Source: a virus (taxonomy: Duplodnaviria > Caudoviricetes). Taken from it: a stretch of DNA of 26,212 nt. Location of the stretch: positions 1 to 26,212 of the IMG/VR virus record IMGVR_UViG_3300020042_006736; one strand, 5' to 3'. How positions within the stretch are numbered: position 1 is the stretch's first letter; each line of letters starts with the position of its first letter. The position numbers and the translations under genes were made by a program. Shown piece by piece: positions 1-26,212 of this stretch. The notes beneath the pieces were generated by a model. The model was given only the letters and a program-made list of their open reading frames with translations. It had not been told where the DNA came from and ran no database searches.

Positions 1-2
1 AC

Positions 3-650
3 GGCGAACACTGGCGGGACATGCAGATCGACAACCAGAAAGTCGGATTTTGGGTCAGGGTCAGGGCGTGGAAAGTAGGTGACGGAGTATCATCGCGGCT
101 ATTGTGGGAAGGGTTTGTTGACACTTGGCAAACTCTTTTTGACTTACAAGAGCGGTTTTCGCTAGGCAATCGGGATGTTTTTATCGACGGACGATACGGG
201 CCTGATGAGATTGTTAGACAAGTTTACCAGCATTGCGGCAAGGATATAGGCAATCACTGGAACATCCTAATCGGCCACGACAATGACAAGGGCTATCAAT
301 TTGACGTAGGCACAAAGAACAGACCGCGCAAAGTGTGGCGCATTTACTCGAGGTATCAATACTCGCAAACCAGCGACGGCTTGCAATATCGGACGATTGG
401 ATTTTCAAACCTACGCGCCAAGGATGCGCTAGCTGCAGTCATGAACGGCGGGTCGTTTGGAATACCTCAGGATGTTTCTAAAAACTATCAGGAGCAAATG
501 ACAAGCGAGGCCAAGAAAGAAATCAGCCCTGGCCGGTGGCGATGGGAAAAAATCAAAGCGCACAAGCATAACCATTTATGGGACTGCGAAGTGATGGGTA
601 TCGTCGGCGCGTCCGTTAAGGGCATCCTTAAACTGGAAATGGCAGATTAA
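3..650 (+). CDS. Terminase large subunit, lambda GpA-like, C-terminal nuclease part (5'-truncated by window edge)
   Basis: Frame is open from base 3 (GEHWRDM...). Contains VFIDGRY and a C-terminal QMTSE...W...HNHLWDCEV motif resembling GpA-type nuclease domains. Lies upstream of the portal and head genes. Confidence 0.8.
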   Translation, partial: GEHWRDMQIDNQKVGFWVRVRAWKVGDGVSSRLLWEGFVDTWQTLFDLQERFSLGNRDVFIDGRYGPDEIVRQVYQHCGKDIGNHWNILIGHDNDKGYQFDVGTKNRPRKVWRIYSRYQYSQTSDGLQYRTIGFSNLRAKDALAAVMNGGSFGIPQDVSKNYQEQMTSEAKKEISPGRWRWEKIKAHKHNHLWDCEVMGIVGASVKGILKLEMAD

Positions 651-656
651 AAATAC

Positions 657-698
657 ATGAAAAAAAGCATTGACTATTTTCTAAATATCGTGCAAATT
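657..698 (+). promoter_or_regulatory. Putative sigma70-type promoter for the ligase insert
   Basis: A-tract, then TTGACT (670-675), 17 nt, then a weak -10 CAAATT (693-698), 9 nt before ATG 708. Confidence 0.5.
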
Positions 699-707
699 TC
701 CCTTGCG

Positions 708-1394
708 ATGAAACCGATGCTTGCCAAAACATACGAACGCTATCACGAGATTACCGGATGGATGATGTCTGAAAAACTGGACGGCGTGAGAGCAATATGG
801 GACGGCTCAAAGCTCATCAGCCGCAACGGGAATGTATTTCATGCGCCGGAATCGTTTCTTGCCACGCTCCCGGCAGGCGTAGTTCTCGATGGCGAGCTTT
901 GGATGGGACGTGGCATGTTTCAACGGACAGTCGGCGTTGTCCGTTCGCATGACGGCGATTGGACGGGCATTAAATATCTCGTGTTCGACGCTCCCGAAGT
1001 TCCCGGCGATTTTGTCACCCGCTTGGCGTTTGCCGCAACCGTGGCCGAGATCGTGCCGCATGTCGTCTGCACAGGCACTAGGCATTTGAATGAACACCTT
1101 GCTGAGCTTGTGGCGCAAGGCGCCGAAGGCGTGATGTTACGCAATCCGGCAAGCAGCTACGAACACAAGCGTTCTGCCAATCTTCTAAAGTTCAAGACAT
1201 GCAGCACCGCCGAAGCTGTCGTGATCGGCCACAAGGCAAACTCATTGCTAGTGTCGTGGAGTAAGAAAGTCTTTGCTCTTGCTGGCAGTCTTGAAACCGC
1301 AATAGGCGCTAAACTGACATTTTCCTATCAAGGTTTAACCGATGGCGGCATTCCAAGATTTCCGATATTTGTTGCTGTAAGAAATTATGAATAA
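708..1394 (+). CDS. Minimal ATP-dependent DNA ligase
   Basis: Motifs PMLA, SEKLDGVRA (KxDGxR), LDGELW, YLVFD, EGVMLR, LLKFK and terminal PRFP. Start 708 (MKPMLAK) is preferred over 657 because the intervening DNA looks like a promoter. Confidence 0.92.
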   Translation: MKPMLAKTYERYHEITGWMMSEKLDGVRAIWDGSKLISRNGNVFHAPESFLATLPAGVVLDGELWMGRGMFQRTVGVVRSHDGDWTGIKYLVFDAPEVPGDFVTRLAFAATVAEIVPHVVCTGTRHLNEHLAELVAQGAEGVMLRNPASSYEHKRSANLLKFKTCSTAEAVVIGHKANSLLVSWSKKVFALAGSLETAIGAKLTFSYQGLTDGGIPRFPIFVAVRNYE

Positions 1395-1476
1395 CGCTAG
1401 GGATCTGGCACCGCCGCCCTAGATGCCGACTTCAAGAGGGACGTTCCGGCGGTTGCCAGCATCCCATTGTTCTCAC
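1389..1476. mobile_element. attC-like recombination hairpin, site 1
   Basis: AAC(1393)-N6-GAT-CTGGCA-CCGCCG...CGGCGG-[T]-TGCCAG-[C]-ATC-N5-GTT(1469). Two extrahelical bases 6 bp apart. Overlaps the ligase stop codon (TAAC). Confidence 0.75.
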
Positions 1477-1506
1477 TCTTCCGAATCACCAAACAACACC
1501 GAACCA

Positions 1507-1752
1507 ATGGAAACACTCTACCTAATCTATCATCCGCAATACCGCACGAACGGACTCTGGAAGCCCGCCGACCACATCAGCCAAGAAATCGCCTTGCGGC
1601 ATTTCAGCGGTGGCAACGTGGCTATCTCATACAACCGACTGGATGAAATAATCTACGTCGCAGGACTCCACGGCTGGAAAGTCACCACTGAGGGTGATCC
1701 AAAATTTCCCGGTGAGAACAAAACTGCACAGGAACGCGATAGCGTTTCCTGA
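1507..1752 (+). CDS. Hypothetical protein (81 aa) in a cassette-like unit between two attC-like sites
   Basis: ATG 1507 follows an A/C-rich leader (CACCAAACAACACCGAACCA). The stop codon lies inside attC-like site 2. The longer 1423 start runs through hairpin 1 and is unlikely. Confidence 0.65.
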   Translation: METLYLIYHPQYRTNGLWKPADHISQEIALRHFSGGNVAISYNRLDEIIYVAGLHGWKVTTEGDPKFPGENKTAQERDSVS

Positions 1753-1767
1753 TGCGAACTGTTAGAA
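1712..1767. mobile_element. attC-like recombination hairpin, site 2
   Basis: AAC(1717)-N6-GCA-CAGGAA-CGC-gata-GCG-[T]-TTCCTG-[A]-TGC-N5-GTT(1761). Same geometry as site 1 and near-identical to site 3 at 25627. Confidence 0.8.
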
Positions 1768-1768
1768 A

Positions 1769-1797
1769 TTGACAACCTAACGAAACTGGTCTAACAT
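1769..1797 (+). promoter_or_regulatory. Putative head-operon promoter with CTAAC motifs
   Basis: TTGACA(1769)-17 nt-TAACAT(1792-1797), ATG at 1805. CTAAC occurs in the spacer and overlapping the -10 box. Confidence 0.7.
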
Positions 1798-1804
1798 ATT
1801 CGGC

Positions 1805-2083
1805 ATGTCCGTCTATGCACAGGCCCGAAGAACGTATAACTTGCTGTGCAGCAATGAAAAAGCCCTAGCGCAAATCCGCGCAGAGGCTACGTCGCTTGCA
1901 CTTGCCATTGCAACCGATCCAAACGCCGGGATGAAGATCATCCAAGGCAACAGCAACGGAAACAGCTTTGTTGCAGATGGTGGAGGAATGACGCAAAACC
2001 AGCGTCTTGCGTTGCTTAGTCTGATTGTCAAATTTGACGACAACGGAGGCGCATTGCGTTCAACAAACACAACCGTTTTTTAA
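1805..2083 (+). CDS. Small head protein, possibly a head-tail adapter (lambda gpW position)
   Basis: 92 aa between terminase and portal. Assignment is by gene order and size only. Confidence 0.5.
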   Translation: MSVYAQARRTYNLLCSNEKALAQIRAEATSLALAIATDPNAGMKIIQGNSNGNSFVADGGGMTQNQRLALLSLIVKFDDNGGALRSTNTTVF

Positions 2084-2086
2084 CTT

Positions 2087-3613
2087 ATGGCAATCCTAAA
2101 CGAGTTCGGGCAACCATTCACGCCACAGCGATACATGCACGCTGCGGAATACAACCGCACACGTGGGGTCGTTTATCCGATCAAAACGGACGATTTCGAC
2201 AAGCTCGTTAGTCCATTGGATAACAAACGCCTGCGGAGCTTGTCGTCGCGGCTATACAGCAATGTTGGCGTAATCAAGGGAGCGGTCGATCAAAAGGCGG
2301 ATTACAGCGTCGGCGATGCTTTTCTTCCGGCATACGTCGGCGAATCGGACTTTGCAGACGGCAAGTCGATTGCCACATTCATGCGTAAAGCGTGGTTTCC
2401 AAACTGCACAGAACGCGGAGGCGTATTTGATTGGCATAAACTGCTGGAACTTTCCAGTATTGCGCTAGACCGCGACGGGGATATTTTTTGGGTAAAAGTA
2501 AAATCCGCTGATGGATTCCCTAAATTGCAGATTGTCCCAGCTCATCGTGTTGGGAATTGCGGCGACTACAAGACAGTAAGCGAAGGCAAATACAAGGGCT
2601 ACAAGATCAACGATGGGGTGATTCAGTTCTACAACGGCAAACCAGCGGCGTATCGAATCCTGACTGGCGAAAACATGGATACGTTTTACGACGTTGACGC
2701 GGCCAATGTCATCCACATTTACGATCCTGATTTTTGTGACCAGTCACGCGGGGTTCCTGCATTTTCCCATGCTTTGCTAGACATCACCGCCACGCTTGCC
2801 AGCACCGAAGATGAACGCATCCGGCAGCAGATTGTATCACGCTTACACCTTACCGTTTTTAACGACACCGGAGGGCCGGACTTGGACGATCCGTCTGTCA
2901 TGTATGGCAATCAAAACGGCGCGCAAAACGGAAACGGCGTGGATGGTGGGTTTGTTTTGAACAATCCGGCTCCTGGCATCGTTTACATGCAATCCGGCAC
3001 CGGGGACAAGATCGAGCAATTGAAGCACGACACGCCAGGGGAGATTTGGGAATCGTTTCAAGACCGGATGATCCGCATGAGCTTGATCCCCGTCTGGTCG
3101 TATCAAATCTGGAAAGGATCGGGACAAGGAACGGATGCACGGGCGGAGATTGTCAAATGCCGTCGCTTTATTTCCCAGCGTCAAAGACTGCTGAAACGTG
3201 CCGCGCTAAACGCATTTTCTTGGGCATATTCATGCTTCCAAGCTGTCGGGCGTGTTCCGTTGCTGGATCACCCGTTCGCATGGGCATTTTCAACGCCTGC
3301 ACGTTTGTCTGTTGATGACGGACGGGAAAGCGGCATGGAAGTCGAAGAATGGCGCGTCGGACTACGCAACACGGCAGACATTACCGAAGCACGTTACGGC
3401 ATGACCGAGGAAGAATTTTACACCCGCCGCGCTCACAGCGTAGCAATGCGTAAAGTGATTGCTGCACAAGTAGCAGAGGAAGTATCGAAGCAATCCGGAT
3501 ACGAAGTCGAAATCGAAGATCGTGAAATGGCAATGCTTACGCCAAACGAAGTGAAGGAAAGCAAACAAGAGGAAACTCAAACCAACAACACCAATGAAAT
3601 TCCTGACGATTGA
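2087..3613 (+). CDS. Portal protein, lambda family
   Basis: 508 aa with LRSLSSRLYSN, DRDGDIF, DGVIQF..GKPAAYRI and VIHIYDP...QSRGVP motifs typical of lambda-type portals. Confidence 0.88.
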   Translation: MAILNEFGQPFTPQRYMHAAEYNRTRGVVYPIKTDDFDKLVSPLDNKRLRSLSSRLYSNVGVIKGAVDQKADYSVGDAFLPAYVGESDFADGKSIATFMRKAWFPNCTERGGVFDWHKLLELSSIALDRDGDIFWVKVKSADGFPKLQIVPAHRVGNCGDYKTVSEGKYKGYKINDGVIQFYNGKPAAYRILTGENMDTFYDVDAANVIHIYDPDFCDQSRGVPAFSHALLDITATLASTEDERIRQQIVSRLHLTVFNDTGGPDLDDPSVMYGNQNGAQNGNGVDGGFVLNNPAPGIVYMQSGTGDKIEQLKHDTPGEIWESFQDRMIRMSLIPVWSYQIWKGSGQGTDARAEIVKCRRFISQRQRLLKRAALNAFSWAYSCFQAVGRVPLLDHPFAWAFSTPARLSVDDGRESGMEVEEWRVGLRNTADITEARYGMTEEEFYTRRAHSVAMRKVIAAQVAEEVSKQSGYEVEIEDREMAMLTPNEVKESKQEETQTNNTNEIPDD

Positions 3614-4631
3614 AAACAAAGCAGCATCGCTAAAGCTGGATGAGCAGATTGACGAATGGTCGCGGCGCGATTTGATGCGTGAAATCGACTCTGCATTTAA
3701 CATCGTTGACGCGGAAGGACGTTTTACGAATAGCATGGAAACCGCAGTTGATACGCTGAACATTGACATCCACTCCCCCGGCGGTAGCGTGTTCGACGGC
3801 TACTTGATTCACTCCAAGATAATGCAGCTCCGCGCAAAAGGCGTTTACGTCACCGCAACAGTTAGCCTTGCCGCGTCAATGGCAAGCGTCATTTGCATGG
3901 CGTGTAACGAGGTTATCATGCTGCCAACTGGTCGCATGATGATCCACGATGTTTCAATGGGACTGCACGGTAACGCCAAGGAGCTAACGAAAGCGGCTGC
4001 AATGTGCGAAGAACTAAGCACGGAAATTGCAGGAATCTATGCATCGCGCACGGGTAAAACAATTGACGAAGTGCGCTCGATGATGATGGAAGAAACATGG
4101 CTGAACGCTGATAAATGCGTTTCGTTAGGGTTTGCAAACAGGATTCTTGACAATCTAACGAATTCTGTTAGAGTTTCGTCCATGAGCTTGCTTGACCGCC
4201 TCACGAATCCATCCGCGCAAGAGTCGATTGATAAAATCGCCGCACTTGAAAACGTAATCGCCACTCACGAAAATGAGCTTGGCGCGTATCAAGTTGAATT
4301 GCTTGAAGCGCGGAATGCAATCACTGAACTTGCTACCGTCAAACAGGATTTAACTACTGCTCAAAACTCGCTTGCTACTTCGCTTGACGCTGTGAACTTC
4401 GCAAATAGCGAAATTGAAACGCTGCAAGCCAAGGTGACAGAACTTGAAACGTCCGTTCCCGCTCAGGCCGTGGCACTTGCCGCAACCGCTGGCATCACCG
4501 CACCGCTCGACATCGAAAACGGCTCACAGCCATTCGATCACCTTGAACACATGAAAAACCTTTCTCCTGCTGAACGCACAGCGTATTTTAACAAGCACAA
4601 AAAGGAGATCAAAGCTCAACGCAACAAATAA
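3594..4631 (+). CDS. ClpP-like prohead protease with C-terminal scaffold region
   Basis: IHSPGGSVFDG, LAASMASVI, MMIHD and ETWLNA..C..LGFA motifs, followed by a coiled-coil C-terminal half. Confidence 0.92.
   Translation: MKFLTIENKAASLKLDEQIDEWSRRDLMREIDSAFNIVDAEGRFTNSMETAVDTLNIDIHSPGGSVFDGYLIHSKIMQLRAKGVYVTATVSLAASMASVICMACNEVIMLPTGRMMIHDVSMGLHGNAKELTKAAAMCEELSTEIAGIYASRTGKTIDEVRSMMMEETWLNADKCVSLGFANRILDNLTNSVRVSSMSLLDRLTNPSAQESIDKIAALENVIATHENELGAYQVELLEARNAITELATVKQDLTTAQNSLATSLDAVNFANSEIETLQAKVTELETSVPAQAVALAATAGITAPLDIENGSQPFDHLEHMKNLSPAERTAYFNKHKKEIKAQRNK
4147..4174 (+). promoter_or_regulatory. Internal promoter within the protease gene, for scaffold and capsid
   Basis: TTGACA(4147)-16 nt-TAGAGT(4169) with an extended TG. 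Contains the palindrome TCTAAC-N7-GTTAGA. In-frame ATG at 4182. Confidence 0.7.
4182..4631 (+). CDS. Nested in-frame scaffolding protein (lambda Nu3-like arrangement)
   Basis: ATG 4182 is in frame with 3594, just after the protease domain and 7 nt after a -10 box. The product is a coiled coil with a C-terminal helix (LSPAERTAYFNKHK). Confidence 0.62.
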   Translation: MSLLDRLTNPSAQESIDKIAALENVIATHENELGAYQVELLEARNAITELATVKQDLTTAQNSLATSLDAVNFANSEIETLQAKVTELETSVPAQAVALAATAGITAPLDIENGSQPFDHLEHMKNLSPAERTAYFNKHKKEIKAQRNK

Positions 4632-4659
4632 CTTTTCAACAATCAACTAACTAATCATC

Positions 4660-5556
4660 ATGGCTACTGTATTCAATGACACCATTTTCGCACAAACCGC
4701 TTTCCAGCAACTTTGCGAAATCCTCACACCTATCCGCGCATTCTCGACCGACATTAGCTCGGACGTAAACACGCAAGGTTCCGCCGTTGTTGTGCCACTT
4801 TTCGGCAACGCGACGACCACCACTTTCACACAGTCATCGACTGTCATGGAGCAAACTGGCGGCTTGCTTTCCGCTATCACCGTCACCCTTGACAAGCGCA
4901 AAATCACTCCGATCAGCTTGACCCATCAACAACTTGCCGAATCCAGCAATGCAGGACGGTGGGACAAATGGGCGTATCAACTTGGCAAGTCGATGGGCGC
5001 AACCGTCCTGGCTGACATCTGGAGCTTGCTGACAACTTCCAATTTCGGCAGCGCAATCATCACAACTTCATCGGCAAGCTACACCAAGACGCAGTTGATC
5101 GAAGCTCGCAAGGCTTTGAAACAAGCTGGCGCACGTGGTGAATACTCGTTCGTTGGCAACATGGTTATCGAAGGCGCATTGCTCGGTGATACCAACCTTG
5201 TCAACTACTTCAATCGCGGCGACACTTCCGCAATCAAAGAGGGTGACCTTGGCAGACTGTTCGGAATGAACGTCTACGCATCCGACATCATTCCCGGCAA
5301 CTCCGCTTCGATTGTTGGGTTTGCCTGCGGTCAAGACGGTATCGCATTTGCTTCACGCGCACTTGGTCAATATTTGCCCAACGCTGATTTTGAAGCAATT
5401 GAGGAAATGACCGATCCAGAAAGCGGATTGACTGCTCTTTACACTCGTCACTATTCCCGCGCATCCGGCACATACTTTGCAAATATGCACATGCTTTACG
5501 GCTATTCCGTCGCCGTCACAAACGCTCTTAAAGTGTTCACGACTCCGACGACCTGA
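4660..5556 (+). CDS. Major capsid protein
   Basis: 298 aa immediately after protease/scaffold. GxLGRLFGMNVY segment and terminal LYGYSV strand resemble HK97-fold capsids. Followed by a stable hairpin. Confidence 0.85.
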   Translation: MATVFNDTIFAQTAFQQLCEILTPIRAFSTDISSDVNTQGSAVVVPLFGNATTTTFTQSSTVMEQTGGLLSAITVTLDKRKITPISLTHQQLAESSNAGRWDKWAYQLGKSMGATVLADIWSLLTTSNFGSAIITTSSASYTKTQLIEARKALKQAGARGEYSFVGNMVIEGALLGDTNLVNYFNRGDTSAIKEGDLGRLFGMNVYASDIIPGNSASIVGFACGQDGIAFASRALGQYLPNADFEAIEEMTDPESGLTALYTRHYSRASGTYFANMHMLYGYSVAVTNALKVFTTPTT

Positions 5557-5584
5557 TTTCTTGTTTGTGTTGTATTCATAGCAT

Positions 5585-5620
5585 CGGGGGCCGTTAGAAA
5601 TAGCGGCTCCCGTAATCTTT
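5585..5620 (+). terminator. Hairpin after the capsid gene (probable leaky terminator or mRNA stabiliser)
   Basis: CGGGGGCCGTTA-GAAA-TAGCGGCTCCCG, 12 bp with two G-U pairs and a GNRA loop, followed by a weak T-tract (TAATCTTT). Confidence 0.65.
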
Positions 5621-5633
5621 AGAAAATCGAAAA

Positions 5634-7919
5634 ATGAAAAATGAAAAACTAAGTTTGTGCGTTATCGTGGGCAATGTGGAGAACTACATTGCCCGTTTCA
5701 TTGAATCATTCAAGCCACTGGCTGATGAGATTGTGATTGTTCGGGCTATTGGAAAACAAGAGCCTGACAGGACGGTGAAGATTGCGCAATCGCTAGGATG
5801 CGTCATTGCGGAAGAATATCAAAACTCTGATAGGGAGATTTACATTGATTTTGACCCAGCGGTTCACGATCCAAAATACTTTTCACCCGATCCTAGCGGC
5901 AAACGATACAAAACAATTGATCCTTGGCAATGGCCGCACGTTGACGACTTCGCAGCGGCACGGCAGCAAGCATTCAACGCGGCATCGCATGACTTGATTA
6001 TGTGGGCCGATACCGACGATGTTATTGATCCTGAGTCAATCAAGCGCATTCGTGAAACGATTGATTTACTACCAGAGGATTTTGACGGCATACAATTTGC
6101 TTACCATGTCCCGGAAGATCAATTGACTGTCAACCGTGAAAGGATCATCCGCAAAGGTCGCGCAGTATGGGTATCGCCAATCCATGAGTATTTGCAATTC
6201 GACAAGGAACCAAAACTGGCAACCGTCAACGGCGCGGTAATTTTGCACAGACCAGAAGGAACTAGGGAGCGCAACGACGAACGGAATCTCCGCATTCTTG
6301 AAAGCATTGAACACCCCACGGTATCGCAGAGATTCCACATGTTTCAATCGCTTCGGGCGGTTGGCCGAATCCACGAAGCGGCAACCGTCGTTTGTGAACT
6401 GCTAAAAAGCAATGACGAGAACATCGGCACGGCAGAGAAATACGAGCTTTTCATTGCCGCCGGACAAATGGCCGACAACGTGGATATTCGTTTGCAAATG
6501 AACCTACAAGCGTTGTCCGTCGATCCATCGCGCAAGGAGGCATACGGCGAGCTTTGCTTGTGCTATATCGGCCTCGGACGCGACAAGGAGGCACTAGCCA
6601 TCACAACGGCAATGATGGCGCAGGACGGCGGTTCTAGCGCGTGGAACGTCCGCAGGAAATACGCCGGATATCTTGGCCATCAACTGCACGGCATGGCATT
6701 ACGAGCTAACGGATTTCACGACCAGGCTGACGCGGTGGAAACTAACCATTTTATCCGCAGCGGGGCGAAAATCTCACTTATTCATGCCACACGGGGACGA
6801 TGCAGGCAAGCAGTTGAAGCGCGGCGTTTGTGGTTTAACAAAGCCAAGAATCCAGACGCAATTGAGCATATTTTCGGACTGGATATTGACGATCAACACG
6901 CGTCATTTTTATCAGTTCACAATCACGTTGTCACAAATGGGAAAGGAGGATGCGTAGCAGCATGGAACCTAGCGGCCATGAAATCACAAGGAGAAGTTTT
7001 AGTGCAACTTTCCGACGATTGGAATCCGCCTATGCATTGGGATGAAATCATTCTGAACGCTATCGGCGACACAAGCAAACCAGCAGTCCTAGCAATCAGC
7101 GATGGACACCGCACTGACGATTTGCTTTGCATGGCGATTCTCACACGCAAAAGATATCAGGATCAAGGTTACATGTTTTACCCTGAGTTTTTCAGCGTGT
7201 TTTCCGACAACTACTTTACGCACATGGCATATAAAGACGGCGTTGTTGTACAAGCTAGGGATATTGTTTTTGAACACTTGCATCCGGCATTTGGCAAAGC
7301 TGAAATGGACGCAACTTATGCCAGGTCAAACGACTCAAAACACTACAAAGACGGGGAAAGAATTTACCGATTGTTGCTAGAAGGCGTTTCCGATACCGGA
7401 GTATTTTGCTCTGAACTACACGAAGGACAGTTCGATTCTCCGCACCTTGCCGAATGGTTGAAAAACAACTTGGACAAAACCATTCCAATTTACGATCTCG
7501 GATGTGGGAATGGCTTTATCGTCAATGAATTAAACAAAGAAGGTTTTTGGGCTACTGGATTTGAAGGTGATCCAGTTGACAAATCACACATTAAGCACGA
7601 TCTAACAACGCCGCTCAACGTAGAACCAGCGCAAGTCGTTTGTATCGAGGTTGGCGAGCATGTGCCAGCACAACATGAATCTACTTTGATTGATAACCTC
7701 GCAAAAGCAACGGCTAAAGGGTCATTGTGCGTTATTTCGTGGGCGGTTCCCGGGCAACCTGGCAGGGGACATGTAAACTGTTTGCCTCCGTCTGAAGTTA
7801 TCGCAAAAATGACAAACGCGGGATTCAATTATGAAAAAGACTTGACGCAAGATGCTAAAAAATCCGTTAGCGATTTGCCGTGGCTTCCAAACACTTTGCT
7901 AGTTTTCCGTAAAGAATAA
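5634..7919 (+). CDS. Multidomain protein: GT2 glycosyltransferase, TPR, second GT-A domain, SAM methyltransferase
   Basis: LSLCVIV.N.E, DDFAAARQ, WADTDD and IHEY (GT2). TPR-like helices (QALSVDPSRKEAYGEL). ISLIHATRGR...QLSDD...FSDN (second GT-A). YDLGCGNG...IEVGEHV...GHVN (class I methyltransferase). Confidence 0.85.
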   Translation: MKNEKLSLCVIVGNVENYIARFIESFKPLADEIVIVRAIGKQEPDRTVKIAQSLGCVIAEEYQNSDREIYIDFDPAVHDPKYFSPDPSGKRYKTIDPWQWPHVDDFAAARQQAFNAASHDLIMWADTDDVIDPESIKRIRETIDLLPEDFDGIQFAYHVPEDQLTVNRERIIRKGRAVWVSPIHEYLQFDKEPKLATVNGAVILHRPEGTRERNDERNLRILESIEHPTVSQRFHMFQSLRAVGRIHEAATVVCELLKSNDENIGTAEKYELFIAAGQMADNVDIRLQMNLQALSVDPSRKEAYGELCLCYIGLGRDKEALAITTAMMAQDGGSSAWNVRRKYAGYLGHQLHGMALRANGFHDQADAVETNHFIRSGAKISLIHATRGRCRQAVEARRLWFNKAKNPDAIEHIFGLDIDDQHASFLSVHNHVVTNGKGGCVAAWNLAAMKSQGEVLVQLSDDWNPPMHWDEIILNAIGDTSKPAVLAISDGHRTDDLLCMAILTRKRYQDQGYMFYPEFFSVFSDNYFTHMAYKDGVVVQARDIVFEHLHPAFGKAEMDATYARSNDSKHYKDGERIYRLLLEGVSDTGVFCSELHEGQFDSPHLAEWLKNNLDKTIPIYDLGCGNGFIVNELNKEGFWATGFEGDPVDKSHIKHDLTTPLNVEPAQVVCIEVGEHVPAQHESTLIDNLAKATAKGSLCVISWAVPGQPGRGHVNCLPPSEVIAKMTNAGFNYEKDLTQDAKKSVSDLPWLPNTLLVFRKE

Positions 7920-7937
7920 CAACTACTGGAAACGGAA

Positions 7938-8114
7938 ATGAGCGCAGGAAAAGGAGACACACCGCGACCAGTTGATCACGCAAAATACAGAAACAACTAC
8001 GACCTAATCTTTAGAAAAAATGAACATGAAACTAAGCATTCTAACTCCGACGATTCCAAGCAGAAACAAGCAACTCGCGAAGCTGTCAGAAAAGATAGCA
8101 AAGCAGATCGGTGA
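7938..8114 (+). CDS. Small phage protein with GKG-x-x-PRP motif (58 aa; absent from the ORF track)
   Basis: Hand-translated as MSAGKGDTPRPVDHAKYRNNYDLIFRK... It fills the gap between the two GT genes and its tail overlaps the next gene. Confidence 0.55.
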   Translation: MSAGKGDTPRPVDHAKYRNNYDLIFRKNEHETKHSNSDDSKQKQATREAVRKDSKADR

Positions 8115-8595
8115 TTTGCCAGTGGAACATCTGGTTTTTTCTGACAACCGGACGCGAACAATCGGCGCAAAACGGCAGGCATTGCTAGACATTGCACGTG
8201 GCGATTACATTGCTTTTGTTGACGACGACGACGACATTGAGCCGGATTACGTCGCATCCATCCTCGACGCTATACGCTCGGAGGCTGATGTAATCACGTT
8301 TGAACAAAACAGCTATTACAACGGAGCGTTTTCCAAGGTGGTTTTCGGACTGAACAATCAGGATCACCCGTTCCAGCCTAACGCCATCACCCTCCGCGCA
8401 CCGTGGCACGTTTGTGTCTGGAAACGAGAACTTGTCAAATCATGCCAATTTGGGGAATGCAATTACGGAGAAGACATCATTTGGGCGCGGCAGGCACGGA
8501 AGAAAATCCGATCTGGATTCCACATTGACAAGGTGCTTTGCACGTATCGCCATGACGCAGAATTGACAGCAGCACCGGAACCTGTTAGAGTATAG
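8020..8595 (+). CDS. Glycosyltransferase family 2 (GT-A)
   Basis: LSILTPT, IGAKRQALL..ARGDYIAFVDDDD and YGEDIIW motifs. Confidence 0.9.
   Translation: MNMKLSILTPTIPSRNKQLAKLSEKIAKQIGDLPVEHLVFSDNRTRTIGAKRQALLDIARGDYIAFVDDDDDIEPDYVASILDAIRSEADVITFEQNSYYNGAFSKVVFGLNNQDHPFQPNAITLRAPWHVCVWKRELVKSCQFGECNYGEDIIWARQARKKIRSGFHIDKVLCTYRHDAELTAAPEPVRV
8563..8591 (+). promoter_or_regulatory. Putative promoter for neck and tail genes
   Basis: TTGACA(8563)-17 nt-TAGAGT(8586). CTGTTAGAGT is identical to the 4165-4174 segment. ATG at 8598. Confidence 0.7.
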
Positions 8596-8597
8596 CC

Positions 8598-8930
8598 ATG
8601 AGCCAGTTAACCGCATTTCTGTCATCGGCATCTGAAACCGGATTTGCGGTAATCGGGAATGAGCCGCTGACCGTCAATGGAGGAACTGCGGTAAATGCCG
8701 TGATGAACGACGTTGCCAATTCGCGTCAATACGCGGAAATCGGCATGGACACAGACACAACGCTGGATTGCGTTGTCAGGCTGTCCGATTGGACGGCGGC
8801 ATATACGGAAGCGGGGATTTTCTATGTCGGCAAACTGGCAACGGCGCGAGGTTTGTCGTTCCGTGTCGATGGCGTTGACGTAGGCACATCGTTTGTAACA
8901 ATCAGGCTGAAAGACATCACAAAAGCATGA
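8598..8930 (+). CDS. Putative head-tail joining (head closure) protein
   Basis: 110 aa, beta-rich, first structural gene after the capsid and GT block. Assigned by gene order. Confidence 0.55.
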   Translation: MSQLTAFLSSASETGFAVIGNEPLTVNGGTAVNAVMNDVANSRQYAEIGMDTDTTLDCVVRLSDWTAAYTEAGIFYVGKLATARGLSFRVDGVDVGTSFVTIRLKDITKA

Positions 8931-9616
8931 AAGTGGCAATGGAGTTCGATCGGCGCAAGTTGCAATCATCGCTGAAAAAGTATTCCAAGATGTTTGGGGA
9001 CAACACCGGGCAGGCTGTCACACGCTGGGGTGTTCAAGTCGGCAGGGAATTGGCATTTGCAACTCAGGTTTTTGGGAAAAACAAAACAAGACAAGGACAA
9101 TATACTGCCATGCGTAACGACGCTTTGAAAGTAGTCGGTATTCAAGATGATCCAAAGCGCAAGGTTGATTTAAACACCGCTGAGGAAATAGTTGCGTTCA
9201 TCAATGCTAACCGTAAAAACAAACACAAGCGCGTCAGAAAATTGCCCGCCAACTGGAAAAGCGTTAGGCGCAGGGCATTTGATAAGGCGATGGCAATAAA
9301 AGCAAAAAATATCGGCATGGCAAAAGGGTCGTGGTTAGGTGCTTCAATGGACGTAGCTAAGGCGCAAAAAGGAACCGCAAGAATCGGGATTGGCAAAAAC
9401 TACCTAGCATACGCGCAAAAGTGGGCCAAGCTAGGCAAAGGAAAATCAGGCGCGGCAGATTTCAAATCAGAATCCACTTTGACATCAACCGTGCCGTGGG
9501 TGGCTGACAAATACATATTGGCTAGGAATCACATTGATTACTCTACTGATAAGGCTCTGAAAGCAACCGTCAAGTGGTATCGAAAAGCACTAAAAGAAGC
9601 AGACAAAAAATCATGA
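8927..9616 (+). CDS. Putative neck/tail-completion protein (basic)
   Basis: Lys/Arg-rich, 229 aa, between the head-closure and tail-terminator positions. ATGA overlaps on both sides. Confidence 0.45.
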   Translation: MKVAMEFDRRKLQSSLKKYSKMFGDNTGQAVTRWGVQVGRELAFATQVFGKNKTRQGQYTAMRNDALKVVGIQDDPKRKVDLNTAEEIVAFINANRKNKHKRVRKLPANWKSVRRRAFDKAMAIKAKNIGMAKGSWLGASMDVAKAQKGTARIGIGKNYLAYAQKWAKLGKGKSGAADFKSESTLTSTVPWVADKYILARNHIDYSTDKALKATVKWYRKALKEADKKS

Positions 9617-10071
9617 ACCAAGTAAAACAGGCAGTAAAATCGTGGATTGACGACCAGAAACGAAGCTATGCATTGCTTGAAGACGTTCCTGTCGTGATGA
9701 ACGGCGAACAAGAAGACGTTGTTATGCCGCTAATTGTGGTAATCGACGGGTCATCGAACGTCGTAGAACAGAACGGGGTAAGGCTGCACGGGGTGATGGA
9801 AGTCGGTTTGACGGTAGAGCTTCACACCGTGCCGGAAGATACAACGCAATCCGGCACACCATACGCCGACGCGGTGACAATGGAATCCGGCCTGTTTGAA
9901 ATTCTAGGCAACCGTAAATCCTTGGATTTTCTAAACGCATCTAACGATTTGCAGGTGTTTGACAATCTAACAAGTTCTGGTATTATTTCCGTTAGAGACG
10001 AGCGACGAATCACATCCTATGACCTAGTCATAACCGCTTGTCTGAACAATCAGCAACCACAATCGACATGA
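9613..10071 (+). CDS. Putative tail terminator protein
   Basis: Acidic, about 152 aa, directly before the tail tube gene. Start 9613 chosen for its ATGA overlap. Confidence 0.5.
   Translation: MNQVKQAVKSWIDDQKRSYALLEDVPVVMNGEQEDVVMPLIVVIDGSSNVVEQNGVRLHGVMEVGLTVELHTVPEDTTQSGTPYADAVTMESGLFEILGNRKSLDFLNASNDLQVFDNLTSSGIISVRDERRITSYDLVITACLNNQQPQST
9959..9996 (+). promoter_or_regulatory. Internal promoter upstream of the major tail gene
   Basis: TTGACAATCTAAC (13/13 identical to 4147-4159), 16-nt spacer, TG-extended TATTAT (9981), GTTAGA at 9991. Confidence 0.68.
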
Positions 10072-10502
10072 GCCTTGCAACAGTTTACGGAACAGCACAA
10101 TTTGGACTAGCGGATGACGCGACAGCTACCGGCTTGTATGTCGGTTCTGTCAGCTTTGACGGCACAAGTGAAACGGCGATGGCTCCAGACCACATCGGAT
10201 GTGATGTTGGAATCGCCGTTTACAACCCGAAAAAAGACATTTCCGTCGATGGCATCATCAAAACCAAGGGAACCGGACTGGTCGATAACATCGGCAGCGT
10301 GATTACTTTGGCGAACACCACGAACAACACTCGGACACGGCTTAACGAGGGACTCGGTGATAGCATTTCCTCGGCAAGTGGAGCAAGTATCATCATCACC
10401 GGAAACAGCATCAAACCAACGGCAACGGGATTTGAAGAAGGATCAGTCGGTGGTATCTATTGTCCGTTCGTCGCCGCTGGAACCGTTGTCACGCTAACCT
10501 AA
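10068..10502 (+). CDS. Putative major tail (tube) protein
   Basis: 144 aa, G/T/S-rich and beta-like, upstream of the chaperone and tape measure genes. ATGA overlap at 10068. Confidence 0.65.
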   Translation: MSLATVYGTAQFGLADDATATGLYVGSVSFDGTSETAMAPDHIGCDVGIAVYNPKKDISVDGIIKTKGTGLVDNIGSVITLANTTNNTRTRLNEGLGDSISSASGASIIITGNSIKPTATGFEEGSVGGIYCPFVAAGTVVTLT

Positions 10503-10517
10503 TTTGAATTTTAGAAA

Positions 10518-11090
10518 ATGGAAAATTACAACGGCAGCAACTCGACGCAATCAGGCGACATTAACCTTGTCAGCGCGTTGATGGCTTGTGCAATACCGCT
10601 GAAAAAGGATTGTCCGCTTGACCTAATCAACAGCGAATCAAACGGCAGGCAATACGCCAGGTTTTCGCTAGAACCAGCAAGCGACGACGGCAAGCACACA
10701 TCACAGGCTTGTGTCGAACATTGGACTGGTATCAAAAAGCTAGTTGATTCTCATCCATTTGCGGAAATCTGCACGTTTATTTCAGCGCGTCCCGTCAATT
10801 CCATGTCAATCAGCGATTGGCTTGACTACGCGGTGGACTATTTGAAAGCGCGTGGAATCGAATTGCCAGGATTGCGTGGAATCTCTGACATTCCGATGTT
10901 TGTTTCACGATTCCCGACCAATCCAGAAAGCTACATTCTAGCGTTTGTGGCGAATAGGAAAACATGTTTTGACCTATTCCACACGGCCAAGCGCAGCGTA
11001 TACATGGAAAATGAAGGCGCGTCGGTATTGCTAGACATCAAGCTGCCACGGCATGAGCGCAACGATTTTTTAAGCAGACTTCAAGGATAA
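10518..11090 (+). CDS. Hypothetical protein in the tail module
   Basis: 190-aa ORF coupled to the next gene (TAATG). No motif recognised. Confidence 0.6.
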   Translation: MENYNGSNSTQSGDINLVSALMACAIPLKKDCPLDLINSESNGRQYARFSLEPASDDGKHTSQACVEHWTGIKKLVDSHPFAEICTFISARPVNSMSISDWLDYAVDYLKARGIELPGLRGISDIPMFVSRFPTNPESYILAFVANRKTCFDLFHTAKRSVYMENEGASVLLDIKLPRHERNDFLSRLQG

Positions 11091-11485
11091 TGAAAACACG
11101 ACATAACATATTGGCAACGGCATGGACTGGCGCACCGCTGATTCTAAACAAGCGGGAATTGGTATTGACGGCGGGACGCTACGAGCTTTTGAAGTCGTGG
11201 GGCAACGTCTTATTCAGCGACACCGAAAGCGACCAGTCGCAAACTCACGCGATGCACGAAGTCGCGCTATTGTGCTACGCAAGCCCGGCAATGATCGTGG
11301 AACTCCGCAAGATGACCGCTGATGACCGTCACAAGTCCGTTGTGGACTTCATGCTGGATTTCGAGGAAGAACTACCCGGCGTGATCGAAGGGCTGGTAGA
11401 ACGCATCACAGCGACGAAACTCAGCGCGGCAGAAAGCGAGGGCGGGGGAAAGCAGGAGGGCCAAGCGCAAATCCCCACTGGCTAG
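11090..11485 (+). CDS. Tail assembly chaperone (lambda gpG-like)
   Basis: Located before the tape measure gene. In-frame G GGA AAG slippery heptamer at 11446-11452. Confidence 0.72.
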   Translation: MKTRHNILATAWTGAPLILNKRELVLTAGRYELLKSWGNVLFSDTESDQSQTHAMHEVALLCYASPAMIVELRKMTADDRHKSVVDFMLDFEEELPGVIEGLVERITATKLSAAESEGGGKQEGQAQIPTG

Positions 11486-11694
11486 CGTCGGTGGAGTTGT
11501 TTGCAATGAAACACAACGTAAGAGCGGAACATTTGATATGGGAAACGGACATGAGCAAACTACTACAAATAATGATGGCAAACGGAATATCGTTAGGAAA
11601 TCGGTATCGGTGGGTGGCAAACATGGAACTTGATCCAGAGATGGAAAAACGCTATGATGAGCTAGCGAGAAAGGAATTTACATATGTCGATTAA
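11446..11694 (+). CDS. -1 frameshift extension of the tail chaperone (gpGT-like)
   Basis: After GGGAAAG the -1 frame is open (AGGPSANPHWLASVELFAM...) to the stop at 11694, overlapping the tape measure start. Confidence 0.72.
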   Translation, partial: GKAGGPSANPHWLASVELFAMKHNVRAEHLIWETDMSKLLQIMMANGISLGNRYRWVANMELDPEMEKRYDELARKEFTYVD

Positions 11695-12802
11695 CACAAC
11701 TGTAAAAGTAGGTTTTGACGGGACGGCGGTAAAAACCGGACTAAAAAGCATCGGCGGGATGTTTGGGAAGTTTTCCAAGGAAGTCGGAATCGGCGCGGCC
11801 CGTAAGGTCGGTGAAGTCGGAACCGATTTGCTTGGTAGAGCGTTTTCATTTTTCGCTGAAACTCCCGGAATGTTCATTGATTATGCTGGCGATTTGAAAG
11901 ACCTTTCTACGCTTACAGATGTTTCCGTCAACAAGCTGCAAGTCTTGCAAGAAGCGTTTCGTCTTGCTGGCGTAGCTAGCATGGACACTGGTAAAACCAT
12001 TGTGCTTTTGTCTAAGTCGATAAGCGAGGCGAGGGAAGAGGCACTTAGCGGCGGCGGGCCTATGTCGGAAATTTTCGACAAGCTCAAACTTGGCATTGGC
12101 GACCTAGAAAAAATGAAACCAGCAGAGCAAATCGAAGCAATTTTTTACGCTATGGGACAGAATGTGCCTAAGTTTGGCGATCAAGTGAAAATCATGCAGG
12201 CATTGTTTGGTAAAGGAGGACTTAAAATGCTACAAGCATTTCGAGACAATTTCTCAGGAACCATGGCACAAGCTGAAAGCGAAATTGGCAGCTTTGGTAA
12301 AATGACAAAAGAGGAAATAGATGGACTTGAAGCGTTAGGCGATCAAGCTGGAAGATTGCCTATTGTAAAGATGGCACTTTTTCGTAATTTGCTAAACGGC
12401 CTTTTTGGTGCGGGAGCAGGGTCAACGGCGGCTGATGAATTGAAAAAAGTTTTTGATTCGATAATGGTGGGAGGCGACAGCATGCAAGCATTTGGGAAAA
12501 AGCTTCGCAACACGTTCAAATACATCGAGCAAAACGGATTCGGGAAAATCTTTGACGACTTAAAAATTGCGTCCGAAACGTGGGCATCAGACATCGGGAC
12601 AAAGATAGGAACATCGTTTTCATCGGCAATCGATAACTACTTTAAAGGGACAATGCTTGGAGGCATGATTACAAAAAGCCAAACGTCGGCAATCCCAGAA
12701 GGGCAAAAAAAGGTAGATCAATCAACGCTGCACTATCTTTCGCAGGCGGTTGATATTCTTAAAAGCATTTACCGCGAAGGGGGAGGCGCAGTATTCCAAT
12801 GA
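11684..12802 (+). CDS. Tape measure protein (short, 372 aa)
   Basis: Helical and G/A/K-rich, with LKDLS..T.VS...LQ.LQ.AF..AG and LFGKGGLKML segments typical of tape measures. Follows the G/GT pair. Confidence 0.78.
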   Translation: MSINTTVKVGFDGTAVKTGLKSIGGMFGKFSKEVGIGAARKVGEVGTDLLGRAFSFFAETPGMFIDYAGDLKDLSTLTDVSVNKLQVLQEAFRLAGVASMDTGKTIVLLSKSISEAREEALSGGGPMSEIFDKLKLGIGDLEKMKPAEQIEAIFYAMGQNVPKFGDQVKIMQALFGKGGLKMLQAFRDNFSGTMAQAESEIGSFGKMTKEEIDGLEALGDQAGRLPIVKMALFRNLLNGLFGAGAGSTAADELKKVFDSIMVGGDSMQAFGKKLRNTFKYIEQNGFGKIFDDLKIASETWASDIGTKIGTSFSSAIDNYFKGTMLGGMITKSQTSAIPEGQKKVDQSTLHYLSQAVDILKSIYREGGGAVFQ

Positions 12803-13641
12803 GCAGCATTTCTAACGTATATGGGATTCAGCCTTACACTTGGATACCAGGGCCAGACTTCAAGGCCGGATTCGACAATAAGGGAATGTGGACGGGAAGT
12901 CAGACGTTTTCATGCCGCAAGTTTGATTTTGATTCCACGGCAATTCAGACCGCATTCCAAAAAGGGCAATCGGTAACGGTTCTTTATCCTAACTTGTCGG
13001 CAAAGTGGAACTTTCTAACGGTTGATGAGGTTGACCACGAGCATCAACCTGGCGGGATCACAAAGATTTTCGTCACCTATACCGGATTTTCAGCCGATTG
13101 GGAGTTTGACAAGAACGACGACAGCGGAACTTATGCCTACGTCGCAAGCGAAGCGGAAGCACCGATTATGACACATCCGGCATTTTTGGCATTAGCCGCA
13201 GCGGATCAACAGTTAATCGCACAAGTTGTTAGGGGGGAAATGAGAATCGACCCGACTAGAACGCGGCTATCTACGAACATTTATTTGTGCGATCAACTAG
13301 GACAAAACGGGCAAAACATCACAAACGCAAACGCTATCCTTTGGTTTAACATCATTTGCGACCAAAAGCAGGAAACCTACCAAGCATCGCAAATCGAATG
13401 GACGCACAGCGCAACGAATCAAGGCGGGGTTGACGCAGCGTATCTCGCCAAGCATGGATGGATCGACCCTGACCCTGACGGCAGTCCTCCAGTAATTGCT
13501 GGCAGGAATTGGAGACTAACAGGAATCACCGATAGTCAAACCAAGCAAGGAACGGAAACTACCAGCGATTATTCAATCACATGGACGATGAGTCCACCGG
13601 GGACAGTTTGGAACGTGACAATTTACACTAAACCGACGTAA
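12799..13641 (+). CDS. Putative distal tail or tail-tip protein
   Basis: Immediately after the tape measure gene, beta-rich, with a PIMTHPAF motif. Confidence 0.55.
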   Translation: MSSISNVYGIQPYTWIPGPDFKAGFDNKGMWTGSQTFSCRKFDFDSTAIQTAFQKGQSVTVLYPNLSAKWNFLTVDEVDHEHQPGGITKIFVTYTGFSADWEFDKNDDSGTYAYVASEAEAPIMTHPAFLALAAADQQLIAQVVRGEMRIDPTRTRLSTNIYLCDQLGQNGQNITNANAILWFNIICDQKQETYQASQIEWTHSATNQGGVDAAYLAKHGWIDPDPDGSPPVIAGRNWRLTGITDSQTKQGTETTSDYSITWTMSPPGTVWNVTIYTKPT

Positions 13642-14369
13642 TGGGACGACCAACGAACATTCCGATTGTATTGCCGCCCGTTGCTCGACGGGATCAACCT
13701 ATCACGGCAGATTGGGCAAACCAAGTAAGGACTGCGCTTGACCGCTTGAAAACCCGTGGGACAACGGACAAAATGATTCCGATTATTGGTGATACCGTTC
13801 CGCCGTTTTGGCCGAAAATCACAACTAACGAAAAATTTGTCATAACCGATGGATTTGTCGTCGATACTGAAGGAGGTATTAACAACACGGATTGCATGAA
13901 CGTGTATTACCCTACAGGCATAGGAACTTTAGGAGGGACGAGGACAGAGGTATCAATCTCTGAAGGCGAATACATTTACATAAAATGCGTAATTAGTCCT
14001 GACGGAATTGCGATAACACAAACGCTAGAAGTTGACGCATCCGACAAGGTGTCGTTTAACCCTGATCCCGTCGCGAGAACTGATGGCGAGTTTTGGTATA
14101 AGCTAGCGCAATACGTACCAGCAGCCGGCAGCTACGGGCCGCGACTTATTTATTACCTCGCCGGAAGTCACATTTACCTAAGACATCGAGGAGGAAACCT
14201 CGACTTGCGCGTGAACGTCGATCACATATCGGGCGGCACAATTTCGCACGTTTCGTATCACTATCTTGTTTTTCGAAATGGTGATTACATTGGGAAGTTT
14301 GAATCAACAGATACAAAACCAAGTGCAGAAGGACAACTTGACACGGACACAATTACATACTTGGCATGA
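13641..14369 (+). CDS. Putative tail-tip protein
   Basis: Translationally coupled. N-terminal PITADWANQV segment followed by a beta-rich domain. Confidence 0.5.
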   Translation: MGRPTNIPIVLPPVARRDQPITADWANQVRTALDRLKTRGTTDKMIPIIGDTVPPFWPKITTNEKFVITDGFVVDTEGGINNTDCMNVYYPTGIGTLGGTRTEVSISEGEYIYIKCVISPDGIAITQTLEVDASDKVSFNPDPVARTDGEFWYKLAQYVPAAGSYGPRLIYYLAGSHIYLRHRGGNLDLRVNVDHISGGTISHVSYHYLVFRNGDYIGKFESTDTKPSAEGQLDTDTITYLA

Positions 14370-14965
14370 CAGTAGCACTTTTAAATGGTCTTGGATCACG
14401 CGTTTTAATGTTGGCGAAGTGCATGTCAGCGCAAGTAATTCCTGATATTGATTGGGCAAACGGGCCGGAATGTCCGTGCTATTATCAGACTGTTTTCCCT
14501 AACGGAATACCGGGATTAAACATGATAAATTCAGAAGCAGGAAATCGCTATGGTTTTTTGCTTAACTTCAAAGTTGACGAAAGCCGATACCGTGAAAATG
14601 TCCGCACGATATTCTCAGCAATGGAATTACCAGAACCGGAATCGTTAGAGCTTGGAGTTATTTACCGTTCGCATTTTGGCGACACTATTCCTGACGCGAT
14701 TTTCTATCAAAATCTTGACGATGCGTTAAAAAACACTACCGGAAAAGTTGCTACATTATGCGACAAAAACAGGCAACAAGTCACATCGTTTATTGGTGAT
14801 AGAGCGATACCGCAGACTAGCGATGAAATGCAATTTGACTTAGACCGCAGCGAAAGCAACGTGCGGCCGTATTTGCTCGAATGGTGGCGCGTCTTAAATT
14901 GCGTCAAAATTGTAACAAACAATCCCGGCTCAACAACAATATGGCCGCATCAGTTCCTACATTGA
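14366..14965 (+). CDS. Divergent fucosyltransferase-like (GT11/NodZ-like) protein
   Basis: NGLGSRV (cf. GLGN), LGVIYRS (cf. GVHxR), ATLCD and LLEWWRVLNCVKIV...STTIW (cf. DL..LS.C..II...STFSW). Confidence 0.5.
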   Translation: MTVALLNGLGSRVLMLAKCMSAQVIPDIDWANGPECPCYYQTVFPNGIPGLNMINSEAGNRYGFLLNFKVDESRYRENVRTIFSAMELPEPESLELGVIYRSHFGDTIPDAIFYQNLDDALKNTTGKVATLCDKNRQQVTSFIGDRAIPQTSDEMQFDLDRSESNVRPYLLEWWRVLNCVKIVTNNPGSTTIWPHQFLH

Positions 14966-14970
14966 TTCTA

Positions 14971-14998
14971 TTGACTTAGCGGAAATCTAACATAAAAT
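14971..14998 (+). promoter_or_regulatory. Putative promoter with TCTAAC motif
   Basis: TTGACT(14971)-16 nt-TAAAAT(14993), TCTAAC at 14986, ATG at 15005. Confidence 0.65.
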
Positions 14999-15004
14999 GA
15001 CGAC

Positions 15005-15871
15005 ATGGCAATTTCAGCGGCACAAACGATTACGGGGAGCAACTGCCAAGGACAGGCGACATCGGCACTTGTCACTGGAATTGTTCAAATTGGCGCAAGT
15101 CAGACAGCGGTGCAGTTTCCAACGGCAGACATTGGTTATGCAATCGGAGTCGAAATCGTAGAGTCAGGGGGGTATGTCACAATTGACCTGCAAACAGGCA
15201 TAGCTACTCCGTCAGCGGCGTATGTCGCGGGAACGGCACAAGTTGAGACGGCTACGGTAGTTGCGGCAAGCGGATGCACAAGCAATGGCAACTGCTCAAT
15301 GACGTTTACAAGCACAGCAGTCACAGGATCTCCCGTTACAGTAGTTGTCGCGCTCACCACGGTTCTAACGACTGCTACGCTTGTAGCTGCCGCACTTGCC
15401 GCAGGACTAGCCGCAAACGCCGCAATCGCCGCACAATGGACAGTTACAAGCTCCGGTGCAGACATCATTGCAACACGCGTTAGTGATGCGAACGGCTACA
15501 AATACGCTAACGAAGCGACATCAGCAATGAACATAGCCATTCCAAGTGGACTTGGCTTAACCGCTGCACCAACAAGCGCAAACACGACTCCCGGCGTTGT
15601 TTCGTCCGGCGTAAACATAACAGACGGCGACGGCAAAGACTTTGAAGGTGTAACGCTTGTTTCAATGGCTCGGATGTATGGACTTGAAGTCAACGTTACA
15701 AGTGGCACCGCAGATTTGGAAAGCGGGTCAGCAGTCGTAGTGTGTCCATTGCCAGTAAAGTTTTGGAACTCATCTGGAATTACAAGCACATTTTTAACAG
15801 GCGACCTAATTCTTACAAGTTCAGCCGCCGCCACGAACCTAACCGTAACCGTCATCGGCAAATCCACATGA
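15005..15871 (+). CDS. Ala/Thr/Gly-rich virion structural protein
   Basis: Composition and beta-like pattern, own promoter, located in the tail and fibre region. Confidence 0.55.
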   Translation: MAISAAQTITGSNCQGQATSALVTGIVQIGASQTAVQFPTADIGYAIGVEIVESGGYVTIDLQTGIATPSAAYVAGTAQVETATVVAASGCTSNGNCSMTFTSTAVTGSPVTVVVALTTVLTTATLVAAALAAGLAANAAIAAQWTVTSSGADIIATRVSDANGYKYANEATSAMNIAIPSGLGLTAAPTSANTTPGVVSSGVNITDGDGKDFEGVTLVSMARMYGLEVNVTSGTADLESGSAVVVCPLPVKFWNSSGITSTFLTGDLILTSSAAATNLTVTVIGKST

Positions 15872-16212
15872 GACCCGGCAAATTCAATCTAACTCCCGTT
15901 GTTTACGGGGATACGTGGAATGGCGTTTCTGCCGTTTATTCATCCACCGGAAACACATTCGACAGTGACCTTGCAACGGTAAAAATGTCGTTTCGGGACA
16001 CGGACGGGACACTTGGACTAGCTTTGACATCATCGGCAGGAATTGTAATCAACAATGCCAACACTTACGACTTTACTGTTTCACCGATTACGCCGCTGAC
16101 ATTGGCAGTTGGCGTATGGTATTGGAGCATCGAAACGACATCGGCGGCGGGAGTTATCAAAACTTATCTTGCCGGAACATTGGAAGTCCTAGACGACCCG
16201 ACACGCGCATAA
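15868..16212 (+). CDS. Fibre-attachment or BppU-N-like small virion protein
   Basis: YGDTW...GVWYWSIE.....G.IKTYLAG.LEV pattern is common before fibre genes. Start 15868 chosen for its ATGA overlap. Confidence 0.55.
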   Translation: MRPGKFNLTPVVYGDTWNGVSAVYSSTGNTFDSDLATVKMSFRDTDGTLGLALTSSAGIVINNANTYDFTVSPITPLTLAVGVWYWSIETTSAAGVIKTYLAGTLEVLDDPTRA

Positions 16213-16213
16213 C

Positions 16214-17704
16214 ATGGACACAATCACTATAACCGTTGCTGAAAACGATCCTGACGTAGTTGTCAGCGCAACGCTGAACGAGGATGCGGTAACGATTACG
16301 CTTAACGAAGCGGCAGTCGGCGCAACAGGCACAGCGGGCGCGGCAGGCGTAGGAGTGCCGACAGGAGGCGCGACGAACGACATCCTCAAAAAGACCAGCG
16401 CGACGGACTACGCGACGGGATGGGAAACACCTACAAGCTCGGCGACGGCAAACACGGTTGTAAGGCGGGATGCATTAGGCGGTGCAGAATTTGGAGAAAT
16501 TTTTGCTAGTTCTTTTTTCACTACCGCATCAGACGGCACAATTTTTACGGGTGGAACTAACGCGCATATTTTCACATCTGGAGCAAGCGCAACTATTTAC
16601 ACGCAAGGGGCAAGCGCGGACATTTACACTTCTAACTCATCGGCTAGCGTAAAATCATACAACTTTGCCGCATTTGACGGGGCGGGCGCATCACTTAAAA
16701 CAAGCGCAGGCACAGCAGTCCTGACATGGGGCGTATCGGGGCAGAACATAACCGTAACGGCAGGGACGGCGGTAACGTTCAACGCGACAAGCTACACGTT
16801 CGGAACGGGCGCGGCGGTGGCAATGAACACCGCGCTAGGGCTAACCGCGCTTGCCACAACCACACCCGGCACAGGCGTAGCGACGGCTCTAGCGGTCAAC
16901 GTAGGCAGCGCAGGGGCATTTGTTGTCAACGGTGGCGCACTTGGCACACCACAAAGCGGAACCGTCACAAACCTGACAGGAACCGCGTCAATTAACATCA
17001 ACGGCACAGTCGGCGCAACAACGGCAACCACGGGGGCGTTTACTACCATTACGGCAAGTTCGACGATCACCGGAGCAACACACAACGGCGGGACAGCAGC
17101 AAATGACGACTTGACGCTGCAAGGCACGACTAATGCCACAAGGACAAGCTCATACGTTATCATCCAGCCGAACGGTGGATTTGTAGGCATCGGTCAATCA
17201 ACGCCCGCACTTGCTCTCGACATTGTAACAGCAGGATCAAGCGGGGTTTTCCGTGCAAGAAACACGCAGGCAAGCGGATATACAGGATTTGAGCTATTCG
17301 GAGACGCAGGAACGCAACTAGCCGCCTTCGGCACAGGAAACTCGACAGCGGGTTTTTATCCTAACCAGATGTATCTTGGCACGAACACGGCGGCTGCATT
17401 GAATCTTTACACGACCAGCGCAAGCAATGTGCGCATGTATATTTCAGCGGCAGGCGGCGTATCCATTGGCAACACGACAGATGCAGGAGCAACAAACCTT
17501 TCGGTTACAGGCAGAATCACCGGAACCGCTGGTATTGTTTATGGAACATTTACAGTCGGCACCTTTCCGTCAACGACTTACCTTGAAGCTGTCGTAACAG
17601 ACGCGCTCGCGCCAAGCGTCGGTGCAACAGTGGCAGCAGGAGGCTCGGCAAAATGTAAAGTAATGTATAACGGCAGCGCAAAAATCGTAACAGCAGTTTT
17701 ATGA
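16214..17704 (+). CDS. Tail fibre / receptor-binding protein
   Basis: Short Gly-X-Y run (GATGTAGAAG), GVPTGG...ILKK.S.TDY.T.W knob, FVGIGQSTP...LDI and RMYISAAGGVSIG fibre repeats. Confidence 0.8.
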   Translation: MDTITITVAENDPDVVVSATLNEDAVTITLNEAAVGATGTAGAAGVGVPTGGATNDILKKTSATDYATGWETPTSSATANTVVRRDALGGAEFGEIFASSFFTTASDGTIFTGGTNAHIFTSGASATIYTQGASADIYTSNSSASVKSYNFAAFDGAGASLKTSAGTAVLTWGVSGQNITVTAGTAVTFNATSYTFGTGAAVAMNTALGLTALATTTPGTGVATALAVNVGSAGAFVVNGGALGTPQSGTVTNLTGTASININGTVGATTATTGAFTTITASSTITGATHNGGTAANDDLTLQGTTNATRTSSYVIIQPNGGFVGIGQSTPALALDIVTAGSSGVFRARNTQASGYTGFELFGDAGTQLAAFGTGNSTAGFYPNQMYLGTNTAAALNLYTTSASNVRMYISAAGGVSIGNTTDAGATNLSVTGRITGTAGIVYGTFTVGTFPSTTYLEAVVTDALAPSVGATVAAGGSAKCKVMYNGSAKIVTAVL

Positions 17705-18090
17705 AAATACCATACGAGATACTTATCAGAGGCAATCCAGACGGCACTTTGTCCGGTTGCCATGCAATCGACATTGCAGGCGGTGATGCAAGGCCGATTA
17801 CGCAAGATGATCTTGCTGCCATCGCTCCGGCTATCAATGCGTCGGCACTTGCCACTAACGCGGCAGAATTTGAACGGGTCAAGGCTGAACTTGCAGAAAG
17901 TAACGCGCTCATTGAATCGGCCAAGGACGCAATCAAAGGCGCAATCGCAGATGCAAGTCTTGACGACGCTGCAACAGTTGCAACCATTGCGCAAGTTGTC
18001 GCCGTTGCTGAATTGCCTACAATCGAAAAACGCAAGCTGGAAATCGCCGCTGAAATTGCACAGAAACAGGCTGAACTTGACGCGCTATGA
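17701..18090 (+). CDS. Hypothetical fibre-associated coiled-coil protein
   Basis: Ala-rich, helical, 129 aa, overlapping the fibre stop codon. Confidence 0.55.
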   Translation: MKIPYEILIRGNPDGTLSGCHAIDIAGGDARPITQDDLAAIAPAINASALATNAAEFERVKAELAESNALIESAKDAIKGAIADASLDDAATVATIAQVVAVAELPTIEKRKLEIAAEIAQKQAELDAL

Positions 18091-18617
18091 ACTTTCCCGT
18101 CCTATCTCTGCTCGCCTTGCTCATCGTAGGATGCGGCAATGTCGCGCCGATAGGACAAACACCGATCAAATCCGCGCCAGTCGCTCCGATTGCTGAACGT
18201 GTGAGAGTGCAGACGGTGACGATCCGTGAAAGCAACACGACGATTCAGCAAGGACTCGACGCGGCTATCGACCAGCTCGGCAGGATCAGCAAACAAAAAG
18301 AAGTCAGCGACAAGGATTTTCAAGACCTATGGGATCGGTTTACAAAAGTCCAAGAGAACGTCACCGACCAATGGGAAAAGATCGCGGAACTCGAAAAAAC
18401 AAACTCTGAAATGAGCATTGCCGCCACTGCCGCCGACATCGAGAAGCAGGAACTTAGAGCCAGCAATGAAAACGCGCTGGCATGGCAGGCTAAGAACGCG
18501 AAGAAAGTTGCCGTTTACGATTGGATTACGCAAAAAGCGTGGATAATTCTCGCAATTACAGCAGTCGTCGGCATCGGCTATCTTGCGTTGAAATTTTTCC
18601 TACCCTTCAAAATATGA
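18087..18617 (+). CDS. Lipoprotein with C-terminal transmembrane helix (candidate unimolecular spanin)
   Basis: Lipobox LLALLIVG-C, central coiled coil, C-terminal hydrophobic segment WIILAITAVVGIGYLAL. Confidence 0.6.
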   Translation: MNFPVLSLLALLIVGCGNVAPIGQTPIKSAPVAPIAERVRVQTVTIRESNTTIQQGLDAAIDQLGRISKQKEVSDKDFQDLWDRFTKVQENVTDQWEKIAELEKTNSEMSIAATAADIEKQELRASNENALAWQAKNAKKVAVYDWITQKAWIILAITAVVGIGYLALKFFLPFKI

Positions 18618-18940
18618 TGTTTGACAATGATCCCACATTTATCAGCAAACTTTATTACTACGCCACCGCGCTCACCCTTGGCGCGATTGCTTCCTTGTCT
18701 GCATTGCTGGGCGCACCGGACAAACAGATCACGATTCGCGGGGCATTTGCTTACGTCCTTACTGGTGGTCTTGCCTCCCTCATGCTGGTTCTTCTGCTTG
18801 TCGAAAAATATGGAGCTTCTGAATTGCTCATCGGCGTTTCAATTCTCGGAGGCTACCAGGCATTCAACATCTTTTTCGTGCTAGGCACTACCCTTATCAG
18901 CAAAGCAAAAGACATACTCAAACCAGTTGGCAAGCAATGA
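18614..18940 (+). CDS. Putative holin (about 3 transmembrane segments)
   Basis: MMFDND start overlapping the previous stop, three hydrophobic segments, basic C-terminus, located in the lysis region. Confidence 0.65.
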   Translation: MMFDNDPTFISKLYYYATALTLGAIASLSALLGAPDKQITIRGAFAYVLTGGLASLMLVLLLVEKYGASELLIGVSILGGYQAFNIFFVLGTTLISKAKDILKPVGKQ

Positions 18941-19530
18941 CTCTCTCCTCTAAAATCGAAACATTTCTAAACTCCGCGCATGTGGAAACAGAACGCGAAA
19001 CTCAACGTCGCATTTCCAGTTTCCGAACGTTCGTTAGCAAATGGCTATCGCTCATTCTATCGGTGGTTGCAGGTGGTTCAGTCATTTACGGGTTCGTCAA
19101 AACGCAGGATTTGAAAAGCTACAACGCTGCGTTGGAACTGTCTTTGAGCAACGCAAGGATTGGATTATGGACTCTCGACGTTCGCAGCAATGTCGTCACA
19201 TGGGATGAAACCATGTTCAAAATTTACAAGTCGCAACCAACTGAAAACGGCGTGGTGGATTACAACTTCTTCGATAAATTCGTAGTCGATGAAGACAGGG
19301 ATCGCGTGAAATCGGAAGTCTATGCTGCCATCCACGACAAAAAGCCGTTCATAACTTATTTCCTCATAAAAGACGGAACTGGAAAACAACAACTCATCCG
19401 CGCATCCGGTGTCATGCTCAACGATAACACGATGCAAGGAATAAACATTTTGACCAAAGCTCATTGGGACGATGAAGTCACCCGCGATGAGTTGGAGCAA
19501 CTCTTGCAAAAACTGCGTGAACCGCTATAA
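18937..19530 (+). CDS. Membrane-anchored PAS-domain protein with no output domain
   Basis: One TM segment (WLSLILSVVAGGSVIYGFV), then LELSLSNARIGLWTLD...WDETMFKIY...VVDEDRDRV...DG...IRASG, matching the PAS/PAC pattern of sensor kinases. Confidence 0.75.
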   Translation: MTLSSKIETFLNSAHVETERETQRRISSFRTFVSKWLSLILSVVAGGSVIYGFVKTQDLKSYNAALELSLSNARIGLWTLDVRSNVVTWDETMFKIYKSQPTENGVVDYNFFDKFVVDEDRDRVKSEVYAAIHDKKPFITYFLIKDGTGKQQLIRASGVMLNDNTMQGINILTKAHWDDEVTRDELEQLLQKLREPL

Positions 19531-19568
19531 TTTCTGCGCTAAGACAACCAACAATCGAACCAAACATT

Positions 19569-19763
19569 ATGAAATTGAAACACAGCCTCGCCTTCATCAT
19601 CGCCGCATTGACCATCTCGTCATGCGTCACCACTGAAACGACAACCACCGCACCAGACGGCACGGTCACGAAAACCAAAGCCACGACGCTATCCGGCGCA
19701 GATATCGCCACCGGAGCGACTGGCATCGGTGACGCTGTTAAAACCGTGTCGTCTGACAAGTGA
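19569..19763 (+). CDS. Small lipoprotein
   Basis: Signal peptide with lipobox LTISS-C and a Thr-rich mature part. A/C-rich leader. Confidence 0.65.
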   Translation: MKLKHSLAFIIAALTISSCVTTETTTTAPDGTVTKTKATTLSGADIATGATGIGDAVKTVSSDK

Positions 19764-19858
19764 TCGCTCAAATCTACCTTTTCGACCTAGTGCTTGGATT
19801 CGCGGCATGCGTTTTCCTAGTCGGGTTGATTGGGTATGTTTTCTTAAATCTTGAATGA
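19760..19858 (+). CDS. 32-aa single-TM peptide (not in the ORF track)
   Basis: GTGA overlap with the previous stop. Translates as MIAQIYLFDLVLGFAACVFLVGLIGYVFLNLE. Confidence 0.5.
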   Translation: MIAQIYLFDLVLGFAACVFLVGLIGYVFLNLE

Positions 19859-19859
19859 T

Positions 19860-19943
19860 ATGGCAGCAGAAAAGGACGATTCAGACGACTTCGACAGCGG
19901 CGATGAAACTACGTATCAGGAAATTTACACGCAAATACCATGA
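19860..19943 (+). CDS. 27-aa acidic peptide (not in the ORF track)
   Basis: MAAEKDDSDDFDSGDETTYQEIYTQIP. Fills the gap exactly and ends in an ATGA overlap with the endolysin. Confidence 0.4.
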   Translation: MAAEKDDSDDFDSGDETTYQEIYTQIP

Positions 19944-20530
19944 AGATTGTGAAAATTGACGACAACCACTGGATTGACACAGCTATAAAAGTCCCATTGC
20001 CAGGAGGAACCAGCATGAGCATTCGCAGATTCCTTGTGATGCATTTCACATCGGGGGCGACTGCCATGTCGTCGATCAACTTCTGGAAAACTCCCGACGC
20101 AAACGGGGCGTGCGCTCACTTTGTCATTGATCGCGACGGCACTCTTTACCAATGCCGCCCGTGTAACATGACATGCGGTCACGCCGGGAGATCGAAATGG
20201 ATATTTGGCGGCAAGCCATACGAGGGTCTGAACTCATGCAGTATCGGCATCGAGTTTGCTAACGCCGGGGATTCTACAAACTTAATTCGCAAATGGTCAG
20301 CACTTCCTCCACTTAAAGCCAAGCACAAAAACGGTGGTCCCGTGTGCGATTGGGAGCGATATACGACCGAACAGATCAACACTGGCAAGGAACTTGCTGC
20401 CGTGCTGGTCAAACGCTACAAGCTCGACCAGATCGTCGGCCATGATGACATTGCCCCGGCTCGAAAGGTTGATCCCGGCCCAGCATTTCCCATGGAGGAA
20501 ATCCGAAAGCATTGCGGTTTTAACGCATAA
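19940..20530 (+). CDS. Endolysin, N-acetylmuramoyl-L-alanine amidase (Amidase_2/AmpD-like)
   Basis: LVMHFT, AHFVIDRDG, HAG.S, N..SIGIE and IVGHDDIAPARKVDPGPAFP motifs. Confidence 0.93.
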   Translation: MKIVKIDDNHWIDTAIKVPLPGGTSMSIRRFLVMHFTSGATAMSSINFWKTPDANGACAHFVIDRDGTLYQCRPCNMTCGHAGRSKWIFGGKPYEGLNSCSIGIEFANAGDSTNLIRKWSALPPLKAKHKNGGPVCDWERYTTEQINTGKELAAVLVKRYKLDQIVGHDDIAPARKVDPGPAFPMEEIRKHCGFNA

Positions 20531-20541
20531 CTACATCCACT

Positions 20542-20841
20542 ATGCCGCCAATGACCCACATATTCATCGGCGGACTCAGATTTGAGATAGTCCGTGAGAA
20601 CATTCACGAATACGGACTCATGCGCTTTGACGAGCGGCAGATCGTCATAAGCAGCAACGTCACTGATCCATGCGTTTTCATGTCCACGCTACGGCATGAG
20701 ATGATCCACGCCGCGTTAGAAATCGCAGGCATTTCCCACATGAGACGATACGACGAGGAACCAATCGTCCGCGCACTTGAAAACATCCTTTTTCCTGCTC
20801 TCGACTCAATTACACAACAAATCACCCTAATACAATTATGA
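20542..20841 (+). CDS. Small HEXXH zinc-metallopeptidase-like protein
   Basis: YG.....R.IVI...TLRHEMIHA...EE motif. Confidence 0.7.
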   Translation: MPPMTHIFIGGLRFEIVRENIHEYGLMRFDERQIVISSNVTDPCVFMSTLRHEMIHAALEIAGISHMRRYDEEPIVRALENILFPALDSITQQITLIQL

Positions 20842-21851
20842 CAAAAAAAGAAATTGCAATGGATCTAATGGATCGGATGCCGGACTTGTCTAACCACATG
20901 ACGGCGAAGAAACTGCACAAGGACTATCCCGCGGTGTTCCCGTCACAAGATGCGGCTCGCGCGCTGGTTCGCGCCATACGTGGATCAATGGCAAACGTAG
21001 GAACAAAAAAACATGTCGGTAAAGGAGTGTCCGCTGTGCCTAGATTCATCCGTGAAACACCTTGGCAAAGTCTCATGCCGAAATCTACGGCAGAGATTAC
21101 TGAACCTGTTGTCATTTCCGGCAAACGCAAGGTGCTGATCCTGTCCGATATCCACTTCCCATTCCACGACGAGGCCGCGCTAATGACGGCACTTGAACAC
21201 GGATACAAGCAAGAATGTGACACGGTTATCCTTAACGGCGACACCATCGAAAACTACGGCGTTTCGAGATGGGAGCCTGATCCACGTCGGAGAAACCTAC
21301 AACACGAACTGCAAACGTGCCGCGAAGGAATTGCGATGATTCGTTCTGCATTTCCAAAAGCGGATATGTATTTCAAGTTCGGCAATCACGATGACCGACT
21401 GGAGCAATATCTGAAAAAAAATGCTCCGTTGCTGCTTGACGTTCCCGAATGCACCTTGGAGTCATTGCTGAAACTGGATGAGCTTAAAATCAAAGTTGTT
21501 AGATCAAAGCAAGTAATCAAATCAGGAAATCTGCTAGTCCTGCACGGCCACGAATTGCCGAAAGGACTTGCCAATCCGGTATGCGCTGCCAAGCGGTTAT
21601 ATGACAGACTCAGGACAACCAGCATTTGCGGCCACTTCCATCAGCACAGCAACTACACGGACGCAATCGGGATCATCAGCGCGGGCAACAAGAAAGTCAC
21701 AAGCTGCTGGACTACGGGGTGTCTTTGTGACATGTCTCCGGAGTATGCAATCACAAACAACTGGGTGCATGGATTCGCAATTCAAGACATGCAAGCAAAC
21801 GGTGATTTCACGCTTTACAACATGATGATTATCAACGGTAAAGTGCATTGA
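20838..21851 (+). CDS. Calcineurin-like metallophosphoesterase with N-terminal helical extension
   Basis: SDIHFP, LNGD, GNHD, HGHE and GHFH motifs. Confidence 0.9.
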   Translation: MTKKEIAMDLMDRMPDLSNHMTAKKLHKDYPAVFPSQDAARALVRAIRGSMANVGTKKHVGKGVSAVPRFIRETPWQSLMPKSTAEITEPVVISGKRKVLILSDIHFPFHDEAALMTALEHGYKQECDTVILNGDTIENYGVSRWEPDPRRRNLQHELQTCREGIAMIRSAFPKADMYFKFGNHDDRLEQYLKKNAPLLLDVPECTLESLLKLDELKIKVVRSKQVIKSGNLLVLHGHELPKGLANPVCAAKRLYDRLRTTSICGHFHQHSNYTDAIGIISAGNKKVTSCWTTGCLCDMSPEYAITNNWVHGFAIQDMQANGDFTLYNMMIINGKVH

Positions 21852-22013
21852 TTTACCGTGGTTTACTATCACCGATAAGTCGGCAAAAAAGACGATTTAC
21901 CGGCGTTTTGTGCGGTTTTTCGTCATTCTTGGCGAGTTGATTTTATTTCTCTAGTTGCTGTCATGCTTGTTCACTTGTCATCTTCCTACAAACAGATTCG
22001 ACAACCGAAAGAC

Positions 22014-22049
22014 AAAGTTCTTTACTGTTTTCTTTTTTTCGTTTAGTGT
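22014..22049 (+). promoter_or_regulatory. Putative promoter for the HNH gene
   Basis: AAAGTTC, then TTTACT(22021)-17 nt T-rich-TAGTGT(22044). Shares AAAGTTCTT with the promoter at 22946. Confidence 0.4.
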
Positions 22050-22055
22050 AATTGC

Positions 22056-22179
22056 GCATTAGTAATGCCAACTCGCAGATACCGAGATGAAACAATACAA
22101 AACAAATACGCCGTCGTGCGATTGCTTGCCACTTTTTGAGTGGGTATCTCTTGCAATCCATGACGGCGAACCTGTTTTT
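22056..22179 (+). ncRNA. Structured cis-regulatory leader, copy A (predicted loop-bulge pseudoknot)
   Basis: Two small hairpins, an A-rich linker, and a long hairpin at 22109-22168. Loop AGATAC (22077) is complementary to bulge GTATCT (22144). Confidence 0.6.
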
Positions 22180-22182
22180 ATT

Positions 22183-22911
22183 ATGCAAAACGATGAGTTA
22201 AGCAGTAAGGAAAAAAACAAATTGCACGCTAAAGCATATCAGCAATCAGTTGAATATAAAGAGTATGCGAAGAACTACAGAAACAAACCAGAATCTATAT
22301 TAGCAAGAAAAGCATACCGACTAACAGAAAAAGCAAAAGCAGCAGAAAAAGCGCGTAGAAATCTGGATAGTGTAAAAAATTACATTAGATTAAACAACCG
22401 TAAGCCAGAAACAATAAAGGCGAAAAAAGAATACGCGCAATCAGCAGAGGGAAAGGAATACTTTAAGAATTATCACAAAAGGCCAGAAGTTGTTGCAAAA
22501 AGGCAATCGCAAGAACGTAAAGATTGTCTAAAAAAATGGCAGCAGTCAGAAAAAGGCAGATTAATGCGCAAGGTGTGGCTGGAATCTTACAAGAAAACAA
22601 AAAAGTATAGAGCCAGTGTATCAGCTCAAGCGTCAAGACGACGGGCTATAAAAAAGCGCGCGCCACTTGCAGACGCAAAAGTGATTGCTGCTTGGTTTAA
22701 AAAATGGAAAACGCTTGATGTTGTTTTTTGTCACTGGTGTCATGGTCAATTCAAAGTAAAGGAATGCGAGGCGGATCATGTAATGCCTATTTCAAAGGGG
22801 GGAGCACATTCAATTGACAATCTTGTGATTTCTTGCGTGTCATGTAATCGCAGAAAAGCAGCAAAAACGCCAAGCGAATGGGTTGCTGAATTGCGCTTGC
22901 AACCCATATAG
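22183..22911 (+). CDS. HNH endonuclease with long basic helical N-terminus
   Basis: CHWC...DHVMPISKGGAHSIDNLVISCVSCNRRK motif. Start 22183 preferred because 22087-22182 is a structured leader. Confidence 0.9.
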   Translation: MQNDELSSKEKNKLHAKAYQQSVEYKEYAKNYRNKPESILARKAYRLTEKAKAAEKARRNLDSVKNYIRLNNRKPETIKAKKEYAQSAEGKEYFKNYHKRPEVVAKRQSQERKDCLKKWQQSEKGRLMRKVWLESYKKTKKYRASVSAQASRRRAIKKRAPLADAKVIAAWFKKWKTLDVVFCHWCHGQFKVKECEADHVMPISKGGAHSIDNLVISCVSCNRRKAAKTPSEWVAELRLQPI

Positions 22912-22931
22912 ACATTAGCATTTTGAAAATA

Positions 22932-22974
22932 CTTGAAAAAAGTTCTTGCGTTTTTTCATCTTTGGGGCTACTTT
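22932..22974 (+). promoter_or_regulatory. Putative early promoter
   Basis: A-tract UP-like element, TTGCGT(22946)-17 nt-TACTTT(22969), then an A/C-rich leader to ATG 22998. Confidence 0.55.
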
Positions 22975-22997
22975 TGCGCCGTCAACCAACTACAACT

Positions 22998-23114
22998 ATG
23001 AAAACAACTTACGGAACACCAATCGACAAAATCATCTCAGAATATGACGGCATCGCACTTTGCCAAGTTGGATGTGAGCTTGTCCATATTCACACATCGA
23101 ACATCATTCGATAA
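22998..23114 (+). CDS. Hypothetical protein (38 aa)
   Basis: MKTTYG... after the leader CAACCAACTACAACT. Confidence 0.45.
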   Translation: MKTTYGTPIDKIISEYDGIALCQVGCELVHIHTSNIIR

Positions 23115-23121
23115 TCACACA

Positions 23122-23298
23122 ATGAACCAAACCAAACAACGCGGCGGCAAACGCATCGGAGCCGGTAGAAAGCCTGGCGTGAAAAAAGCGCGGAATAAGA
23201 TCGCTCGGTCAATCACGTTGCATCGTGACACTTGGCAGATGATCGAACGCAAGCGCAAGGAACTTTCGCCTTCTAAATTCATCGAATCAAAACTATGA
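23122..23298 (+). CDS. Small DNA-binding protein (RGG.R.GAGRK hook plus ribbon-helix-helix-like part)
   Basis: QRGGKRIGAGRKP followed by ARSITLHRDTWQMI...SPSKFIE. Confidence 0.7.
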   Translation: MNQTKQRGGKRIGAGRKPGVKKARNKIARSITLHRDTWQMIERKRKELSPSKFIESKL

Positions 23299-23447
23299 AA
23301 ACACTGAACGAAAAATACGCATTGGCCATGCCTAAAATCGGCCACACTAACCGGAAGCGTTACACACGCTTGAAAACCATCGCATCACGCATCATTGTCA
23401 CACTGGCAATCGGCGCGGCAACCTATTACCTGTCGCGTTATGTGTAA
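23295..23447 (+). CDS. Hypothetical 50-aa protein with C-terminal hydrophobic segment
   Basis: Hand-translated as MKTLNEKY...IIVTLAIGAATYYLSRYV. ATGA overlap. Confidence 0.5.
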   Translation: MKTLNEKYALAMPKIGHTNRKRYTRLKTIASRIIVTLAIGAATYYLSRYV

Positions 23448-23643
23448 ACTCGATGATGATTACATTGCCGAAGTCCGAAGCGACAGGGACGACGACTATC
23501 GAGAAATCGTCCGAAACTACATCCGCTGCAAAGACGGCTTGTGCGGGGCTGACGACTGCCCGACATGCAGGCCGGGAAACTTTACGGACGGAGTTTGGAA
23601 TGAAGACATCGAAGACGAACAAATAACAATCGAAGATGATTAA
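23440..23643 (+). CDS. Small acidic Cys-cluster protein
   Basis: CKDGLCGADDCPTC putative metal site. ATG at 23440. Confidence 0.55.
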   Translation: MCKLDDDYIAEVRSDRDDDYREIVRNYIRCKDGLCGADDCPTCRPGNFTDGVWNEDIEDEQITIEDD

Positions 23644-23803
23644 TATAACTGATCACAACAAAGCCATTCAAGATTACAGCACTGACACGCTGGTAAAAAT
23701 CCTCCGCGACTTACAGCGCAAACAGCAACATGACCGCTGGGACATTAACAGAATTACGGCCATCAAATCTTTACTCAAGAAAAGGGGGATCGTATTGTCA
23801 TGA
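23636..23803 (+). CDS. Hypothetical protein (55 aa)
   Basis: Hand-translated as MINITDHNKAIQDYSTD... Overlaps both neighbours. Confidence 0.5.
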   Translation: MINITDHNKAIQDYSTDTLVKILRDLQRKQQHDRWDINRITAIKSLLKKRGIVLS

Positions 23804-24096
23804 CTCCAGAACACTCTCCCTGCCGTGTGGCAGACCGGGAAACAGGCCCGCTGTCGTTGTCAACTGTTCAGGCGGCGGCGGCAGCGGGAAACCCGGTAAC
23901 ACTGTTTCTCTACATTGCTCAGGACGCGCAACACCTAGAGCCTTACAAGATCACGCTTGAATCAGAGCTTATTATTGCCGCAGCTGACGAAATCATCCAG
24001 TTGCGTGACAAGTTGACTAACGCAAAGCAGGAAATTACACAGACGATCAGAAAACTTGAACAAATATACGCACAAATCGAAATAAAAACATTATGA
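23800..24096 (+). CDS. Hypothetical protein with C-terminal coiled coil
   Basis: ATGA overlaps on both sides. AADEIIQLRDKL helix. Confidence 0.55.
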   Translation: MTPEHSPCRVADRETGPLSLSTVQAAAAAGNPVTLFLYIAQDAQHLEPYKITLESELIIAAADEIIQLRDKLTNAKQEITQTIRKLEQIYAQIEIKTL

Positions 24097-24482
24097 GCAA
24101 CCAACTACACAAACTGAAAATCAATCTACGGAAAATCCCGGCAGCTATCATCAAAACACGCGCCGAAGATGGCCGTAAATATCTCATCATCGACATTGCA
24201 AAAAGCGGCATGTTCGACAATGACAACGCGACATACCTTGACATCGACATGCGGGAAAACCGCGACGGCGAGGATCAATACGGAAATACGCATATGCTGG
24301 TCATGTCGCCGACGAAGGAACAGCGCGAAGCAAAAGAGAAAACGCCTATTGTCGGTAATGCCAAGACTTACGTTTTTCCTGATCGGAACATGCCGCAATC
24401 ATCGCCTAAACAGCGCGACGGACGACCTCACACAGATATTGTCATTCCTAACGATGATGACAACGATTTGATTCCGTTCTGA
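24093..24482 (+). CDS. Putative single-stranded DNA-binding protein
   Basis: Acidic tail DDDNDLIPF, DQYGNTH and PIVGNAK segments, located in the recombination block. Confidence 0.65.
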   Translation: MSNQLHKLKINLRKIPAAIIKTRAEDGRKYLIIDIAKSGMFDNDNATYLDIDMRENRDGEDQYGNTHMLVMSPTKEQREAKEKTPIVGNAKTYVFPDRNMPQSSPKQRDGRPHTDIVIPNDDDNDLIPF

Positions 24483-24502
24483 CCCACCAAACAACAAACA
24501 CT

Positions 24503-24913
24503 ATGAGCGAACAAGAATTTACTGGCAAGGTAAGCCAGATGAAAAAGGACAACAAGTTCCTAGCAAGTGAAGACTTTATCGGACTTGGCGAAATCGAATT
24601 AATTATCAGCGGAATTTACGCGCATGACAACGAAGTAATGCAGGACGGCAAAAAGAAATCATTTTTCAGCGTTGGATTTAACGACAAGCCAAAGCGGATG
24701 GTGCTTAACGCCACCAACCGCAAGACGCTGGCTATGGCATACGGCGCAGATACTAAGAACTGGATCGGCAAGGCTGTAATCTTATACGCCAAGGACGGAA
24801 TCAGGAATCCAGCAGGCGGCGACACGGTTTATGGATTGCGGCTAAAAGTTAAGCAGACCGCAAAAAGCACAATCAAGCCATTCGCAACAGAACAGGAAGG
24901 AGCAGAGCAATGA
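24503..24913 (+). CDS. Conserved phage protein, possible ssDNA-binding or annealing partner of YqaJ
   Basis: KRMVLNATNRKTL...YG.....WIGK.V.LY pattern, translationally coupled to the exonuclease. Confidence 0.5.
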   Translation: MSEQEFTGKVSQMKKDNKFLASEDFIGLGEIELIISGIYAHDNEVMQDGKKKSFFSVGFNDKPKRMVLNATNRKTLAMAYGADTKNWIGKAVILYAKDGIRNPAGGDTVYGLRLKVKQTAKSTIKPFATEQEGAEQ

Positions 24914-25662
24914 TTATTATCGACACACCGCAAGGCTCAATCGACTGGATCACGGCGAGGCTATGGCGTTTGACTGGATCAGCGTTGAAAGCGAATATCA
25001 CGGCGACAGGCGCGTTGTCGAAGTCACAAGCGGCCATTGCTGCAATCGACAAGATCATCGCCGGACTCGACGCGGCAAACGAGATTCGCACGAATCCCGA
25101 CGCGATTGCCGGACTTGACGACTACGAGGTTCAAGAATGGCTTAGTCATTACACAGGCGAGAAATTCAGCGGCAACAAACACACGCGCCGCGGAAATGAT
25201 CTGGAGCCGGATGCGCTAGCAGCATTGCAAGAAAAGATCGGGATGCAAATCGACCCAGTGGGCATGTGCATCATGGGTGACGATCCAAACGGGGTGGTTT
25301 CCTGCTCGCCAGATGGATTGATTTACAATGACGGGATACTAACGGCAGGCGCGGAAGTTAAATGCCCGACGTTGGCAACGTATTACGGCTATCTGGCCGA
25401 CGGTGGACTGCCGGATGAATACAAGCTGCAAGTTCATGCTTCAATGGTAATCTGCGAGGTTGACGAATGGCATTTTGCCGCGTATTTTCACAGAAAGCCG
25501 CTATTTCACCATCTGGTGAAAATGGATGGTTTTACTGAAAAGCTTGGCGACTCATTGCAAGACTTCCGCCAAATGTATGAAGAACGGTTTTGGAAGATTT
25601 CCAGCGTTATGAAGGAACTTAAACAGAACAGCCAAGCACAGGAAGGCGAAAGCCTTTCCTGA
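24910..25662 (+). CDS. YqaJ / lambda-exonuclease-family recombination nuclease
   Basis: QGSIDW..AR...LTGS, RGNDLEP, SCSPDGL, EVKCP and Y.LQV motifs. Confidence 0.9.
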   Translation: MIIIDTPQGSIDWITARLWRLTGSALKANITATGALSKSQAAIAAIDKIIAGLDAANEIRTNPDAIAGLDDYEVQEWLSHYTGEKFSGNKHTRRGNDLEPDALAALQEKIGMQIDPVGMCIMGDDPNGVVSCSPDGLIYNDGILTAGAEVKCPTLATYYGYLADGGLPDEYKLQVHASMVICEVDEWHFAAYFHRKPLFHHLVKMDGFTEKLGDSLQDFRQMYEERFWKISSVMKELKQNSQAQEGESLS

Positions 25663-25677
25663 TGCGACCTGTTCAAA
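25623..25677. mobile_element. attC-like recombination hairpin, site 3 (solitary)
   Basis: AAC(25627)-N6-GCA-CAGGAA-GGC-gaaa-GCC-[T]-TTCCTG-[A]-TGC-N5-GTT(25671). Compensatory change relative to site 2. Confidence 0.78.
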
Positions 25678-25681
25678 CTTT

Positions 25682-26077
25682 ATGACAATCATTCTTCCAG
25701 TCAAACTAACAAACGGCAACACCGGACGCGGAAACGCGTGGTATATGTCGGCGGCATTTCGAGACAAAGTAGAAAAGAAACTGCGCAAACTAGGACTAGC
25801 AAGATCACCGTTTACAATGCCGGTAACGGTTACGGTAACGCGCATTTTAGGCAAGGGCGACCGGCTATGGGATTCGTCTTCAATCTTGCGCGGTAATTAC
25901 AAAGAATTGGAGGATAGTTTAGTTGCAATCGGCTGGTTTGTTGACGATTCTACAAAGCACATTGCATGGACTAACGGACGGCAAGACGACACCCGGCGCG
26001 ACAAAGGGCCATCCGTGGAACTTGAGATTTTACCTTATTTTGCAGACGATAGCAAACTTGACAATCAACCGGAATGA
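25682..26077 (+). CDS. RusA-like Holliday junction resolvase
   Basis: R.WD.....K.LED.LV..G...DDS acidic-residue pattern. Confidence 0.65.
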   Translation: MTIILPVKLTNGNTGRGNAWYMSAAFRDKVEKKLRKLGLARSPFTMPVTVTVTRILGKGDRLWDSSSILRGNYKELEDSLVAIGWFVDDSTKHIAWTNGRQDDTRRDKGPSVELEILPYFADDSKLDNQPE

Positions 26078-26085
26078 TGCAACAT
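26058..26085 (+). promoter_or_regulatory. Putative promoter for the next transcription unit
   Basis: TTGACA(26058)-16 nt-CAACAT(26080), directly ahead of structured leader copy B. Confidence 0.5.
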
Positions 26086-26091
26086 TGGCGC

Positions 26092-26212
26092 GTCGAAAGA
26101 CATATCACACGACCAACGTGATAACAAAATCAAACAGCTTACCCGCCATTAGGCGCAGTTCTATTTGCTCTCAGGAGCATGTAGTTGGTCACTGCGAATG
26201 ATGGCGGGCTTT
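26092..26212 (+). ncRNA. Structured cis-regulatory leader, copy B (predicted loop-bulge pseudoknot)
   Basis: Two small hairpins, an A-rich linker, and a long hairpin at 26142-26208. Loop GACCAA(C) at 26111 is complementary to bulge (G)TTGGTC at 26184-26190. Confidence 0.6.

Follow-up and report, generated by a model that had tools for sequence, protein, structure and literature searches.

Nucleotides 1395–1718 of the phage contig studied here are probably an integron-type cassette lying backwards at a fixed hairpin, which we call a dock. Hairpin recombination would have inserted it there, with the enzyme supplied in trans by a phage-borne clade of the IntI integrase family. The unit itself is a real cassette of the integron type, inverted and placed at a dock, and it is likely to be mobile; two features of integrons that it lacks are their gene orientation and their outer extrahelical G. 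The window, by which we mean the whole 26,212-nt stretch analysed, is the entire phage contig and is about 33% complete (Table 1). The best cultured match of its portal is Verrucomicrobia phage P8625 (27.5%; two records of one phage among 50,697). Since this is the sole cultured portal match, a verrucomicrobium is the likely host as judged from sequence.

Table 1. Features of the window discussed in the text
Feature	Position	Strand	Remarks
Terminase large subunit, C-terminal part	21..650	+	PF20454; left neighbour of the variable block
Variable block (ligase, cassette, site 2)	651..1756	+	Between terminase stop and head-gene promoter
ATP-dependent DNA ligase gene	708..1394, open frame from 657	+	Accessory gene
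Site 1, attC-type hairpin heading the cassette	1393..1471	+	Inner extra base T, outer C
Putative mobile cassette, 324 bp	1395..1718	+	AA/C to AA/C; hairpin 1 and stopless gene body
Cargo gene, 81 aa	1507..1752	+	Last 11 codons and stop supplied by site 2
Site 2, short attC-type dock hairpin	1717..1763	+	Ends the slot, gives a stop codon, heads no cassette
Sigma-70-like promoter match	1769..1797	+	Adjoins site 2; kept in empty alleles; consensus match only
Portal protein	2087..3613	+	PF05136; core gene at right, used for finding relatives
YqaJ-like exonuclease gene	24910..25662	+	PF09588; anchors the site 3 slot on its left
Site 3, second dock hairpin, empty state	25627..25673	+	Exact attC geometry; YqaJ frame stops inside
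RusA-like gene	25682..26077	+	phrog_34, E 2.5e-5; immediately after site 3

Geometry and orientation of the hairpin sites

Both strands of the window were scanned for the layout AAC-N6-3 bp-6 bp-stem-loop-T-6 bp-extra base-3 bp-N5-GTT. Exactly three sites have it without a mismatch, all of them on the plus strand. The first-pass annotation of this DNA had described two of these, sites 1 and 2, and both lie where it placed them and with the layout that it gave; the third, sharing 79% identity with site 2 across 56 nt, was overlooked. A looser scan of the window found no fourth. The AAC of site 1 overlaps the stop codon of the ligase gene. Chance hairpins are ruled out as an explanation by dinucleotide shuffles of the window (n = 150), in which no site appeared at one mismatch or fewer and a mean of 0.09 at two or fewer. 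As single-stranded DNA the three sites are predicted to fold, whichever strand is taken, and their z-scores relative to shuffles range from -3.1 to -5.8. A known RNA family or a terminator was also considered and rejected: an Rfam search of the sites returned zero matches at E ≤ 1, and there is no terminator-like site within 560–2150. It should be noted that the scanner missed the sites of M16-3, TJE1 and P12002L, and is therefore specific rather than sensitive.

The orientation of the sites can be read from their extra bases, which on the recombining (bottom) strand of attC lie opposite AAC (Nivina 2016, PMC5027507). In the window, the arm across from AAC bears two extrahelical bases on the plus strand, and the plus strand of site 1 has the layout of a recombining strand. 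For a control we used the aadA2/dfrA12 region of a class 1 integron, where 3/3 attC sites fall on the strand opposite the genes, with G and T as extra bases. The scanner places the window sites on the coding strand and the control sites opposite their genes, which confirms the inversion relative to the gene that had been proposed. Promoter-facing cassettes are described as unseen in bacterial integrons in the part of Nivina 2016 (PMC5027507) covered.

Twenty-six distinct sites, which stem from 19 scanned sequences and fall into few families, give a wider view of these bases. The inner extra base is T in 26/26, a base that the scanner did not require. The outer one is C in 13, A in 11, T in 2 and G in none, as against G in 3/3 of the class 1 controls. 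At 21/26 sites AAC lies in the register of the longest open frame that comes in from upstream, and at 2/26, site 1 among them, it is part of a TAA stop.

The mobile unit, its docks and the side of the crossover

The unit is bounded by AA/C at both ends (the slash marks the crossover). The AAC-to-AAC distance of 324 bp and the 9-bp inner ends, which are exact reverse complements (1468–1476 and 1712–1720), agree with the first description. The gene is bracketed by the two hairpins as claimed, but its stop sits inside site 2 and so outside the 324-bp unit; an Asn codon of the gene is the AAC of site 2. The start assigned earlier, at 1423, gives way to the methionine at 1507, where most homologues begin, three of them having N-terminal extensions. 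The product finds no match in Pfam, PHROGs, NCBIfam or the Atlas, and its 35 relatives at E ≤ 0.001 include none with a name.

The gene has 13 homologous clusters, and in 8/13 the conserved body ends at Asn and an unrelated tail follows. Identical bodies carry three different tails from Asn onward in P0004, P0024 and P0025, and two tails in P0009 and P0026, one of these two being the peptide of the hairpin two cassettes onward in L041. The latter locus is a five-site array, where the cargo homologue forms a 288-bp unit. The cargo gene is absent from the viral collection searched; in metagenomes it occurs at two loci, of which one belongs to an array and the other is truncated at its start and lacks a following site.

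The alleles at the second slot, behind the YqaJ gene, bear most directly on how a unit is inserted. In five genomes the YqaJ gene enters AAC in frame. A dock-type hairpin lies directly behind this AAC in the window and in L033, which is the empty state. Inserted at the same AA/C are 256 bp in L038, 442 bp in L039 and, in L037, two units of 562 and 585 bp, whose ends are complementary over 10 and 8 bp; a contig from run X3 has 285 different letters at the slot. Because the first hairpin varies while the end of the gene and the final hairpin stay unchanged, the unit is a hairpin together with the gene behind it. From these alleles we infer that the crossover would fall at the left AA/C and not at the right GTT; the complementary inner ends suit either side. 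In L037, positions 1386–1971 of the reverse strand hold a cassette of two genes; it has a promoter-like leader of its own and includes a small helix-turn-helix-like gene.

Complementary unit ends recur across loci. In 17/20 units the 4 nt after GTT pair 4/4 with the flank of the next AAC, while only 1/20 do so with their own flank; shuffled end pairings averaged 1.35 and reached at most 8 in 20,000. The right ends of L038 and L039 were chosen with complementarity in view, and leaving both out gives 16/18, where part of the remaining sites were chosen by fold or by a looser scan rather than the strict one.

Sites 2 and 3 are members of one 44–47-nt family that ends slots in L041 as well as in this group of phages. 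The first-pass annotation put sites 1 and 2 on one level, but site 2 behaves like a fixed dock. Docks head no cassette, since 0/11 have a partner end in the 539–2000 nt downstream; most carry an in-frame stop for the preceding gene. The record G001 has two dock slots with a cassette before the dock in each. We infer that docks would serve as resident insertion points. The second of its slots lies on the reverse strand of L057 (G001), around 15839–16167, where a replication-type gene is followed by one cassette with 7-bp complementary ends and then by a dock.

For the terminase slot, where site 2 lies, thirty portal loci were compared, ten of them with 98–100% portal identity. In 9/10 of these close relatives the block 651–1756 is missing, and the terminase stop is directly joined to the sequence at 1757; the joint of 648 to 1757 was found in contigs of 3/4 runs. 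Since close relatives and runs join the terminase straight to 1757, the block is accessory as a whole. L003 (portal 98–100%) has site 2 alone, without the ligase, and 11 nt in front of it match the end of the ligase gene, displaced by 3 nt from where the junction was predicted. L015, which is more distant, has the ligase and another gene at the slot, hairpin-free, and no site was found at the terminase slot in any of the more distant portal loci. The exact allele of ligase plus site 2 is absent among the 30 portal loci and 22 ligase loci (closest three inspected). Empty and alternative alleles had been predicted: they exist at the sister slot of site 3 and for the cargo gene, but the exact empty junction was not found at this slot. 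The ligase was tried as a cassette in its own right and rejected, its left side having neither hairpin nor partner end and the gene being hairpin-free in L015, L066 and L067. The arrival of the ligase and site 2 at the terminase slot, for which the main explanation does not account, counts against it. The system is patchy in its occurrence, since neither of two distant relatives, G004 (93% complete, portal 49%) and P8625, shows a site.

Exchange at AA/C is not the sole process at work, because cargo and hairpins occur in changed pairings, one cargo with several hairpins and one hairpin with several cargoes. Such GTT-side re-pairing goes beyond what bottom-strand recombination alone explains. 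Searches for the joint of a 324-bp circle found none in 4 runs, the cargo gene being covered by none of these runs. In run X5, the summed contig depth across window positions 1415–1475 is about 295 over site 1 vs. 17 over the phage flanks, and loose ends of the site occur at 1393 and at 1472–1473. This depth and these ends indicate that the site 1 hairpin is present in many further contexts. As the loose ends fall at both places, they leave GTT vs. AA/C undecided.

Candidate integrase, mechanism and alternatives

In this 33%-complete contig there are two adjacent sites and no PF00589 match, in line with the earlier remark that no integrase is encoded in the window. A recombinase elsewhere had been suggested instead; a candidate was found in other phages, but none in the contig or in the related records searched. 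A pattern search with site 1 led to two phage loci, L050 and L051. The L050 array has two copies of site 1. In L051 (record G002, which has terminase and major head protein matches) an array ends in a cassette headed by a copy with 96% identity over 80 nt, and this copy lies 0.9 kb upstream of an integron-type integrase that is intact. This cassette ends at AA/C, 51 nt before the intact tyrosine recombinase. The top family of the integrase (L051:3005–3970) is TIGR02249 of 13, at 194 bits, below the curated cut-off of 265. Its best PDB match is VchIntIA (2a3v, E 1.4e-32), in an alignment that spans the IntI-specific insertion, and its catalytic residues align with those of IntI1. Homologues form 289 clusters at E ≤ 1e-40, one member being labelled as an Akkermansiaceae genome bin. 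A second tyrosine integrase of G002 (L052 2675–3535, minus strand), which lacks most of the IntI insertion, is oriented towards the IntI-like gene and is probably a lysogeny integrase.

Integrases of the L051 type occur in six viral loci, five of them distinct. In 5/5 distinct loci an attI-like stretch is conserved, non-folding and with its AAC 46–51 nt before the start codon; the last cassette ends at the AA/C of this stretch. The integrase, the attI-like site and the attC strands have the usual divergent layout, and the cargo genes alone are turned. Two records with an identical integrase differ in their arrays. The cargo of L039, a close relative of the window phage, recurs in integrase-bearing L062 (79% over 337 nt). 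The cargo of the arrays in L059, L060, L062, L063 and L050 includes many DNA methyltransferases, along with a PAPS-reductase-like and a Mom-like protein. Some results go against the main explanation. No tyrosine recombinase was found in 4 related records (PF00589) or in 10 (integrase query), mostly fragments; G002 and the window have no protein in common at E 1e-4; and a search of 5 records that bear the integrase did not turn up the dock family. The outer extra base that is never G, the TIGR02249 score below its cut-off, the missing allele of ligase plus site 2 and the changed pairings of hairpins and cargo weigh on the same side. The dock was also considered as a copy of attI. Its first 18 nt match the attI-like sites at 6.5/15 positions vs. 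4.2 for cassette hairpins, which is only a weak hint because the docks form one family.

In the proposed mechanism, the coding strand would fold out during replication or annealing, and an IntI-family integrase supplied in trans would cut the AAC after its second A. The AA/C of the dock would then be joined by a circle made up of the hairpin and its gene. The upstream gene would hold its frame and receive a new tail and stop codon from the hairpin that comes in, while phage transcription from upstream would express the cargo.

The cassette and its crossover could be just as described and the enzyme a different one, namely the integrase of a host chromosomal integron or a recombinase encoded in the two thirds of the phage genome that the contig does not reach. 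We regard this as unlikely, though it deserves to be taken seriously. Integrons exist in Verrucomicrobia (Cury 2016, PMC4889954), IntI1 recombines phage attC sites (Qi 2023, PMC9892861), the contig is only 33% complete, and the clade member in an Akkermansiaceae bin means that the clade may be partly chromosomal or prophage. Yet the phage-borne integrase is the only one found adjoining this hairpin family. Host attC sites were also sought by running the dock pattern against genomes, a lead that was rejected: the 7 hits were all Gammaproteobacteria/Pseudomonadota records, and the one scanned had no site, Verrucomicrobia chromosomes lying outside the scan.

Two further readings change the nature of the exchange itself. 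The hairpins might be common repeats or translation linkers, with units swapped by homologous or microhomology recombination (e.g., by YqaJ/RecE) and no integrase involved. The window phage does encode a YqaJ exonuclease, the block 651–1756 has no attC-like left border and resembles an ordinary slot for accessory genes, and hairpins and cargo do re-pair. But adjacent hairpins are unrelated in sequence and have AAC alone in common at the junction, and neither the complementary unit ends (17/20) with the fixed spacing of extra bases nor the attI-like site and IntI adjoining the arrays is predicted by such swapping, which makes it very improbable. The least probable reading, by a small measure, is that of normal orientation, in which a gene and the hairpin downstream of it would form the unit, the crossover would lie at the right-hand GTT and the bulges would be mirror images. 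Complementary inner ends are compatible with either side, the GTT of site 2 coincides with sequence in the empty terminase allele, and the re-pairing of hairpins with cargo suggests some GTT-side exchange. The YqaJ slot, however, has a constant last hairpin and a variable first one, the opposite of what this predicts, and the integrase-adjoining arrays end at a hairpin-less AA/C.

Relation to known integrons and to the phage setting

In the portions of the integron literature covered (PMC5027507, PMC4889954), attC sites and cassettes are like the present ones in having AAC and GTT boxes, 6- and 5-nt spacers, 3- and 6-bp stems, two extra bases on the arm across from AAC (the inner one T), complementary ends and an A/C crossover. 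Unlike in integron cassettes, the window gene is on the recombining strand, behind its hairpin, and lacks a stop of its own, its frame running on into the hairpin that follows. A further difference, from class 1 attC, is the outer extra base, which is C, A or T instead of G. In the 'inverted'-integrase integrons of Treponema and others, as given in the part of Cury 2016 covered, integrase and cassette genes are likewise on one strand; there it is the integrase that is turned relative to attC, whereas here the cargo genes alone are turned.

Clusters of attC sites in phages are already known. Qi 2023 (PMC9892861) describes 17 phage CALINs, and IntI1 recombined 5/6 phage attC sites. These CALINs resemble the window in having at least two attC-type sites without a nearby integrase, and methyltransferase cargo is common in them. 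In TJE1, the sole published case that we oriented, the bottom strand is opposite the genes, the normal orientation and unlike the window; the attC sites of P12002L are divergent according to Qi 2023 (PMC9892861). The complete phage integrons of that study are captured host or class 1 integrons, unlike those here, and its portions covered mention no docks, frame lock or phage-resident integrase clade. SALINs, in the part of the preprint covered (bioRxiv 10.1101/2022.09.11.507474), are alike in being single attC sites remote from an integrase, and the integrase-driven insertion at attG outside integrons that it describes could seed new slots. Docks differ from SALINs in being one sequence family at gene ends, in having no cargo of their own (0/11 with a partner end) and in being reused for insertion. 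Inverted phage cassettes, docks and this integrase clade were found nowhere in the literature covered, which includes Ghaly 2021 (PMC8618304) and leaves subscription journals mostly outside; Supplementary File S1 of Qi 2023 could show inverted cases. Within this scope the inversion, the docks and the integrase clade are apparently new.

Integrons are usually viewed as bacterial devices, and phage attC clusters as captured fragments. The cassette design seen here fits a phage operon, in that the genes follow phage transcription and the junctions preserve the reading frame, and fixed docks take up cassettes not only in the replication region but also between the terminase gene and the head genes. 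Should the phage-borne integrase recombine these sites, they would provide a site-specific path to phage mosaicism, and the methyltransferase and DNA-modification cargo would bear on escaping host restriction. A broader proposal, which we hold tentatively and think may well be wrong, is that Verrucomicrobia phages share an integron network. Temperate phages would carry the dedicated IntI clade and attI, integrase-free phages would carry purpose-built docks replacing attI, and backwards, frame-locked cassettes would pass between unrelated co-infecting phages. Were this true, the GTT-side re-pairing of hairpins with cargo would show how new cassettes arise. The integrase, attI, docks and non-G extra bases together make a compact test set for integrase specificity and cassette creation.

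Some other features of the window concern its gene expression and accessory content. A promoter-like motif, in which a CTAAC-type box comes after TTGACA, is repeated at 1769, 4147 and 9959, in and before the late genes, and is probably a phage regulatory site. Two AT-rich stretches, 642–681 and 22918–22957, are 73% identical and precede the ligase gene and the early region, respectively; they are possible early promoters. Right behind the head genes (5634–8595) are two glycosyltransferase genes, one of them fused with TPR and methyltransferase domains. An HNH endonuclease gene at 22087–22911 lies in low-GC surroundings, and a related frame is found behind the dock region in L036.

Follow-up and report, generated by a model that had tools for sequence, protein, structure and literature searches.

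A short inverted attC-type hairpin as the probable fixed end of a gene-cassette slot between yqaJ and a rusA-like gene in phages

How does a phage gene come to end inside a hairpin built like an integron attC site, and do gene cassettes enter there? The locus that raises this question lies in a 26,212-nt stretch of DNA, hereafter the window, which is the entire record of a virus of the class Caudoviricetes (IMGVR_UViG_3300020042_006736; completeness about 33%). All recognised genes of the window are carried by the plus strand, in the order terminase end, ATP-dependent ligase, lambda-type portal, Clp protease, capsid, glycosyltransferases, amidase, HNH and early region, and the early region ends with a YqaJ exonuclease gene followed by a RusA-like gene. 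A first-pass annotation, made from the sequence alone, had noticed an attC-like site fused to the end of yqaJ and proposed that it is an empty docking site or a cassette scar. Its assignment of the YqaJ neighbour is sound, and the ESM Atlas repeated it and gave nothing further; the RusA-like identity of the other neighbour is weak. No DNA match to 24900-26080 was found among 50,697 annotated phages. The features of the locus are as follows.

24910..25662, plus strand: YqaJ-family exonuclease gene (PF09588, E 4.5e-13).
25623..25677, minus strand (canonical top strand): site 3, a short attC-type site of 55 bp including both 7-nt R boxes, from sequence, fold and geometry scan.
25623..25629, plus strand: R' box, ACAGAAC on the gene strand; its AAC is read as an Asn of YqaJ, and the crossover lies at 25628/25629 (AA/C).
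25636..25665, plus strand: L-box stem and short terminal stem-loop, from sequence, fold and the geometry given in PMC5027507.
25671..25677, plus strand: R'' box, GTTCAAA on the gene strand, from sequence.
25682..26077, plus strand: resident RusA-like resolvase gene (phrog_34, E 2.5e-5, weak; no Pfam match).

According to PMC5027507, an attC site folds on its bottom strand into a hairpin: R' contains AAC, the spacers measure 5-6 nt, and two bases six pairs apart stay unpaired, one at position 16, usually a G, and a T at 23/24. Site 3 has a paired R box with AAC/GTT, a paired L box and, at the described six-pair distance, the unpaired bases A 25662 (position 16) and T 25655 (position 23); the geometry is canonical on the minus strand only, where the spacers measure 5 and 6 nt. 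The R boxes pair with a probability of 0.99, and the DNA hairpin has z-scores of -4.2 (plus strand) and -4.9 (minus strand); site 2 likewise folds into a hairpin. A both-strand geometry scan of the window returned three sites, 1393-1471 (site 1), 1717-1763 (site 2) and 25627-25673 (site 3), against 1 match in 10 simulated windows, with a scanner that was devised after the sites had been seen and that degenerate sites escape. The top strand is the minus strand in all three, so their genes lie on the bottom strand, opposite to ordinary cassettes.

Sites 2 and 3 form the top family returned by a repeat finder (79% identity over 56 nt, spacing 23,910), and their core has two exact occurrences in the window, 1726-1756 and 25636-25666, with none in 100 shuffles. 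Between site 2 and site 3 the inner stem changes from CGC/GCG to GGC/GCC, the loop from GATA to GAAA and the left spacer from AAAACT to AGCCAA, together with one base of the right spacer, and the distance from AAC to GTT is 47 nt in both. The earlier description of a near-copy with a compensatory stem change, another left spacer and equal lengths was accurate letter for letter, as was its statement that the upstream ORFs end (NKTAQERDSVS and NSQAQEGESLS, respectively) at the same TGA within the site. At site 3 this stop codon, 25660-25662, closes yqaJ, and its final base is the unpaired A 25662; a G there, the usual attC base, would turn TGA into TGG. yqaJ has no stop of its own past the crossover, and the residues after Asn and the stop are supplied by site 3. 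The next start codon lies 8 nt past the GTT of the R'' box. Our analysis confirmed that site 3 is a near-copy with attC geometry and adds a point absent from the earlier description, namely that the site is inverted, the gene strand being the bottom strand.

Site 3 also departs from the consensus. Its R boxes (TTTGAAC and GTTCTGT on the top strand) do not fit RYYYAAC / GTTRRRY, which most of the long attC sites of these phages do not fit either; the first unpaired base is A instead of the usual G; and its 55 bp, like the 52-56 bp of its family, compare with a published attC lower limit of 56-57 (range 57-141), for which counting conventions may differ. Site 3 is placed in the attC class by its geometry and crossover and not by its boxes, and it would be recombined by IntI as a folded single strand.

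Site 3 belongs to a family of short sites. A pattern of the inner core matched 42 viral loci, 13 of which have AAC six bases before and GTT five bases after it, neither being required by the pattern; the other 29 were set aside. A looser viral scan, which covered 120 of about 130 stretches and in which 40 loci have short flanks, gave at least 121 matches, 29 of them with AAC, and a metagenome scan gave 53 loci in 41 contexts. Three pattern matches without a hairpin (L074, L187 and L192) were dropped from the counts. The family totals 63 contexts and 49 distinct sequences, all in phage-like DNA, with lengths, both boxes included, of 52 bp (11), 54 bp (15), 55 bp (32) and 56 bp (5). Among 185,579 species genomes there were 26 matches, 25 of which do not fold and are taken as chance, and the one true member (L198) lies on a phage-like contig; no bacterial integron thus vouches for the family. 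The search for the motif in viral and host genomes that the first-pass annotation had proposed was therefore productive in viral and metagenomic DNA and nearly empty in species genomes.

The annotation had also argued that the structure is under selection, and the family bears this out. In an alignment of 15 members, 98.2% of cells are paired and two-sided changes occur in 4 of the 15 pairs, exceeding all 500 shuffles, a statistic that is inflated by relatedness and by the search pattern, which fixes the L-box columns and makes them uninformative. Both unpaired bases are kept across the aligned short sites. The short sites precede 19 downstream ORF clusters in 57 contexts, each cluster with a different gene leader, and several downstream genes, the rusA-like gene included, also occur without a site; judged by this distribution, the short site itself is apparently mobile. 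Its right-hand junctions resemble microhomology joins or may be remnants of a lost cassette body. In one pair (L131:2492 compared with L227) the short site sits inside the first codons of a resident gene, with the upstream ORF fused to it in frame, and upstream of the rusA-like start in L291 it is missing most of its left arm, TGA and right box being kept. Two loci (L208 and L046) hold a sister class with the same spacers, an L box GAT/ATC in place of GCA/TGC and the unpaired C of the window's long site 1, which suggests that short sites may derive from long ones by loop loss.

The evidence that bears most directly on the question comes from relatives of the locus. Thirteen distinct close yqaJ ends are alike through AAC 25627-25629 and diverge from the next base; one further end (L053) was left out, as it stops before the junction. 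Five of the 13 run straight into the short site (the window, L045, L030, L251 and L214) and are empty, whereas eight run into seven other elements and are filled. The insert of L044 (671 bp) consists of a 114-bp attC and a Mom-family ORF (PF25680, E 1.7e-22), with end boxes GTTCTTC / GAAGAAC that match 7/7; that of L236 (717 bp) has an 81-bp hairpin and an N6/N4 methylase, with boxes GTTCGGG / CCCGAAC matching 7/7 by eye. End boxes match 6/7 in the inserts of L043/L046 (280 bp) and of L047 (256 bp, hairpin eroded) and 7/7 in that of L039 (442 bp, hairpin eroded); the insert of L042 (1,147 bp) starts with a 96-bp hairpin, and that of L222 (373 bp) has unmatched end boxes. The distant yqaJ of L198 has a native end and no site.

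In every filled allele the new hairpin abuts yqaJ and the short site remains with the downstream DNA, which fixes the crossover at 25628/25629. The allele boundaries thus place it between A and C of the bottom-strand R' AAC, as attC recombination requires, and the conventional polarity, with a crossover at the right-hand G/TT, is ruled out by the short site remaining with the downstream gene. Inspection of relatives for ORFs inserted after yqaJ, which the annotation had suggested, accordingly found filled and empty alleles at exactly this junction, in agreement with an empty docking site. The alleles further support a refined version of that reading, in which the site is inverted, the crossover AA/C lies at its left edge and the site is kept with the downstream DNA. 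Contigs from two related samples terminate just left of the crossover, at 25626, in one related-sample contig the interval from 25644 to 25682 contains 230 other letters, and the summed depth in one read run was 235 over the site 3 bin compared with 74 and 89 on its flanks; these contigs and reads represent relatives and not the window genome, the best run containing 0.11 of its words.

Are the inserts cassettes? Another strict attC lies within 1.5 kb upstream of the short site in 17 of 63 contexts (62.9 kb scanned) and downstream in only 2 (73.0 kb), namely L131, a short-long-short array, and L256; in gene direction, then, no further site follows the short one in most contexts. At the four variable box positions, the nearest upstream attC and the short site are fully complementary in 13 of the 17 pairs, whereas shuffled partners gave a mean of 0.88 and a maximum of 6, none of 20,000 reaching 13, and the two boxes within one short site are fully complementary in 1 of 62. 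The contexts come from related phages and are not independent. These complementary end boxes indicate that the inserts are true cassettes and, together with the excess of upstream over downstream attC sites, that the short site is a fixed docking site at the end of the array. ORFs of at least 60 codons that end at the site lie on the gene (bottom) strand in 43 of 49 contexts and on the canonical top strand in 12, which differs from the ordinary cassette arrangement, where the ORF precedes its own attC on the top strand.

Two other ways of drawing the cassette were rejected. The rusA-like gene is not a cassette of its own, as no co-varying partner box lies near its stop in 12 loci (the best AAC box matches 4-6 of 7 positions, scattered) and copies without a site occur in L198, L231 and L255. 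A self-contained mini-cassette consisting of the attC alone was dropped, since AAC follows soon after GTT in some members and not in others.

The region around the rusA-like gene is itself variable. In L039, L030 and L042 only the first 11 codons of the rusA-like gene are left 3' of the short site, and a RuvC-type resolvase comes next; in L039 (1402-2744) and L030 an HNH-like ORF afterwards ends in RusA C-terminal residues, one resolvase having been replaced by another within the gene. Most relatives have a gene of about 735 aa and a small gene 3' of the rusA-like gene, which are absent from the window (26040-26212); the tail of the window RusA, KLDNQPE, resembles the end of the small gene in L046, which points to a deletion, and the end of the window contig is a partial inverted repeat. 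Elsewhere in the window, two glycosyltransferase genes lie directly 3' of the capsid gene (5634-8595), one of them fused to TPR and methyltransferase domains, and a 197-aa protein among the lysis-region genes (18937-19530) has a sub-threshold PAS_3 match.

The other two sites of the window provide a complete cassette of the same polarity at the junction between the terminase and head genes.

1389..1475, minus strand: site 1, a long attC of 87 bp, with an R' box that overlaps the ligase stop TAA.
1395..1718, minus strand: complete inverted cassette of 324 bp (site 1 body and ORF), with end boxes GTTCTCA / TGAGAAC complementary 7/7.
1507..1752, plus strand: 81-aa cassette ORF of no known family, its stop borrowed from site 2.
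1713..1767, minus strand: site 2, a short attC-type site of the same family as site 3, the last site of a small array before the head genes.

The 81-aa ORF has no relative among viral contigs. In the 10 closest relatives, whose portal is 98-100% identical, the stretch between terminase and head genes is without a site in nine and has a short site alone in one; the window has ligase, cassette and site 2 at the same junction. A CALIN, that is at least two attC sites within a few kb and no integrase, is present at sites 1 and 2 and in filled alleles such as L044; site 3 is single, with 539 nt of contig behind it. A 24-kb circle formed from sites 2 and 3 was rejected, because their boxes differ beyond AAC/GTT and there is no sign of a join; against it, too, L260 alone among 30 loci around the portal gene has a site, and terminase lies upstream of it.

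The terminase-to-head junction (window 657-1767; L258-L273) is an insertion hot spot, with a 50-nt gap in 9 of the 10 closest relatives compared with 1,158 nt in the window. The window ligase is preceded by a promoter-like leader, the short site of L260 by the apparent last bases of a ligase gene, and L268/L269/L271 have a different 672-nt insert. In the allele without a site, the sequence TAACTGTTAG already forms a pair of directly adjoining R-like boxes.

The frame crosses the crossover in most of the family. In 24 of 28 viral contexts and 28 of 33 from metagenomes, no upstream frame stays open longer than the one that reads AAC as Asn, and the stop lies within the short site in 31 of 41 metagenome contexts. 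The earlier statement that the site supplies the stop codon to incoming genes holds for most members and not for all: as deduced from the lengths, sites of the 52- and 55-bp classes (43 of 63) put the L-box TGA in frame, whereas those of the 54-bp class (15) do not, and their ORFs continue past it. A stop taken from the site is thus common and not required. The upstream ORFs fall into 38 clusters among 47 contexts. Among the 43 that have at least 60 codons, five encode DNA-modifying enzymes (Mom, Dam, two C5 methylases and one N6/N4 methylase), which are the only recognisable cargo of the slots; the rest comprise four YqaJ, one sub-threshold match and 33 ORFs without a match.

We consider it likely that a cassette slot lies between yqaJ and the rusA-like gene and that its fixed end is site 3, a very short, inverted hairpin of the integron attC type. 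Inserts seen in relatives enter the slot at AA/C, presumably by attC x attC recombination that a host integron integrase carries out. This reading starts from what was observed directly, namely the geometry, the polarity, the crossover point, the empty and filled alleles, the matched cassette ends and the frame. As the gene strand is the bottom strand, each cassette would consist, in gene direction, of its own hairpin, then an ORF, then AA. An incoming cassette would enter between yqaJ and site 3; from the cassette hairpin yqaJ would gain a new, short C-terminal tail together with a stop, and the cassette ORF would pass the Asn codon into site 3 and end at the TGA that the unpaired A completes. 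Cassettes would come and go ahead of site 3, which would itself not be excisable by the same reaction, because no further attC lies behind it in gene direction. The cargo would probably be expressed from the phage early operon and need neither a promoter nor a stop codon of its own.

The enzyme would have to come from elsewhere. No integron integrase was found in nine related virus records, and no tyrosine recombinase in the window's record, itself 33% complete, or in five relatives, three of them at least 90% complete; the intI gene that marks a complete integron was thus not found beside the array. The phage-like contig of L198 was binned in a MAG in which a partial intI-like sequence scored under the cut-off of the family, evidence too weak to name a host, and a tblastn search with that fragment gave no match near any site except a weak one in L113, whose long ORFs look unrelated. 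The long phage sites may resemble Verrucomicrobia attC sites. IntI is described as carrying out attC x attC insertion (PMC5027507), IntI1 recombined five of the six phage attC sites tested in PMC9892861, and short terminal loops are reported to favour recombination from double-stranded DNA (PMC5027507, PMC5371416). We infer recombination by a host integron integrase; the identity of enzyme and host and a single-stranded or cruciform substrate are presumptive to the same degree.

Several features count against the slot: the R boxes depart from GTTRRRY, the unpaired base is A, the length is at or under the limit, the hairpins of L047 and L039 are eroded, the boxes of L222 do not match and four of the 17 pairs are imperfect. 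Some of these would suit a dead scar, the leftover of past cassette traffic, kept for its stop codon and as the leader of the next gene, whose alleles would be spread by homologous recombination of the YqaJ/RecT type and not by a present-day integrase. Hairpins are indeed eroded in L046, L047, L039 and L291, the phage encodes a YqaJ exonuclease, no integrase was found in the phage records searched, and where short sites adjoin resident genes on the right, the junctions resemble joins at microhomology. We nevertheless regard such a scar as unlikely: inner-stem pairs are kept by two-sided changes, both unpaired bases are kept, the R boxes of site 3 pair with a probability of 0.99, seven different inserts have one exact left boundary in common and cassette ends are still perfectly matched in 13 of 17 pairs.

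Another recombinase, a host Xer-type or an unrecognised phage enzyme, might cut at the same AAC. The spacers, the unpaired bases 16 and 23 and their 6-bp spacing are, however, those described for IntI substrates, and the same junction takes in long attC sites of ordinary size, which makes this improbable to us even though the family is met only in phage-like DNA, no integrase lies nearby, the boxes and length are atypical and XerC/D, too, are described as recombining single-stranded substrates (PMC5027507). Least credible is a role in RNA alone, as a terminator or as a hairpin that couples the translation of early genes, with a chance resemblance to attC. On the sense strand site 3 does form a stable RNA hairpin (-25.9 kcal/mol, z -5.4) that ends 8 nt before the start codon, and covariation cannot tell RNA from DNA. 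Yet Rfam gave no match at E <= 1 across the window, and site 3 is not among the eight terminator-like sites (G+C stem followed by a U tract) of 21800-26212. The first-pass annotation would have been contradicted by a plain terminator that is never associated with variable gene content, and neither the result of the terminator scan nor the 38 upstream ORF clusters fit that description. As a sole explanation an RNA element leaves inserts at one base and complementary boxes hundreds of bases apart unexplained and is contradicted by the allele series; a role as RNA in addition to that as DNA may exist.

The cassette slot can be set against known systems. Phage attC sites are already in print (Qi et al. 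2023, PMC9892861), where clusters of at least two were reported in 21 of 10,705 phages. Those arrays resemble the present sites in having attC sites without a phage integrase, DNA methyltransferase cargo and a presumed use of host IntI. The main text of that study describes bacterial-like arrays and divergent sites in one phage, with no genes antisense to attC, no site-borne stop, no empty and filled alleles and no dedicated terminal site, and its supplementary annotations may show inverted genes; site 3, single and 23.9 kb from the nearest site, would fail its two-site, 3-kb rule. Integron attC sites as described in PMC5027507 and PMC5371416, such as attCaadA7, have in common with the short sites the AAC triplet, R and L boxes that pair, spacers of 5 and 6 nt, the unpaired bases 16 and 23 at a distance of six pairs, a very short terminal loop and the A/C crossover. 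Unlike the sites in those descriptions, the short sites measure 52-56 bp, have an unpaired A that completes TGA and off-consensus R boxes, carry genes on the bottom strand and act as acceptor at the array end. In attI1/ORF-11 of class 1 integrons, too, as given in PMC8876359, the frame crosses the crossover and the stop is taken from the landing element; attI1 is, however, double-stranded, lies beside intI and has the ORF-11 leader peptide, whereas site 3 is a hairpin with a full-length resident phage gene and reversed polarity. A literature search, thin on subscription journals, found no paper on inverted phage cassettes or a minimal terminal site. What is new at site 3 is the short anchor family and the series of empty and filled alleles at a resident gene, neither of which was found in the literature searched.

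Our findings describe a phage lineage, with no integrase found in the records searched, that swaps gene cassettes amid its replication and recombination operon, as seen at one base-pair junction. As a substrate for a standard integrase assay, site 3 is short and exactly delimited, and both its recombining strand and its crossover are predicted. Since two-site rules as given in PMC4889954 and PMC9892861 set single sites aside, the use of integron chemistry by phages may be undercounted. The half-made cassettes seen here, yqaJ with a 3' box only and the rusA-like gene with a 5' hairpin only, bear on the origin of gene-attC joining. A bolder reading, which we put forward tentatively, is that these phages may have evolved their own substitute for attI: a portable minimal hairpin, planted before resident operon genes and folding easily from double-stranded DNA. 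It would recruit the integron integrase of the host, which would supply the early operon with cassettes, those for anti-restriction among them. The unpaired base gripped by the integrase would have been turned into a stop codon, and a resident gene that gained a front hairpin and an end AAC box would become a new cassette. If this were true, such phages may be a workshop where cassettes are made.
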